Both the position numbers and the translations under genes were made by a program. The notes under the pieces are model-generated. The model was not told the origin of the DNA and did not search any database. It was given only the letters and a program-made list of their open reading frames with translations. From Candidatus Woesearchaeota archaeon (GTDB taxonomy: Archaea; Nanobdellota; Nanobdellia; Woesearchaeales; JAHWIC01), in NCBI GenBank assembly GCA_019322805.1, contig JAHWIC010000001.1:67347-131346 (forward strand): a DNA stretch of 64,000 nt, in the 5' to 3' direction. Numbering within the stretch: the first letter of the stretch is position 1; the number at the start of each line of letters is the position of its first letter. This document shows positions 1 through 64,000 of this stretch, piece by piece.

Positions 1-104
1 AGTAATAATTATTGCCTATTTTCTTTTTCCTGACAAACATTAGTCACCACAAATGATTAGAGTAGTCACCACATATTAAAGCTTTTCGCTTATCTGGGTT
101 GCGT

Positions 105-274
105 TGGTTAGCGTACTCAAAATCCTGGCTTCTAAATGTTAATGCTGACATTCCCCGTAAGTCTTGGAAATCCAAGGGATTTCTAAGATCTCAAAAATCT
201 ACGATTTTCGAGAGGACATCCCCCTTGTCAGCTACAAATATATTATAAGGGATTTTGCCTTAAGTACGCTAACC
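105..274. repeat. Perfect 12-bp inverted repeat (GGTTAGCGTACT / AGTACGCTAACC) flanking about 146 bp that contains internal hairpins (CTTGGaaatCCAAG; TCTCAAAAATC-tac-GATTTTCGAGA)
   Basis: Read directly: IR arms at 105-116 and 263-274, with internal palindromes at 153-168 and 189-213. Lies downstream of the rnhB 3' end. Confidence 0.4.
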
Positions 275-295
275 TTCATTTTCAACGCAGATTAT

Positions 296-952
296 CTAGA
301 ATGAGCCAAGCTTCTTTTGCTGGCTCTCTTTTATTATCTTTTTGTACGGCTGCCAGCTTTTTCTGAATATTTCAGGATATTTGCTGTAATTATCCTTAAC
401 AAACTTCTGAGTTGCCGGGTCAGAAGGATAGCCGGATCCTATTGGTTCCTTGATTTTGGATTGTAGTTTTTTTATTTCATTATCCCCGGTTACCTTAGCT
501 ATGATTGAAGCTGCTGCAACAATTGGATAGCGTTCTGCCCTATGCTCAGCGATTAATTCCATTTTCTTATTTTTGATGTATTTTTTCAGATATCTTGCGT
601 ATGCAGGAATATTTGGACTTGGACTATCAACTATGGCTTTATCAGGTTTTAATTCATTAATAATCTCTGCAGATTTTCTTGCTTCCAGCCAATTAAGGTT
701 TAGACCATCATTGCCTTGGACTGCTTTATCAATCTCTTTTGGTTCAATGATGATTATTTTGTATTTCATCAAAACCTTCTCTATCTTTTTCGCTAAAGAC
801 TCTCTTTGTTTGGAGGTTAATAATTTAGAATCTTTAACCTCTATTTTCCTTAATTCCTCTATCCTAATTTCATCAATCAAAGCTCCGCATATAACCAAAG
901 GTCCCACAACAGGACCGCGTCTTGCTTCATCAATGCCGCAGATTAGTGTCAT
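296..952 (-). CDS. rnhB: Ribonuclease HII
   Basis: 218-aa ORF. The N-terminus MTLICGIDEARRGPVVGPLV is typical of the RNase HII catalytic DEDD start, and the length fits archaeal RNase HII. Confidence 0.85.
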   Translation of the reverse strand: MTLICGIDEARRGPVVGPLVICGALIDEIRIEELRKIEVKDSKLLTSKQRESLAKKIEKVLMKYKIIIIEPKEIDKAVQGNDGLNLNWLEARKSAEIINELKPDKAIVDSPSPNIPAYARYLKKYIKNKKMELIAEHRAERYPIVAAASIIAKVTGDNEIKKLQSKIKEPIGSGYPSDPATQKFVKDNYSKYPEIFRKSWQPYKKIIKESQQKKLGSF

Positions 953-1004
953 AAATAGTTCTTTTAGGAATGTGCTTATTAATTTTTTTGTTTTTCATAT
1001 CAAA

Positions 1005-1016
1005 AACTTTATATAA
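1005..1016 (+). promoter_or_regulatory. Archaeal TATA-like box (CTTTATATAA) about 22 bp upstream of the ATG at 1038
   Basis: AT-rich TATA consensus at the spacing expected for a leaderless or short-leader archaeal promoter. Confidence 0.3.
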
Positions 1017-1037
1017 CCAATAAGCAAAAGAACTTCT

Positions 1038-2114
1038 ATGAAAAAGAAGGTGAATAAACACAAGAAGGTTGTCGAACACTCTAAAGGGATAAAGAAACTT
1101 TCTAAGAATATTGCTAAAAAACATCCCAAGAAGCACCTAAAAAAACGCTCCCACAAACACCATTCAATCTACCGTCTAAGAAAGATTACAAAGGATATAA
1201 GAAGGAGGCAGCCTAAGAAGGTCCAGCGAAAAAGAATAACAACCCCGAAAAAGGTTATTGAAAAACCAGAAAAAGATTATGATAAAGGACCAGAAACACC
1301 GGTATATCGCCATGAATATGTGAAAGAGTTTATTGAAAGGAGTACAAATGCTTATTATGGCGGCTTGTTCTCAAAAACCTATGACTTAGTCAGGGAGAAA
1401 CCAAAGATATTCTATAAAACCCTTGGTCTAGACTTATTGCTTTTGCTAATCCTTGTTTTAATATTTAGAGGAAGTATGAGATTTTTTCCAAAGGGCATTG
1501 TCTTATTTGATGTTTTTGGCAGTCTTTATGTTTTTGCAACGGCAATATTCTTCTTCTTATTTGGAATCTTGATTTACTCGCTAGAGAAGTGTAAAGTATT
1601 ACTAATCGTAGGGTCTATGCTTGAAGGCATCAAATTAAATCTTGAAAGGTTTGATAAGTTCTTTGTCCTTAACTGCATAACTATGGGGGTGTGGTTTTTA
1701 ATCTTTTTTATCATGTACGCCATTGCGTACATTGTTGAACCGCTAATGAAAGGGGTAATCTGGATAGTTTTTGCATTAATTTCTGTATTTATTTACTCTT
1801 TCATTAACATCAGCCATTGGTTATTTGCTCATGAACCAAAGTTCAGAAAAACAGTGAAGAGGGCCTTGATTATCTTGACAGATGGATTTGAGAAGTATGT
1901 TGGAATCTCCAGTTTGATGTTTAGTGTTGCAATAGTTTATTCATTGATTGCTTTTGGTATAGGATGGATACTTAAGCTGGCTGAGGGAAATATTGAGATT
2001 CATAAGAAGATTGCAGTAGTTATTGGAATAATAATTCTTTATGCAACCCTGGCATATAATAGGCTATGTTTTTATTTTGTTGTTAAAAAACTTAAGAATG
2101 AAATCAAAGATTGA
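1038..2114 (+). CDS. Hypothetical membrane protein with a highly basic Lys/Arg/His-rich N-terminal region
   Basis: 358-aa ORF. The N-terminus is about 120 aa rich in K/R/H, followed by multiple hydrophobic helices. No family recognised. Confidence 0.55.
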   Translation: MKKKVNKHKKVVEHSKGIKKLSKNIAKKHPKKHLKKRSHKHHSIYRLRKITKDIRRRQPKKVQRKRITTPKKVIEKPEKDYDKGPETPVYRHEYVKEFIERSTNAYYGGLFSKTYDLVREKPKIFYKTLGLDLLLLLILVLIFRGSMRFFPKGIVLFDVFGSLYVFATAIFFFLFGILIYSLEKCKVLLIVGSMLEGIKLNLERFDKFFVLNCITMGVWFLIFFIMYAIAYIVEPLMKGVIWIVFALISVFIYSFINISHWLFAHEPKFRKTVKRALIILTDGFEKYVGISSLMFSVAIVYSLIAFGIGWILKLAEGNIEIHKKIAVVIGIIILYATLAYNRLCFYFVVKKLKNEIKD

Positions 2115-3267
2115 TCCTATATGCGGAATGAAAGGTGCTATAAAGGCCCATGGCCATTATTTCTGCAGCGAGAACTGCATTAGGAAATATGAAGAAAAGT
2201 TTGAGATAAAGAAGCCATATTGTCCGACTTGCATGATAAAACAAAAAAAGTGGTACAAGGAAAGATTATTTATTGTGGCTGTAATTGCTACTTTATTGGT
2301 AACAGTCAGTTATCTTGTTCCTGCTTTAAACAACCTATACAATGCTTTCATTGATTATATAAAATTAATCTGGTGGGCAATACTCCTTGGATTGTTCTTA
2401 GGAGGAATTATTGATTATCTGGTTCCCTCAACATATATTGAGAAATATTTAGCAAGGCATAGAAAAAGAACTATCTTTTTTGCAGTGGTATTTGGCTTCT
2501 TGATGTCTGCTTGTTCTCATGGTATTCTGGCTATTGCAATGGAACTTTATAAAAAAGGTGCAAATACTTCTTCTGTAATTGCTTTTTTGTTAGCAAGTCC
2601 TTGGGCTAATCTGCCGATTACAATCCTCCTTTTTGGATTTTTTGGTGTTAAGGCTTTATTCCTGGTTGTTTTTGCTATAATAATAGCGATAATAACCGGG
2701 CTTATTTATCAGGTATTGGAAAGGAGGAAACTTGTTGAATGTGATAAATGCTCTGTAAAAGGTCATGATGCCAAATTAGAGGCTAAACTGAAAAATTTCT
2801 CTGTGTGGAAAGATATTAAAAAGAGATTCAAAAATTACAGGTTGAATTATGAAAATATCAAAGATACAGTAAAGGGAGTTGTATCTGGTTCCTGGTCTTT
2901 ATCAAAGATGGTGTTGTGGTGGATTCTGATAGGAATGACGCTTGCAAGCATTGCAAGAGCGTTTGTTCCTCACACATTTTTTATGCGCTTTATGGGCCCT
3001 ACTGTTTTAGGGCTTGTGGTTACTCTTATTCTCGCAACAATAATAGAGGTGTGCTCAGAAGGCTCTGCGCCACTTGCTTTTGAGATCTTTAAGCAGACAG
3101 CTGCTTTTGGGAACAGCTTTGTGTTTTTGATGGCTGGTGTTGCTACTGATTATACTGAAATTGGCCTTATCTGGACGAATATCGGCAAGAAAGCTGCCTT
3201 ATGGCTACCACTTATTACAGTCCCTCAGATAGTATTACTCGGATATCTGTTCAATCTTCTTCTATAA
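2098..3267 (+). CDS. Permease (DUF318/YraQ-like) with an N-terminal Cys/His metal-binding motif
   Basis: About 390 aa, multi-TM. The N-terminus PICGMKGAIKAHGHYFCSENC resembles YHS/TRASH-type metal-binding motifs. The start was moved to the ATG at 2098, which overlaps the upstream stop by 17 nt. Confidence 0.65.
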   Translation: MKSKIDPICGMKGAIKAHGHYFCSENCIRKYEEKFEIKKPYCPTCMIKQKKWYKERLFIVAVIATLLVTVSYLVPALNNLYNAFIDYIKLIWWAILLGLFLGGIIDYLVPSTYIEKYLARHRKRTIFFAVVFGFLMSACSHGILAIAMELYKKGANTSSVIAFLLASPWANLPITILLFGFFGVKALFLVVFAIIIAIITGLIYQVLERRKLVECDKCSVKGHDAKLEAKLKNFSVWKDIKKRFKNYRLNYENIKDTVKGVVSGSWSLSKMVLWWILIGMTLASIARAFVPHTFFMRFMGPTVLGLVVTLILATIIEVCSEGSAPLAFEIFKQTAAFGNSFVFLMAGVATDYTEIGLIWTNIGKKAALWLPLITVPQIVLLGYLFNLLL

Positions 3268-3320
3268 AGAAAACTTTAAAAACGCTATAGAAATCTCAAA
3301 CTCATCAAGGAGGTGTTAAA

Positions 3321-3472
3321 ATGAAAGTAAGTCTATGCGGCGGAGATAAATGCTGCCCTGCTGTTGAGGTAGGAAGAGATTCTGTAAAAATAGGAGAGAG
3401 GGGAAATATGTGCGTATTAAAGAAAAAAGAGTGGGATACTCTAAAGGAAAAGGTAATAAAAGGGGAGATTTA
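3321..3472 (+). CDS. Small Cys-rich protein (50 aa; MKVSLCGGDKCCPAVEV...), missing from the ORF track because it is under 60 aa
   Basis: An RBS-like AGGAGGTG sits 7 nt upstream. The ORF ends 2 nt before the glutaredoxin-like gene and contains four Cys in 9 residues. Confidence 0.4.
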
Positions 3473-3474
3473 AA

Positions 3475-3711
3475 ATGCCAACTGTAAAAGTGTACAGCAC
3501 TCCCGCCTGTCCATGGTGCCATAAAGCAAAGGATTTCTTAAAGCAGAATAAGATTGATTTTGAGGATTTTGATGTTTCTGCAAACGAAGGTGCAAGAAAA
3601 GAGATGATGGATAAATCAGGACAAATGGGTGTTCCTGTGATTGATATTGAAGGCAAAATCATTGTTGGGTTTGACCAGGAAGCTATAAAGAAAGCACTTA
3701 AATTAAAATGA
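3475..3711 (+). CDS. Glutaredoxin-like small redox protein (CPWC active site)
   Basis: 78 aa. MPTVKVYSTPACPWCHKAKDFL has the thioredoxin/glutaredoxin-fold CxxC motif. Confidence 0.75.
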   Translation: MPTVKVYSTPACPWCHKAKDFLKQNKIDFEDFDVSANEGARKEMMDKSGQMGVPVIDIEGKIIVGFDQEAIKKALKLK

Positions 3712-4556
3712 GTAAACTGGCAGGCGAGTTAGTTGAATTAATAAAACAAACATCAACAAGCTTGCCATCTGATGTTACTAAGTCTATAAGGTCTGCTAAA
3801 AATAAAGAGAAAAAGGGTTCTATTCCATCCTACATTCTGGACACGATTATAAAGAATATCAACCTGGCAAAGAAAGAATCGTTGCCAATATGCCAGGATA
3901 CTGGAACCCTTAATTTTTATGTTTATTACAACAAAAAGCATGACCAAAAGAAGATAAGGGATTCAATAATAAAAGCAGTTAAGCTCGCAACAAAAAAATA
4001 TTACCTAAGGCCAAATGCTGTTAATTCAATAACTAGCCATAATTCAGGCAATAATATTGGAATAAATATGCCTTCTATCAAGTTTGATGAATGGGATAAG
4101 AGCTATTTAAGGATTGATTTAATGCTTAAGGGTGGTGGTTCTGAGAATGTAAGCGCACAATACAAGCTGCCTGACACCAGGCTAAAAGCAAGCCGCGACT
4201 TTGATGGAATTAAGAAATGTGTTGTCGATGCTGTAAAAAGTGCTGGTGGAAAAGGTTGTGCTCCTGGTATAATAGGTATCTGCATTGGTGGTGACAGGGC
4301 TTATGGTTACGAGCATGCTAAGAAACAGTTATTTAGAAAACTGAATGATAAAAACAAGAATCCTAAACTGGCAAAGCTGGAAAAAGAACTCAGTAATGGA
4401 TTAAACAAACTAAATATTGGTCCTATGGGTCTTGGTGGAAAAACAACTGTATTAGGTGTAAAGATAGGCTCTTTGCATAGACATCCTGCTTGCTTTTTTG
4501 TTTCAATCGCTTATATGTGCTGGGCTTGTAGAAGGAGAAGTTTAATAATTAAGTAA
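3708..4556 (+). CDS. Fe-S hydro-lyase (class I fumarate hydratase / L(+)-tartrate dehydratase) alpha subunit
   Basis: 282 aa. The ICQDTGT motif and overall length are typical of FumA/TtdA alpha subunits. Confidence 0.8.
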   Translation: MSKLAGELVELIKQTSTSLPSDVTKSIRSAKNKEKKGSIPSYILDTIIKNINLAKKESLPICQDTGTLNFYVYYNKKHDQKKIRDSIIKAVKLATKKYYLRPNAVNSITSHNSGNNIGINMPSIKFDEWDKSYLRIDLMLKGGGSENVSAQYKLPDTRLKASRDFDGIKKCVVDAVKSAGGKGCAPGIIGICIGGDRAYGYEHAKKQLFRKLNDKNKNPKLAKLEKELSNGLNKLNIGPMGLGGKTTVLGVKIGSLHRHPACFFVSIAYMCWACRRRSLIIK

Positions 4557-4566
4557 TACATACAAT

Positions 4567-5115
4567 GTGTGTATCACAAAAATGGCAGTAAAACTAACAT
4601 TTCCAATCGAAAAAGAAGAAATAAGAAAGTTAAAGGTAGGAGACATAGTTTCCTTATCAGGAATAATTTATACTGCAAGAGATGCTGCACATAAGTATTT
4701 CTTTGAGAAAAAGCCAAAAGAATTCGTCAATAAATTAGCTGATTCTGCTATATACCATTGCGGACCGATTGTAAAGAAGAAAGGTAAGAAATATTCAATA
4801 GTTTCAGCAGGACCAACAACATCTATAAGAGAAGAGCCATACGAATGGAAGATAATAAGGGCTTACAAAGTCAGAGCAATCATTGGAAAAGGAGGTATGG
4901 GTATGAAAACGCAAGAAGCTTGTAAGAAATATGGCTGTATTTATCTTTCTGCAGTCGGTGGTGCAGCTGCTCTTTTGGCAAAAACAATAAAAAATGTAAT
5001 GAATGTTTACAAACTTGAATTTGGTATGCCAGAAGCTATATGGGAGTTGGATGTTAAGGATTTCCCTGCTATAGTTACAATGGACAGTAAAGGAAGGAGC
5101 TTACATAAAGAATGA
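4567..5115 (+). CDS. Fe-S hydro-lyase (class I fumarate hydratase / tartrate dehydratase) beta subunit
   Basis: About 180 aa, immediately downstream of the alpha subunit. GKGGMG...[11 protein letters not shown] is typical of the beta subunit. Confidence 0.75.
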
Positions 5116-6041
5116 AAAGAAAAAAGATAACTATTGTAGGTTCAGGAAATGTAGGGGCAACTGTTGCTCATTTGACTGCTTTGAAATGTCTTGGTAATGT
5201 TGTCTTAGTTGATATTATAGAAGGAGTACCTCAAGGAAAGGCTCTTGACATGTATGAGTCAAGCCCTATTGAGGGTTTTGATGGAGATGTAATTGGAACA
5301 AACAATTATGAAGACACAAAAGGCTCTGACATTGTTGTTATCACAGCAGGCATAGCGAGAAAACCTGGAATGAGCCGCGATGATTTATTGAAAACAAACA
5401 CAAAGATCATGAAGTCTGTTACTGAACAAGCAGCAAAATATTCTCCAAACGCTATACTCATCGTTGTCACAAATCCATTAGATGCTATGGTCTGGGTTGC
5501 TGCAGAGGTGAGCAAATTTCCTAAAAATAGGATAATAGGAATGGCTGGTGTCTTAGACTCAGCAAGGTTTAGGAGTTTTATTGCAAGAGAGATTAAGGTT
5601 TCTCCAAAAAAGGTAGAAGCTCTTGTCCTTGGTGGCCACGGTGATTCAATGGTCCCTCTGCCAGAATACTCGACTGTAGATGGAAGACCAATAACGGAAT
5701 TAATGAGCAAGGAAAAGGTAGAAGCGCTTGTTGAGCGTACAAGAAATGGCGGCGCAGAAATAGTTAGCTTGTTAAAGACAGGAAGTGCTTATTACGCCCC
5801 TGCTTCAGCTGTTGTTGAGATGATTGAAGCAATCCTAAAAGATAAAAAGAAGATTCTGCCATGCGCTGCATGGCTTGATGGCCATTATGATGTAAAAGGT
5901 TATTTCCTAGGTGTTCCTGTTAAACTAGGAAAGGATGGTGTTGAGGAAATAGTTGAACTTAACCTTGATAACCAAGAAAAGGAAGCATTTAAAAAGACAG
6001 TTAACCATGTAAAGGAACTGGTATCCAAGATAGAACTGTAA
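5112..6041 (+). CDS. mdh: Malate dehydrogenase (LDH/MDH family)
   Basis: 309 aa. The N-terminal [15 protein letters not shown] Rossmann motif and the LDH/MDH substrate-loop region are present. Confidence 0.85.
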
Positions 6042-6054
6042 AAAAGAGGTTGAG

Positions 6055-7302
6055 ATGGTTGAAACAGATTCTTTTAAGATGATACAGTCTTACGTGGAGA
6101 AAGCTGTAAAAATACTAAAACTAAACGGAAAGGTTCTTTCAATTCTAAGCAAACCTATGCTTGAAAAACACGTCTCAATACCTGTAAGGATGGATGATGG
6201 CAAAACAAAGGTTTTCAAAGGCTTTAGAGTCCAGTATAATAATGCGCATGGTCCAACTAAAGGTGGAATAAGATTTCATCCCAACGAAACAATAGACTCT
6301 ATGAGGGCATTAGCAGCCTGGATGACATGGAAATGTGCTGTTGTTGATATTCCTTTTGGTGGCTCAAAGGGCGGTGTAATTTGCAATCCAAAGAAACTTT
6401 CAAAAGGCGAATTGGAGAGATTAAGCAGAGGATATATAAGGGCAATTGCAGGATTCATAGGTCCCAAGATAGATATACCTGCTCCTGATGTTTACACAAA
6501 CCAGCAGATAATGGCATGGATGTATGATGAATACAGCAAAATAGTCGGCTATAATGAGCCAGCTGCCATAACAGGCAAGCCAATTGACCTTGGCGGCTCT
6601 TTAGGAAGAGAAGATGCTACCGCAAGAGGTGGTTTAATTGTTTTGGAAGAAGCTGCAAAACACCTTGATATTAATTTAGGCAATGCTAGTGTTGCTATCC
6701 ATGGTTTTGGGAATGTTGGTTATAATACTGCTGTTTTATTTAGGAGATTATTTGGAGGAAATATCTGCGCAGTATCTGACTCAAGAGGAGGTATTTTTAA
6801 TAAAAAGGGCTTAGATCCAGAAGCTGTTTTAAGGCATAAGCAAAGAACAAGCTCTGTTGTTGGCTTTCCAGGAGCTAAAAAAATAAGTAATGAGGCTCTG
6901 CTGACCTCAGATGTTGATGTGCTTATTCCAGCTGCAATAGAAAATGTAGTAACAAGAAAAAACGCAAAAAATATCAAAGCAAGCATTATAACAGAGCTTG
7001 CAAATGGGCCTACAACACCAGAAGCTGATAAGGTCCTTCACAAAAAGGATGTTTTTATTATACCTGACTTTTTATCTAATGCAGGCGGGGTGACTGTTTC
7101 TTATTTTGAATGGATTCAAGGCCTTACAAGAGAAAGATGGACAGAAGAAAAGGTACATATAGAATTACAAAAAAGGATGAAGGATGCTTTTAATGATGTC
7201 CTTAAAGCCTCACTAAAATATAAGGTTGATATGAGAACAGCTGCTTATATTGTTGCTATAGGGCATATTGCAGAAGTAATGAAGCTAAGAGGATGGTACT
7301 AA
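6055..7302 (+). CDS. gdhA: Glutamate dehydrogenase
   Basis: 415 aa. Conserved GDH motifs are present: GPTKGGIRFHP, DIPFGGSKGG and GFGNVG. Confidence 0.85.
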   Translation: MVETDSFKMIQSYVEKAVKILKLNGKVLSILSKPMLEKHVSIPVRMDDGKTKVFKGFRVQYNNAHGPTKGGIRFHPNETIDSMRALAAWMTWKCAVVDIPFGGSKGGVICNPKKLSKGELERLSRGYIRAIAGFIGPKIDIPAPDVYTNQQIMAWMYDEYSKIVGYNEPAAITGKPIDLGGSLGREDATARGGLIVLEEAAKHLDINLGNASVAIHGFGNVGYNTAVLFRRLFGGNICAVSDSRGGIFNKKGLDPEAVLRHKQRTSSVVGFPGAKKISNEALLTSDVDVLIPAAIENVVTRKNAKNIKASIITELANGPTTPEADKVLHKKDVFIIPDFLSNAGGVTVSYFEWIQGLTRERWTEEKVHIELQKRMKDAFNDVLKASLKYKVDMRTAAYIVAIGHIAEVMKLRGWY

Positions 7303-7871
7303 TACCTGGATTTCTTTTTTATCATATCTATAAAATATTGGTGCACCCTAGCATCTTCAGTGAGCTCGGGATGGAAGGTCGTGACCAAGATATCATCATG
7401 CTGCACCATCACTGGTTTTCCATCAAACCTTGCCAAGATTTTTACTCCGTTTGTTATTTCTAAGGTTGGAGCCCTGATGAATATTCCTTTGTAGTTTCCT
7501 ATCCCCTCTATTTCCAAGTCAGTCTCAAAACTATCTATTTGTCTGCCATAGTCATTTCTTTTTGCTGTGATATCTATCAACCTCAAACTTGACTGGTTGT
7601 TTGGCAGGATTGTTTTTGCAAGAACTATTGCACCAGCACAGGAGCCATAGATAGGCATTCCAATATGGTATTTCCTTGTTATCTCCTTATCAAGCTTGTA
7701 TTGCTTCATTAATTTACTTATAGTTGTTGATTCACCGCCGGGTATTATTAAACCATAAACATTATCAAGGTCATGGGGAAGCCTGACTTCAACAGGCTCA
7801 GCACCACATTTCATTAGCATCTCTTTGTGCTCTTTTACAGAACCTTGTAGCGCTAATACTCCTATCTTCAT
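7299..7871 (-). CDS. pdxT: Pyridoxal 5'-phosphate synthase glutaminase subunit PdxT
   Basis: MKIGVLALQGSVKEH is the class I glutamine amidotransferase PdxT start. The start was trimmed from the ORF-track start so it does not overlap pdxS. Confidence 0.85.
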   Translation of the reverse strand: MKIGVLALQGSVKEHKEMLMKCGAEPVEVRLPHDLDNVYGLIIPGGESTTISKLMKQYKLDKEITRKYHIGMPIYGSCAGAIVLAKTILPNNQSSLRLIDITAKRNDYGRQIDSFETDLEIEGIGNYKGIFIRAPTLEITNGVKILARFDGKPVMVQHDDILVTTFHPELTEDARVHQYFIDMIKKKSRY

Positions 7872-7878
7872 TTTAGAA

Positions 7879-8775
7879 TTACCAGCCCCTATCCTGCATC
7901 TTAACATTAAGATTTGATATTTCAAGACCTTTCATTGCTTCTCCAATTCCTTCAGAAACCCGGGCAATAATTGATGGGTCCTTGTAATGTGTTGTTGCTT
8001 CAACAATTGCTTTTGCTCTTTCCTTTGGATTGTTTGACTTAAATATACCTGAACCTACAAATATTCCGTCACAGCCAAGGTGCATCATTAGGGCTGCGTC
8101 AGCTGGTGTTGCAATTCCGCCAGCAGCAAAATTAACAACAGGAAGTCTTTGCAGCTCTCTTGTCTTGTGTACTAATTCAAGAGGAACTCCCATTTCCTTT
8201 GCCTGCGCTTTTAATTGGCTGTTTGAGATGTCTTTTAGTTTTCTTATTTGCTCGTTTAATGTTTTCATATGCTTTACTGCCTCTACAACATTCCCGGTTC
8301 CTGCTTCTCCTTTTGTTCTAATCATTGCTGCACCTTCATTGATTCTTCTTAAGGCTTCACCTAAGTCTCTGCAGCCGCATACAAATGGAACCTCGAACTT
8401 ATGCTTATCAACATGACATTTTTCATCAGCTGGCGTCAAGACCTCTGATTCATCAATATAATCAACACCTAATGATTCTAAGACTTGAGCTTCTGCAAAA
8501 TGGCCAATCCTGCACTTAGCCATAACTGGAATAGAAACAGCATTCATTATTTCCTTAATTTTCTTTGGATCAGCCATTCTAGCTACACCACCAGCTGCTC
8601 TGATGTCAGCAGGAACCCTTTCCAAAGCCATAACTGCAACAGCACCTGCTTTTTCAGCTATTCTGGCTTGTTCTGCATTAACAACATCCATAATAACCCC
8701 GCCTTTTAGCATGTCAGCTAGGCCTGTTTTTAGTTTATATGTTCCTTTCTGCACTTTATTGTTTTCAGTCGGCAT
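7879..8775 (-). CDS. pdxS: Pyridoxal 5'-phosphate synthase lyase subunit PdxS
   Basis: 298 aa. The (beta/alpha)8 PdxS signature ([18 protein letters not shown]) and the pdxS-pdxT arrangement are present. Confidence 0.9.
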
Positions 8776-8818
8776 TTCTGGTTTTGAAAAAAAGGTTTCA
8801 AATATAAATGTTTGCTTT

Positions 8819-9499
8819 TTACTTCTTTTTGCATATAAACATACAGTGGTCTTTCTGGTATGGCTCTAACTCCCTATAATCAATAATGGTAACTTCCTCC
8901 TCCAGCTGTTCCTTAACCTGCCTGAAAATCTGCTTCGGTTTTTTAGTTACATCAATGCTTCTTGCTTTTACTGCAAGTAATGCATAACCGCCTTTTTTTA
9001 GAAATAAATCAATATTCTTCAGGAAAATGTCAACCTGATTTTTTTGTGCAACATCCTGATATAAAACATCAGCTTGGCATACCTTATCTGCATAACTCAT
9101 TGGGTTGTTTGCGTCAGCTAAGACTGGTGCTATGTTTTTTCTAGCTTCGCAGACAAAGACTAGCTCGCGCATGACTCTTGGTGCTAAGTCCAAGGCAAAG
9201 ATGAATCCTTCCCTACCAACAATATCAGAAACATGGCTTACTGTTGTTCCTGTTGATGAGCCCAGGTAGAGTATTACATCACCAACTCTTATTCCTGTAT
9301 TAGGAGTTCCTTTTAAGATGCTTGCGGCTAACTTTGATTTCTGAGGGTTCCATTCGCGATATTCAACTCCTTCATCTTTGAAGGTTTTCTCGTCGTAAAC
9401 AGTTTTGCCGGGGGTTAGATTCTTAGTTAGCAAAATACTTCTTCTCTTTCCCATTTTTGTTTCATAGACCTCAAAGATTTTTGATTTGTTGACTTTCAT
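8819..9499 (-). CDS. flpA: Fibrillarin-like rRNA/tRNA 2'-O-methyltransferase
   Basis: 226 aa. The SAM-methyltransferase motif [14 protein letters not shown] is present, and the gene is downstream of nop5 in the canonical archaeal operon. Confidence 0.85.
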
Positions 9500-10392
9500 T
9501 TTTTGAACTTCTTTTCTAATTGTTTTCTTAATTTATCTCCAATTGGTTCTCCTTTGAAATAATCAACTTTAACACAGATGCTTATTTTATCAGCCAAACC
9601 TCTAGCAACTTTTCCTTGCTCTTTTTTCTTTGCTTGAGCTATTAGCTGGTGGCTGTATATTAGCCCATATTTTGGTGGCCTTGCACCTGTTTTCATATGC
9701 CTGAATAATGCTTTTTCAGCCCCTAATAACTGCACTGTGGAAGCAGGAAATTCCACCAAATGCTTTAATGAGCCAGCATGTTGGATTAATTTAGCTCCAA
9801 TTAAAGGGCCTGCAATTGCCAAAAGATTTGGGCAGACTCTTTTCATTACATTCTCGAGATATTCTTTTTGTTTTTCTTTTAGTTGGTATAAGTCTTTTAG
9901 TTGGTCAGCAAGAGCCATTATTGGCTTTGTGTCGTCTTTAGAAAGCTCTGCACCCATTGATTCTTCTTTTTTTATTCTTATTTCTTTTAACAATTCGTTT
10001 TTGCTCTTCTTTAATATTAATTCAACAAACTTTTCATGGCTTTGTATTGATTTTGAGAACTCAGGAAGATAATAGCTGTACCATTCCCTTAATCTTTTGA
10101 CTAAGGTGTTAGCTACTTTATCAATCTCCTCAATATTTGATATTGTTTGTATTATGAATAAATCGTCAGAAACAGCCTGCTTTATCTTCTGTTTTGTTAA
10201 TACTAGGTTGTTTTTGTAGAATTCCCTGAAATATTTCTTATTTTTTAATGATTGAAGTATTTTTTTCAATGATGCGTTATCAATCTCGATGGTTTGTTCG
10301 CTATTAATAAACAATTTCTCACTCTTAATTCCAAATTGTTCATCTAAAGTAAACGTTCCAATAATGTTTGTGAATTTATATTCTTTTGGCAT
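9496..10392 (-). CDS. nop5: Nop5/Nop56/58 family C/D box snoRNP protein (short archaeal form)
   Basis: 298 aa. The Nop domain (KALFRHMKTGARPPKYGLIYSHQLI) is present, and the gene overlaps flpA by 4 nt. Confidence 0.75.
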   Translation of the reverse strand: MPKEYKFTNIIGTFTLDEQFGIKSEKLFINSEQTIEIDNASLKKILQSLKNKKYFREFYKNNLVLTKQKIKQAVSDDLFIIQTISNIEEIDKVANTLVKRLREWYSYYLPEFSKSIQSHEKFVELILKKSKNELLKEIRIKKEESMGAELSKDDTKPIMALADQLKDLYQLKEKQKEYLENVMKRVCPNLLAIAGPLIGAKLIQHAGSLKHLVEFPASTVQLLGAEKALFRHMKTGARPPKYGLIYSHQLIAQAKKKEQGKVARGLADKISICVKVDYFKGEPIGDKLRKQLEKKFKK

Positions 10393-10480
10393 AGCTTTAA
10401 GGATTAAAGTCAGTCTTTTAAATATTTGTATTTAAAAGTGTCATAGAATGGGATCAATAGAAAGAATTCAATAAAAAATA

Positions 10481-10596
10481 ATTCTGAAAATTCCTCTTAG
10501 AACTACTGTAAAGGAATTTTCATCTACTTCTAGTTCTTAAGAAACAGAATAAGACGATTTTTGCTTTATAGTAGACTTAAGGCAAAAATCAGATTT
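10481..10596 (+). repeat. Copy A of a four-member intergenic double-hairpin element family (TCTGAAAATTCC...GGAATTTTCATC ... GATTTTTGC...GGCAAAAATCAGATT)
   Basis: Direct alignment with the copies at 40756, 53037 and 61964. The shared terminal and internal inverted motifs are present. Confidence 0.6.
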
Positions 10597-10670
10597 ATTA
10601 TTTTTCTAATTATATTTTTTATTGATTAAAAACAAAAACTTAATAAAAAAGCAAAATATAGTGAAAAACC

Positions 10671-10973
10671 ATGACCCTTATATACATAACCTGCAAAGAC
10701 AAGGCAGAAGCCAAAAAGATAGCAAGCTACCTTCTAAAGAAGAAATTAATTGCATGCGCTAATTTCTTTCCTATAAACAGCATGTATTGGTGGAAAAATA
10801 AGATAGTTGATGATAAAGAGTTCTTATTATTAGCAAAAACAGCAAAAAAGAACTGCAGCAAGGTAAGAAAAGAAGTCAAAAAGCTGCACAGCTATGAGAT
10901 ACCATGCATTCTAGAGATTGATGTTGATGGAAACAAAGAATTTATAGATTGGGTAGATAGAGTTACTATGTGA
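10671..10973 (+). CDS. cutA: Divalent-cation tolerance protein CutA
   Basis: 100 aa. The CutA1 fold signature is present (KLIACANFFPINSMYWWKNKIV...HSYEIPCILE). Confidence 0.8.
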   Translation: MTLIYITCKDKAEAKKIASYLLKKKLIACANFFPINSMYWWKNKIVDDKEFLLLAKTAKKNCSKVRKEVKKLHSYEIPCILEIDVDGNKEFIDWVDRVTM

Positions 10974-11897
10974 TTACTGCTCACAAAGCTTTTCTATTTT
11001 CTGAAACTCTTCGTCTGTGTGCTTCTGGATCAAATCAAGAATGGGCTTATTCTCTGGCTTGAATAGATGCTTAAATCTGCCCTGAGGCTTGATAAAGTCA
11101 ACAACAGGTTTTGGTTTTGAAGGCTTATAGTTTAGCTTGTACTTGCCATTCTCTATCTCATACAAAGGCCAGAAGTTGCTTTCTACAGCTAATTTAGCAA
11201 TCTCAATTGTCTTATCTGATGGAAATCTCCATCCAAGAGTGCATGGCTGCAAACAAACAAGAACAGCAGGACCATCTGCTTTGAATGCTTTCTCAGCCTT
11301 CATCGAAAGATCCATTAAGTTTGAAACAGATGCCTGAGCAACATAAGGAATATTGTGGGCAGCAACTATTTTAACGATATCCTTCTTGAATTCTTCCTTG
11401 CCTGGATGTACTTTTCCAGCTGGAGTTGTTGTTGTAGCTGCACCATAGGGTGTTGCCGAGCTTCTTTGTATGCCTGTGTTCATATAAGCTTCATTATCAT
11501 AAAGAAGATAAACCATCTTGTGGCCGCGCTCTAAAGCACCAGAAAGACTTTGGAAACCAATATCATATGTTCCGCCATCACCACCTATAGCTAACACCTT
11601 AATGTTCTTATCGCATTTGCCTTTTTTTGCAAGCACTTTCTTAGCAGCTTCCATTCCTGCACCAGTTGATGCAGAGTTTTCAAAAGCAGAGTGAATAAAA
11701 GGGATATTCCATGAGGTAAATGGATAAATAGTTGTAGTAACTTCCCAGCAGCCAGTTGCGCAACATGCAACAACAGGGTCGTCTGTGCTAGCTAGGACTG
11801 TTCTTACTATCGGAGGAATTCCACAGCCAGAGCATGTTCTGTGGCCTGGGACTATCTTTCTATCCTGCAATTTTACTGCTAATTGCTTGAAGTTCAT
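10974..11897 (-). CDS. porB: Pyruvate/2-oxoacid:ferredoxin oxidoreductase beta subunit (TPP-binding)
   Basis: 307 aa. The Cys cluster CSGCG and the TPP motif GGDGG are present, and it is the last gene of a porGDAB-like operon. Confidence 0.85.
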   Translation of the reverse strand: MNFKQLAVKLQDRKIVPGHRTCSGCGIPPIVRTVLASTDDPVVACCATGCWEVTTTIYPFTSWNIPFIHSAFENSASTGAGMEAAKKVLAKKGKCDKNIKVLAIGGDGGTYDIGFQSLSGALERGHKMVYLLYDNEAYMNTGIQRSSATPYGAATTTTPAGKVHPGKEEFKKDIVKIVAAHNIPYVAQASVSNLMDLSMKAEKAFKADGPAVLVCLQPCTLGWRFPSDKTIEIAKLAVESNFWPLYEIENGKYKLNYKPSKPKPVVDFIKPQGRFKHLFKPENKPILDLIQKHTDEEFQKIEKLCEQ

Positions 11898-13078
11898 TCC
11901 CTAACACCTATATATCTAACATCAGCTGAAACATTTCCAGCTAATAAATCGTTAAACACAGCTTCGATCTCTGACTCATAAATGTTCCTTCCTCCCAAGC
12001 CAAACACACAGCTTTGTAGTTTTGGCCTTAAATTGAAATCATAAAGTGTATTCTTGATTTCTCCAAACACAGGGGCGTTTGCTCCAAAGCTTTCTGACCT
12101 GTCCAAGACAGCAATTGCTTTGGCATTCTTCAAAGCTTCACCAACGTCTTTATAGAAGAAAGGCCTAAATACTCTTATCTTCAATAATCCAACCTTTTTT
12201 CCTTCTTTACGCATTTTATCTATAACTGTCTTTGTTGTTCCTGCAGTTGAATTCATAGTGATGATAATGGCATCAGCATCATCTAGGTTATATTTTTCAA
12301 TAGGTTCGTATATGTTACCAGTTATCTTTGAAAGCTCTTTTCCAACTTTCAAGAATACTTCCTTAGCATTCTCCATAGCAGGTATTTGTTGTCTTTTTGT
12401 TTCAAAATAATAATCCTGCAGCTCTAAAGGACCCATTGTAACAGGATCTTTAATATTTAACAACCATTTCTCTGGTTTATGCTCACCAACAAATTTCTTG
12501 ACAACCTTATCATCATAGATTGTTGTATTTGCAACACCATGTGATGTAATAAATCCATCCTGGCAGACCATTACAGGAAGCATTACATCAGGATGCTCTC
12601 CAAGCCTTACTGCTAATAATGTGTTTTCATAAACCTCTTGGTTATTCTCTGAGTAAATCTGTATCCATCCATGATCTCTGCAACCCATCGAATCAGAATG
12701 ATCACAATGGATATTAATTGGTGATGATAATGCTCTGTTAACAATATTCATTATAATGGGTAATCTTGAGCCAGAAGCAACGCCTAGTATTTCCCACATC
12801 AAAGCCAAGCCTGCTGAGGCCGTTGCTGTCATTGCACGAGCGCCTGCTGCACTCGCTCCAACGCAAACAGACATTGCTGAATGCTCTGATTCAACCCTTA
12901 CTAATTCTGTATCAACAATACCATCAGCAACAAATTCAGAGAATTTCTGCATAATTGCAGTTTGAGGTGTAATAGGAAAAGCTCCAACAACATCTGGATT
13001 AATCTGACGCATAGCTTCAGCAGCAGCTGCTGTTCCAGTGATTGCCTTTACTGTTTTGCCTATCTTTTTGTTAGCCAT
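11894..13078 (-). CDS. porA: Pyruvate:ferredoxin oxidoreductase alpha subunit
   Basis: 394 aa. Typical POR alpha length and conservation; overlaps porB by 4 nt. Confidence 0.85.
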   Translation of the reverse strand: MANKKIGKTVKAITGTAAAAEAMRQINPDVVGAFPITPQTAIMQKFSEFVADGIVDTELVRVESEHSAMSVCVGASAAGARAMTATASAGLALMWEILGVASGSRLPIIMNIVNRALSSPINIHCDHSDSMGCRDHGWIQIYSENNQEVYENTLLAVRLGEHPDVMLPVMVCQDGFITSHGVANTTIYDDKVVKKFVGEHKPEKWLLNIKDPVTMGPLELQDYYFETKRQQIPAMENAKEVFLKVGKELSKITGNIYEPIEKYNLDDADAIIITMNSTAGTTKTVIDKMRKEGKKVGLLKIRVFRPFFYKDVGEALKNAKAIAVLDRSESFGANAPVFGEIKNTLYDFNLRPKLQSCVFGLGGRNIYESEIEAVFNDLLAGNVSADVRYIGVRE

Positions 13079-13079
13079 T

Positions 13080-13382
13080 TTACTTTGTGAATTCCGCTTC
13101 TTCTTTCATCTGTATGCATTTAACAGGGCAAATATTAGCGCAAATACCGCAGCCCTTGCAATAATCAAGGTCAATGCCCTTTCTTTTGATATTTTTTTCA
13201 TCTCCTTCTGCCTTAATGCAATGCTCAGGACAGAGGATAACGCACTGCATGCAGTGAATACATTTGGAATCATCAACAATCGGCCTAAAGCTCCTCCAGT
13301 CGCCTGTTTTAAAGTGTCTAGAACTGCCTGCTTCTGTAATCATTCCTCCTATTGGAATCTCTTTCCAGGTTTTTGGCTTCAT
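13080..13382 (-). CDS. porD: Pyruvate:ferredoxin oxidoreductase delta subunit (2x[4Fe-4S] ferredoxin)
   Basis: 100 aa with two CxxCxxCxxxCP motifs. Confidence 0.8.
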   Translation of the reverse strand: MKPKTWKEIPIGGMITEAGSSRHFKTGDWRSFRPIVDDSKCIHCMQCVILCPEHCIKAEGDEKNIKRKGIDLDYCKGCGICANICPVKCIQMKEEAEFTK

Positions 13383-13945
13383 TCTATCTTAACCTCATCA
13401 TGAGCTTTCTTAACAGCATCAATAGTTGCCTTAGTTTTTTCTTCACCAAGCTTCTTCAAGAATTTGTGCTTTATACTCTCTTCAATTGCATCTAAGGTGA
13501 TGCAGTTAGTAGCCTTAATCAAAGCACCAATCATTGGTGTATTGGGCAGATTCTTTCCAACTGCACCAATTGATATCTTAGTTGCATCTACAACTCCGAC
13601 CTTGCCCTTAAAACCTGTCTTTTCGCGAACATAAGCAATATCTTTATCAGTGTTGACAAGTAAAATGCTTCCTTCATGCAGTCCTTCTGCAACTGCAGGA
13701 CTGAGTAATGTAGGATCAATTACAAGAACAACATCAGGATTAACTACTGGAGAAACGCCTTTTATCTCTTTATCAGAAATCTTTGTGTAAGCCTTCATAG
13801 GAGCTCCTGCTCTTTCTGGGCCGTACTCTGGAAAAGCCTGTATGTGCTTTCCTTTACTCATTGCAGCTTCTGCTATAAATTGAGAAGCAGTCTTTGCTCC
13901 CTGGCCACCTCTTCCATGAATCCTTATCTCAAATACCTCTTTCAT
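13379..13945 (-). CDS. porG: Pyruvate:ferredoxin oxidoreductase gamma subunit
   Basis: 188 aa. It is the first gene of the operon, and EIRIHGRGGQGAKTASQ is typical of the POR/KOR gamma subunit. Confidence 0.8.
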   Translation of the reverse strand: MKEVFEIRIHGRGGQGAKTASQFIAEAAMSKGKHIQAFPEYGPERAGAPMKAYTKISDKEIKGVSPVVNPDVVLVIDPTLLSPAVAEGLHEGSILLVNTDKDIAYVREKTGFKGKVGVVDATKISIGAVGKNLPNTPMIGALIKATNCITLDAIEESIKHKFLKKLGEEKTKATIDAVKKAHDEVKIE

Positions 13946-14004
13946 CTGATAAAACCAGAAATTCTGCTATTTATATATTTTTCCTTATAGCGTTAAACAA
14001 AAAC

Positions 14005-14056
14005 TTTTAGAAAGCAAAGCTTTCTAAACCATTTAGGAAAGCTTCGCTTTCCAAAA
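14005..14056. promoter_or_regulatory. Two adjacent palindromes sharing a GAAAGC half-site (TTTAGAAAGC-AAA-GCTTTCTAAA and AGGAAAGC-TTC-GCTTTCC) in the divergent por / ABC1-kinase promoter region, just upstream of a TATA-like GTTTATATAAA
   Basis: Read directly. The palindromes are perfect, with centres about 27 bp apart, and the TATA box lies at 14057-14067. Confidence 0.4.
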
Positions 14057-14091
14057 AGTTTATATAAACCAGATAGAGTATTACTACTTAG

Positions 14092-15762
14092 ATGAATATT
14101 AAAAAAGAGGTAAGAGATATAAGGAGATTACAGGATATTCTATTAGTTCTAGTTGAAAGTGGATTTGGTTATCTAATAAGCAAGATCAAGCTTAGTAGCC
14201 TTGTTCCATTTGGAAAACGGGTAAAGGCTAAGTTGAAGCCAAAGAAGAAAATAACAAATCCTGAGAGACTTAGGCTGACTTTTGAAAAGCTGGGACCAAC
14301 TTTCATTAAGTTTGGCCAGTTATTGAGTCTAAGACCTGATTTATTGCCAAAAGAGTATATACGAGAGCTTGGAAAACTGCAGGATAGGGTACCTCCATTT
14401 AGTTCTACAGAAGCGAAAAAGATTGTTGAACATGAGTTAGGCCCTATAAGTAAGCCCTTCTCAAAGTTCGAACCTAAACCAGTTGCTTCTGCTTCTATCT
14501 CCCAGGTGCATAAAGCAGTTTTGAAGAATAAGAAAACAGTTGCTGTAAAGATACGAAGACCCGGAGTAAGAAGTATTATGGAAACTGATATTGAGATAAT
14601 GATGCAGATAGCAAAGCTGATAGAAAAATATATTCCAAGATTAAGAAGATACAATCCCATTGCAATTGTTAATGAATTCCATGAATGGACTAAGCGCGAG
14701 CTAGACTTAAGAAAGGAAGCAAGAAATGCGCAAAGGTTCTATAATAATTTCAAAGGAAGCAAGAGCGTCTATATACCCAAGGTATACAAAGAATTATGCA
14801 CTAAAAAGGTATTTGTTTCTGAATTCATAGAAGCTATTGAACTTCATGATGTTAAGGATGTTAAAAGAAAAGGGCTAAACCTCAGTAAGATTATAAAGAA
14901 TGGTTATATGGCTCTGCTAACCCAGGTGTTTGAACATGGTTTTTTCCATGCTGATCCTCATCCAGGAAATATCCTGATAATGAAAGACAACCGCATAGCC
15001 TTTGTTGATTATGGCATTGTTGGTTACTTTGACGATAAGTTAAAGGAAAAGTCTATTGATATCATATATGGCATTGTCAAAGACGAGCCTGAAAGGGTTG
15101 TAAGTGCCCTCTTAGAGCTTGGAAGTGTCGGAAAAGAAGGAGTAGACATTGATTCTTTTGAGAGAGAAGTACAAGATGCGATTGAAGAGCTGCAGGGAGC
15201 TAGTTTGAGTGATGTAAAATTAAGTTTGGTTTTAGAAGAAGTGCTGGATATTGCATTAAAATATCGTGTAAAAATGCCCCTGGACTTTATATTATTTGGA
15301 AAAACAATTGTTACTTTAGAAGGGGTAGCGTTGGAGTATGACCCTGAATTCAAGATCATTGACACAACAAAGCCCTTTGTTGAAAGATTAATGCTCAAGG
15401 AAAAGCCAAAGTACTTTGTAAAAGATTTGATTTCAAGAACAACAAAATTAAAGGACAGCATAGTTTCTTTCCCGACTCAGACATACAGTGTATTAAAAAA
15501 ACTGCAGAAAGGGACTATAAGGTTTGGTATCGAGGATAGAGAGATAAGAAGGCTGGGTGTTGAAATAGATAAGTCGAGCGACAGGCTTGTTTATGGAATA
15601 GTTATTGCTGCACTTATCATAGCATCAGCATGGACAGTTAACATACCTGGCGGCCCAAGGATATGGGATATTCACTTTTTACCATTTAGTTTTTTGGTCT
15701 TTGCGCTTATTGTAAGCATTTTGCTGCTTATTTCAATACATAAAGAAAAAGAAATTGAATGA
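14092..15762 (+). CDS. ABC1/UbiB family atypical kinase with C-terminal TM helices
   Basis: 556 aa. ABC1-kinase motifs are present (SISQVHKA, FHADPHPGNILI, VDYGIVG). Confidence 0.8.
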   Translation: MNIKKEVRDIRRLQDILLVLVESGFGYLISKIKLSSLVPFGKRVKAKLKPKKKITNPERLRLTFEKLGPTFIKFGQLLSLRPDLLPKEYIRELGKLQDRVPPFSSTEAKKIVEHELGPISKPFSKFEPKPVASASISQVHKAVLKNKKTVAVKIRRPGVRSIMETDIEIMMQIAKLIEKYIPRLRRYNPIAIVNEFHEWTKRELDLRKEARNAQRFYNNFKGSKSVYIPKVYKELCTKKVFVSEFIEAIELHDVKDVKRKGLNLSKIIKNGYMALLTQVFEHGFFHADPHPGNILIMKDNRIAFVDYGIVGYFDDKLKEKSIDIIYGIVKDEPERVVSALLELGSVGKEGVDIDSFEREVQDAIEELQGASLSDVKLSLVLEEVLDIALKYRVKMPLDFILFGKTIVTLEGVALEYDPEFKIIDTTKPFVERLMLKEKPKYFVKDLISRTTKLKDSIVSFPTQTYSVLKKLQKGTIRFGIEDREIRRLGVEIDKSSDRLVYGIVIAALIIASAWTVNIPGGPRIWDIHFLPFSFLVFALIVSILLLISIHKEKEIE

Positions 15763-15772
15763 GGTGAGATAT

Positions 15773-16072
15773 ATGAATAAGATAATAAGAAATGCAATTC
15801 TGCTTGGATTGGGAGCTGCAAGCTTAACAAAGGAAAAAGTAGAGAAGACAGTAAAGGGCTTTGTTAAAAAGGGTAAGATAAACACTAAAGAAGGCAAAGC
15901 CTTGGTAAGGGCTCTTTTAGGGCAAGCTAAGAAAGAGAAAGCCAGGGTAAGCTCTTTATTAAAGACAGAAGGAAAGAAGCTGGTTAAGGAAGCTGAAACA
16001 GTGACTAAAAACGAAGTTAAGATATTAAAAGCCAGAATAGCAAAGCTTGAGAAAAAGGTAAAGAAGAGATAA
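15773..16072 (+). CDS. Small Lys-rich coiled-coil protein (phasin-like)
   Basis: About 100 aa of K/E-rich predicted helix. It overlaps the ABC1 kinase stop and may be translationally coupled. Start chosen at MNKIIRN. Confidence 0.45.
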   Translation: MNKIIRNAILLGLGAASLTKEKVEKTVKGFVKKGKINTKEGKALVRALLGQAKKEKARVSSLLKTEGKKLVKEAETVTKNEVKILKARIAKLEKKVKKR

Positions 16073-16744
16073 CTATCTTATTATCGTTCCTTTAAACTTT
16101 TTTCCTTTCAATAATTTCTCTAAATTTTTTAAATTCTTTCCAATAATAGCAACACTTAATTTAGATTTTTCAGCTTCTTTTGAAGCAATTGGATCAAATG
16201 GCATGTTAAGCCCTGCTTTCCATTTGCTGCCAACAAGTTTTCTGAGCCCTTTCCAGGTTGTTTCTTTTATTGGCTTCGCATTTTTGCTTTTTTTAGGGTC
16301 TTTGTCATAAACATAATCCACATTTGTCATATTAACGATTATCTTTGCTCCGAGATTTTTAGCTAATAAAACAGCATCATAATCAGTGCTCCATCCTGGT
16401 TTCCATCCGCCTGCTATCAACGCCTTCTTCTTTGACCTGATTTTTTTTGTGGGATCAATAATAAAGCAGGTATCTGCAATATTTCCAAAGATATTAACCA
16501 TTAAATCAGCATTGAGCCATGTTGCGTGTGTTCCTAACCAGTCAAGCTGTGTTTGGCTTACTTTAGAAACAGATGAAGCAGCTTTTTGATAATCACGAGC
16601 AAGCTTTCCGCCTCCACAGTAAATACCAAACCTATAGCTTTTTTTGACAAACTTTTCAATAAGAGACTTGAATCCCTTCAAAAATTTGATATCTACTTTA
16701 TCCGGGACTATTATTGAGCCGCCAAGGGATATAACAATTGTTTT
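16073..16744 (-). CDS. pyrH: UMP kinase (amino-acid kinase family, archaeal type)
   Basis: About 224 aa. Motifs include SLGGS, GGGKLARDY, WLNADLM, AGGWKPGWSTDYDA and NVDYVYDKDP. Confidence 0.75.
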   Translation of the reverse strand, partial: KTIVISLGGSIIVPDKVDIKFLKGFKSLIEKFVKKSYRFGIYCGGGKLARDYQKAASSVSKVSQTQLDWLGTHATWLNADLMVNIFGNIADTCFIIDPTKKIRSKKKALIAGGWKPGWSTDYDAVLLAKNLGAKIIVNMTNVDYVYDKDPKKSKNAKPIKETTWKGLRKLVGSKWKAGLNMPFDPIASKEAEKSKLSVAIIGKNLKNLEKLLKGKKFKGTIIR

Positions 16745-16748
16745 CATT

Positions 16749-17108
16749 TTACGCACCAATGCCAATAAATGTAACACCCATTATTATTAGCAAAATTCCA
16801 AGCCATTTGTATTTATTCATCTTCTCCTTTAAAAACTTTATTGATAAAAACGAGACCCAGATATATGTTACTGAAACAAGGGGATATAGGATTGAGAGCT
16901 CTCCACCACGAAGTGCTGCTATAAATAAGATAGTTCCAAGAATATATAAGCTAGTTCCACTAGTAATATAGTGGTTTTTTATCAAGAGCCTTGGATTTAA
17001 GGAAAATTTCTTTGAGCCTTTTTTCAAGAGTATTGGTCCAAATGAGCCAACTATTGTGCCTAAAACAACAAGTCCTGCCGCCCATAGTTCTGTTGGCATC
17101 TTACGCAA
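16749..17108 (-). CDS. EamA/DMT-superfamily 4-TM half-transporter
   Basis: 119 aa with four hydrophobic helices, paired with the upstream homologue. Confidence 0.55.
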   Translation of the reverse strand: MRKMPTELWAAGLVVLGTIVGSFGPILLKKGSKKFSLNPRLLIKNHYITSGTSLYILGTILFIAALRGGELSILYPLVSVTYIWVSFLSIKFLKEKMNKYKWLGILLIIMGVTFIGIGA

Positions 17109-17484
17109 CCTCTGTATAGCTTATTCCGTCTTTTTTGCTTCCAACACTTACAAGAATTACACCTGCAATTATAATAAAAATTCCAATCCACTTATACGCA
17201 TTCATTAACTCCCCTAAAAAGAATATTGATAAGAGAGATACCCATACATAACTTGTAGCAATGATAGGATAAAGCACAGTGACATCACCATGTCTTAAAG
17301 CAATAATCATTATTATTCCTGCAATCACATATATGATAAGGCCTGTTATTATTTGATAGTTTGTTATTATTCCATACAAACTAACCACAAGCTTGTTTGC
17401 TCCAAACTTGTATAATATCTGGGCTATTGAAGTTAGAAAAGTGCAAAGAATAATTAAACCAAATGCAAACGGTTTTGTCCTCAT
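17101..17484 (-). CDS. EamA/DMT-superfamily 4-TM half-transporter
   Basis: 127 aa. Its motif YKWIGIFIIIAGV parallels the partner's YKWLGILLIIMGV. Confidence 0.55.
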   Translation of the reverse strand: MRTKPFAFGLIILCTFLTSIAQILYKFGANKLVVSLYGIITNYQIITGLIIYVIAGIIMIIALRHGDVTVLYPIIATSYVWVSLLSIFFLGELMNAYKWIGIFIIIAGVILVSVGSKKDGISYTEVA

Positions 17485-17488
17485 TTTT

Positions 17489-19210
17489 TTATTGCTTCAA
17501 TAAGATTTCTATAACAGCAGCATATGCTGGCCTTGCTATGAATACTCCAATAGATACGCCAAAGATTGTGGTAAGAGCAAATCCTTTTAACAAACCAGCT
17601 CCAGCAGCCAATAGCGGAATCATTGCTACAACTGTTGTGAGATAAGCAACCAGGATTATTGAAAATGCATTTTTGATGCGCTCTTTCCAATTGAATATCT
17701 TTTTTGATTCTCCTCTCAGGGTTTCGTCAGTAATAACTATCTGATGATCAACACTAGTACCAACAACTATTATGATGCCTGCTATAGCTGCTAGGTCAAG
17801 ATTCCAGTTTGCAATTGCTGCAAACCCCAATAGTATCACAACTTCAGAAACACAAGTTACCATCATTGGGGTAACTATCTCTAGTTTTCTGTATCTTAAG
17901 AATACGACAATTACCACAATAAGTATTGCCAACAAACCTACAACTAATGCGTTTCTAACAAACTCTTCTCCAAGTATCGGGCTTATTGAGTCTGTCTTGA
18001 TTATATCTATCTTAACTGGTAAAGAGCCTGTGATAAGGATTGTCTGCAGCCTTTTCATGTTTTGCAGTGCATTTATAGCTGCTTCCTGCTTTGTCATGCC
18101 AACGCCAGAGCCGGAAATCTGTATGTCTGTAGTTGCACTGCCTCTTAATTCTGCGCCGATATTAAGTGCATCTACCTGTTTATCATCAAGGTATAAGTAT
18201 ATCTTTTCACTAAGATACTGCTGGTTATCCTCTGATAATATTTCCAAGTCAGCTGTTGCATCTGCCTGTCTTTGTGCAGCTTCCTGAGACAAGGCAATTG
18301 AAAACCTAAAACGGCAGTACCATGCATTGCCTGATCTTCCGCAGCCAGCTCTTGGGTCAATTCCTGAGCAGTCTGCTGACTTGCATACATAGGTTATATC
18401 CCTTCCGCCAATAAAAACAGTTTCATTCTTTATCTTTGCCTCGAATTTTCCCTGCTTAGCAAGAAGCTCTCTTACCTCTTCTTCATTTACCCCAGGCATT
18501 TCAACGAGGATGTACTGGTTTCCAGAAAGGTCTCCAGCTTTTCTTACAACAACGTCACTAAGGCCATATACATTCAGCCTTTCCTTCATGTTCTCTAGGA
18601 GCATATCAAGACTAGGCTCATCTAGTTTTGTCTCTGGCTGTAATAAAACTCTTGTGCCTCCTTGCAAATCAAGGCCTTTTCTTATATTGGTGTTTGGTGC
18701 TTTATAGACCCTCAAGCCAATGTCTTCTGCACCAAGTAAGATTGTTTTTGTCTTTGGAACAGTGATTATTCTTGATCTAGTTTCATTTACAGTAACTAAG
18801 CTGCCATTTATTGTCTTGTTTACAGGCACTATCTCTATAACTGTTTTTGTTTCTGTCTCGTTTAGCTCGATTGTTTTTGTTTTTTCTTTTACTGTAAGCT
18901 TATAAGTATCCTTATTTGTTGTTATCCTTACTATTCTTCCAGGTTCTAGATCTCCTATGCCTTTATAGTAATCCTCAACCGTCTTTATCGGAATATTGTT
19001 TACAGCAATGATGCGCTCTCTACTCATCGGAGCTATATTGGGGGTTGTGCTTTTTATTCCAGCTAAGTTAGCGGAACTATTAGATATGACATTTCTTATA
19101 GCAACTCCTTCTGCTTTGGGGTTTGGATGTATTGCTACTATAGCTAGAAGTATGAATATGAAAAGTACAATTACCCTCGTATTCTTGAATACTTTCTTAA
19201 TCCTGTGCAT
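17489..19210 (-). CDS. secD: Protein-export membrane protein SecD
   Basis: 573 aa. It has an N-terminal TM, a large periplasmic domain and a C-terminal 5-6 TM bundle. It lies downstream of secF, as in archaeal secFD operons. Confidence 0.75.
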   Translation of the reverse strand: MHRIKKVFKNTRVIVLFIFILLAIVAIHPNPKAEGVAIRNVISNSSANLAGIKSTTPNIAPMSRERIIAVNNIPIKTVEDYYKGIGDLEPGRIVRITTNKDTYKLTVKEKTKTIELNETETKTVIEIVPVNKTINGSLVTVNETRSRIITVPKTKTILLGAEDIGLRVYKAPNTNIRKGLDLQGGTRVLLQPETKLDEPSLDMLLENMKERLNVYGLSDVVVRKAGDLSGNQYILVEMPGVNEEEVRELLAKQGKFEAKIKNETVFIGGRDITYVCKSADCSGIDPRAGCGRSGNAWYCRFRFSIALSQEAAQRQADATADLEILSEDNQQYLSEKIYLYLDDKQVDALNIGAELRGSATTDIQISGSGVGMTKQEAAINALQNMKRLQTILITGSLPVKIDIIKTDSISPILGEEFVRNALVVGLLAILIVVIVVFLRYRKLEIVTPMMVTCVSEVVILLGFAAIANWNLDLAAIAGIIIVVGTSVDHQIVITDETLRGESKKIFNWKERIKNAFSIILVAYLTTVVAMIPLLAAGAGLLKGFALTTIFGVSIGVFIARPAYAAVIEILLKQ

Positions 19211-20255
19211 TTTTATGCTTTCTTCCCAGATAAATCCTTAGGATACCAACATTCTGTATCCATGTATTAATCATATCTACCAATAATCCTATCAAGAGTA
19301 TTGTCATTATCTGTCTGATTACCTCTGATTGTGTAAAGATTAAAGCAACTATGATTGCACAGATGGTTGTTGAGCTCATCATTAATCCTGTTTTCATTGC
19401 TCCAATAATTCTTTCAAGCACTGTGCCTTCTTTCCTTTTGACAACCTTTGTGCTTAGAAGTATATTTGTATCTACAGAATAACCAATCAACATAAGGAAT
19501 GCTGCTATTCCTGCTGTGCTTAGTTTCATTCCAATGAGGTTTGCAATTGCTAAAGTAACTATAATATCAGAGAATGCTGCTAGGATAACAGCCAAGCTTG
19601 TTATCGGCACTCTAAATGATATAAACACAACAATCCCCATAAACAAGAAAGCTATAAGCACTGCCCTTATTGTTTCCTTAAAGAAGCTTGCTCCTAATGC
19701 TGAGCCCATTACCTCAACGCTGTAACCCTCTTCTCCTAAAGTTACCTTTAGGCTTGTTTCAACTGATGAGACCAGCTTTTCTAAAGAGTCTTTTTCGATA
19801 TCTGCATCAATAACAATTCCAGAATATGCTCCAGCTTGTTTTAAAGCCCTAACTGAGACATCATTTGCTGGAAACTGCGATGATAGATAGATTTCCAGAG
19901 CTGATATGTCAATTTCTTTATCAAAAGGAACTGTAAGTGTTAAGCCGCCTTTAAGCGAGACATCACGGTTAATAAAGTCTCCAGTAGTTGATACCTTGAG
20001 TATAATTGAGAAAATTGCCAGGAGGAGGATCAAAAAAGGAATAATTAACAGTTTCTTATATTGTTTGTCGTAAATCTCTTTAATGCTGAGCCTCTTTTTT
20101 TCTTTGTGTTCGATATGCTTCTCAACCTTGTGTTCTTTGGGTGTTTCAGGCTCTTTTTTCTCTTCAACCTTGGTTTCTTCAGTAGGCTTTTCAGTAGTTT
20201 CCTTAGATTCTTCAGTAGATTTCTCAGTCTGTTCTTCTTTATGTTCTTCTTCCAT
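19197..20255 (-). CDS. secF: Protein-export membrane protein SecF (with a K/E-rich N-terminal extension)
   Basis: 352 aa. It has SecF-like topology and overlaps secD by 14 nt. Confidence 0.7.
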   Translation of the reverse strand: MEEEHKEEQTEKSTEESKETTEKPTEETKVEEKKEPETPKEHKVEKHIEHKEKKRLSIKEIYDKQYKKLLIIPFLILLLAIFSIILKVSTTGDFINRDVSLKGGLTLTVPFDKEIDISALEIYLSSQFPANDVSVRALKQAGAYSGIVIDADIEKDSLEKLVSSVETSLKVTLGEEGYSVEVMGSALGASFFKETIRAVLIAFLFMGIVVFISFRVPITSLAVILAAFSDIIVTLAIANLIGMKLSTAGIAAFLMLIGYSVDTNILLSTKVVKRKEGTVLERIIGAMKTGLMMSSTTICAIIVALIFTQSEVIRQIMTILLIGLLVDMINTWIQNVGILRIYLGRKHKNAQD

Positions 20256-20296
20256 TATTGAGAATAAGTGACTTTGGTTTATTTATTAATCTTATG

Positions 20297-22009
20297 CTAT
20301 TTGGATGCGGCTCTTACAAACCCATAGAATAATGGGGCTGGCTTTCCTAAGGCTGATTTAAACTCAGGATGTGCCTGCGTAGCTATGAAGAATTTTAATT
20401 TAGGCAATTCTATGAATTCCATCAACTTTGTACCATCTTCTCTGATATGCTGGCCAGAGAATACTAATCCCTTCTGTTGGAGCTGGTCAATAAATTTGGG
20501 ATTTACTTCATACCTATGCCTATGTCTTTCAAGTACAATATCATCTCCACTAAGCTTCCCTAACCTAAAACTTTGTGTTTTATCTGCTTTAAGTTGTTCT
20601 ATCTTTTCCTTATCTTCTTTTAATCTTCCAGTTTCCTTATAGAGCTGATAAATCCTAGTGCCTTTTTCCAGCTTTGCAGCATATGCTCCAAGCCTCATAG
20701 TTCCTCCGTAATCGCCTTTTTCCAGTATTTCTTTTTGTGTAGTCAATACATCAATGACTGGATACTGTGTTTTCTTATCATTCTCTGTTGTGTTTGCTCC
20801 TTTCATCTGTGCAATGTTCCTTGCGAATTCAACAACAGCAAGCTGCAGACCATAGCACAATCCTAGGAAAGGAACATTATTCTCTCGAGCATATCTTATA
20901 GCATCAATCTTCCCTTCAACACCACTTGAACCAAAACCACCTGGAATGATAATCCCTTTGTAGGATTTTAGCATCCTAGCAACATTGGAACCTTTCTCTA
21001 ACTTTTTTGCATCTATCCAATCAATTTCAACTCCAACATCTAAGGAGGAACCGGCGTGTATCAAGGATTCATTTATTGATATATAAGAGTCTTTTAGAGT
21101 GAAACTTCCTATATCTACATACTTGCCAACCATTGCAATCTTTGTCTTTTTCTTGGGAGCTATTATCCTTCCAACGAGTTTCTCCCATTCCTTGAAGCTT
21201 GGCTTCTTCTCTAGTTTCATCCTAAACTCAGACAGCATCTTTAATCCAAAATTCTCTTTTTCCAGGTCAAGAGGAATCCTGTATATCGTATCTATGTCCG
21301 GCTCAGATATTACATATTCTGAAGGAATATTCGCGTAAGTCTCAATCTTTTTCTTCCTGACATTATCTATAGGTTCTTTAGACCTGCATATGATAAAATC
21401 AGGAAAGATTCCATTTTCAGAAAGCATCCTTATTGCCTGCTGTGTTGGCTTGGTTTTCATCTCCCCCATATGACCTGGAGTTGGAAGATAAGTAACAAGA
21501 ACATAGATTATATTCTCTTTGCCTATTTCTCTCTCGAGTCTTTTCATGGCAAACAGGAATGCGATGTTTTCAAAATCTCCTATAGTCCCGCCTACTTCAA
21601 CAAGTGCAAAATCAAATCCATGAGAAGCATCTTTTATGCGATGTATAATCTCTTCAGGAATATGAGGTATGAATTGAACAGTCTTGCCAAGAAACTCTCC
21701 CTTTCTTTCTCTATCAATAACTGTCTTGTATATCTGACCAGTTGTTATGTTATTCTTCTTGGGAATATCTATACCTAGAAATCTTTCGTAATTTCCTAAA
21801 TCCTGATCTATTTCGCCACCATCATCAGTAACCCACACTTCACCATGCTCTGTGGGTCTTAATGTTCCTGCATCATAGTTTAAGTAAGGGTCTATTTTAA
21901 TCGCAGTTACTTTATAGCCATATTCCTTGAGAATCTTTCCTATTGAAGCTGTTGTAATGCCCTTTCCAACTCCAGAAATAACGCCGCCTGCTACAACTGT
22001 ATACTTAGT
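20297..22009 (-). CDS. pyrG: CTP synthase
   Basis: N-terminal synthetase motifs (MTKYTVVAGGVISGVGKGITTAS) and a C-terminal GATase domain (GLCYGLQ). Confidence 0.9.
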   Translation of the reverse strand, partial: TKYTVVAGGVISGVGKGITTASIGKILKEYGYKVTAIKIDPYLNYDAGTLRPTEHGEVWVTDDGGEIDQDLGNYERFLGIDIPKKNNITTGQIYKTVIDRERKGEFLGKTVQFIPHIPEEIIHRIKDASHGFDFALVEVGGTIGDFENIAFLFAMKRLEREIGKENIIYVLVTYLPTPGHMGEMKTKPTQQAIRMLSENGIFPDFIICRSKEPIDNVRKKKIETYANIPSEYVISEPDIDTIYRIPLDLEKENFGLKMLSEFRMKLEKKPSFKEWEKLVGRIIAPKKKTKIAMVGKYVDIGSFTLKDSYISINESLIHAGSSLDVGVEIDWIDAKKLEKGSNVARMLKSYKGIIIPGGFGSSGVEGKIDAIRYARENNVPFLGLCYGLQLAVVEFARNIAQMKGANTTENDKKTQYPVIDVLTTQKEILEKGDYGGTMRLGAYAAKLEKGTRIYQLYKETGRLKEDKEKIEQLKADKTQSFRLGKLSGDDIVLERHRHRYEVNPKFIDQLQQKGLVFSGQHIREDGTKLMEFIELPKLKFFIATQAHPEFKSALGKPAPLFYGFVRAASK

Positions 22010-22180
22010 CATAGCCACCAACCCCTAAAACAATTGTAGAATTAATGATCTGCAAACTTTCTGTTAGCTGCATTATACAAGTAGTTGACTTTTCATATAT
22101 AAAACTTTCTACAACGGGGGTTGTTGATTCTACACAACATTTAAATATTCGTTCTAGGATTTGTTCTGTAGGGGTTACCA

Positions 22181-23695
22181 ATGAAAAAAGGCTTTAGCAC
22201 AGAAAAATATCTGAAAATCCAGACAAAAGAGATAAAGGACAGAGTCGCTAAATTTGGGGAAAAGCTGTATCTTGAATTTGGGGGCAAGCTTTGCCATGAT
22301 TTTCATGCTGTAAGGGTCTTACCTGGTTATGAACCAGATACTAAGATAGAGGTTCTCAAGGCTTTAGGTGAGCAGATAGAAATTATCTATTGTATCAGCG
22401 CCAAGGATATCCAAAAAGGCAGGATACGCCATGACTTTGGACTGCCTTATGATAAACAGGTTATGAAGGATTTAAAAGATCTAAAAGAAAGGGGCCTTAG
22501 TATTTCTATTATTAACATAGCTTTGTTTAGCGGAGAAGAATCAGCTTTGCGTTTTAAGAGAAAGATGAAGAACTTTGGGTATAAGGTTTATACTCAACCT
22601 GTTATAGAAGGCTATCCTCATGACATTAAGAAAGTAGTTAGTGATAAAGGCTGCGGAAGCCAGACTTATATCCCTACATCTAAACCAATAGTAATAATAA
22701 CCGGCGCAGGTGGCGGCTCTGGCAAGATGGCTTTGTGCTTATCGCAGATGTATCATGACACAAAAAAAGGTGTTAATCCAGGTTATGCAAAATTCGAAAC
22801 ATTCCCCATCTGGAACTTGGATATAGACCACCCAATTAATGTTGCTTATGAAGCTGCAACTGCTGACTTAGGAGATATTAACATAGTTGACCCATTCCAC
22901 TTAAAACATTATAAGAAGACGGCTATAAATTACAACAGGGATATAGAAAATTTCGATATTATGAAACGCATAATGAATAAGATTGTTTCAAAAGATAATT
23001 ATGTCCGAAACTATAAATCTCCGACTGATATGGGGGTTAATATGGCTGGGTTTGCTATTACAGATGATAAGGTCTGCAGGGAAGCAGCAAAGCAAGAAAT
23101 CATAAGGAGATACTTTCGTTATAAGAAAGAATTACTGCTTGGAATAGAAAAACCTGAAACAGTTGAGAGAATAGAAATCCTGATGGAGAAACTAAAATTA
23201 AAGCCTGAGGATAGAAAGGTTGTAACTGCTGCTAGAAAGGCTGAAAAAGAAGCTAAAAAAACAGGCAAAGGAAATAAAGGCGTATATTGCGGAGCTGCAA
23301 TACAATTGCCGGATGGCAGAATAGTAACTGGCAAAAATTCTCCATTACTGCATGCTGAGTCAGCAGCAGTTATTAATGCTGTAAAAACACTGGCTAATGT
23401 AAAGGATAAAGCTGATCTTATCCCTTCAGAAATCCTGAAAAATATTAATATACTTAAGAAGGACGTGCTTAAGGGGGCTTCAGAAAGCTTGAATTTAGAT
23501 GAAACTCTGATAGCTTTAGCAATCAGTGCAAAATACAACAAAAACACAGAAAAATGCATCAAAATGTTAGGCAAACTCAATAATTGCGATATTCATGTTA
23601 CTTATCTGCCAAGCGAAGGAGATGATGTGGGTTTAATAAAGCTCAGGATGAATGTGACTACAGATGCGAAGCTGACTTTTAGGAATAATTCCTAG
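22181..23695 (+). CDS. UPF0371/DUF1846 family protein
   Basis: 504 aa. The family-typical N-terminus LYLEFGGKL...HAVRVLPGYEP is present. Confidence 0.7.
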   Translation: MKKGFSTEKYLKIQTKEIKDRVAKFGEKLYLEFGGKLCHDFHAVRVLPGYEPDTKIEVLKALGEQIEIIYCISAKDIQKGRIRHDFGLPYDKQVMKDLKDLKERGLSISIINIALFSGEESALRFKRKMKNFGYKVYTQPVIEGYPHDIKKVVSDKGCGSQTYIPTSKPIVIITGAGGGSGKMALCLSQMYHDTKKGVNPGYAKFETFPIWNLDIDHPINVAYEAATADLGDINIVDPFHLKHYKKTAINYNRDIENFDIMKRIMNKIVSKDNYVRNYKSPTDMGVNMAGFAITDDKVCREAAKQEIIRRYFRYKKELLLGIEKPETVERIEILMEKLKLKPEDRKVVTAARKAEKEAKKTGKGNKGVYCGAAIQLPDGRIVTGKNSPLLHAESAAVINAVKTLANVKDKADLIPSEILKNINILKKDVLKGASESLNLDETLIALAISAKYNKNTEKCIKMLGKLNNCDIHVTYLPSEGDDVGLIKLRMNVTTDAKLTFRNNS

Positions 23696-23699
23696 ATTT

Positions 23700-24266
23700 C
23701 TAGATAAACGCTCTGAACAATCCCTGGAAAAAGTGGAAACCGTCAAAGCCAGGTATTGGAAGCATATTGAAGACTGCTAAGAACAAGTTTAGTTTTCCCA
23801 TCGGAACTAATATGTTATGGTATTTTTTGAGAACATTATTCTTAACTGCTAATCTTATTAAGCCCCAAATCATGAAATTTGTTAATGGTCCTGCTAATGC
23901 AATCCAGGCTGAGGGTAATGCGGGCAATGGTGTATGAGCAACATAGCCACCAACAAAAAAAATCAAGGGGAAATTCATAGCTCTAAGAGCTATTACAATT
24001 GCATACATCAAGTAAGGCGCCTTAAGAACTGCAATTGCGCCATAAGACATTGCAACAAACTTATGCGCTAATTCGTGCAGAATAACAGCTGGTGCAGCAA
24101 TCATAGCAGCAAATTTAATATTTTCCCAGCCAAGGGATTTGCTAAAGTATTTTATTGGGTCATAGCCCTCGTGGGGTGTCCTCTTGAAAAATCCAGAGAA
24201 GATATAGCCTATGGCAAAGGTCATTATTATAATGTCTATGATTTCCATCGGTGTTATGAATGCCAT
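23700..24266 (-). CDS. Small site-2-protease-like (peptidase M50 family) membrane metalloprotease
   Basis: 188 aa. The HELAHK (HExxH) motif and the second motif NMLPIPGFDG lie within TM helices. Confidence 0.7.
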   Translation of the reverse strand: MAFITPMEIIDIIIMTFAIGYIFSGFFKRTPHEGYDPIKYFSKSLGWENIKFAAMIAAPAVILHELAHKFVAMSYGAIAVLKAPYLMYAIVIALRAMNFPLIFFVGGYVAHTPLPALPSAWIALAGPLTNFMIWGLIRLAVKNNVLKKYHNILVPMGKLNLFLAVFNMLPIPGFDGFHFFQGLFRAFI

Positions 24267-24326
24267 ACAGATATAAACAAAAACTTTATATTTAAGCTTT
24301 ACTAACTATGGTTTAGGGGTGGAACT

Positions 24327-24476
24327 ATGATTGGAATGACTGAAATCCTGGTTATATTGGCAATAGTGCTTATATTATTCGGACCTAAGAAATTACCAGA
24401 GCTAGCAAGGTCTATAGGAAAAGCTGTTAGGGAATACAAGAAAGGCCTAAGCTCTGATAAGAAGCCTAGAGGCTAA
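24327..24476 (+). CDS. tatA: Sec-independent translocase component TatA/E (49 aa), not in the ORF track
   Basis: MIGMTEILVILAIVLILFGPKKLPELARSIGKAV matches the TatA TM helix plus amphipathic helix. It sits directly upstream of tatC. Confidence 0.7.
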   Translation: MIGMTEILVILAIVLILFGPKKLPELARSIGKAVREYKKGLSSDKKPRG

Positions 24477-24504
24477 TTTTCTTCTGTAGAAAGGGGCGTA
24501 AGTA

Positions 24505-25203
24505 TTGAAAATGAAAGATGGGCCCATAATCGAGCATTTGGATGAATTAAGAAGCAGGTTAATTCCAGTTATCATTATTATTCTGGTATTCTTTGTTTTA
24601 GGAACCCTTGTTTCTGGAAAGGTCATTGATTTTGTAAATGACGATCTGATGAATGAGCACGTCAAATTGATCTCAATAACCCCTTTGGAGTTTATGTTGA
24701 CAAAAATAAAAGTAGGGCTTTTGGTTTCTGTGATCATCAGCAGCCCAGTGATTGTCTACCAGGCACTGACATTTGCAAAACCTGCCTTAAAAAAAAGGGA
24801 AAGATCTATGATGAGGTTTGTTCTTCCTTCATTTGTGCTGTTGTTCTTGATAGGCATTGCCTTTGCTTATTTTATCTTTTTACCAGTTGCAATATTCTTT
24901 CTAACCAGATTTTCTGAAGGTTTAATCTATAATCTATGGAGCATTAACCGGTTCTATTCATTTATCTTTGTAACCTGTTTAAGCGCTGGCCTGATTTTTC
25001 AGCTGCCTTTACTGATGTTGGTTTTGAAGAAATTGAATATTATTGATATTGAATTCTTAAAAACAAAAAGAAGCCATGTTTATGTTTCAATTTTTGTTTT
25101 GGCTGCGCTGCTTACTCCGCCGGATGTCGTTACTCAGGTTTTGATTGGACTGCCCTTGATTTTGTTGTATGAATTAAGTTTGGCTGTTATGAAGTTATTT
25201 TGA
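24505..25203 (+). CDS. tatC: Sec-independent translocase TatC
   Basis: 232 aa. The TatC-like N-terminus (IEHLDELRSRL) and six TM helices are present. Confidence 0.8.
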   Translation: MKMKDGPIIEHLDELRSRLIPVIIIILVFFVLGTLVSGKVIDFVNDDLMNEHVKLISITPLEFMLTKIKVGLLVSVIISSPVIVYQALTFAKPALKKRERSMMRFVLPSFVLLFLIGIAFAYFIFLPVAIFFLTRFSEGLIYNLWSINRFYSFIFVTCLSAGLIFQLPLLMLVLKKLNIIDIEFLKTKRSHVYVSIFVLAALLTPPDVVTQVLIGLPLILLYELSLAVMKLF

Positions 25204-25716
25204 ACCTTCAAAAGGAAACCTCGCCATCCTCAATCTGGCAGGTTCAGGAAGCCAGTCATGGGTTGTTACATTTACAGTTCGTAGAAATTCTAAAAGTTCT
25301 GTAAGTTGTTCTCGAGTTATGGTTCCGCTGTAGAAATGATAATTTTCTGAGTATGATCTGCTATCTGACCGTTTACTATATCTCTTAGAGAGTTCTGAAT
25401 CAATAACAGGAAAAGGAACATCAGCAAGCTCATCTTTAGGAAGCACATGACGATCCCCACGATTTAGGAGAGCATCAGAGGTTATTTTCTCAAGGTCACC
25501 AGATAGTCTTTGTGTTGCAGCAAACTCTTCTGAGCCGCGTTTTGTGTATGGTAACTTCCTACCAATATATAGAATAGCATTAATCCTACATGGAGTACCT
25601 TCATCTCCTGATATTTCATAATATAGCCTCATTTTGTCTCCAATTTCTCTAGAATTCACCCCTTTTGCAGATAGAAACCGAAATTTGTTTATAAAATTAT
25701 TCTTCCTCAAAAACAA
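25195..25716 (-). CDS. Hypothetical protein (173 aa), last gene of the AmmeMemoRadiSam-containing operon
   Basis: The ORF overlaps the upstream Memo-AMMECR1 gene by 20 nt. No family recognised. Its GC content appears slightly higher than neighbouring genes. Confidence 0.45.
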   Translation of the reverse strand: MFLRKNNFINKFRFLSAKGVNSREIGDKMRLYYEISGDEGTPCRINAILYIGRKLPYTKRGSEEFAATQRLSGDLEKITSDALLNRGDRHVLPKDELADVPFPVIDSELSKRYSKRSDSRSYSENYHFYSGTITREQLTELLEFLRTVNVTTHDWLPEPARLRMARFPFEGSK

Positions 25717-27175
25717 AAGCCTGGTAAGTGGAAACCTCTGTAGAAGTGTCCTGCCAGCAGTCTAAAGCCATTCCTCCTTTTCTGCACAGGCTTGATAAGA
25801 ACTGTTCTTTTTCAGGCAGCTGCTCCCATACCTGAGGCAGGTAAGTTGACTGGCGCCAGCCCTGTTTTAGAACAACACCATCCACCATGGGCCTTAATTT
25901 ATTTTTTAGGTCCTCGCCTGAGGAAAACCCTAATCTCTCTGGAACTGATAATACAGATATTTCTATGACAATATCCTCAAGTTCATCATAGGTTACTGGA
26001 TGAAACCTGCGGTCATTAACAGCTGCATTAACAGCATTATCCATAACACATTTGTACAACTCTTCCTGTGGGAGAATATGTCCGATGCATCCTCTGAGTT
26101 GATGATACTTGTTTAAGGTTGTAAAACAGCCCTGCACTTTCTTTAAAGCTGGAGTTAATTGAGTTTCATCAACCTTTGGCTTTTTTCCTTCTGTAAGGTA
26201 TTTTTCAAGTGTATCTCTTGCTAAAGTCAAAAGGATCTCTTGCTCATGTTTAGTTAACGGCTCTTTTTCTTCACCATAAAAAACAATTGCACTGTATCCT
26301 ACAACCCTTGATTTGTCTCCTGCAGTATCTCCGCTGTTTTTATAATCAATTATCTTTGCCTGCCAGTTTTTTTGCTTTGCAATATCCATCAGAATTAAGA
26401 TAGCATACAAGCTGCAAGCTTCGCAGTTTGTTGCTTCCCAAAAATCTAAGGCTTCAATACTGTTTATGCATGTTGTATCAAGGCTAACTGCTTCATCATA
26501 AGTATGATAATGCGAGAGGTCAGAGCTGATTACAATTAATGTATCATCGTCAACATATTCTGAAAGAATATCTGCTGCTTGCTGTATTTGGTCAAGGCTC
26601 AAGCCGCCAGTTACTAAAGGAATTATCTCAAAATCTGTTAGTTTTCTTTGCAGGAATGGGAGCTCTATCTCCAGTATATGCGCTGTATGTGCTTCAGGAA
26701 CATTAACAAACAAGCTGTTTTTTAGCAATTCCTTCGCTATCGAAGATACCTTAACCTCCCCTAAAGGGGTCTTATAATGAGTAAATTTTGGGACAGAAAT
26801 TCCCTGCACATTTACACCACTTACATGGTTTGTTCCTATCAGGATTACTCTCTTGTAATCTTTCTCCAGCCGGTTAAAACCCTGAGCTGCAACCTGTCCA
26901 GAATAGATATACCCTGCGTGAGGAACAATCAAAGCCTTAATTGAACCATCAATCTCAACCTCTCTAGCATTAGCAAGGTAATCATCAACGGTTTTTGTTA
27001 GTGTTAGTTTGTTTCCTGGGTACCAGGTTCCTGCAACCAATGGCTCGCGAACTATTTTTTCTTCAATTTCTTCCTGGTAGCTTGTTTTTTGTATTAATAC
27101 GAATAGGAAAATGATTAAGAAAAAAACAAATACTATCATATGCTCTTTTCTTATTTTTTCTTTTATTTTTTTCAT
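25697..27175 (-). CDS. Fused Memo-like (AmmeMemoRadiSam system protein B) + AMMECR1 (protein A) with an N-terminal signal anchor
   Basis: 492 aa. The N-terminal TM is MIVFVFFLIIFLFVLI. The Memo core is GTWYPG...VPHAGYIYSG. The C-terminal AMMECR1 motif is LRGCIGHILP. Confidence 0.75.
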   Translation of the reverse strand: MKKIKEKIRKEHMIVFVFFLIIFLFVLIQKTSYQEEIEEKIVREPLVAGTWYPGNKLTLTKTVDDYLANAREVEIDGSIKALIVPHAGYIYSGQVAAQGFNRLEKDYKRVILIGTNHVSGVNVQGISVPKFTHYKTPLGEVKVSSIAKELLKNSLFVNVPEAHTAHILEIELPFLQRKLTDFEIIPLVTGGLSLDQIQQAADILSEYVDDDTLIVISSDLSHYHTYDEAVSLDTTCINSIEALDFWEATNCEACSLYAILILMDIAKQKNWQAKIIDYKNSGDTAGDKSRVVGYSAIVFYGEEKEPLTKHEQEILLTLARDTLEKYLTEGKKPKVDETQLTPALKKVQGCFTTLNKYHQLRGCIGHILPQEELYKCVMDNAVNAAVNDRRFHPVTYDELEDIVIEISVLSVPERLGFSSGEDLKNKLRPMVDGVVLKQGWRQSTYLPQVWEQLPEKEQFLSSLCRKGGMALDCWQDTSTEVSTYQAFVFEEE

Positions 27176-27176
27176 T

Positions 27177-28364
27177 TTAAGTAAAAACCCCGGCTATTGG
27201 TTCATTGCAAAATTTGCATTTCCCATCAACAATATTGTTCTGTATTATGGTATAGCCTTTTCTTTCTATTAATACTTTACTACAGGATGGGCAGTAGGTG
27301 TTTGTTGCTTCATGTCCAGGAACATTTCCTATATATACAAACTTTATTCCTGTTTCCAAAGCAATATTCCTTGCTTGTTCCAGGGTTTTTACTGGAGTGT
27401 AAGGCAGATGGGTAAGCTTGTAATGCGGAACGAAGCGCGAGAAATGTAGAGGATAATCTTTGCCGAGGTTCTTTACAATCCATTCGCACATCTCTTTTAT
27501 CATATCCATATCGTCATTTATTGTTGGTATTACAAGGTTTGTTATTTCAAACCAGGTATTTTCATCCTTTAATGTCTTTAATGTGTTAAGTACTGTTTGT
27601 AAGTCACCAGAGCATATTTCGCTGTAAAGCTCCTCAGTAAAGTGCTTTAGGTCAACATTTGCTGCATCTAAGTGCTGGGCAAGATCCCTTAATGGTTTTT
27701 CATTCATATACCCCTGGGTTACCCATACATTTCTCAAGCCGTGTTTATGTGCGAGCTTTGCAGTATCATACATATATTCATAAAAGGCAATAGGCCCTGA
27801 ATAAGTATAAGCAATTGATTTTGTGTTATAGCGAATAGCTTCGCTTACAACCTGGTCAGGAAATAAATCATAATTATTTGTGTCCTCTGGTCTTTGCTGG
27901 CTTATAGTCCAGTTCTGGCAGTTTAGACATCTAAAGTTGCAGCCAGCAGTTGCTATTGAAAATATGCTTGTTGCTGGCAGGAAATGGTATAATGGCTTTT
28001 TCTCGATTGGGTCTATATGAACAGCACAGGGATTTCCATAAGACAAAGCATAAAGCTTTCCATTATGGTTTATTCTTGTCCTACAAAAGCTGCGCTGACC
28101 CGGAGCTAATAGGCATTTATTAGGGCAGAGCAGACACTGGACACTTTCGCCTTTCTTTGTATAATAAAAGCTTTCCTTAGACCATTTCCATAATTCTGTT
28201 GGAGCATCCTGTGAGACAACGCCTTTTGCTTTTTGCAGAAAGTATTTGTTTAAGAAATAGCCTCCTAAGCTTAGACCAGCTAAGCCTGTTAAACCATATT
28301 TGATAAAATCACGTCTATTAATTTTTTTGTTTAGAAAAGTTATTTCTTTCTCTTTTTTCTTCAT
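27177..28364 (-). CDS. AmmeMemoRadiSam system radical SAM enzyme with a twin-arginine-like N-terminus
   Basis: 395 aa. The N-terminus NRRDFIKYGLTGLAGLSLGG is followed by the Cys cluster CLLCPNKC. The radical SAM CNFRCLNC (CxxxCxxC) motif and a C-terminal Cys4 cluster are present. Confidence 0.8.
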   Translation of the reverse strand: MKKKEKEITFLNKKINRRDFIKYGLTGLAGLSLGGYFLNKYFLQKAKGVVSQDAPTELWKWSKESFYYTKKGESVQCLLCPNKCLLAPGQRSFCRTRINHNGKLYALSYGNPCAVHIDPIEKKPLYHFLPATSIFSIATAGCNFRCLNCQNWTISQQRPEDTNNYDLFPDQVVSEAIRYNTKSIAYTYSGPIAFYEYMYDTAKLAHKHGLRNVWVTQGYMNEKPLRDLAQHLDAANVDLKHFTEELYSEICSGDLQTVLNTLKTLKDENTWFEITNLVIPTINDDMDMIKEMCEWIVKNLGKDYPLHFSRFVPHYKLTHLPYTPVKTLEQARNIALETGIKFVYIGNVPGHEATNTYCPSCSKVLIERKGYTIIQNNIVDGKCKFCNEPIAGVFT

Positions 28365-30514
28365 TTTTTATTAAGGTACATTATTGTTCCGCTTATTAAA
28401 TTTAATGCCCCAATCAAAATACAAACCTTGACTATGCCAAGCAGAGGAATAAGTAATGTGCTAACTAAAATAGCACCTATACAAGCTCCAATAAAGTCTG
28501 ATGCATAAAGTATTCCTGCTGTATGTGCAACCTTTTTGAAATGAAGCTTTGCTGCTAAAGGAAACTCCATCCCAACAAGAATAGCCAGGATTAAAGTTAA
28601 TATTGGGAATGCGAATTGTGCACTAAGGAGTATTAGATTTTCATTTTTTATGTTTTTTAAGAGGATAAATATGACTGGTAAAAGGATTGAATATAACAGA
28701 ATTGAAAACTCGATCTTAACCAAGTCTTTGATTGATTTTTTCTTTAATGTTCTGTTCATATAATGAGAACCGAGTGCCAAGCCAAGCATAAACATCGTCA
28801 CTATCACACCAATCTTATGATAAACATAGCCATACAGAATCTGAAATCCAATCAAAATAATTACTTCCAAGGACGAGGCTGCAAAACCTGTTGTAAATAT
28901 TGCAAATGGAATTGGCTTTGTTTTCAGCAGATAAAGAATCACTAAGATTGCGAATATAATGAAGAATATTGAATAATTAACCTTAAAGTAAGATATCCAA
29001 TAAAGTAAGTGATAGAAGTAAGTTATCGGGTTAAGGTCCTTGTTTAAGGGAACATCTTCATTTATTGAATTTAACACTAAATTAATTCTGTCTTCTGTAA
29101 GTTTGCCAATGAGATAATACTTATTCACATAATCTGTTTGTATTGCTTTTTCCTCAATTTTTTCTGCAATATCATAGGTTAATTCCTTATCTGAAGCTAT
29201 GAAGAAATTTTCAGCATCGGGGATTATGATTATATTGGAAAAAACCTGCGATAAGGTTTTATACAAAGCTGAATTTGACTGCCTGACTTCTTTGCTCATA
29301 TAATTCTCAGCAGAACTTAAGCTTAAACTGATAACTGCATCATCATTTAATATTTGTTTTAATTCTTTAAAGAACTCAATTGTGTAAAATCTGTTGATTT
29401 GTGCTGTGCTTGGGTCTGGTAAGTCAATAATAACAATATCATATTTGTTATTTGTCTGCTTAACAAATAATCTTGCATCAATATTGTGGATTTTTATCTT
29501 TTCATTCTCTAAATTTGTTGTAAATCTTTTTCCAACATCAATTATTAATGGGTCTAATTCAATGTAATCAATATTATCAGGGTTGTACTTTAGTATTTCG
29601 TTCACTGTTCCTGAAACACCGCCAGAGATAAGAAGGATATTCTTTGGAGCTTCATGCTGTACCATTGCATAATGCACTGTTTCTTCATTAGCGATTGTGT
29701 TTTCTGTTGCGAACAGAGCAATTCCATTCTCAAAGAAGTTTAATTGGTCTGCAGTTTTAGTCACAACCAAGCTGCCATATCTTGAATTTTTATGAAATAA
29801 TAATTCCTGGCCTTTGTATTGCTGCTGGATTGATAATTTTTCCAAATCAACAGAGAAAAAACCAATAACCAATAACAAAAATAAAACAACAACCGAATAT
29901 TTCAGAATATTATTTTTAATAAATATTGACAGTAATAAAGCTGCTAATAAATTTAGAATCATAATAAACAAAGCCATCTGGAAGTGATTCAGGAAATAAA
30001 TCAGGATAAAGCTGAATAAGAAACCGCCCAGGATATCACCAATAGCATCAATAAAATAAACCTTGCCGATTGAGGCAGAATCCTTTTTTGTGGTAAAAAC
30101 ACAGCATGCAAGAATTAATAATGAGCCAGATATAATGCAGTAAGGAAGCAGTATTACAAATGATGAAAGGAAGATTCTTATTGCTCCAATTAATTCTCCT
30201 GGAAGGAAAATCAGATTTCTAAGATTCCTTATTATGAATATATGGAAGAACGGAAGAACTGCTATAATTATCTCTGAAATTATTAATAATCTAAATTTGT
30301 CCTTAACTTTTTCAATATACTTTCCTAAATAAGAGCCAATTCCTGTCAATAACAACCAGTTTCCAAGAATTATCCCAAAAACAAGCTCATTGCCGTAGAA
30401 AACAGTTAAGAACTCACGCATTATTGTGAGCTGAGTGATCATTGCAGATATGCCTAAGGCTGTTATTGCAAAGAACAATAGTTTCTCTCTTTTTGGGATG
30501 TTTTTGAAAAACAT
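28361..30514 (-). CDS. Polytopic membrane protein fused to a spermidine-synthase-like (PABS) domain
   Basis: 717 aa with about 8 N-terminal TM helices. The central segment LLISGGVSGTVNEILK...YIELDPLIIDV resembles the SpeE SAM-fold. Additional C-terminal TM helices follow. It overlaps the radical SAM gene by 4 nt. Confidence 0.7.
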   Translation of the reverse strand: MFFKNIPKREKLLFFAITALGISAMITQLTIMREFLTVFYGNELVFGIILGNWLLLTGIGSYLGKYIEKVKDKFRLLIISEIIIAVLPFFHIFIIRNLRNLIFLPGELIGAIRIFLSSFVILLPYCIISGSLLILACCVFTTKKDSASIGKVYFIDAIGDILGGFLFSFILIYFLNHFQMALFIMILNLLAALLLSIFIKNNILKYSVVVLFLLLVIGFFSVDLEKLSIQQQYKGQELLFHKNSRYGSLVVTKTADQLNFFENGIALFATENTIANEETVHYAMVQHEAPKNILLISGGVSGTVNEILKYNPDNIDYIELDPLIIDVGKRFTTNLENEKIKIHNIDARLFVKQTNNKYDIVIIDLPDPSTAQINRFYTIEFFKELKQILNDDAVISLSLSSAENYMSKEVRQSNSALYKTLSQVFSNIIIIPDAENFFIASDKELTYDIAEKIEEKAIQTDYVNKYYLIGKLTEDRINLVLNSINEDVPLNKDLNPITYFYHLLYWISYFKVNYSIFFIIFAILVILYLLKTKPIPFAIFTTGFAASSLEVIILIGFQILYGYVYHKIGVIVTMFMLGLALGSHYMNRTLKKKSIKDLVKIEFSILLYSILLPVIFILLKNIKNENLILLSAQFAFPILTLILAILVGMEFPLAAKLHFKKVAHTAGILYASDFIGACIGAILVSTLLIPLLGIVKVCILIGALNLISGTIMYLNKK

Positions 30515-30590
30515 CTTTAACTATTCTTTATTATAGAGGTATTTATATCTTTTGACAACTTTTATAAAACACCACCAATTCTTCCTTTTA

Positions 30591-30947
30591 ATGACAGAAC
30601 TTATCGCATGCTTATCATCAGGAAAAGGAACATGGGGTCATGTTTCCAGGCTGATTGATGGCCAGGAATGGGAAAAAGTCTTTCTAATAACTGATTCTTT
30701 TGGTAAAGAGAAGTTTGAGAAGAAAGGTAATGTTGAGTTTATTGTCATTGATCCAAACAAATTCCTGCCAGAGCTTGCTGAAGACATTAAAACACAACTA
30801 AAAGACAAAATAACTGGCTTAGAAGTTGGTGTAAACTTCATAAGTGGCTCTGGAAAAGAACATATGGCTCTTATGTCAGCTCTACAACAATTAGGAGTTG
30901 GTCTAAGACTAGTTGCATTAACAAAAGAAGGAATCAAAGAAGTTTAA
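30591..30947 (+). CDS. Hypothetical protein (about 118 aa)
   Basis: ORF chosen with its start at MTELIACLSSGKG. No family recognised. Confidence 0.4.
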   Translation: MTELIACLSSGKGTWGHVSRLIDGQEWEKVFLITDSFGKEKFEKKGNVEFIVIDPNKFLPELAEDIKTQLKDKITGLEVGVNFISGSGKEHMALMSALQQLGVGLRLVALTKEGIKEV

Positions 30948-31684
30948 GCTAATGGTTCTGGCTCTGATTTAACAACACCATAGAATTCTAACAATAATCT
31001 ATCAACATACCTTATAAGCTCGTAGCCATAACCATGTATCTCAATGCAGTTGCCTTTGAGATCAATCTTAGGTATTGGGGATTCTATTAAAGATATTATT
31101 GCATGTTCAGTGTTGCTGCAGTTTAATACTGGTCTTCCTTTGCATGCGCTGCAAGCTTCATAATCGCAGTCTCTATCACAAACTGCAATCACTTCATTTC
31201 CAAAGGCTGTGTTTAGGCTTTGAGTTAATTCTCCGACAGCTACAGCAATGTAAGTTAATTCCTTACCGAGAGGATCAAACGAGATGTAGATTGTAGTTGC
31301 GTTATTGAACTTATCATTAAGACCGCCATACAAAGGAATATCTTCTACGTCTTTAGGACCATAACGCAGAGGAACATTAACTAAAACTCCTTTTGACTGA
31401 ACCTGGAAATACCACATGCCGTCAAAATTAATAAAACTATGAGGGCCGTACATATAGCCTTGCTCTGGTTTAAGCTTACCTTGTATGTTTAATCTATGTG
31501 CATCTTCTATAGTCAAAACTTGTTCTTCTGATGGAATAACGTACCTTAACAATACAAAGATTAAGAATAATCCAACAATAGAAATTATAGCATAAAGGAG
31601 AACCTTATCCGATATCTGCTGTTCTTCAACCGCTTCTTCTTTTTTCTCTTTCTTTTCCTTTTTTGCAGTTTCCTTTGCTGTCAT
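30944..31684 (-). CDS. Hypothetical membrane-anchored extracytoplasmic protein with a Cys-rich C-terminal region
   Basis: 246 aa. It has a K/E-rich N-terminus, one TM helix, and 8 Cys in the C-terminal 80 aa. Confidence 0.5.
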   Translation of the reverse strand: MTAKETAKKEKKEKKEEAVEEQQISDKVLLYAIISIVGLFLIFVLLRYVIPSEEQVLTIEDAHRLNIQGKLKPEQGYMYGPHSFINFDGMWYFQVQSKGVLVNVPLRYGPKDVEDIPLYGGLNDKFNNATTIYISFDPLGKELTYIAVAVGELTQSLNTAFGNEVIAVCDRDCDYEACSACKGRPVLNCSNTEHAIISLIESPIPKIDLKGNCIEIHGYGYELIRYVDRLLLEFYGVVKSEPEPLA

Positions 31685-32253
31685 TTAATAATCCCCAATA
31701 TAGCATATAATAATCTATCTTTTATTTTAATAACATCCTCTCCCCTATAAGCTTCTGCTATAATGCAGTTTCCTTCCATATAAACCTTGGTTTCATTTGA
31801 TTTCTTGAAATACAGCACTGGAACATACATTGTCGCGTCATCGCAGGTTACTATTGGCCTGTTGAACTCATTTTCTGTTGTAAAGCCAGCCACAACAAAC
31901 ATATCAAAATTGCTCAGGCCTTGTGCTAAGGTATATTGAACTTTTGCAATGTATTCTGCATAATCATCATCTATGTCATAAGTTATATCAATTTCAACTG
32001 CGCTTAATCTTTGGGCTATTTCAGAATTCAAATCTATGTGCTCTACTTCTGTTGGATGATAATTAAACACAGCATGTTTGCCATTTATTTTGGTAGACCA
32101 CCCATCTGCTTCCTGAACAAAAGGAATTCCATTATATTCAACTTTTGGAGGTCCGCCTTTCCAAAGAAAACCCATTACACTTGTAACCAGGATGAATGCT
32201 ATAAACCCCATCATAAGGTTCTGCATCCTTTTGCTGTCTTTTTTCTTTTTCAT
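31681..32253 (-). CDS. Hypothetical signal-anchored extracytoplasmic protein
   Basis: 190 aa with an N-terminal TM. It overlaps the downstream ORF by 4 nt, which suggests an operon. Confidence 0.5.
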   Translation of the reverse strand: MKKKKDSKRMQNLMMGFIAFILVTSVMGFLWKGGPPKVEYNGIPFVQEADGWSTKINGKHAVFNYHPTEVEHIDLNSEIAQRLSAVEIDITYDIDDDYAEYIAKVQYTLAQGLSNFDMFVVAGFTTENEFNRPIVTCDDATMYVPVLYFKKSNETKVYMEGNCIIAEAYRGEDVIKIKDRLLYAILGIIK

Positions 32254-32419
32254 TATGAAAAAAGATTTGTGACTAGTATTTAAAATTTTGTTTTGCTTAA
32301 ATTAAAGCAAAACCGAAACCGAAAAGTATATATATTAGTATATATGAATAAAATTAGCAAATATTTGTTAATTATATATATTTTTATATATATATGGATA
32401 TTTGTATACTACTGACAAG

Positions 32420-32581
32420 ATGGCTAATAAAACAATACTCCAGTACCCCAACAAAAAGCAGTTTATGATTACTGTTCCTAAGGGACTTGTCTTGGCTAAA
32501 GGATGGAAGCGTGGCGACAAGCTGGAATTTGTTCTTAACAATAAAGGAGAGATCATAATAAGGAAAGTCAAAAATGAGTAA
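32420..32581 (+). CDS. AbrB/MazE/SpoVT-like swapped-hairpin mini-protein (53 aa), not in the ORF track
   Basis: MANKTILQYPNKKQFMITVPKGLVLAKGWKRGDKLEFVLNNKGEIIIRKV matches the AbrB-type DNA-binding fold pattern (vP..l....gw..GD.l). It overlaps the ABC ATPase start by 8 nt. Confidence 0.5.
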   Translation: MANKTILQYPNKKQFMITVPKGLVLAKGWKRGDKLEFVLNNKGEIIIRKVKNE

Positions 32582-33269
32582 AGACACTATAATCAAACTT
32601 GAGAATGTATGGAAGATTTATCAGATGGGTGATGTAAAGGTTAATGCTCTCAGGGGTCTTAGTCTCGAGGCAAGAAGAGGCGAGTTCATAGCTGTAATGG
32701 GTCCATCTGGTTCTGGTAAGAGTACCGCAGTAAACATGATTGGCTGCCTGGATATTCCAAGTAAAGGAAGGATCCTCCTTGAAGGAAAGGACATCTCAAC
32801 GCTTTCTGAATCTAAATTAGCTCAGATAAGAGGCCAAAAGATAGGATTTATTTTCCAGCAATTCAATCTTATTCCAACTTTGTCTGCTTTAGGAAATGTT
32901 ATGTTACCTATGATTTTTCAAGGCACGCCAGATGAAAAAAGGACAGAGAGGGCAAAAAAATTGTTAGGGCTTGTTGGGCTTGGTGATCGCATGGACCACA
33001 AACCTAATGAGTTGAGTGGGGGACAGCAGCAAAGGGTTGCGATTGCAAGGGCTTTAGCAAATGATCCTGATGTAGTATTAGCTGATGAGCCAACAGGAAA
33101 TCTTGACCAAGAAACTGGAAAGATGATTATGGAGTTTCTGGACAGGTTGCACCATAAGAAAGATAAGACAGTCATAATGGTCACGCATGATATTCATGTT
33201 GCAAAACATGCTCATAGGATAGAGTATCTTATAGACGGTCAGATAATAAAAAGAAAGAAGTTGAGGTGA
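32574..33269 (+). CDS. ABC transporter ATP-binding protein (MacB/LolD-like)
   Basis: 231 aa. Walker A (GPSGSGKST), the ABC signature (LSGGQQQRVAIARAL) and Walker B (VVLADEPTGNLD) are present. Confidence 0.85.
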   Translation: MSKDTIIKLENVWKIYQMGDVKVNALRGLSLEARRGEFIAVMGPSGSGKSTAVNMIGCLDIPSKGRILLEGKDISTLSESKLAQIRGQKIGFIFQQFNLIPTLSALGNVMLPMIFQGTPDEKRTERAKKLLGLVGLGDRMDHKPNELSGGQQQRVAIARALANDPDVVLADEPTGNLDQETGKMIMEFLDRLHHKKDKTVIMVTHDIHVAKHAHRIEYLIDGQIIKRKKLR

Positions 33270-33274
33270 AATAA

Positions 33275-34495
33275 ATGAAAAGAATAAGCATAATTGGTTT
33301 GGTGATATTGGTAATAGGGATTTTTCAGGTTTTAGGATATACTGAAAATGATATCCCTTATCTGTATATCTCTGAAACAAAGTATGAGCCATATCCTGCA
33401 GAGCCAGGAGGGTATTTTGATTTGTGGCTAAACGTCCAGAACAAAGGGAGGGATGCCACAGGGCTTATGTTCAAGCTTGAGCCTGAGTTTCCATTTTCCT
33501 TGGATCCTGGCGAAACAGCTGAAAGGAATTTCGGGAAAATCCTCTCAGGCCAAAGCGTATTAGTGCATTATAGGGTAAGGGTCAGCCCTAATGCGGTAGA
33601 AGGCAGTAATAAACTAAAGTATTTGTTCAAATCAAAAAGTTATGAGGACTGGAATGAAGCAAGCATATCTATAATGATAAAAACGCATGACATCCTGCTT
33701 GCTATCACAGAAATAGAAACAAACCCAAAAAAGATTCGGCCTGGAAAAACAGGCTCAATTGAGATTGGATTAAAGAATATGGCAGATTCCTTGATAAAGG
33801 ATCTAAAAGCCCGTTTAATTCTTGGCGGAGTTCCACTTGCACCAATAGGGGCAACAAATGAAAAGATGGTCCAGAGAGTTGATTCTAATGAAGAGTTGAC
33901 AGTCAAATTCACTGTTATGGCTGAGCCTGATGCTACAGCAGACATCTATAAGCTTCCATTAGAGCTGGAATATGCTGATGAGCTTGGGAACAATTACAAC
34001 AGAAACAACACAATAAGTGTCATTATTGGAGATGTTCCTGATTTAGCAGTAAACCTTGATAGTTCAACTATTTACAAAGCAGGGACAGTTGGAGAAATCG
34101 TAGTCAAATTCGTCAACAAAGGCCTAACTGATGTAAAGTTCCTTAATGTTAAAATAAAACCAGGAGAGGGCCACGAAGTAATATCACCTGAAGAGGTTTA
34201 TGTAGGGAACATAGACTCTGATGACTACGAAACCGCTGAGTTCAAATTGTTTGTAAGCAAGGCAAACGGCGAAGCTAAGATACCTCTTACAATAGAATAC
34301 ATGGATGCGAACAATGACGAATACACGAAGCTTGTTGAGCTTAGTCTGCCATTATACGGCTCTAGAGAAGCAAAGCAGTTTGGATTCGCAAAAGGCGGTG
34401 GATTTGGCGGGATTCTAATAACTATCATAATAGTAGCTGTTGCTGTCTTTGGTTATAAAAAGTGGAAGAAAAGAAAGGCTAAAAAGCAACAATGA
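33275..34495 (+). CDS. Secreted, C-terminally TM-anchored beta-rich protein (CARDB/DUF11-like) associated with the ABC/FtsX system
   Basis: 406 aa with an N-terminal signal. The C-terminal region GGGFGGILITIIIVAVAVFGY followed by KKWKKRKAKK forms a membrane anchor. Confidence 0.5.
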   Translation: MKRISIIGLVILVIGIFQVLGYTENDIPYLYISETKYEPYPAEPGGYFDLWLNVQNKGRDATGLMFKLEPEFPFSLDPGETAERNFGKILSGQSVLVHYRVRVSPNAVEGSNKLKYLFKSKSYEDWNEASISIMIKTHDILLAITEIETNPKKIRPGKTGSIEIGLKNMADSLIKDLKARLILGGVPLAPIGATNEKMVQRVDSNEELTVKFTVMAEPDATADIYKLPLELEYADELGNNYNRNNTISVIIGDVPDLAVNLDSSTIYKAGTVGEIVVKFVNKGLTDVKFLNVKIKPGEGHEVISPEEVYVGNIDSDDYETAEFKLFVSKANGEAKIPLTIEYMDANNDEYTKLVELSLPLYGSREAKQFGFAKGGGFGGILITIIIVAVAVFGYKKWKKRKAKKQQ

Positions 34496-35715
34496 TTAAG
34501 GATTATTTTGTATATATTTTGAATAATCTTAGGAATCGTAAGCTTCGTAGCTGGCTTACTATGATAGGCATATTCGTAGGAATAGCTGCTGTTGTAGCTT
34601 TGATCGGTTTAGGAGAAGGTATGAGAAATGCGATAATGGGGCAGTTTGGTTTCTTAGGAACAGATATTTTAGCTGTTATGGCCTCAGGCGGGATGGGCCC
34701 TCCTGGAACAGGGGTTATTGATTCACTGACAGACAAAGAGTTAGATGCAATCAAGAGAGTCCCGGGGGTAGAAGGTGCAGCTGGGAGAATAATGGAATCA
34801 GTAAAGATTGTTTTTAATAGAAAGGCTAGTTTTGCTTCTGCACTTAGCATGCCTGATGGAGAAGGAAGGGAAATAATTGAGCATGTTATGAACATGGAAG
34901 CACAGAAAGGAAGGCTTTTAGAGGATGGAGACAAGAATGTTGTTTTCTTGGGATCAGTGTTTTATGAAGAGGATAATGTTTTTGGCAAAGTTATTGTTCC
35001 AGGATCCAAAATTGAAGTATTAGACAAGGAATTCAAGGTCATTGGGATAATGGACAAAAAAGGCAATCAGGCGCTGGACAGTGCTCTGTTTATGAATGAA
35101 GATTATCTTAGAGAGTTGGTTGACAGACCCGGGGATGATTATGATATAATTGGTGTGAGATTTGATGAAAATGCGGATGTAAATAAGATCAAAGAAGATA
35201 TCGAAAAGAGATTAAGAAAGATAAGGGATGTAAAAGAAGGAGAGGAAGATTTCTCAGTTCAAACTCCTCAATCTGTAATGGAGAATGTTAATTCAGTAAT
35301 CCTGGGGGTTCAAATATTTGTCTATATAATTGCTACAATCTCTATTTTAGTTGGAGGAATCGGGATTATGAATACGATGTATACAACAGTTGTCGAAAGA
35401 ACAAAAGAAATAGGCATAATGAAATCAATTGGAGCTAAAAACCAAACAGTCTTTTCACTATTCTTTATTGAATCTGGGTTCTTAGGAATAGTTGGAGGTC
35501 TTATAGGAATGGTATTGGGTGTTTTAGCAGCAACAGGCCTAGCATTTATTGGCAGGCTTGTATTGAAATCAGAACTTATAGCAGCCCATTTTCCCATGGG
35601 TTTGATTATTGGAGCATTATTATTTTCATTTGTGGTTGGTTCATTTTTCGGGACATTGCCTGCAATGCGGGCTTCAAGACTGAATCCGGTAGATGCCCTC
35701 AGATACGCGAAATGA
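34492..35715 (+). CDS. ABC transporter permease, FtsX/MacB-like
   Basis: 407 aa. It has an N-terminal TM, a large extracytoplasmic domain and a C-terminal 3-TM FtsX domain. Confidence 0.75.
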   Translation: MIKDYFVYILNNLRNRKLRSWLTMIGIFVGIAAVVALIGLGEGMRNAIMGQFGFLGTDILAVMASGGMGPPGTGVIDSLTDKELDAIKRVPGVEGAAGRIMESVKIVFNRKASFASALSMPDGEGREIIEHVMNMEAQKGRLLEDGDKNVVFLGSVFYEEDNVFGKVIVPGSKIEVLDKEFKVIGIMDKKGNQALDSALFMNEDYLRELVDRPGDDYDIIGVRFDENADVNKIKEDIEKRLRKIRDVKEGEEDFSVQTPQSVMENVNSVILGVQIFVYIIATISILVGGIGIMNTMYTTVVERTKEIGIMKSIGAKNQTVFSLFFIESGFLGIVGGLIGMVLGVLAATGLAFIGRLVLKSELIAAHFPMGLIIGALLFSFVVGSFFGTLPAMRASRLNPVDALRYAK

Positions 35716-35716
35716 A

Positions 35717-36934
35717 ATGATAAAAGACATATTAAAATATTCAATATCGAACTTATGGAATAGGAAGCTTAGAAGTTTTCTTACAATACTTTCTATTCTT
35801 ATAGGAATAACTGCTATTTTTGCTTTGGTTAGTTTTGGCCAAGGAATTAATTCGTATATGGAGAGTTTTGGACAGGAGATGGGAACAGACAAAATAATGG
35901 TGATGCCTAAGGATTACCTTTCTGCGATGGAGGGGAGCAACATCTTACTTTCAGAGGATGATCTCGATTTTTTTAAGAAGATGAAGGGTATTGATGAAGC
36001 AGCAGGAATGAAGTTTGCATCTGCTAAAGTTAAATTCAAGGATTTCAGAGAGAAGTATCCATTTGTTATTGGTTTTTCTACAGAAAGCGGTGAAAAAAGA
36101 TTAATAGAAGAAATGTTTGGTGGGATAGGGATTGAAAAAGGAAGAGCTTTGAAAAAAGGGGATGTTCTAAAAGCTACTGCAGGTTATAGCAACAGTGTTC
36201 CGAACAAGATGTTTAAGAAACCTGTTTCTGTCGGGGATAGCGTTGAGATAAATGATGTTAAAGTTGAAGTGGTTGGATTTTATGAGGAGATAGGAAGTCC
36301 TACAGATGATGCCCAGTATTATATTTCAGAAGAGGGGTTCGAAGAAATATTTGGAGAGATGGATTACTATATGGTTCTTTTAAGAGTTGCTCCTGACCAA
36401 GATGTACCAACCTTGGCGGATAGAATAAAAGAAAAATTCAGGAAGCGTAGAGGTCAAAAAGAAGGAGAAGAAGATTTTTCTGTTGAGACTTATGAACAGA
36501 TGATGGAAACATTCACCAATGTGATACTGGTATTAAATGGAATATTGGTTATGGTAGCTCTGATCTCAATAATTGTTGCAGCTGTTAATATTATGAACAC
36601 GATGTATACATCAATATTAGAAAGAACTAATGAAATTGGAGTAATGAAATCAATTGGTGCAAAAAATAGATTTATTTTACTCATATTTATGATGGAATCT
36701 GGAATCCTTGGGCTTATAGGGGGTTCAATTGGCATAGGATTTGGTTATGTAATTGCACAATTTGGAGGGCTTATAGCAAGAAATGCTGGTCTTGGAATGT
36801 TAAGGCCAGCTTACCCGCTTTGGTTAATAATTGGATGCTTGTTATTTGCATTTGTTGTTGGATCTGGTTCTGGTTTATTGCCGTCCATACAAGCTTCCAG
36901 GCTAAATCCTGTCGACGCTTTGAGGTATGAATGA
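35717..36934 (+). CDS. ABC transporter permease, FtsX/MacB-like (paralog)
   Basis: About 405 aa with the same architecture. Its C-terminus ASRLNPVDALRYE parallels the paralog's ASRLNPVDALRYAK. Confidence 0.75.
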   Translation: MIKDILKYSISNLWNRKLRSFLTILSILIGITAIFALVSFGQGINSYMESFGQEMGTDKIMVMPKDYLSAMEGSNILLSEDDLDFFKKMKGIDEAAGMKFASAKVKFKDFREKYPFVIGFSTESGEKRLIEEMFGGIGIEKGRALKKGDVLKATAGYSNSVPNKMFKKPVSVGDSVEINDVKVEVVGFYEEIGSPTDDAQYYISEEGFEEIFGEMDYYMVLLRVAPDQDVPTLADRIKEKFRKRRGQKEGEEDFSVETYEQMMETFTNVILVLNGILVMVALISIIVAAVNIMNTMYTSILERTNEIGVMKSIGAKNRFILLIFMMESGILGLIGGSIGIGFGYVIAQFGGLIARNAGLGMLRPAYPLWLIIGCLLFAFVVGSGSGLLPSIQASRLNPVDALRYE

Positions 36935-36988
36935 AATGAGTACCTCCAAAGCTACGAATGATAATGAGTATGCTTTGAGGTATGAATA

Positions 36989-38365
36989 ATGCGCAGAGAC
37001 TTAACTAATGGCAGTGTAACCAAGAATATTCTCCATCTAGCATGGCCTATGATGGTTGCTTTTACTCTGCATGTAGGCTTTAATCTTATTGATACAATCT
37101 TTGTAGGAAGGTATAGCGCTTTAGCTCTTGCATCTATCTCTATAACCTTTCCTGTGATATTCCTGATAATAGCGCTTGCATCTGGTGTTGGTATAGGGGT
37201 TACATCGTTTATAGCAAGGCTGATTGGTGCAAAGAAGGTCAACAAAGCTAAAGACGTTGCAAAGCACGGCTTGATTTTAGCTTTTTTTATGTGGATATTC
37301 TTTGTTGTTGCTGGTTTGGCTTTTGCAAAACCCTTGTTTATGTTTTTAGGAGCAGAAGGAGAGATATTGTCTATGTCCCTCAAATATGCTTATACTATAT
37401 TTATTGGAAGCTTCTTTATGTTCTTTGCATTTATCGGCAATAGCATTCTAAGAGGAGAAGGTGATACAAAAACTCCGATGAAGATAATGGCGCTTGCCAC
37501 TGTCGTAAATATCATCCTCGATCCCCTTATGATATTTGGTTTATGGGTTTTTCCTGAACTGGGTATATTTGGTGCTGCTCTTGCAACAGTTATTGCAAGA
37601 TCAATCTCTGCATTTGTTATCCTGGGGTACTTATTTAAGGGAAATGCCCTGGTTAAACTGGATTTTAAACTTCCTAAATTCGATTTCAGAATAATCAAAG
37701 AGATATTCGAAGTAGGAATTCCTGCTTCATTGTCGCAGTCTGTTATGTCCCTCGGAATGTTCTTTATGATGAAGATAGTATCATTTTTTGGACCTTACGC
37801 AATTGCAGCTTATGGCCTTTTAGGAAGGCTTGATTCTGTTGCAATCTTGCCCGCACTTGGCATAGGTTCTGCTGTCATCACTATTGTTGGCCAGAACGTA
37901 GGCGCAAAGAAGTTTGACAGGGCAGAAGGAACAGTGTGGAAATCTGGTTTATTAGCAGCTGTTTTTATGGAATGCGTTGGAATAATATTCTTTATTATGC
38001 CCAGATTGTGGATAACTATCTTCAATAAACACCCGGACATCATCAGCTATGGGGTAAGTTATTTACGAATAGTTTCCTTAACTTATGCCTTCATTGGATT
38101 AGGCATTATTATTGGAGCTGCTTTCCAGGGAGCAGGCAAAGGATATCCTTCCTTAATGTTAACGATTATAAGGTTGTTTGTCTTAAATATTCCTTTAGCA
38201 CTTATCTTCGCATTTGTACTGGGTTTAGGCCTTGAAGGTGTGTGGATGGGGATTATGACGTCAATTATACTATCAGGCATTATTAGCGCTGTCTGGTTTA
38301 AGCTTGGAACCTGGAAGAAAGGAAAACATATACCAGTAGAGATGCCAGAAGGGATAGAAGGCTAG
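36989..38365 (+). CDS. MATE family efflux transporter
   Basis: 458 aa with 12 TM helices and a MATE-like N-terminus. Confidence 0.8.
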   Translation: MRRDLTNGSVTKNILHLAWPMMVAFTLHVGFNLIDTIFVGRYSALALASISITFPVIFLIIALASGVGIGVTSFIARLIGAKKVNKAKDVAKHGLILAFFMWIFFVVAGLAFAKPLFMFLGAEGEILSMSLKYAYTIFIGSFFMFFAFIGNSILRGEGDTKTPMKIMALATVVNIILDPLMIFGLWVFPELGIFGAALATVIARSISAFVILGYLFKGNALVKLDFKLPKFDFRIIKEIFEVGIPASLSQSVMSLGMFFMMKIVSFFGPYAIAAYGLLGRLDSVAILPALGIGSAVITIVGQNVGAKKFDRAEGTVWKSGLLAAVFMECVGIIFFIMPRLWITIFNKHPDIISYGVSYLRIVSLTYAFIGLGIIIGAAFQGAGKGYPSLMLTIIRLFVLNIPLALIFAFVLGLGLEGVWMGIMTSIILSGIISAVWFKLGTWKKGKHIPVEMPEGIEG

Positions 38366-39300
38366 GTTTTCATCTTATTGAGATATGTGCATAACTTTGC
38401 TGTAATTTCTTTTTTCAATTTCTTGTCTAGCTTTAATCCGTCTAAATCAGAATAATCTATCTTAGGCAACTTAGTTAATGTTCCAGTGAATTTTCTATTT
38501 GCTTTTTTTGCCTCTTCTTCAATTATTTTTGCATACTTTGAATTGAATAATTTAATTGACGGGAATTTTGTTACAGCATCTGCTCCAGCCTTTAGCAATA
38601 GATGGATTTCGTCTAAGTGAGTTAACCAGGAACCAACAACAATTTGGGTTTTAGGGAAGTTTTGTCGTGTTAATTTGATCCATTCTGCATAATATTCTTT
38701 TGTAACTGGCTTTACTTTCTCAAAAACAGTGTTTTTCTGCGGCTTTAATCTGTAGAAAGTGATTTTGTTTATTTTATTCATTTTAATGAATCTTCTTAAT
38801 AATAAAAAATCATTGATTGTTTCTCCTAAACCCAGGATTAAGGTCATCGCTTTTTTTAATGCAAGCTTATCGCATAGCCTGAACATTGATTCTATTTCTT
38901 TTATTGGCTTTGAAGGGCATACTTTATCGTGTATCCCTGGATTTATGCATTCAACAGCGCCGCAAACACCTTCAATATAAGGCTTAAATAATTTCAAATC
39001 GTTTCCTTTTATCACTCCTATATTCAACCATGGTTTTTCACCATAAATCTTCTTAATAGCCTTAATCACAAAAAATAATTCATCAGTTGTATAGCTTTCG
39101 TACCCTCCTGAAAGGAATTCTATCTTCCATCCAAGTTTCTTGCATAAGAATGCCTCAGCTAGGATAGAAGCCGTACTGCGGCGAGCTTTTCTTGGGTTTT
39201 TAATCAAACCCTTCTGCGTTGACATGTAGCAGAACTTGCAGTCCCCTTTTGCGCAGTACCAGCTAAGGAAAATGGCTCTTTCGAAATGAGTTGTGTTCAT
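38362..39300 (-). CDS. Radical-SAM-like protein (BioB/HydE/PylB-like fold) with a non-canonical CX4CX2C cluster motif
   Basis: 312 aa. It carries CAKGDCKFC near the N-terminus and a GGYES glycine-rich motif. No specific family recognised. Confidence 0.5.
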   Translation of the reverse strand: MNTTHFERAIFLSWYCAKGDCKFCYMSTQKGLIKNPRKARRSTASILAEAFLCKKLGWKIEFLSGGYESYTTDELFFVIKAIKKIYGEKPWLNIGVIKGNDLKLFKPYIEGVCGAVECINPGIHDKVCPSKPIKEIESMFRLCDKLALKKAMTLILGLGETINDFLLLRRFIKMNKINKITFYRLKPQKNTVFEKVKPVTKEYYAEWIKLTRQNFPKTQIVVGSWLTHLDEIHLLLKAGADAVTKFPSIKLFNSKYAKIIEEEAKKANRKFTGTLTKLPKIDYSDLDGLKLDKKLKKEITAKLCTYLNKMKT

Positions 39301-39335
39301 GTTAAGTTTGGAAATTGACCTGATTTAAAAGATTT

Positions 39336-39372
39336 TGGTGGAGGAAGGGGGTGGGAGGGCGGGGATATCCCC
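39336..39372 (+). promoter_or_regulatory. G-rich tract (GGTGGAGGAAGGGGGTGGGAGGGCGGGG) followed by the perfect palindrome GGGGATATCCCC in the divergent region between the radical-SAM-like gene and corA
   Basis: Read directly. The tract stands out as very GC-rich in an AT-rich genome. Confidence 0.3.
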
Positions 39373-39376
39373 TTAA

Positions 39377-40429
39377 ATGTTTACTCTAGAATTATCAGCA
39401 AAGTTTAAATATGATAAAGCGTTGAATAGGCATATGATTACTTTATTTGTATATGACAAAAAAAAGAAGGGACTGGTAAAAAACGCCAATCTTAAGAATC
39501 TAAATAAATTTATTTCCAAAAAGGGATACCTGGTATGGGTTGACTTTCAAGAACCAACTGATGCTGATTATAAGATTCTGGAAAATGTATTTGGATTCCA
39601 TCCATTAAGTATCGAAGATTGCAAGAGCGTTACGCCAATACCTAAGATAGATGAATTTGATAATTATATCTTCCTGATATTCCACAGAGTTGTTTACGAC
39701 AAGGAAAAAGAAGATATAGCTGTCAAGGAGATGGACTTCTTTTTGGGAAAGAATTATTTGGTTAGTCTGCATGAAGGCCCGTCTTCGAGCATCAGTAAAC
39801 TAAAAGACAAGATCAACTCTAGGCCGGTTTTCATGGGATACGGAGCTGATGTTATTATGCATGGAATCATAGACCTATTCACAGAAAAATACATCCCGAT
39901 AGTGAATTATATGACAGGAGAGATAGAGAGGATTGAGGATAAGGTCATTGCCAAGCGAACCGCAAGGACTATGCAGAAGATAGTCAAGTTAAAAAGAAAT
40001 GTTTCAGAGTTTAAGAGGAGTATACTGCCTCAGAGGGATATCATAAGCAAGCTTGCGCACCGCAAATTCAAGTTTATTTCAGAAAGATCAGAGATGTATT
40101 ACATGGACATCCTCGATAATATTGTATGGGTTCACGCTAATCTGGAGTCAAACCGAGAAATGCTAACCAGTATTTTTGATGCCCATCTATCGATATCGTC
40201 CAACAAGATGAACGAGACATCAAACAACATGAACAAGATCATGCAACGGTTGACTATTGTTGCGACAATCTTCATGCCCCTGACATTCGTAACAGGTATC
40301 TACGGTATGAACTTCAGGAATATGCCTGAGTTAACATGGCAGTTTGGTTATTTTGGTTCTCTTGGTTTGATGCTTGTGATCGGCCTTGGAATGTTCTTCT
40401 ATTTCAGGAAGAAGCAGCTGCTTGAATAA
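39377..40429 (+). CDS. corA: Magnesium transporter CorA
   Basis: 350 aa. The GIYGMNF signature precedes the C-terminal TM pair. The true start may be the internal Met at 39434. Confidence 0.85.
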   Translation: MFTLELSAKFKYDKALNRHMITLFVYDKKKKGLVKNANLKNLNKFISKKGYLVWVDFQEPTDADYKILENVFGFHPLSIEDCKSVTPIPKIDEFDNYIFLIFHRVVYDKEKEDIAVKEMDFFLGKNYLVSLHEGPSSSISKLKDKINSRPVFMGYGADVIMHGIIDLFTEKYIPIVNYMTGEIERIEDKVIAKRTARTMQKIVKLKRNVSEFKRSILPQRDIISKLAHRKFKFISERSEMYYMDILDNIVWVHANLESNREMLTSIFDAHLSISSNKMNETSNNMNKIMQRLTIVATIFMPLTFVTGIYGMNFRNMPELTWQFGYFGSLGLMLVIGLGMFFYFRKKQLLE

Positions 40430-40430
40430 A

Positions 40431-40522
40431 AGCCCCGAGGGAGAGTTGCACTCCCGACCTTCGCTTTTCCTTTAATATAAATCAATACGAGAGCGACGCA
40501 CTAGCTACTGTGCTACCGGGGC
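40431..40522 (-). tRNA. tRNA-Thr (anticodon CGU) with a roughly 19-nt intron at canonical position 37/38
   Basis: Manual fold on the minus strand. The acceptor stem is GCCCCGG/TCGGGGC, the D-arm is GCAC-AGTAGCTA-GTGC, the anticodon stem is TCGCT/AGCGA with loop CTCGTA|intron|A, and the T-stem is GGGAG/CTCCC. The T-loop TGCAACT is atypical. Confidence 0.55.
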
Positions 40523-40527
40523 AGAAT

Positions 40528-40689
40528 TTATTTGAGTTGTTTTAGTAAATCTTCTTTCTTTGGAAGCTTCTTCTGGCATTCAGGGCAGACTAGATATTTC
40601 TTATTGCTTCCTGGTTTTTTTATGTAAGTACCTACGACCTTCTTCAGGAATGTCTCTTCAATCTTCTTTTTACAAATCTCGCATTTCAT
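40528..40689 (-). CDS. Small zinc-ribbon protein (53 aa; CxxC...CxxC), not in the ORF track
   Basis: MKCEICKKKIEETFLKKVVGTYIKKPGSNKKYLVCPECQKKLPKKEDLLKQLK has two CxxC pairs. Confidence 0.45.
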   Translation of the reverse strand: MKCEICKKKIEETFLKKVVGTYIKKPGSNKKYLVCPECQKKLPKKEDLLKQLK

Positions 40690-40755
40690 AAAAGAATATA
40701 ATCAAGGCTGGTTTATAAATATTTAGAATTTGGTAATTGAATAATAAAAATAATT

Positions 40756-40885
40756 AATCTGAAAATTCCTTTCAACCGCATGTAATCTGAATTTTCATCC
40801 ACATAATTCCCTTTTAGCTAGAGTATAAAGGAACAACAGCGGATGATTTTTGCCTTAGCCAAAGGAATAAAGCAAAAATCAGATT
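40756..40885 (+). repeat. Copy B of the intergenic double-hairpin element family
   Basis: It begins AATCTGAAAATTCC, continues through TGAATTTTCATCC and CCCTTTTAGCTAGAGTATAAAGGAA, then GGATGATTTTTGCC, and ends AGCAAAAATCAGATT. It is followed by an A/T-rich TTTTATTGATT flank. Confidence 0.6.
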
Positions 40886-40973
40886 GATTTTTATTTTTTA
40901 TTGATTATTTTTTATTGATTTTAGACTCAATAAACAATAATATTTATTAATCGAGGAATAAAACCAAGTAACT

Positions 40974-42731
40974 ATGACCAGAATAGCTGTTATTGAGAAG
41001 GAGAAGTGCAACCCTCATGGCTGCGGTAATTACCTTTGCATTAGGCTGTGCCCCATTAACAGGACAGGCCAAGAATGCATTGTTGAGGGTGAAGATAAAA
41101 AGCCTAAGATAGATGAAACTCTATGCACTGGCTGCGGAATATGCCAGAACAGGTGTCCTTTTGAAGCTATTTCAATCATAAATCTTCCTGAAGAGCTTAC
41201 TAAGGATCCAATACATCAATACGGCAAAAATGGTTTTCACCTATGGAACCTGCCAACACCCATCTTTGGAAAGGTTGTTGGTTTAGTTGGAAGGAATGGC
41301 ATTGGTAAGTCAACTGCCATTAAGATTCTAGCAAGCATTCTAAAGCCAAATCTTGGAAAAGAGGAAGGAGAAGCAGGTTATGATGGCTTAATTGAATACT
41401 TTAAAGGAACTGAAGCACAATTATTCTTTGAAAAATTAAAAAATGAAGAAATTAGGGTAAGCTTTAAGCCACAGCAGGTTGATCTTATACCAAAAGCTGA
41501 GAAGGGAAAGGTAAGAAAGCTTTTGGAAAAGGTTGATGAAAAGAAAGAGCTTGATAAGACCGCAAAACTACTTGGGATTGACAAAATACTTGATAATGAC
41601 ATAAAAAAGATCTCTGGTGGTGAATTGCAAAGAGTTGCAATTGCTGCAACTGTTTTGAAAAAAGCAAATCTGTATATCTTTGACGAGCCAACTTCTTACC
41701 TTGATATCAAACAGAGATTAAAGATAAGCAAATTCATACGCAGCTTAGCTGATGAAAATACAGCAGTTTTAGTGGTTGAGCATGACCTGATAATTCTTGA
41801 TTATATGACTGATATGGTTCATCTGATGTATGGTAAGCCGTCTGTCTACGGTATTGTCAGCTTGCCAAAGACAACCAAAGCTGGAATTAATGTTTATTTA
41901 TCAGGTTTTATAAGAGAAGAAAACATCAGGTTTAGGGATTATGCTATAAAATTTGAGGAAAGGCCTCCAATAAAGGCAAAAGAAGCAGTATCAATCACTT
42001 CATGGAATGGTGTTGAAAAGAAATTAGGCAAATTCAATCTTAAAGCTGATGAAGGTGGTGTGCAGAGAAAGGATATTGTTGGTGTTCTAGGAGAGAATGG
42101 AATTGGTAAAACCAGTTTTGTTAAGATTTTGGCAGAAGAAATAAAGCCGGATAAAGGAGGGATTACAAAAAAAGTAAAGGTTTCTTACAAACCACAATAC
42201 CTTGAAGCAACTTCTGATGAATTGGTTGCTACTGTTTTGAAAGATGCTATTAGTACATATTCTAACCAGATAATAAATCCTTTAGAAATCAAACCATTAT
42301 TAACGAGAAAGGTAAATGAGCTTAGTGGCGGTGAATTGCAGCGTGTTTCAATTGCACTTGCCTTATCGCAACAAGCTGATCTGTTTTTGTTAGATGAACC
42401 ATCTGCTTACCTTGATATTGAACAGAGGCTTATTGTTTCAAAGGTCATAAGAAACCTAATGGAGGAAAAAGGAAAATCAGCTTTAGTTGTTGATCACGAT
42501 TTATTATTCCTTGATTATCTTTCCAAGAAATTAATGGTTTTTGAAGGCGAGCCAGCTGTGCATGGTGAAGCAAAAGGTCCGTTTGCAATGGAAGAAGGAA
42601 TGACTATGTTTTTGAAGGATCTCAATATTACTTTCAGGCGTGATGAAGAGAATAAAAGGCCAAGAGCAAATAAACCTGATTCTGTCAAGGATAGGGAGCA
42701 GAAAAAGAAAGGTAAATACTATTATTCTTAG
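40974..42731 (+). CDS. abce1: Ribosome-recycling ATPase ABCE1 (RNase L inhibitor homolog)
   Basis: 585 aa. The N-terminal 2x[4Fe-4S] domain (CNPHGCGNYLCIRLCP...CTGCGICQNRCP) is followed by twin ABC cassettes. Confidence 0.9.
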   Translation: MTRIAVIEKEKCNPHGCGNYLCIRLCPINRTGQECIVEGEDKKPKIDETLCTGCGICQNRCPFEAISIINLPEELTKDPIHQYGKNGFHLWNLPTPIFGKVVGLVGRNGIGKSTAIKILASILKPNLGKEEGEAGYDGLIEYFKGTEAQLFFEKLKNEEIRVSFKPQQVDLIPKAEKGKVRKLLEKVDEKKELDKTAKLLGIDKILDNDIKKISGGELQRVAIAATVLKKANLYIFDEPTSYLDIKQRLKISKFIRSLADENTAVLVVEHDLIILDYMTDMVHLMYGKPSVYGIVSLPKTTKAGINVYLSGFIREENIRFRDYAIKFEERPPIKAKEAVSITSWNGVEKKLGKFNLKADEGGVQRKDIVGVLGENGIGKTSFVKILAEEIKPDKGGITKKVKVSYKPQYLEATSDELVATVLKDAISTYSNQIINPLEIKPLLTRKVNELSGGELQRVSIALALSQQADLFLLDEPSAYLDIEQRLIVSKVIRNLMEEKGKSALVVDHDLLFLDYLSKKLMVFEGEPAVHGEAKGPFAMEEGMTMFLKDLNITFRRDEENKRPRANKPDSVKDREQKKKGKYYYS

Positions 42732-42801
42732 TTGTGTAGCCAAGGCATAAGTGTAGGGGCGGGACAATCAGTTAGTTGTGCACTGGTGGGGAGGCTCTAA
42801 G

Positions 42802-42822
42802 CTTAATCACGAAGTGATTAAG
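42802..42822. terminator. Perfect 9-bp inverted repeat (CTTAATCAC-gaa-GTGATTAAG) at the convergent junction of abce1 and the DUF99 gene
   Basis: Read directly. It overlaps the 3' end of the minus-strand CDS. Confidence 0.3.
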
Positions 42823-43381
42823 CGTTTCCCTTACTTTCTCCTCTTACAACACCAGCGGCAATCAAATGGGCTACTCTTATAGGCTCTGGCAGCAAAGAAT
42901 GAGTGCAGGTTATTCTCAAAATTTGCTTTGCCTGCTCTAAAGTCAGGCCATTCAGTTGAACATAGATTTTTCCTATTTTATGCACTGGACCTGCTTTTTG
43001 GATTAATTTATATTTATGAGATTTGTTTAGTTTTTTAAGTGCTGATTCAATTCTCTTGAAATCAGGCATTCTCCTGATTACAACAAGAACAGGAATCCTT
43101 GTTTTTTTGTGCAGTTTCTCAACATCAACAATATTAAACCCGCCTAAAGCAATGCCATCAAGGATTATGCACTGTAATTGGGGCTTGAATTTGCTTTTAT
43201 TGACCATTCTAATTAATTTAGAGGTAGAATTATTGCCATCAACAGCTATTTTTGTTGATAAAAGACCATCAATCCAGGACCCACCGCGAAACATTGTACC
43301 TACAACTAGAACATTGCCCTTTTTGAACTTGTTAAAAGGTGCATCATCAATGCCTATGATACGTATTTCTTTCTTGTACAT
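42818..43381 (-). CDS. UPF0215/DUF99 family protein
   Basis: 187 aa. The family-typical N-terminus is IRIIGIDDAPF...VVGTMFRGGSWIDG. Confidence 0.65.
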   Translation of the reverse strand: MYKKEIRIIGIDDAPFNKFKKGNVLVVGTMFRGGSWIDGLLSTKIAVDGNNSTSKLIRMVNKSKFKPQLQCIILDGIALGGFNIVDVEKLHKKTRIPVLVVIRRMPDFKRIESALKKLNKSHKYKLIQKAGPVHKIGKIYVQLNGLTLEQAKQILRITCTHSLLPEPIRVAHLIAAGVVRGESKGNA

Positions 43382-43438
43382 AGTTATCCTATAGAGATAG
43401 TAATACTTATATATAAGGTTTATTTCTTAATTCTCAAT

Positions 43439-45268
43439 ATGTGCGGCATAGTAGGTTATATTGGGGGGAAAGATGCAGCACCTATCCTCTTGAAAGGGCT
43501 GAAAAACCTGGAGTACAGAGGCTATGATTCAGCAGGAATAGGTACTGTAAGCGAGAAAAAGATTCTGATAGAAAAAGATATAGGAAAGATAGATGAGGTA
43601 GAAAAAAAAGTTAATCTTTCTGCAATTAGCGGCAATATAGGCATTGCGCATTCAAGGTGGGCAACACATGGACCTGTAACAAAAGGGAATGCACATCCGC
43701 ATACTGACTGCGATGATAAAATAAGCATCGTACATAATGGTATCATTGAAAACTACAAGGAATTAAAGAATAAGCTACTTGAAAAAGGCCATAAGTTCAA
43801 GTCAGAAACAGATACAGAGATTATTGTACATCTAATTGAAGATTATTATAAAGGCAACCTAAGAGAAGCTGTAATCAAGGCATTAAAGCACCTTGAAGGC
43901 TCTTATGCATTAGGGATTATCTGCACTGAAGAGAATAAACTGGTTGCAGCAAGAAAAGAAAGCCCATTAGTTATTGGTGTTGGCAATAAAGAACAGTTTA
44001 TTGCATCTGATATTCCTGCTATCCTTCACTTAACAAAAAATATCATATTCTTAGAAGATGGGGAGGTTGCTGAATTAGATGGAGAAAATGTTGCTGTTGT
44101 TAATCTTGAAGGAAAAGAAATCAAAAAAGAGGTAACTAAAATCAACTGGACTGCTTCAATGACTGAAAAATTAGGATTTCCTCATTTCATGCTTAAGGAA
44201 ATTCACGAGCAGCCAAGGGCAATAGAAGAAACAGTTATGGGAAGGATATCAAATAGCGATGTAAATATTGCAAAAGAGTTGAAATTAAGTGATGAATACA
44301 TAAAAAAGATTGACAGGATCATAATGGTAGCATGCGGAACAAGCTGGCATGCTAGTATTGTTGGAGAGTTTATGCTTGAAGAGCTCACTGGAATTCCTGT
44401 TGAGGTTGAGTATGCTTCTGAGTTTAGGTACAGAAATCCAGTGGTCAAAAAGAATGATTTGGTAATTGCCATAAGCCAATCAGGAGAAACAGCTGATACA
44501 TTGGCTGCTCTAAGAGAAGCTAAAAGAAAAGGCGCTAAGATATTATCAATCTGCAATGTTTTTGGAAGCTCTATAGAGAGGGAGTCTGATGTTACACTTT
44601 ACACCCATGCTGGCCCTGAGATTGGGGTTGCGTCAACAAAGGCATTTACATGCCAGCTTATTGTCTTATACTTGATAACTCTGCATTTTGGAAAGGTATT
44701 AGGCGTCCTACCTAAAGAGCAGATTAAAAACAGGATAAGAGATTTAAGAAAATTACCTCTACAGATGCAGGCTATACTCGAAGAACAAAAAAGTAATGTT
44801 GAGCTGCATGCAAAAAAATTCTATAAGAAAAAGAATGCATTGTACATGGGCAGAGGAATAAATTACCCTATTGCACTTGAAGGAGCACTAAAGCTGAAAG
44901 AGGTTTCATATATTCATGCAGAGGGCTACCCAGCTGCGGAGATGAAGCATGGTCCTATTGCGTTGATTGACAAAGATATGCCTGTTGTTTGCATAGCTCC
45001 GCAAGACCATAGAACTTACAAGAAAGTAACCAGCAATATGGAAGAGGTTCGTTCAAGAGGAGGAATCATAATTGCTATAGCGACGAAAGGAGACAAGGAT
45101 ATAAAGAAGGTTGCTGACCATACATTTTATATACCAGAAAACTCATACATTTTAACACCAGTACTTGCTGTTATTCCGTTGCAGTTGTTCGCTTATTACA
45201 TTGCTCGGGACTGTGGAAGAGATATTGATAAGCCAAGGAATCTTGCAAAAAGTGTTACAGTTGAGTAA
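43439..45268 (+). CDS. glmS: Glutamine--fructose-6-phosphate aminotransferase (glucosamine-6-phosphate synthase)
   Basis: 609 aa. It has the MCGIVGY N-terminal nucleophile and two SIS domains, and ends in VE. Confidence 0.9.
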   Translation: MCGIVGYIGGKDAAPILLKGLKNLEYRGYDSAGIGTVSEKKILIEKDIGKIDEVEKKVNLSAISGNIGIAHSRWATHGPVTKGNAHPHTDCDDKISIVHNGIIENYKELKNKLLEKGHKFKSETDTEIIVHLIEDYYKGNLREAVIKALKHLEGSYALGIICTEENKLVAARKESPLVIGVGNKEQFIASDIPAILHLTKNIIFLEDGEVAELDGENVAVVNLEGKEIKKEVTKINWTASMTEKLGFPHFMLKEIHEQPRAIEETVMGRISNSDVNIAKELKLSDEYIKKIDRIIMVACGTSWHASIVGEFMLEELTGIPVEVEYASEFRYRNPVVKKNDLVIAISQSGETADTLAALREAKRKGAKILSICNVFGSSIERESDVTLYTHAGPEIGVASTKAFTCQLIVLYLITLHFGKVLGVLPKEQIKNRIRDLRKLPLQMQAILEEQKSNVELHAKKFYKKKNALYMGRGINYPIALEGALKLKEVSYIHAEGYPAAEMKHGPIALIDKDMPVVCIAPQDHRTYKKVTSNMEEVRSRGGIIIAIATKGDKDIKKVADHTFYIPENSYILTPVLAVIPLQLFAYYIARDCGRDIDKPRNLAKSVTVE

Positions 45269-45278
45269 AAATCAAAGA

Positions 45279-45336
45279 TTTTTACTCCAGAAAATTGAGA
45301 TGTGAAGAATTGAACTCAATTTTCGTTGAGTAAAAG
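45279..45336. terminator. Nested inverted repeat (TTTTTACTC ... GAAAATTGAG-15nt-CTCAATTTTC ... GAGTAAAAG) between glmS and the GNAT gene, flanked by a direct repeat GTTGAGTAAAA
   Basis: Read directly. There is a perfect 10-bp inner IR and a 9-bp outer IR, and the direct repeat sits at 45260-45270 and 45326-45336. Confidence 0.35.
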
Positions 45337-45345
45337 AGGTGCAAA

Positions 45346-45813
45346 ATGCAGTTCAGAAAAGCCGCTTCAAAAGACGCAAAAGGAATTGCTAATGTTCTTG
45401 TTCATAGTTATAATATTAAAGATATAAAAGAGGGAGTAGCAGCTTTTAAGGAAGAGGTTGCAAAGAAATACAATTATATTCTTGCCGTTGATAAAGGCAA
45501 GGTGGTTGGCTTAACAACATGGCAGGTTCATGGTTTGCCAAAACACCAGCTTTGTGAGCTTGATAGAATAGCTGTTCTTCCAGAATATAGAGGAAAAGGA
45601 GTTTCAAAAAAGCTGTTTGCTGCTTTAGTTAAGGCTGCTAAAGCGGAATACAAGAAACATGGATCAAAGCTTAGAAAGTTATACTTACTGACCCATGCCT
45701 CAAACATAAGAGCTCATAAGTTCTATGAAAAACTAGGATTTAAGCACGAAACTACTTTAAAAGGTCATTATTACAAAAAAGAAGATGAGTGGGTTTATTC
45801 TATGTTTTTTTAG
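45346..45813 (+). CDS. GNAT family N-acetyltransferase
   Basis: 155 aa. The acetyl-CoA-binding motif is RGKGVSKKLFAALVKAA. Confidence 0.7.
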   Translation: MQFRKAASKDAKGIANVLVHSYNIKDIKEGVAAFKEEVAKKYNYILAVDKGKVVGLTTWQVHGLPKHQLCELDRIAVLPEYRGKGVSKKLFAALVKAAKAEYKKHGSKLRKLYLLTHASNIRAHKFYEKLGFKHETTLKGHYYKKEDEWVYSMFF

Positions 45814-46612
45814 CCTGGCCAAATTCGCCAATCTTCCTCACAAAACTCAAGAAACCAGTGTGGCCTATGCCGCGAGTCTGCGGCCTTACCTTTCTGCCAT
45901 CAATTTCCCAGTTGCGCTTTATGATTTCCATTGTTCTTTCATGGACAAGATTATTGAATTTGTTTACTTCATTTACAAAGTCACTTGCTTGTGTGATTGA
46001 AGGACTGTAGGAAACAATAAAACCACCAATCTTTAATGCTTTTTCTGCAGGAATAATTGCATTCCATGGCGCAGGCAGGTCAAGTGTTACTAAATCAACA
46101 TCTTTTTCATCAATTCCTTTGTTAACATCTTTCTTTTTTATCTTAAGATTCTTTAAATCAAGGAAATCCTTGTTTTTCTTAGCAATCTTAAAGAAATCAT
46201 CCCTTATCTCATAGGTTGTTACTTCTTTGCAAAAATAAGCTAGATAACAAGCCAAAGCTCCCGAGCCAGCGCCAGCATCTACAATATGGCTGTTCTTGTT
46301 CACACCAGTATAAGAAAGAATAACACCAATATCCTTTATAGATATTATCTGTGCTTCACGCTCTATTCTTTTGTAATCATCTAAAAAGCTAGTTGTAAAT
46401 ATTGAGAATTTCTTCTTTGTGTTTGTCTCAACTATTGAGCCGTCTTTTTTCTTAAGCTCTTTTTTTGCTATAACTCCATCTGCGCAGTGGAAATCCTTAT
46501 TTAGGTCGGAAACAAAATAAGCCCTAGCTTTATCTACTAGAACTGTTTTGCCAATGTCTTTGACAAATTCCTTTCTTTCTTTTTTTATTAGCAATTTTCT
46601 TGTTGGTTTCAT
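45800..46612 (-). CDS. trmI: tRNA (adenine-N1)-methyltransferase TrmI/Gcd14-like
   Basis: 270 aa. The SAM motif VDAGAGSGALACYLAY and a Gcd14-like N-terminal domain are present. Confidence 0.65.
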   Translation of the reverse strand: MKPTRKLLIKKERKEFVKDIGKTVLVDKARAYFVSDLNKDFHCADGVIAKKELKKKDGSIVETNTKKKFSIFTTSFLDDYKRIEREAQIISIKDIGVILSYTGVNKNSHIVDAGAGSGALACYLAYFCKEVTTYEIRDDFFKIAKKNKDFLDLKNLKIKKKDVNKGIDEKDVDLVTLDLPAPWNAIIPAEKALKIGGFIVSYSPSITQASDFVNEVNKFNNLVHERTMEIIKRNWEIDGRKVRPQTRGIGHTGFLSFVRKIGEFGQAKKT

Positions 46613-46635
46613 CTTTGCATCTCCTGAATTTTGGA

Positions 46636-46775
46636 TGGGCCTGACGAGACTTTCGTGCCATAATTGCTCCGCAATTAACGGCGTTCGAACTCGCGATCTA
46701 CAGCTTAGAAGGCTGTCGCCTTATTTGCCTGAGCTAGCGAAGGCCCGCTTGCTCACCAGGCTAGGCTACAGGCCC
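46636..46775 (-). tRNA. Candidate tRNA-Arg (anticodon UCU) interrupted by two non-canonical introns (about 31 nt in the D-loop and about 34 nt in the T-loop near position 59/60)
   Basis: Manual fold on the minus strand. The acceptor stem is GGGCCTG/CAGGCCC, the D-stem is GCCT/AGGC, the anticodon stem is ACAGC/GCTGT with loop CTTCTAA, and the T-stem is GCGAG/CTCGT with loop TTCGAA. The spliced product is a canonical 75-nt cloverleaf. Confidence 0.5.
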
Positions 46776-46814
46776 TTAAGTAGTAGAGAAGAAAAAGCTC
46801 ATTTATAAATATTG

Positions 46815-46940
46815 TTAATTAGCGCCCCACTCTTCAGAGTGTTGAGTGCATTTCTTCTTGTTTTCCCAGTAAACCCAGCATTCTCTGCCGAATTTTTCCC
46901 ATTTAGCGCATCCTTCACAGCATTTAGGTGTGTCTGCCAT
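46815..46940 (-). CDS. Small Cys-rich protein (41 aa; MADTPKCCEGCAKWEKFGRECWVYWENKKKCTQHSEEWGAN), not in the ORF track
   Basis: The ORF ends 5 nt upstream of the top6A start, and the protein has 5 Cys. Confidence 0.35.
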   Translation of the reverse strand: MADTPKCCEGCAKWEKFGRECWVYWENKKKCTQHSEEWGAN

Positions 46941-46944
46941 CTTA

Positions 46945-48027
46945 TTAAGGTAACCATGTTTTAGGATTTTTAAGTTTTTTGGGCAAATAGTCAGAGATTA
47001 CGAAATTTAAGCCGTGCTTTGCTAATGCTTGCTGCTCTGCTCTTACTTTCATGTTAACAAGCTGCTTTATTGCTTTCTGCCATTCTTTATGGTGCTGTAC
47101 AAAAGGGTCATTCTTAACAGCATCTTTTCCCCTCTTAATATCAACCTCTTTCAGAGGGTGTGTTGGCAGCTTATAATCAACAATATCTTGTGGAGTTATT
47201 CCGATAAAGCTTGCATTTGGAACGCAGAAGAATTCATTTATATGGGCTGCATTACCAGAACCTACTTTCAATGTCCTATAGATATTAAAGAAACCATATG
47301 GATCTCCGTCAGTAAATACGTAAACTGGCAACTTCCTCTCGTCACTCAACCTTCTAATAAACCTACGACAGGCCCTTGTAGGAACTCCTCCCAGGCTGAT
47401 GAGAATGCAATTAGCCTTTTTCCAATACTTATGCTTAACTAACCTCTGGAACATACCTGCTGTCTCTATAGCCAGAATAAACTTGGCATTTGTCTGGAAC
47501 TTAAGATGCTCAATTGAAATAGGAATTGAATAAGCACCAGAGCCGAATTTGGTGCAGTCAATCTTTATCTCTTTCTTGGTCTCTGGGTCGCGGTCAATAA
47601 CAATTAATTTGCCAGCTATCTCCCCTCCTTTTTCTTCTGGTATAAAGCCGAGCTGCTCTCTATTAACCATCATCATTGATTCTACGTCATCCATCACTGT
47701 ATCTGATTCTGGCTGTTCCTTGAACATTGCTTCTGCCCAGTTTTTGCTTACATAGTATGCTTCTCTCTTTGTTGCAATATCATCTGTAACAATAAGCTGT
47801 TTAGATAGAGCCATCATTCGCAAAGTTTGAGCAAATGTTTTTACTGTTCCCGCTGTCAAGGTTCTTCCTTTGGTTTTACCTAGCAACTCAAAATAGCCAT
47901 CCTTTGGGTCATACTTAACATTTGATAAGGATCGCAAAGGCATCTTTAACTCTGGCTGTTTTTTCTTTTTTATCTTATCATAAACACCGGTTGCAATCTC
48001 TTTTATCTTTTCAACTACTTTTGTCAT
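46945..48027 (-). CDS. top6A: DNA topoisomerase VI subunit A (Spo11-like)
   Basis: 360 aa. The Toprim motif FTDGDPYG and a CAP/winged-helix domain are present. Confidence 0.85.
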   Translation of the reverse strand: MTKVVEKIKEIATGVYDKIKKKKQPELKMPLRSLSNVKYDPKDGYFELLGKTKGRTLTAGTVKTFAQTLRMMALSKQLIVTDDIATKREAYYVSKNWAEAMFKEQPESDTVMDDVESMMMVNREQLGFIPEEKGGEIAGKLIVIDRDPETKKEIKIDCTKFGSGAYSIPISIEHLKFQTNAKFILAIETAGMFQRLVKHKYWKKANCILISLGGVPTRACRRFIRRLSDERKLPVYVFTDGDPYGFFNIYRTLKVGSGNAAHINEFFCVPNASFIGITPQDIVDYKLPTHPLKEVDIKRGKDAVKNDPFVQHHKEWQKAIKQLVNMKVRAEQQALAKHGLNFVISDYLPKKLKNPKTWLP

Positions 48028-48028
48028 T

Positions 48029-49708
48029 TTATTCAGTTAGTTTAGTTTGTTTTTCCTTGCCTTTAGGCTCTTCTTCAGCTGGTTCTTGCTCGGGTTCTTC
48101 TTTTCCAAAAGTTGCAAGCTCTTCATCATAATCAGGATTATCTACTCCAATCTTCTCTAATTGGCCACGATGCTTCTCTAAAATCTGTTTTAATAATTTT
48201 TCAGTTTTATCCACGTCTTTTATGCCTATGAGTTCCTTTAATGCTGCAGTTACATGGGGTATGTAAGTAGAGATATAATCCCTTCTCTTTGTCTCGGATA
48301 ATATCCTTCTTTTTTTATGGACATACATGGATAATTTTCTTCCACACTCCTGTAAAGCAAGCTTTATTTCCTTTATTATCTCAGGATAGTGTGCAATTGC
48401 CTCTTTGCTTTCAGAAGTGAATGGAACCCAGACAGAGCCTATGTGGACTGCGATTGTGACTGGTCCTTGAGGTAAAGCGCCGCTTGACTGGCTTAAGCCA
48501 TAGCTGCGCCAGTTTGTGGCGACAATCGATTTATTGACTGAACAAGCACCTTGCTGGTAAAGCAATGGCACTCGATTAGCAAATCTAAGCAATCTAACAG
48601 AACCTTCTGCATTTTGCTCGCCACCATAAGCAACTCCAGCCTCAATAACAAATGGATTTCCTCTGTATACAGCTGCTGGTCTTGTGGTAGTAGCATAAAA
48701 TTCTGCATTTATTTCCTTCCTCAAACCTTTTTCCAAAAGGTTAGCACCAATTGGGCTTATGCAGTCAGTAGGTGGAGCAATTATCTTTGTTTTGTTTATA
48801 CCTTCCATCAGCTTTTCAGCCATTTCCCTGGTTACTTCGCGAGGCTTTGTGTTAGGAAGTAAAGCTGCATTCTCACATATTGATTTAGCAGTGCCAGAAC
48901 CGACGCGGGAGAATTCATTTGTTAAGAATGATTGCAAAGTGCGAGATTCAGTTGACTTAAGCATCCTCATCAAAACACCAAGTTCAACACCATAAGGATG
49001 TGGTTTGATTTCCTTTGGCTGTGGGGGGACTTTATCAGAAGCCCTGGCAAATATGAATTGTTCTGCTTTTGGGTTTGTATAAGTCAGAGTAACATGGGGA
49101 TTGACTATTGCAGTTTGTTTGATATACTGGTCAATGCTTTGGTCTCCCTTTTGGTAAGTTCCTTCTAAGTCAAGTTCTATTTTTGTGCCGCGTTCACTTT
49201 TCCATTCAATTTCTTCCTCTTTTATTATATCTGGTTTATTCTTCACTGTATCAATCTTAAGCTCATAATAATGTGCAGGTTGGTTTGGAGAGATTCTAGA
49301 GGTTATTCTTGCTGGCCTTCCGGTTGTTAATTGGGAGTATAAAACAGAAGCAGAGATGCCAATGCCTTGCTGGCCGCGGCTTTGGCTTAGCTTAAAGAAT
49401 TTTGAGCCGTAAAGCAACCTAGCAAATATGTGAGGTATTTGTTTTTTTACTATTCCAGGGCCATTGTCCTCAACAATAACCCTAAAACGGTCATTGCCCA
49501 TGTCAATGACTTCAACAGAAATCTCAGGCAAAACACCCCCTTCTTCGCATGCATCAAGGCTGTTGTCAACTGCTTCCTTTATTGTAGTCATAAGGGCTTT
49601 TCTTTTATTATCAAATCCCAAAAGATGCCTGTTTCTCTCAAAAAACTGGGCAACGCTGATTTCACGTTGTTTTTTTGCCAATTCCTCTGCTATAGGCTCT
49701 TTCTCCAT
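48029..49708 (-). CDS. top6B: DNA topoisomerase VI subunit B (GHKL ATPase)
   Basis: 559 aa. The Bergerat-fold N-box (EAVDNSLDA), the G-box (DNGPGI) and the transducer domain are present. The gene lies immediately upstream of top6A. Confidence 0.85.
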
Positions 49709-49709
49709 C

Positions 49710-50249
49710 TTAGATTCCTAGCTGCTCTCTTTTTAAGTCCCTTCTTTTTTTCTCCAGCCATTTATAAACATTTGCATGTGTCGAACCTTTGAGTAAAGAT
49801 GTTACTGCCTGCCTTGCAAGGCTGACTGATTCTGAAGGGCCTATGATAGAGATTGTTTTACCATAAACTGATATACTGGATTCTGTCAATTCCTCTATTA
49901 GTTTCCTTGATTTTCCTTCTTTTCCTATAACGCGGCCTTTTAATCTAACCATAGAATTTTTTGTTTTAACATATTCGGCTATTTCTATTATCTCCAAAAC
50001 AAAATCCTGCTTAAGCAAAAGCTTTGCAATATCTGGATTAAAGCCGCGGCCTATAGCCTTTACTAATTCTCTTGCGGTGTACAAACCTAAGGCATCTTTG
50101 CCAGAAATAAAAACATCGCCTTCTCTTGAGTCAACCTTTATTTGTGTTTTTGTATGTTCTTCTAAATCCTTCTTTGATTCTCCATTCTTCCCAATCAGAA
50201 CAGCAACCCTTTCTTTTGGGATCCTCAATTCATACATAAATTCTTCCAT
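49710..50249 (-). CDS. KH-domain RNA-binding protein (archaeal Dim2/Pno1-like)
   Basis: 179 aa with two KH GxxG motifs ([11 protein letters not shown] and [11 protein letters not shown]). It lies downstream of the RIO kinase. Confidence 0.7.
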
Positions 50250-50261
50250 GGTGGCGATAGT

Positions 50262-50993
50262 TTAGGGTTTTGGTGAAGGTTTTTTAAGTATTTCGTCTTT
50301 TATCTGGCTTTCATCTATCTTTAAGCCAAGTTTTCTGAAAAATGTTGAAATGTTCTTTATGTCACGATCTAGATATTCTTCTGCATATGGATTTTTTAAT
50401 GTTGTACATTGTGAAAAATCTATGAAAACTGGTTTTTCATTAAAGTTAAGGATATTAAAAGCTGATAAATCAGCATGGACTAAGCCGGCGTTATGCAGCT
50501 TTTTCATTTGGGATATTATATCTGCCAAGAATTTCTTTGGATTTTTTGGTTCTTTGTCTTTCAGCCTTGGAGCAATCTCACCGCCAGAACCAATAAATTC
50601 CAAAACAAGGACATTATTTAAGAAAGCTATTGGTGTCGGAACACGGATGTTTGCTTCCCTGGCTTTAAGCAGGTTTCTATACTCACGCTGAGTCCATGCA
50701 AAGATGACTTTGCGTTTCTTTGCTTTCAATGATAAAAACCTAGGATCAACTTTAAGATAATCATACATTCTGTTAAAGTCGCATGTTTCCAAGCGGTAGA
50801 TCTTAACCATAACCCTGCCTGTTTTTGTTTTTGCGGAAAATATATTTGCTTCTTTGCCGATTGATATTGGGCTTTCCAAGCCTTCAAAGTAACCCCTGGT
50901 TATTAATCTATATAATGTGCGGTTTGTAAATTCATCAAATACGCTGTGCATTACCTTGAATTTATCTTTTGGTTTTCTTGGATATTTAGGCAT
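50262..50993 (-). CDS. RIO-type serine/threonine kinase (Rio1-like)
   Basis: 243 aa. The motif ISIGKEANIF and the catalytic LVHADLSAFNIL are present, and there is no Rio2 winged-helix N-terminal domain. Confidence 0.8.
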   Translation of the reverse strand: MPKYPRKPKDKFKVMHSVFDEFTNRTLYRLITRGYFEGLESPISIGKEANIFSAKTKTGRVMVKIYRLETCDFNRMYDYLKVDPRFLSLKAKKRKVIFAWTQREYRNLLKAREANIRVPTPIAFLNNVLVLEFIGSGGEIAPRLKDKEPKNPKKFLADIISQMKKLHNAGLVHADLSAFNILNFNEKPVFIDFSQCTTLKNPYAEEYLDRDIKNISTFFRKLGLKIDESQIKDEILKKPSPKP

Positions 50994-51149
50994 ACAAAAA
51001 AAATAAGAAACAGGGGTATATAAAGGTTTATTATTTACTGCTGATACTACTTTAAAATAGTATCAAAACCGAAACATTTAAATATAAGTTCTACTTTATA
51101 ATAGTAACACGAAAGGGTGGTGAGATTTACGCCTTTTTTTCAATATTGA

Positions 51150-51310
51150 ACCATAACAAGGTTTTACAATCAAGCTAAACACCTCTTTTCCCCGTTAATG
51201 CCCCACAAGGGCGTTTTCGGGGTTTTACAATCAAAATAAGCTCATAATCACCTCTTTTTCCCTGGTGAGGGTTTCGCAAGAGACTCTCGCTGGGGTTTTA
51301 TAATCACTAA
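51150..51310 (+). repeat. About 70-bp degenerate tandem repeat (x2.5) with units ending GGGGTTTTA(C/T)AATCA(A/C), each containing GC-rich hairpins
   Basis: Read directly. GGTTTTACAATCAA starts at about 51151 and 51223, and GGTTTTATAATCAC at about 51293. CACCTCTTTT(T)CCC recurs at 51179 and 51249. Confidence 0.4.
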
Positions 51311-51730
51311 TTATAATCAATAGGTTATTCTCTATAAAATAGCCACAAAACCAAATGTTTTTATACTTGGATACCCTAATGATATTGTTATGCATTGATT
51401 GCGTAACGAAGCCCGTCACGAGAGTACTCAATGGAGCTGACGGCAATGCCAAGCAATGAGCTTGGGGGTTAGTGTTTCGGGCTACAATCCATTAAATGAC
51501 GATTAAAACATAAATAGAGCAAGCATTAAGCGTTTCATCATTATTATTCATTGATTTGACCTTTAAATTGGAAACAAAAAGCAATTTGACCTATGTTGGT
51601 CAAAAAAGCTAAATAGATTTAGGAGCTTGTTCTATTTGTGATGTGGGGAGAAGCTAATGATCATCAATTCATTTATTGTAGTGAGATGTAGTTCAGCTTC
51701 TTCTTAGACTAATGTTCCGGAGGGATTAAA

Positions 51731-53005
51731 ATGGGAAAAGTTAGTATAGTAAGTGCAAAATACATTATTCACGCAACTATCGATATAGAAGGAGTTGTTG
51801 ACAGACCTGATGTAATTGGTGCTATTTTTGGACAAACAGAAGGTTTGCTTGGTTCTGAATTAGAGCTTAGAGAGCTGCAAAGATCTGGCAGAATAGGAAG
51901 AATTGAGGTAAATGTTGATGTAAAATCCGGCAAGACACAAGGAACAATAGTTATTCCTTCTTCTTTGGATAAAGCTGAGACATCTATAGTTGGTGCTGCT
52001 TTAGAGATTATTCAAAGGATAGGGCCTTGCAATGCTAAGATAAAGGTTAGCAATATTGAAGATGTGAGAGTCAGCAAAAGAAGCTTTGTTATAGAAAGGG
52101 CAAAAGAATTGTTGAAAAAGATGACAGAAACAGTTTTGCCTGATAGCCAAGAGCTTGCTGATGAGGTTGCCTACTCAGTTAGAGTTATGGAAATACAAGA
52201 ATATGGCAAAGACCGCTTACCAGCAGGCCCAGCAATTGATGAGTCTGATGAGATTGTTGTTGTTGAAGGCAGAGCTGATGTTATTAACCTGCTAAAGCAT
52301 GGAATCAAGAATGGGATAGCAATGAATGGAACGTCAGTTCCGCAAACAATTATAGACCTAAGCAAGAAAAAGGTTATAACTGCTTTTGTTGATGGTGATA
52401 GAGGTGGAAATTTAATCCTAAAACAGCTGACAATTGTTGCTGATATTGATTATGTAACAAGAGCTCCGGATGGAAAAGAAGTAGAGGAAATAACGAAAAA
52501 GGAAATTCACAAGGCTTTAAGAAGCAGGATATCTGGTGAACAGGCAAAATTAGAGTTAGGAAAAGAACTTGAGAGAATATCTGAAGTTAGAAGGCCACAA
52601 CTGCAACAGCGTTTCCAGCCAAGACATGCTGCACCTTCTGCTCCTCAGACTGTGACTACTCCACGACCTGGTACTTCATTTTCGCAGAAGTTTGTGAAGA
52701 AAACACAAGCTACACCTGAAGAAAAAAAGGTTTTCAATGACATGCTTGAGAACCTGATTGGAACTAGGGGAGCTCATGTGCTTGACTCTAAACTAAATAT
52801 CCTGGGAAAAGTGCCTGTCTCTGAACTGCAGGCAACAATAACAAGCTTAGGCAAAGGAATACATGCTATTGTCTTTGATGGTGTTATAGACAGGGACCTT
52901 GCAAAAACTGCTGAGAGAACAGGAATAAGATATTTGGTTGGCATGGATTCAAAAGTAAAGCCAAATGAAACTAGAGTGAGTGTTCTAACAGTAAATGATC
53001 TTTAG
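51731..53005 (+). CDS. dnaG: Archaeal DnaG-type primase (Toprim)
   Basis: 424 aa. The N-terminal archaeal DnaG region (VVDRPDVIGAIFGQTEGLLG) and the Toprim motifs (VVVEGRADV, DGDRGG) are present. Confidence 0.85.
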   Translation: MGKVSIVSAKYIIHATIDIEGVVDRPDVIGAIFGQTEGLLGSELELRELQRSGRIGRIEVNVDVKSGKTQGTIVIPSSLDKAETSIVGAALEIIQRIGPCNAKIKVSNIEDVRVSKRSFVIERAKELLKKMTETVLPDSQELADEVAYSVRVMEIQEYGKDRLPAGPAIDESDEIVVVEGRADVINLLKHGIKNGIAMNGTSVPQTIIDLSKKKVITAFVDGDRGGNLILKQLTIVADIDYVTRAPDGKEVEEITKKEIHKALRSRISGEQAKLELGKELERISEVRRPQLQQRFQPRHAAPSAPQTVTTPRPGTSFSQKFVKKTQATPEEKKVFNDMLENLIGTRGAHVLDSKLNILGKVPVSELQATITSLGKGIHAIVFDGVIDRDLAKTAERTGIRYLVGMDSKVKPNETRVSVLTVNDL

Positions 53006-53036
53006 TTTTTTCTTTAATTTTTATTTTTAAAAAATA

Positions 53037-53166
53037 AATCTGAAAATTCCTTCCACAACCACTGGAAGGGAATTTTCATCTGCTTTCTTCCCTTTAAGCT
53101 AGAGTATAAAGGAAGTACAGAAGATGATTTTTGCTTTCAGTGGGGAATAAAGCAAAAATCGGATTT
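53037..53166 (+). repeat. Copy C of the intergenic double-hairpin element family
   Basis: It begins AATCTGAAAATTCC, and hairpin 1 is extended (CCTTCCAC/ACTGGAAGG). It continues through GGAATTTTCATC, CCCTTTAAGCTAGAGTATAAAGGAA and GATGATTTTTGC, and ends AGCAAAAATCGGATT. Confidence 0.6.
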
Positions 53167-53219
53167 ATTATTTCTTTAATTGATTTTTTTAAATTGATTT
53201 AAGGCGAAAATAACTTTTT

Positions 53220-54584
53220 TTAACTTACGATATCCAAAGAAAGTGTAGTCCCGCATTCTGGAAGAGAGTTTAGATAGCAGAACCTATTCTTTATTATCTC
53301 TGCAGCTTGTGTGCCTGTGAACTTCAGCTGGTTGTTTATTACATATGCAGGATATGTAGTGATTGCGAATGCTCTTTCAAGGCCGATTTCGTCTGCCTTT
53401 TCCACTACATGCCTGTTGATAGTTATCTGGTCGCCAAATAAGTTTGAAACTTCTTTCATACTGTTATCCATTATTGTTGTGTCTTGGCCAGCTTTCACAA
53501 ACAAGTCTATTGTAGCTGGTTTTGACAGCTTGGTAAAGAAATAATTTGAACCAGAAGCAGTTGGATTAACAAGGTAATTGTCTCCACTCTTTACTAATGC
53601 TCTCTTGAATTTATCGAATTTCATTGTTTCGTTTATTTCGGAGCCGAATACATACGCTGGCAGTACATTTACTCCCAGTTCATTGATCAGTAACCTTCCT
53701 GCAGGAGAGTTTGCATCAACCAATGTGCCTTTTATTCCAGGGAACAGCTGCTTTAGGATATTAAGCATTCTTGATGTATCACAACTTCCACAGGTCCTGT
53801 CATTTATGATCGTTAATTCCACTTCCAAAGGTTCAAGGAACTCGCAGGCTGCTTCTTCTGTGCCTGGCTCTATACAGATGCCTACTTTGCCTGTTTCTAT
53901 GCAGTCTTCATCAGCTGAACAAACTGGTATGAATTCTTCTTCTAGTATAACATCCGGACCTATGTCTGTAGTGGTCGGCGCTCTTTTTATAAGAAGGTAT
54001 AGAATAATGATTGCTATTAATCCTATTATCCTCATGGTTTTTCTGTTTATTTTTATAGGGGTTATCTCTTCTTCAGAATCAGCTTCTTCTTTCTGTTCAA
54101 CTGTTTTCTTAGGCTTTGGCTTCTCTTCTTTTGGTTCTGGTTTGCTTTGAGGCTTCTTTTCCTCAGCCTTTTTTTCTTCCTTAAGTTTTTCCTTGGCCTC
54201 TTCTTTTCTTGTTTCAGAAACCTTGGCTTCCTTAAAATTTTTTGCTGGCTTTTTTTCAACTAACTTCTGTTCTTCTAACTCCTCCAGCTCCTTAGAAACC
54301 CAGTCTTCCTGTTTCTTGGATTCTTTTTCTGCCTCTTTCTCTACTTCATCAAGTATATGATTAGCTGTTTCTTTCTTTTCTTCCCCATAACCCTTTATAT
54401 CATCAGTAGTTAATTCCTCATATTTTTCTTCTATTCTAACTCCAAGCTCATCAAGCCTTTTTTCTATCCTCCTTTTTCCCTTCTCGTATTCCTCTTCCGA
54501 GATTATATTTGCCTCTAGGCTCTCTTTTAAGAACCTTAATTCCTTTTCCAAGCGTTCTTTTTCATCGTCCATTTTATTCAGCAA
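53220..54584 (-). CDS. Membrane-anchored protein with a long K/E-rich cytoplasmic coiled-coil and an extracytoplasmic Cys-rich thioredoxin-fold-like domain (CGSC)
   Basis: 454 aa with a single TM (IIGLIAIIILYLLI). The CGSC CxxC motif and additional Cys pairs are present. Confidence 0.5.
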   Translation of the reverse strand: MLNKMDDEKERLEKELRFLKESLEANIISEEEYEKGKRRIEKRLDELGVRIEEKYEELTTDDIKGYGEEKKETANHILDEVEKEAEKESKKQEDWVSKELEELEEQKLVEKKPAKNFKEAKVSETRKEEAKEKLKEEKKAEEKKPQSKPEPKEEKPKPKKTVEQKEEADSEEEITPIKINRKTMRIIGLIAIIILYLLIKRAPTTTDIGPDVILEEEFIPVCSADEDCIETGKVGICIEPGTEEAACEFLEPLEVELTIINDRTCGSCDTSRMLNILKQLFPGIKGTLVDANSPAGRLLINELGVNVLPAYVFGSEINETMKFDKFKRALVKSGDNYLVNPTASGSNYFFTKLSKPATIDLFVKAGQDTTIMDNSMKEVSNLFGDQITINRHVVEKADEIGLERAFAITTYPAYVINNQLKFTGTQAAEIIKNRFCYLNSLPECGTTLSLDIVS

Positions 54585-55626
54585 TCAGCCTGTTTATTAT
54601 TAAATCGAATTCTGATTGTTCCTTTATAAGGTCATTCTCATCAAAGTAACCTGCTCCTGTCCTAACGTATTTACAGCCAAAAATAAATGCTGGCACTTCT
54701 AATGATGGATTAATTTTTTTGAATATTGCTACCTCTGATTTTGGTATTGAACCTTCCTTTTCACCAGTTAGTTTATTATCTCCTGTATCAAGCTCCCAGC
54801 TGTATGCGATTATGTCTTTGTTAGATACATATGGTTCTACTGTTGATATAAATATTTCCTCAACCCAGGCACATTGCTCGCATCTTGATGTTGTAAACAA
54901 TCTGATAATTGGTTTGCCGTCTTCTTTACATACCTCTTCATCAGTTATTTTAAATGTATCTACTCCAAAGAATATCTCTACATCTGATTCACTTTTTAAT
55001 TCTTCAACATAATCAAGGAATGCTTCCTCTTGTTTTTGGGATAAAAGCATCATTTCAATCTGGTCCCGGACTTCTTCCAGCGAAAGTCCGCTGTCTTTTG
55101 CTCCAGATTCCTCATAATAATCCCTTATCTCTTTTTCTTTAACTTCAATGTCGCTTAGTGCAGTTTCATTTAGCAGATTTAATATAATTAATTGGGTTTT
55201 ATAGTATTCCCTTAATTCAGCCCGGCTTATGCCTTGCTGCTTAAGTCTTGATTCGAATTCTTTCTCAGTCATCCCGCTTTGGGTGATGACTGTGTTTATA
55301 ATACCATCTACCTCTTCATCAGTCACTGTAATTTGTTTTTTTGATGCTTCTTGAAGCAGCAATTTCTCGTTTATTTTCTGGTCTAGAATATCATTTTTGG
55401 TTATTATGCCTTGATAGGTAGGTGGAAGTTGGGCATAAAGCTCTTCTATCTCTGAGTAAGTTATGACCTCACCATTGACTACTGCAGCTATCTTGCTGCT
55501 TTCCTGGAATTTATCAAATAAAGTATAAATAAGCGCAATGAGAATTACCAACCCAAGAATCAGCCCGATATAAACCTTAACCTTGCTCTTCTGTTTCTTT
55601 GACTTTTTTTTCACCAAACTTGCCAC
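54574..55626 (-). CDS. Signal-anchored extracytoplasmic protein with a SurA-N-like chaperone region and a thioredoxin-like CxxC (CEQC) domain
   Basis: 350 aa with an N-terminal TM. It overlaps the downstream gene by 11 nt. Confidence 0.45.
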   Translation of the reverse strand: MASLVKKKSKKQKSKVKVYIGLILGLVILIALIYTLFDKFQESSKIAAVVNGEVITYSEIEELYAQLPPTYQGIITKNDILDQKINEKLLLQEASKKQITVTDEEVDGIINTVITQSGMTEKEFESRLKQQGISRAELREYYKTQLIILNLLNETALSDIEVKEKEIRDYYEESGAKDSGLSLEEVRDQIEMMLLSQKQEEAFLDYVEELKSESDVEIFFGVDTFKITDEEVCKEDGKPIIRLFTTSRCEQCAWVEEIFISTVEPYVSNKDIIAYSWELDTGDNKLTGEKEGSIPKSEVAIFKKINPSLEVPAFIFGCKYVRTGAGYFDENDLIKEQSEFDLIINRLIAE

Positions 55627-55739
55627 CCTTTAGATTTACTCCTCTGGAAGAGAAAAAATATACCAATAGATAAATCTTTCTAATTTTATTCACTACCGAA
55701 TGGTTTCTATAAAGGTTTATATGAAATTCGAGTAAGTTT

Positions 55740-57080
55740 GTGTATATGGCTTATGATATTGTTATTGGAAGGAGTGAAGCTGATAGAAAGAAGATTGGAA
55801 CTCTTGGGGCAATCTTTCTTGGCAAACATTATGTACAGATGGGGCAGACTGTTAGTTTATCAAGTAAGATATTTATGGACCTAACTGGAAGCCATGCTGT
55901 CTTTCTTTGCGGCAAAAGAGGTTCCGGCAAGTCATACACAATGGGGGTCATAGCAGAAGGAATGGCTGATTTGCCTTCTGAGATTAAGAATAATATCTCT
56001 GTTATAATGCTTGACACAATGGGCATTTACTGGACAATGAAGTATCCTAACCAGAAGCCTAAGGAGCAGGAATTGTTAAGGCAGTGGGGTCTTGAGTCAA
56101 AAGGGCTTAATATTACGATTTTTACGCCCAAAGGTTATTTCAAGGCTTACAAAGACAAGGGAATTCCCACAGATTTTCCATTCTCAATTAAAACAAGTGA
56201 GCTTGATGTAAGTGACTGGTGTATTACTTTTGGAACCAAGCAAAACGAGCCAATGGGTGTGTTAATCGAAAGAACTATTGAAACCCTGAAGGAACAAGGA
56301 AAGAGCTATGGAATTAAGGATATGATCGCTACTTTGCATAAGGATGAGCGCACAAAGCAGGAGGTTAAGGATGCTTTGGAGAACAGACTGCTTGGCGCTG
56401 ATAAATGGGGTTTATTTGATAAAGAAGGTACACCTCTTAATGATTTAGTTATTGGCGGACAAGTTACTGTTTTGGATGTAAGCTGCTATGCTACAATGCC
56501 TGGCGCTGGAAATTTAAGGGCCTTGGTTATTGGCCTTGTAGCAGAGAAACTGTTTATACAGAGGATGTTAGCAAGAAAAGAGGAGGAATTTGCCTCAGTC
56601 GAGAGGACAATACATTATGCTGAAGAAGAGGAAGAAGGCAAAGAAAAAAAGAAAGAGCCTCTTGTTTGGCTTGTTGTAGATGAAGCTCATGAGTTTCTGC
56701 CGCGTGAAGGGGAGACAGCTGCTTCAAGACCCTTGATTATTATCCTAAGAGAAGGCAGACAGCCTGGAATTTCGTTGATTCTAGCAACACAACAGCCGGG
56801 TAAAATCCATACTGATGTTATGACACAATCGGATATAATGATATCACATAGACTAACAGCCCAGGTTGATGTAGAAGCCCTAGGAATGTTGATGCAGAGT
56901 TATATGCGTGGTGGTTTGGACAAAGAGATTAATGCGTTGCCAAGATTAAAGGGCTCTGCCTTGATATTTGATGATAATAATGAAAAATTATATCCGATGA
57001 GAGTTCGTCCTAGATTTACATGGCACGGCGGTGAGTCAGCTTCTGCATTAGTAGAGAAAAAGAAGGTCTTTGAGTTCTAA
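55740..57080 (+). CDS. P-loop ATPase of the HerA/FtsK (DUF87/AAA-like) superfamily
   Basis: 446 aa. Walker A (GKRGSGKS), Walker B (LVVDEAHEF) and the C-terminal motif ILATQQPGKI are present. Confidence 0.6.
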   Translation: MYMAYDIVIGRSEADRKKIGTLGAIFLGKHYVQMGQTVSLSSKIFMDLTGSHAVFLCGKRGSGKSYTMGVIAEGMADLPSEIKNNISVIMLDTMGIYWTMKYPNQKPKEQELLRQWGLESKGLNITIFTPKGYFKAYKDKGIPTDFPFSIKTSELDVSDWCITFGTKQNEPMGVLIERTIETLKEQGKSYGIKDMIATLHKDERTKQEVKDALENRLLGADKWGLFDKEGTPLNDLVIGGQVTVLDVSCYATMPGAGNLRALVIGLVAEKLFIQRMLARKEEEFASVERTIHYAEEEEEGKEKKKEPLVWLVVDEAHEFLPREGETAASRPLIIILREGRQPGISLILATQQPGKIHTDVMTQSDIMISHRLTAQVDVEALGMLMQSYMRGGLDKEINALPRLKGSALIFDDNNEKLYPMRVRPRFTWHGGESASALVEKKKVFEF

Positions 57081-57095
57081 CAAACTCTGACCCGT

Positions 57096-57114
57096 CAAAA
57101 ATCTGCGATTTTTG
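57096..57114. terminator. Palindrome CAAAAATC-TGC-GATTTTTG at the convergent gene junction, with T-tracts on both strands
   Basis: Read directly. It is closely related to the palindrome at 189-213. Confidence 0.35.
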
Positions 57115-57140
57115 AAGTCTTTGAATTATAAAAGAAAAAA

Positions 57141-57353
57141 TTATCTCCTTATTTCTAACTGCCCTTCTGCTGGTGCATAAGTCATTGATATCAATGAAGC
57201 TACAAACATCAATATAAAGAACAGCACAAAAGTAAAGCCCCATGTTGAATTCCTAGGATAAACATATACTATTGATATCAAAAAACCAACAATTGCTGTA
57301 AGCATAAATCCGCTGGATAAAGGAACTACATTTATTTCTTTTTTCTTTGCCAT
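57141..57353 (-). CDS. Small two-TM membrane protein (70 aa)
   Basis: ORF with two hydrophobic helices. No family recognised. Confidence 0.35.
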   Translation of the reverse strand: MAKKKEINVVPLSSGFMLTAIVGFLISIVYVYPRNSTWGFTFVLFFILMFVASLISMTYAPAEGQLEIRR

Positions 57354-57390
57354 AATATCACCGCTTTTTTAAGTTAAATTAATCTTAGAG

Positions 57391-58479
57391 CTATTTAAAC
57401 TTTACGAAATTTAAGCTGTCAACTTTCATTCTTGCTTCAGCTGTTTTCCTTTCAAAGTCATTCATGAATTTTGTCATTAACTCGCAAGCATGCTTTTTAT
57501 CATCGCCGCAGGTTAGTTTTCCTGCTTTGCATTCATCATAGATTTTCTTTAATTCCTTATCGTCTTCTATCAAATGCTGCTTGTATAACTCAAATATCAT
57601 GCATTTCTCCGGTTCACCGCCTAGCTTTTTTTGTTCTTCGACAGTGTCCCTGCCGCCTGTTTTTGCTCGCATCAGTTTTTTAGCTACTTTTTTTGGGTCT
57701 TCTGGCAAGTCAATGCAGCTTTCAGGTTTTGACTTTGACATCTTTAATGAGCCATCCAAGCTAGGAGTGAATTTATGATAAAGGCCGGCAGGCAAAAAGA
57801 ATTTTTTGTCTTTCATCCTTCTGGCGGCATCTCTTGTAAGCCTTATATGCGGGTCCTGGTCAACACCAACTGGGATTACACCAGGCATTTGCTCCTCTAA
57901 TTGAGGATATAGAATATCTCCGATCTGTGTTAAAGCAGAAACAATCCTTGAAGGGTCTGCCAGGCCGTAAACAGCCCTGAACTCATTTAAGGTTATTCTG
58001 TTTGAAGCTTCATAAGCTAATTTTATCACATCCTTGTTTTCTGATTGGAAATAGAAAATTGTTTTCTTAGGGTCCAATCCTAAGGCTAAGTAAGATGGAA
58101 TCTGGAATTCCAAAGCATTCTTCCTTGCTTCCTTTAAACTTACCCCCCTAGCAGCTGCTGATTCTAAATCAGCTACTAAACAAAATGTCTTTGCGCCTTG
58201 TTTCTGGAAATAAGCAATATTTTCAACAACCATCTTTGTTCCAAAATGTACTTTTTGTGCTGTAGGCATTATTCCTGATAGAACATAGAATTTCTTTTTT
58301 TCTTTCATTGCTTTAAGAACAGGTTTCATGTCACGTTCTGCGAAAATGACTCCGCGACGCATTAATCTGTTTGGAGCAGGATAATTGTCAGGGTTAAAAC
58401 TATCTAAACCAAAATCCTTGATTATTTTTGTATAATCCTCTACCAGTTCTGAGCCGTATGGGTCAATTATTTTTGTCAT
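57391..58479 (-). CDS. trpS: Tryptophan--tRNA ligase (archaeal/eukaryotic type)
   Basis: 362 aa. The class I motifs are present (HIGH-like region, GVDQDPHIRLTRD, KMSKS). Confidence 0.85.
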   Translation of the reverse strand: MTKIIDPYGSELVEDYTKIIKDFGLDSFNPDNYPAPNRLMRRGVIFAERDMKPVLKAMKEKKKFYVLSGIMPTAQKVHFGTKMVVENIAYFQKQGAKTFCLVADLESAAARGVSLKEARKNALEFQIPSYLALGLDPKKTIFYFQSENKDVIKLAYEASNRITLNEFRAVYGLADPSRIVSALTQIGDILYPQLEEQMPGVIPVGVDQDPHIRLTRDAARRMKDKKFFLPAGLYHKFTPSLDGSLKMSKSKPESCIDLPEDPKKVAKKLMRAKTGGRDTVEEQKKLGGEPEKCMIFELYKQHLIEDDKELKKIYDECKAGKLTCGDDKKHACELMTKFMNDFERKTAEARMKVDSLNFVKFK

Positions 58480-59279
58480 TTTGTAGCGTTTTTCATTAAC
58501 TTAATATAATTTTCAATCTTCTTTAGCATGATTCTTTTATTTTTCAGATTCTTTTCAATTATTTTTACAACTGCACTTCCAACAATTGCTCCATCAGCTC
58601 CTGCTTTTAGAAGAGCCTTAATATGCTCTGGTTTTTTTATTCCAAAACCAACGCATAATGGCAACTTTGTTTTTGGCCTTATTCTCTTTAGTAATTTTAA
58701 AGTGCTTGTTTCTAATTTTTCTCTTGCTCCTGTTACACCTAATCTTGAAACAACATAAACAAATCCTTTTGTTTTGCTAGCAATTTTCTTTAACCTTTTA
58801 TTATCAGTTAATGGGCTTACAATAAATATTGTATCGACCTTTGCTTTTCTTGCTGCTTTTATGTACGGGTCTGCTTCTTCTATTGGCAAATCAGCAACTA
58901 AAACAGAATCAACGCCTGCATTAGCTGCGTCTTTGTAAAACTTATCAATTCCTCGTTGATAAATCAGGTTAGTGTAAGTTAAAAGTCCAATCGGAATTTT
59001 GTCATTAATTTTTCTTATTTGTTTTGCAAAATTGAAATTTCTATCTGTATTAACCCCTGCTTTTAATGCCCTAACACCAGCTGTTTGTATTGTTGGGCCA
59101 TCTGCAATGGGCTCTGAAAAAGTGAATCCTAATTCAAGTATATCTGCGCCAGCATTGATTATTGTTTTAATTATTTCTAAGCTTAACTTATAGTTTGGAT
59201 CTCCAGCTACTACAAACGGAACTAATGCCTTTTCCTTATTTTTCTTTAGTTTCTTGAATGTTTTTTTGTATCTGCTCAT
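58476..59279 (-). CDS. trpA: Tryptophan synthase alpha chain
   Basis: 267 aa. The TrpA signature [18 protein letters not shown] is present. Confidence 0.85.
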
Positions 59280-60487
59280 ATCTTAACTCCCATCTCTTTT
59301 GCGGCATGAACAACATCCTTATCTCCTCTGCCAGATAAATTAACAATCACTAATTTGTTCTTAAAGCGTTTAGCATTCTTTACTAAATAAGCAACAGCAT
59401 GTGCTGATTCTAAAGCTGGAATAATGCCTTCTTCATCACTTAATAATTTGAAAGCATCAAGGCACTCCTGGTTTGTTGCATATGAGTACTCTGCTCTTTT
59501 TAATTCCCTGAGATGTGTGTGCTCAGGACCAACTGCGCAATAATCCAAGCCTGCTGATACTGAATGGGTGTTGTATATCTGGCCGTATTTATCCTGCAAA
59601 ACATAAGTGAATGTACCGTGAATTACTCCGGGTCTTCCTATCTTTTTATCTGCAAACCTTGCTGCATGCCTTCCGGATGTAATTCCTGTTCCGCCTGCTT
59701 CTACTCCAATTAATGTTACTTTTTTGTCTTTAAGGAAAGCTTTGAATATTCCAAGCGCATTACTTCCACCGCCAACACAAGCGATAATTGCATCTGGCAG
59801 CTTGCCCTCTACTGCAAGTATTTGTTTTTTTGCTTCTTTTCCTATTACTGACTGGAAATGTGCTACCATGCTTGGATAAGGGTGAGGTCCTAAAACACTT
59901 CCAAGCAGATAATGTGTTGTTTCAACACTTGAAGTCCAGTCACGCAAAGCCTGATTAATTGCATCCTTTAGTGTTTTTGAGCCTGTTGTAACAGGAATAA
60001 CCTTTGCTCCAAGCAGCTTCATCCTGAAAACATTAAGCTTTTGACGCTCAATATCAACAGTACCCATGTAAATATCGCGCTCTAAACCAAGTTTTGCAGC
60101 TGCTGTTGCAACAGCAACTCCATGCTGGCCAGCTCCTGTTTCTGCTATAATCCTTGTCTTTCCCATGTATTTTGCAAGTAAAGCCTGGCCAAGTGCATTG
60201 TTTATCTTATGAGCACCTGTATGAGCCAGGTCTTCTCTTTTTAGATAGATTTTACAGCCAAGTTTTTTGCTTAATCTTGGGCAATAAGTCAAAGGTGTTG
60301 GTCTTCCAACGTAATTCTTGAACAAGTCATTAAGCTCTTTATTGAATTTTTTATTATTCCTGTATCTATTAAAAGCTGCTTGCAACTCTTTTACAGCTGG
60401 CATCAATGTTTCTGGAACAAAAACACCGCCGTACTTCCCAAATCTTCCTTTTTTCATTTCAAATTCTCCGAATTTGTAATGCACCAA
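59276..60487 (-). CDS. trpB: Tryptophan synthase beta chain
   Basis: 403 aa. The PLP lysine region ([13 protein letters not shown]) and GRFGKYGG are present. Confidence 0.9.
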
Positions 60488-60502
60488 AAATGCGAAGCAT
60501 TT

Positions 60503-61150
60503 TTAAGTGCATTTTTTTGCTCTTTGAATGAATTTTTCAAGCTTGATTGGATCTTTCTTCCCTGGTTTTGCTTTTACTCCGCTATTTGTATCAACTGCAA
60601 ATGGCTCTACTTTTTCAATTGCAATCCCAACATTCGTCGGAGTCAAACCACCGGCTAAAAATACCTTGCATTTTACTGATTTAACTATTTTTCTGCTAAT
60701 CTCCCAGTTATGAACTACCCCTGTTCCGCCGAGTTTGCCTTTTGCTTTTGTATCGAGCAAGATATAATCAACATATTTCCCGTATTTTTTAGCTTGCTCT
60801 ATTGCTGATTCATCTTCCACATGAATTGTTTTTGTGAGCTTTGTCTTTGGAAGTGCTTTTCTTATTTTTCCAATGACCTTTAAGTCAACCTTTGGATTAT
60901 GAAGCTGAATTATCTCTGGTTTTATCTCCTTTGCAAGCTCGATTATCTCTTTTGCCTTGTCTAAGTAAGTCACTAAAACTGATCGTGACTCTAAAGGCAG
61001 CCTTTTTATGAGCTTTTTTGCCTCTTCTCTTGTGATTGAATCTTCTGAAAAATCAACCTCTACTATGAAACCCAAAAAATCTGCACCAAGCTCAGCTGCT
61101 CTGAATGCATCATGCTCATTTGTGTTTCCGCAGATCTTTACTTTAGTCAT
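60503..61150 (-). CDS. trpF: Phosphoribosylanthranilate isomerase
   Basis: 215 aa. The (beta/alpha)8 TrpF motifs KICGNT and FLAGGLTPTNV are present. Confidence 0.8.
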   Translation of the reverse strand: MTKVKICGNTNEHDAFRAAELGADFLGFIVEVDFSEDSITREEAKKLIKRLPLESRSVLVTYLDKAKEIIELAKEIKPEIIQLHNPKVDLKVIGKIRKALPKTKLTKTIHVEDESAIEQAKKYGKYVDYILLDTKAKGKLGGTGVVHNWEISRKIVKSVKCKVFLAGGLTPTNVGIAIEKVEPFAVDTNSGVKAKPGKKDPIKLEKFIQRAKKCT

Positions 61151-61790
61151 TTGCAGCTTCTCTTAATTTTTTTATTGTTCCTACACGGTCTTCTTTGCCA
61201 AATATTGCACTTCCTGCAACAAAAACATTTGCGCCTGCTTTTGCTGCTTTTCCTATTGTCTCTTCATTAATTCCTCCATCAATCTCTATGTCAAGCTCTG
61301 GCTTTAATTTTCTCAGTTCTTCTACCTTAGGCAACACATCTGGAATAAACTTCTGTCCTGGATAGCCAGGGTTTACTGACATAATCAAAACCATACCGAC
61401 ATCATCAATATATTGCTTTATTTTATCCAAGGGTGTTGGAGGATTTATTGAAATTCCTACTTTGATTCCCTTGCTTCTTATTAATTCAAAGGCTTCTTTT
61501 ATATCATCCTTGCATTCCTCATGTATTGTTATTATTTTAGCACCAGCATCTGCATAATCTTCTATAAATCCGTCTTTAATAGGATGTTTAACCATTAAAT
61601 GGACATCTTTTGGAAGCTTTGAGCTTACTGCTTTGATCTCTTCTGCCTTGAATGTCTTTGGAGGAACAAACTTTCCGTCCATTATATCAACGTGTATTAA
61701 ATCTGCAACTGGCTCTATTTCATTCACTTCTTCCTGCAATTTTTCTTTTTTTGCAGATAATATTGATGGTGCGATTTTTATTTTTGGCAT
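61143..61790 (-). CDS. rpe: Ribulose-phosphate 3-epimerase
   Basis: 215 aa. The motif IAPSILSA...HVDIMDGKFVP is present. It overlaps trpF by 8 nt. Confidence 0.85.
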   Translation of the reverse strand: MPKIKIAPSILSAKKEKLQEEVNEIEPVADLIHVDIMDGKFVPPKTFKAEEIKAVSSKLPKDVHLMVKHPIKDGFIEDYADAGAKIITIHEECKDDIKEAFELIRSKGIKVGISINPPTPLDKIKQYIDDVGMVLIMSVNPGYPGQKFIPDVLPKVEELRKLKPELDIEIDGGINEETIGKAAKAGANVFVAGSAIFGKEDRVGTIKKLREAAND

Positions 61791-61963
61791 TTTATTATCA
61801 ATTTATTTTATCACTAGGTTTATGATACGCATGCACAATTAGTTGTGCATTTGCTTGTTTTTATTACCTTAAATCATCATTTAATAACAATTATTCAACG
61901 AAAAATGCTGACGCATTTTTCTAGTGTAGTAAATTATTTTATAATTTATACACAATCCGAAAA

Positions 61964-62150
61964 TTCCTTTCACAACCAAGTTAAAGGTTATAGTAAGCGA
62001 AATTATATAAGCAATAGTTTCGCTTACTAAATAGTAAACGCAATCTTTCATAAAATAGTTGCGTTTACTAAATTTTCATCCGCTTTCTTTCCTTTAGCAA
62101 TGACTGTGGATGATTTTTGCCTTAACGTGGGTATCAAGCAAAAATCAGAT
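61964..62150 (+). repeat. Copy D of the intergenic double-hairpin element family, carrying a roughly 75-bp insertion of two perfect hairpins; it sits between trpC and rpe
   Basis: It begins AATCCGAAAATTCC. The insertion holds TAGTAAGCGAAA/TTTCGCTTACTA at 61991-62029 and AGTAAACGCAA/TTGCGTTTACT at 62033-62069. It continues through AATTTTCATCC and GGATGATTTTTGCC and ends AGCAAAAATCAGATT. Confidence 0.6.
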
Positions 62151-62228
62151 TGTTGCCGAGTGAAACGAGCGCAACTAAGGAATCTCTGATTCCTGTTTAT
62201 TTTTCTTCTATTGATCCTTTTTTATTGA

Positions 62229-62990
62229 TTATTTTATTAATTCTTTAATCTTCTTCTTTATATTAGTTGATTCCATTAATGATGTTCCAATTAATATTGC
62301 GTTAACCTTTCCTCTAACCTTTTTAACATCAGATCTTTTGCTAAAACCTGATTCTGAAACAATTATATTACATTCTGGAATCTTTTTTACTAATTTTAAT
62401 GTAGTATTCAAATTAACTTTCAATGTTTTAAGGTTTCTATTATTGATCCCAATAATTCTTGCTTTTGCATTAAGGGCTTTTTTCAGTTCCTTATCATTAT
62501 GAACCTCAACAAGGCAGTCCATAGTGTATTTATCAGCTATTTTAATGAACTTTGATATTTTTTCTTTTGGTAAGAGCCTTGCTATCAATAATATTGCATC
62601 AGCACCGTAATGCCTTGATTCATAAACCTGGTATTCATCAATAATAAAGTCCTTTCTAAGCACCGGTATCTTTGTTGCTTTTCTTGCCTGGTTCAGGAAT
62701 TGAGGCAAACCAGCAAAAAACATGCAGTCTGTTAACACAGATATTGCTGCTGCTCCTGCTTTCTCATACTCTTTAGCAATCCTTGAAGGGTGGATTCTTT
62801 TCATTATAATCCCTTTTGATGGCGAGGCAGCCTTTATCTCTGCAATAAGGCTTATGTCCCTAGCAGTTATTGCTTTTGCGAAATTCCTATTAGATTTTTT
62901 CAGCTTAGATTTAAAGCTGCTTAAAGGACAATATTTCTTGCTTTGCTTTACTTCCAGCTTCTTATTTTTTATAATTTTATCTAATACCAT
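62229..62990 (-). CDS. trpC: Indole-3-glycerol phosphate synthase
   Basis: About 253 aa with IGPS motifs (IAEIKAASPSKG, LVEVHN). Confidence 0.8.
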   Translation of the reverse strand: MVLDKIIKNKKLEVKQSKKYCPLSSFKSKLKKSNRNFAKAITARDISLIAEIKAASPSKGIIMKRIHPSRIAKEYEKAGAAAISVLTDCMFFAGLPQFLNQARKATKIPVLRKDFIIDEYQVYESRHYGADAILLIARLLPKEKISKFIKIADKYTMDCLVEVHNDKELKKALNAKARIIGINNRNLKTLKVNLNTTLKLVKKIPECNIIVSESGFSKRSDVKKVRGKVNAILIGTSLMESTNIKKKIKELIK

Positions 62991-63021
62991 TTTAATCATG
63001 AAACAAGCAACCAAGATATGA

Positions 63022-64000
63022 TTACTTGTTTTTATTTGTCCAGTCTATTAACTGATTTAATTTTTCCAGTGCTTTACCAGAATCAATAGAATCCTTTGCA
63101 ATGTCTATGCCATTCTGTATGCTGTCTGCTTTGCCTGCAACATAAAGAGCAGTGCCTGCATTTAGCAAAACAACATCTCTTTTTGGACCTTTTTCTTCTC
63201 CTTTCAATATGCTTAGTATTATTTTCTTATTATCTTCAGGAGTGCCTCCTTTAATTGCTCCTAAACCAGCGAGCTTAATACCAAAGTCTGTTGGTTTTAC
63301 TTTGTAGGTTGTTACATGTTTGCCTTTTACTTCAGAAACCTTTGTTTCGGCTTCTAAAGTCATCTCATCCAAACCATTGCCATGAACAACAACAGCATGT
63401 TTAACTCCTAATAAGCCTAAAACCTCTGCTAAAGGTTCTGTCAGTTTCTCATCAAAAACACCCATTAATTCATAAGGTGCTTCAGCTGGATTTGTTAAAG
63501 GACCTAGGATATTGAAAACAGTTCTTACAGCAAGCTCTTTTCTTGGGCCAATTGCGTATTTCATTGCTCCATGGAACTTAGGAGCAAACATATATCCAAT
63601 TCCAACTTCACTTATGCATTTCTCAACCTGTTTTGGCTCCAGCATTATATTAACACCTAAAGCAGTTAGAACATCAGCTGAACCGCATTTGCTTGAAACG
63701 CCCTTGTTGCCGTGCTTAGCAACTGGAACACCTGCACCGGCTACAACAAAAGCAGCTGCAGTTGATATATTGAATGTTCCTGATTTATCTCCGCCAGTGC
63801 CGACAACATCAACAAGTTGATCAGAATTCTTTGGCTTGATTCTTGATGCTTTCTGCCTCATTACTTTTGCACAAGCTGTTATTTCCTCAATCGTTTCTCC
63901 TTTTAATCTTAAAGCTATGAGAAAGCCTGCAATCTGAGCATCAGTTGCTTTTCCGCTCATGATCTCATTCATTACCTCTTCAGCTTCTTTCAGCTTAAGA
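63022..64000 (-). CDS. trpD: Anthranilate phosphoribosyltransferase (N-terminus runs past the window edge)
   Basis: TrpD motifs are present ([27 protein letters not shown]). The ORF is still open at position 64000. Confidence 0.8.

Follow-up and report, generated by a model that had tools for sequence, protein, structure and literature searches.

What is a 438-bp stretch of palindrome-rich, non-coding DNA doing in the middle of a tryptophan gene cluster, and does it control the genes around it? DPANN-type archaea have small, densely packed genomes, whose genes often overlap. In the window (the whole 64,000-nt stretch of Candidatus Woesearchaeota DNA that was analysed) such a spacer separates trpC from rpe within an otherwise co-directional trp array. 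The initial annotation had described this arrangement, and our Pfam gene calls agree with it, placing the gap at 61791-62228 (Table 1).

The closest relative found (L124, whose rpe is 92% identical at the amino acid and ~83% identical at the nucleotide level) has the same trpC-rpe gene order, and in this relative the stop codon of trpC overlaps the start codon of rpe (TAATG), with no gap at all. The C-terminus of TrpC encoded in the window can be aligned with that of L124 down to its final residue. Furthermore, each 10-nt bin of the 438-bp gap was matched in BLAST searches by other loci of the same population. Judged by these comparisons, the entire gap is an insertion into a previously contiguous trp cluster, as had been suspected for the repeat element (copy D) residing in it. 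The alignments show this element to be inserted precisely at the overlapping stop and start codons, with neither gene damaged. When the filled and empty sites are compared, only AAT or an ambiguous 9-mer, TAATAAAAT, is repeated at the junctions, within low-complexity DNA.

Table 1. Organisation of the trp cluster, of copy D and of the other family copies (positions in the window; a dot in place of a strand where none is assigned)
Feature	Position	Strand	Basis
trpS	57391-58479	-	Pfam gene call
trpA	58476-59279	-	Pfam gene call
trpB	59276-60487	-	Pfam gene call
trpF	60503-61150	-	Pfam gene call
rpe (ribulose-phosphate 3-epimerase)	61143-61790	-	Pfam Ribul_P_3_epim, E = 5.2e-64; start codon intact
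Composite insertion, 438 bp, trpC stop to rpe start	61791-62228	.	missing in relative L124; all parts recur elsewhere
L-arm, ~105-nt module abutting the rpe ATG	61791-61893	-	nhmmer 61786-61893, E = 6.6e-23
60-nt accessory module, two hairpins	61894-61953	.	85-91% identity to L137, L139, L164, L169, L194, L138
Closing stem P1, 5' strand AATCCGA, pairs with 62145-62151	61954-61960	+	pair counts over 62 copies; MFE folds
Hairpin 1, 3' strand interrupted by the nested 83-nt module	61961-62075	+	comparison with uninterrupted copies, e.g. L150; fold
Nested 83-nt module, a 39-nt perfect hairpin unit present twice in direct orientation	61988-62070	+	inverted-repeat search; cross-copy comparison
Hairpin 2, short variant TCATCCGC...GTGGATGA	62076-62113	+	copy comparison, pair counts
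Hairpin 3, TTTTTGCC...GCAAAAA, most conserved part of the core	62114-62144	+	core pattern, pair counts, inverted repeat
Closing stem P1, 3' strand TCAGATT	62145-62151	+	pair counts; fold
3' accessory module, GTTGC...GCAAC (62152-62175) and AGGAAT-ctctg-ATTCCT (62178-62194)	62152-62194	.	recurs in other loci
T-rich tail, two (T)n-ATTGAT units	62195-62228	+	tail consensus over ~60 copies; T-run census
trpC (indole-3-glycerol-phosphate synthase)	62229-63014	-	Pfam IGPS, E = 5.8e-87; ORF and stop codon intact
trpD	63022-63972	-	Pfam gene call
Copy A, between divergent Nop5 (-) and cutA (+)	10481-10596	+	nhmmer E = 2.5e-23; Pfam neighbours
Copy B, upstream of ABCE1/RLI gene	40756-40886	+	nhmmer E = 8.9e-30; Pfam
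Copy C, between convergent dnaG and a 454-aa gene	53037-53166	+	nhmmer E = 7.6e-35

Two inverted repeats of copy D had been reported as perfect over 12 and 11 bp. The first, TAGTAAGCGAAA / TTTCGCTTACTA (61991-62002 / 62018-62029), is indeed a perfect 12-bp repeat that can be lengthened to 16 nt at 94%, while the second, TAGTAAACGCAA / TTGCGTTTACTA (62032-62043 / 62059-62070), is also perfect over 12 bp rather than 11. They lie in an insert that expands hairpin 1, as originally noticed, although its size is 83 nt (61988-62070) and not ~75 bp. Without the insert, hairpin 1 consists of an outer stem (AAATT / AATTT) and an inner hairpin (CCTTT-cacaaccaagtt-AAAGG). The gap contains more hairpins than the initial annotation listed, namely 61831-61838/61843-61850 within the L-arm, 61900-61908/61913-61921 and 61924-61937/61941-61953 within the 60-nt accessory module (GAAAAATGC-tgac-GCATTTTTC, 61900-61921, and GTGTAgTAAATTAT-ttt-ATAATTTATACAC, 61924-61953), and two further ones (62152-62175 and 62178-62194) in the 3' accessory module. 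The last-mentioned module is also present in L162, L193, L205, L175, L179, L138 and L169, while in L192 its reverse complement is placed on the 5' side. When the gap was simulated 1000 times with a first-order Markov model, only 0.2% of the sequences contained at least two perfect inverted repeats whose arms reached 11 nt, and the RNA folding z-scores were -7.5 and -8.4 for the two strands of a 200-nt core and -8.0 for the 438-nt gap, whose trp-sense RNA folds at -115 kcal/mol. The inverted repeats and hairpins of copy D are therefore beyond chance. The only ORF of copy D is a 56-aa run across these hairpins (sense strand, 61881-62051).

The 83-nt insert is composed of two 39-nt units (a, 61991-62029; b, 62032-62070), both with 15-nt loops ending in AATAG. 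The initial annotation considered the two sub-hairpins to be related, having arisen by duplication and divergence. The relationship is confirmed, since the sub-hairpins are direct copies of the 39-nt unit, but a duplication within copy D is not supported, because the whole module recurs, at the same position, in at least nine other sequences in which the remaining hairpins differ. In these it is identical except for one SNP in a loop (the only difference in L143, L158, L181, L186, L196, L204, L205 and L209; L198 also matches). It is always located between AAAGG and AATTTTCAT in hairpin 1, has a single orientation in every sequence in which its position can be read, and is much more uniform than the copies that host it. 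Cross-copy comparison thus shows the two extra hairpins to be an 83-nt secondary module occupying one fixed site of hairpin 1 in several family members. Archaeal bulge-helix-bulge introns were also considered as a source of such a module; where such introns join a functional RNA, a 4-bp helix has a 3-nt bulge on either side, and no motif of this kind was visible by eye at the AAAGG/TTATAG and TTTACTA/AATTTTC junctions.

Copy D belongs to a large family. The window contains four copies, with four matches to the core pattern against none expected, and searches of public metagenomes matched 82 stretches, ~70 of them real copies; the family occupies no fewer than 58 distinct sites. The elements are non-coding, 115-440 bp in length, and their modules form mosaics that vary from copy to copy: at least five alternative hairpin-2 modules exist, with unrelated variants being freely exchanged, and some copies are truncated. 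The unrelated hairpin-2 variants retain the potential to form a hairpin, a possible sign that structure is selected for or that some mechanism generates palindromes. Many copies have imperfect inverted arms of 35-55 nt, A-rich on the 5' side and T-rich on the other, which end near ATCAAT / ATTGAT without sharp ends, so that the T-rich tail of these copies is the inverted partner of the A-rich 5' arm; copies C and D have no 5' inverted arm. The L-arm was found 40 times in 35 element-bearing loci, once in the window. Among the 27 L-arm copies adjoining a core (25 of them with a callable neighbour), 19 face the start of a gene and six a stop, and in five of the 19 start-facing cases, located in divergent intergenic regions, the element is the sole upstream DNA. 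Between co-directional genes, elements antisense to their neighbours, copy D included, predominate (22 vs 7, p = 0.008), and neighbouring copies tend to be co-oriented (9 vs 2), all four in the window lying on the + strand.

The distribution of the family appears to be restricted. No copy of the element or of the L-arm was detected by nhmmer in ~75 kb of sequence from relatives. The site of copy C is empty in L215, L217 and L218, where the corresponding gap is 29, 55 and 58 bp, compared with 214 bp in the window, the DnaG proteins being 87-91% identical; comparison of the filled and empty sites revealed no clear target-site duplication. In other DnaG contigs, retrieved by exact-protein look-up, the copy C site is filled in the same way, while a look-up of this kind for the CutA protein beside copy A gave no record. 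Viral contigs searched with the core and hairpin-a patterns contained no copy, and the hairpin-3 pattern alone, applied to a genome collection, yielded no real copy among the matches listed, which were unrelated bacterial terminator-like hairpins.

The family was compared with non-autonomous mobile elements. Like MITEs, its members are small (<~600 bp) and non-coding, with many copies per genome, and the sites of copies D and C, empty in relatives, show insertion polymorphism. In our preferred reading, to which we assign a probability of roughly 0.7, copy D arose by the composite insertion of a modular, non-autonomous palindromic repeat that is lineage-specific, high in copy number and of the MITE/ERIC/BOX/Correia type. 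Such a repeat would move by transposition in trans, or its copies would recombine or undergo gene conversion with one another. As regards a possible source of transposase, Pfam analysis of 20 further ORFs of the window revealed none, the clustering of 534 ORFs from element-bearing loci (~350 kb of contigs) produced no multi-copy protein family, and no autonomous IS with matching ends was found in the window.

Several known systems resemble this family. The Correia elements (CREE/NEMIS) of Neisseria are bacterial MITEs that are also small, non-coding, high-copy and intergenic, often lying just upstream of genes. They carry promoters with outward activity, form long hairpins in transcripts, and can be co-transcribed and processed, being cleaved by RNase III (PMC10969869). 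However, the terminal inverted repeats of Correia elements are clear and 26 nt long, and TA is duplicated, whereas the present elements have arms that are imperfect, or missing as in copies C and D, and show no duplication consistently; moreover, the core of the family is a closed three-hairpin junction, and its host, an archaeon of the DPANN type, has archaeal signals for promoters and terminators. ERIC/IRU sequences of enterobacteria and BOX elements of Streptococcus pneumoniae are likewise modular, mosaic intergenic palindromes, with variable modules and variants enlarged at fixed internal positions; in ERIC these are internal insertions of ~70 bp. Nesting is also known, as BOX, RUP and SPRITE elements are found within each other (PMC10969869). 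These sequences are nonetheless bacterial and unrelated to ours, and in the present family one arm, with ribosome-binding-like motifs, abuts start codons. Archaeal MITEs (SM1-4 of Sulfolobus, and those of Halobacterium and Haloquadratum) are non-autonomous repeats of archaeal intergenic DNA too, and in one census a Woesearchaeal genome contained 105 MITEs per Mb (PMC11602168), but the definition of those MITEs rests on terminal inverted repeats that are related to known IS elements. The repetitive hairpin-forming elements of organelle genomes (sponge mitochondria) are reported to be short hairpin units proliferating in AT-rich intergenic DNA (PMC2800124); they differ in being organellar, far simpler and free of flanking functional modules. 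Our literature search found no description of this repeat family and, to our knowledge, neither the family itself, as an individual one, nor its core of three hairpins, its nested 83-nt module or its arm abutting start codons has been described before.

The same observations could be read more boldly, the family being a new archaeal class of mobile hairpin, whose closed three-hairpin core (a four-way junction) would be recognised by a structure-specific enzyme. It would carry a portable TATA-like box, 5' leader hairpin and ribosome-binding site, and the 83-nt module would be a homing-like element targeting one phosphodiester bond in hairpin 1. We regard this as rather improbable.

It is unlikely, too, that the element, or at least its 83-nt module, derives from a single-strand transposon of the IS200/IS605 type (PATE), in which case a Y1 transposase acting in trans would recognise the hairpins and insert the DNA beside a short specific target without duplication. 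REP/BIME repeats associated with RAYT, and PATEs, are extragenic palindromes that lack classical inverted ends and duplications, as our elements appear to do, and are recognised as hairpins, with a strand-biased orientation. In the 83-nt module, the two subterminal hairpins are directly oriented and neither inverted ends nor a target duplication are seen; it has a single insertion point after AAAGG and, in readable sequences, one orientation, and varies far less than the copies around it. The element itself shows co-orientation of its copies, including all four of the window, and recurrence at its ends of TTGAT, the target of ISDra2. All the same, gene conversion between copies accounts for this pattern too, and searches of the window and of the ~350 kb of element-bearing contigs revealed neither TnpA nor TnpB, the TnpA test being a crude one (tblastn with a rough IS200-type consensus). 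The hairpins lie 0-3 nt from the junctions, a spacing unlike that of IS608. REP/BIME repeats are palindromes of 20-40 nt headed by GTAG or CGTC, in genomes that have a RAYT gene. Such tags have been described for REP elements (PMC3733652), whereas inspection by eye revealed none on the hairpins of our family, whose units are much larger and for which the searched sequence contained no Y1 transposase.

The initial annotation suggested that copy D could split the cluster into two transcription units or act as an intra-operon terminator, attenuator or processing site. Separating trpD-trpC from rpe-trpF-trpB-trpA-trpS in such a way would regulate tryptophan synthesis. The very stable structure of the trp-sense RNA (z = -8) and the loss of stop/start coupling are in keeping with such a role, and the double-stranded arms could serve as RNase substrates, as in Correia elements (PMC10969869). 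However, archaeal termination depends on U5-U7 tracts, often consecutive, and not on hairpins (PMC7515710). The trp-sense strand has only two isolated T5 runs, both inside palindrome arms (a position in 3' arms that might itself be taken in favour of termination), while the antisense strand has five T-runs, including a consecutive T5 and T6 fourteen bases apart, and a scan for bacterial-type terminators gave sites on the + strand only. Attenuators of trp operons have a leader peptide rich in information on tryptophan supply through its Trp codons, or alternative terminator and antiterminator hairpins ahead of a sense-strand U-tract; a trp leader peptide can be rejected here, as the only ORF of the gap contains no Trp codon. 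The orientation bias suggests that copy D lies in the tolerated, non-polar orientation. Finally, the same element adjoins ~58 unrelated gene pairs, and hence is not trp-specific. The sequence of copy D thus lends no support to a terminator or attenuator, and we hold a regulatory role of this kind to be unlikely.

If copy D is an inserted mobile repeat, other consequences for the cluster would follow. On the + strand its T-rich tail is U-rich; the trp-sense transcript would carry the A-rich complement, and transcription from trpD-trpC would therefore mostly read through a long structured spacer. In the L-arm, GTGAT/TTGAT motifs resembling ribosome-binding sites occur repeatedly, together with the hairpin at 61831-61850, and the TATA-like box of this arm, TTTAAGG, is a weak one; native genes have GGAGGTG/GGTGAT ribosome-binding sites, and their TTTATATA boxes are stronger. 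Translation of rpe would now start from the GTGAT/TTGAT motifs, replacing stop/start coupling, and the element may also have brought a promoter of its own, with the TATA-like box ~90 nt ahead of that gene. With the U-rich tail antisense, the orientation favoured between co-directional genes and the GTGAT motifs beside rpe, strong termination or attenuation appears unsupported at the sequence level. Copy D reveals no new mechanism of tryptophan control.

There is also little reason to favour the core being a multi-copy small RNA gene of the + strand, with an AT-rich TATA box ~26 nt upstream of the closing stem and an RNA ending at the U-rich tail, copy D then being an independent trp-antisense RNA with an enlarged hairpin 1. 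In most copies the closed, compact three-hairpin fold is followed within 3-4 nt by TTTATTTTT; the T-runs of the + strand, the predominantly antisense location of the elements, the co-orientation of neighbouring copies and the core z-score of -8.4 all agree with such a gene. Yet pair counts over 62 copies gave 56 G·U against 65 A·C, with no G·U excess on either strand, the RNAalifold covariation term was +0.11 with compensatory pairs at 1/27, and Rfam yielded no match in the whole window at gathering scores and no family in permissive local scans (E <= 10), the best hits reaching 20-22 bits against thresholds of 39-100. Since G·U is about equal to A·C, covariation is absent and Rfam gives no match, we read the conservation as acting at the DNA and not the RNA level. 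A small RNA gene is further contradicted by the T-rich tail being merely the inverted partner of the A-rich 5' arm in many copies, the free swapping of hairpin 2 for unrelated variants, the truncated copies and the empty sites of close relatives. Hammerhead and other ribozymes, C/D-box and H/ACA RNAs were considered on account of CUGA/GAUGA junction strings; the order and spacing of the boxes do not fit, and Rfam again gave no match. ARAGORN found no tRNA in the window, leaving no support for a tRNA or tRNA-derived element.

A repeat-induced assembly chimera joining trpC and rpe is very improbable: contigs of independent assemblies do frequently break within the element (L002, L004, L186, L196, L205, L210), and in L003/L181 a junction located within it connects rpe with the gene of a NOG1-type GTPase, but an independent ENA assembly (L001) contains the identical 438-bp gap with both flanks, JGI contig L210 matches 61991-62290 at 100%, and L124 has the same gene order.

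The element of the trp cluster is most probably a fairly ordinary kind of genomic parasite, previously uncharacterised, and not a dedicated tryptophan regulator. In Woesearchaeal MAGs, contig breaks, chimeric joins where these occur, and long "empty" intergenic regions are explained by this family. If it did represent a new class of mobile hairpin, its modules would take over the translation, and perhaps the transcription, of the downstream gene, and copy D would be a case of natural operon rewiring in a reduced DPANN genome. As it stands, copy D suggests that insertion at a stop/start overlap may be tolerated when U-tracts are kept off the sense strand and a ribosome-binding site is supplied. 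An element of 115-440 bp that has reached ~60 copies in a single lineage, with none in the ~75 kb searched from relatives at 85-92% protein identity, shows that even compact genomes can still be rapidly invaded.

As read from its sequence, the whole 438-bp gap separating trpC from rpe in the window, in which copy D of a repeat family resides, is an insertion built of modules of this family. An insertion into the trp cluster had been proposed in the initial annotation, and this is borne out by the closest relative found (L124), which keeps the gene order, with the trpC stop and the rpe start overlapping as TAATG; its rpe is 92% identical to that of the window at the protein level and ~83% at the DNA level. 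The trpC and rpe ORFs of the window are both intact. BLAST comparison of the gap with other loci found every part of it again elsewhere, including the three-hairpin core, the 83-nt module inserted into hairpin 1 and the T-rich tail, as well as the modules listed in the table. Copy D was recovered in independent assemblies (identical in L001, and 100% identical over 61991-62290 in L210); the contigs L002 and L004 end inside its L-arm, the module adjoining the rpe start codon.

Features of the trp cluster, the repeat family and the native promoters (window coordinates)
Feature	Position	Strand	Details
trpD	63022-63972	minus	Pfam
trpC	62229-63014	minus	Pfam
trpC-rpe gap	61791-62228		438 bp
rpe	61143-61790	minus	Pfam
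trpF, trpB, trpA, trpS		minus	after rpe, in that order; Pfam
Core, copy A	10481-10596	+	
Core, copy B	40756-40886	+	
Core, copy C	53037-53166	+	
Core, copy D	61954-62151	+	
Core closing stem			AATCTGA / TCAGATT
Core hairpin 1			AAATTCCTTT...AAAGGAATTT
Core hairpin 2			TCATCC...GGATGA
Core hairpin 3			TTTTTGC...GCAAAAA
L-arm	61791-61893		~25-30 other loci (BLAST)
60-nt module	61894-61953		6 loci and the L181 allele (BLAST)
3' module	62152-62194		~8 other loci (BLAST)
Native promoter box examples	1000-1037, 8776-8818, 14050-14091, 43382-43438, 50994-51030		

The core (~115-130 nt; four copies in the window, 4/4 on the plus strand) folds into three hairpins within a closed structure that has zero unpaired junction bases. 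A single scan of public metagenomes, using a pattern covering hairpins 1-3, yielded 82 stretches, ~70 of them true copies, which clustered into at least 58 distinct genomic sites. The source of almost all copies is a small set of related sediment metagenomes (JGI 3300001753, SMTZ1, Ga0209427 and Ga0209636), and none was found in viral contigs. The family is modular. For hairpin 2 there are five or more variants unrelated to one another, and the tail is a tandem array of 2-8 units of ~13 nt each, ending ATTGAT, of which the A-rich 5' arm of many copies is an imperfect inverted partner; in ~27 copies a 105-nt L-arm replaces this A-rich arm on the 5' side, and several accessory modules also occur. 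Such tail arrays lie downstream of the core in L135, L137, L154, L169, L179 and L197; several loci have, within the tail, a truncated 3' core end (GGxGCAAAAATCxGATT) and after it a second tail. Three relatives with a DnaG 87-91% identical to that of the window have no element at the site of copy C, where their gaps measure 29, 55 and 58 bp versus 214 bp in the window. Nhmmer profiles of the core and L-arm had no match in ~75 kb of relatives' DNA, which indicates that the family expanded recently in the window lineage.

Two perfect inverted repeats had been noticed within copy D, and both are present (TAGTAAGCGAAA/TTTCGCTTACTA and TAGTAAACGCAA/TTGCGTTTACTA, each 12 bp without mismatch); simulation of sequences of equal composition produced two such repeats in 0.2% of cases. 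The gap holds at least five more hairpins that had escaped the initial annotation, and on both strands it folds far better than shuffled controls (z -7.5 to -8.4). The two extra hairpins belong to the 83-nt module (61988-62070), which interrupts the 3' strand of the stem of hairpin 1, with AAAGG on one side and AATTTTCAT on the other, and is formed by a 39-nt hairpin unit present twice in direct orientation, each time with a 15-nt loop ending AATAG. The suggestion of a duplicated sub-hairpin with related arms therefore stands; its origin within copy D does not, since the module is also found, in fixed position and orientation and with a single variable loop position, at eight other loci (L143, L158, L181, L186, L196, L204, L205 and L209), and L198 likewise matches it. 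The surrounding hairpins 1, 2 and 3 diverge as much as between any two family members. Its fixed site in such differing host copies identifies the 83-nt sequence as a secondary module of later date, which was disseminated to copies already in place through gene conversion or site-specific insertion. It has neither inverted ends nor a flanking duplication, and a hairpin-directed single-strand transposase of the IS200/IS605 type offers the best-fitting lead. In L138 (reverse strand, ~580-715) hairpin 1 holds instead a different, G+C-richer insert of ~125 nt.

Junctions within elements connect unlike neighbourhoods in two pairs, L003/L181 and L138/L169. In L003, which equals L181 (JGI2171J19970_10014614, 1099-1650), the gene upstream of rpe is not trpC but codes for a NOG1-type GTPase; hairpin 1 with its 83-nt module is identical to that of copy D, and hairpins 2 and 3 differ. 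L138 and L169 share 99.8% identity on the downstream side of the ~125-nt insert and differ on its upstream side. Such junctions reflect either recombination between copies or assembly chimeras.

Does the conserved fold denote an RNA? RNAalifold recovered the three hairpins from 24 copies of equal length, with a covariation term of +0.11 and compensatory changes in only 1 of 27 pairs. Over 62 copies, helix pairs on the plus strand comprised 56 G·U and 65 A·C, so that neither strand is favoured. No family was matched in an Rfam search, and ARAGORN found no tRNA in the window. The fold is thus conserved through the youth and similarity of the copies and not through detectable selection on RNA, which lends more weight to a DNA repeat than to an sRNA gene; a functional master copy remains compatible with these data.

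The proposal that copy D acts as a terminator or attenuator finds no support in the sequence, given the asymmetry of its U-tracts and the lack of any Trp-containing leader peptide in the gap. Archaeal termination needs U5-U7 tracts rather than hairpins (PMC7515710). T-runs on the trp-sense strand of copy D are limited to two isolated T5 stretches, each within a palindrome arm; the plus strand has five T-runs, and the tail T5 and T6 tracts, spaced 14 bases, are like the tract cluster at the native dnaG terminator. Across the 58 sites, the 5' (plus) side of the element faces a gene start in 34 cases and a stop in 19, and the tail side a stop in 34 and a start in 15. Between co-directional genes the element is antisense, like copy D, in 22 cases and sense in 7 (p = 0.008). 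The preferred orientation would thus be the one in which the terminator-like tail stays off the sense strand, which argues against efficient termination. Adjacent copies on one contig are co-oriented in nine cases and opposed in two (L162, L165, L187, L190, L200 and L209 among these contigs), which may reflect a replication-related strand bias. The four window copies are all on the plus strand, with neighbouring genes on both.

No transposase was found among the window ORFs, the 534 ORFs of element-bearing contigs include no multi-copy protein family, and a search with a crude TnpA consensus query gave no match. ERIC elements have variants enlarged at fixed internal sites. Correia elements are sited upstream of genes, carry promoters and undergo RNase III processing, and BOX, RUP and SPRITE elements are modular and mutually nested (PMC10969869); every individual feature of the family has a precedent among bacterial small repeats. 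Archaeal MITEs are already known, and in a census of 8220 archaeal genomes a Woesearchaeal genome was among the densest, with 105 MITEs per Mb (PMC11602168); no account of this particular family was found in the literature. We file it under non-autonomous intergenic palindromic repeats; its status as a MITE is not proven, as neither its inverted ends nor a target duplication is clear-cut and no autonomous partner was found.

Two other window features deserve mention. A 738-bp stretch upstream of dnaG (50994-51730), ~80% identical in the relatives L215 and L218 over its full length and in L217 for the greater part, has no ORF of at least 90 aa, no tRNA and no Rfam match even at E <= 1. The stretch includes G+C-rich helix-like blocks, along with a GGTTTTAYAATCA-type motif in triplicate, and could represent an unannotated structural RNA. 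The second feature is a G-rich run, GGTGGAGGAAGGGGGTGGGAGGGCGGGG (~39335-39365), which is G-quadruplex-like and stands out in this 37% G+C genome; it lies where a radical-SAM gene and corA diverge, in the 76 bp separating them.

The window is AT-rich (36.8% G+C) and archaeal in character (genes for Nop5, ABCE1/RLI and archaeal DnaG), and proteins identical to its rpe product and DnaG are named 'Candidatus Woesearchaeota archaeon' by NCBI. A complete trp pathway is noteworthy in a DPANN-type archaeon. Here the cluster (57391-63972) includes rpe and ends with trpS, which encodes the Trp-tRNA synthetase; in more distant relatives (L127 and L128) rpe is downstream of trpA, small additional ORFs are interspersed among the trp genes, and the element is absent. 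These differences indicate that the cluster has been rearranged within the group.

Native first genes carry a strong TTTATATA / (A)AAnnTTTATATA box ~33 nt upstream of the ATG, which implies leaderless or very short-leader mRNAs, and native internal genes have GGAGGTG/GGTGAT ribosome-binding sites. No TTTATATA box lies ~33 nt upstream of rpe; the L-arm holds only a weaker TTTAAGG box, ~90 nt upstream of the ATG. GTGAT/TTGAT motifs occur three times in the L-arm, the closest to the rpe ATG at a distance of 8 nt. Of the 25 L-arms with a callable neighbour, 19 terminate at a start codon, and in five of those 19 the element is the sole upstream DNA of a divergent region, so the element must at least be promoter-compatible. 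Copy D would thus have replaced trpC-to-rpe coupling with a long, structured spacer through which transcription mostly continues, leaving rpe initiation dependent on a ribosome-binding site and possibly adding a minor element-borne promoter.
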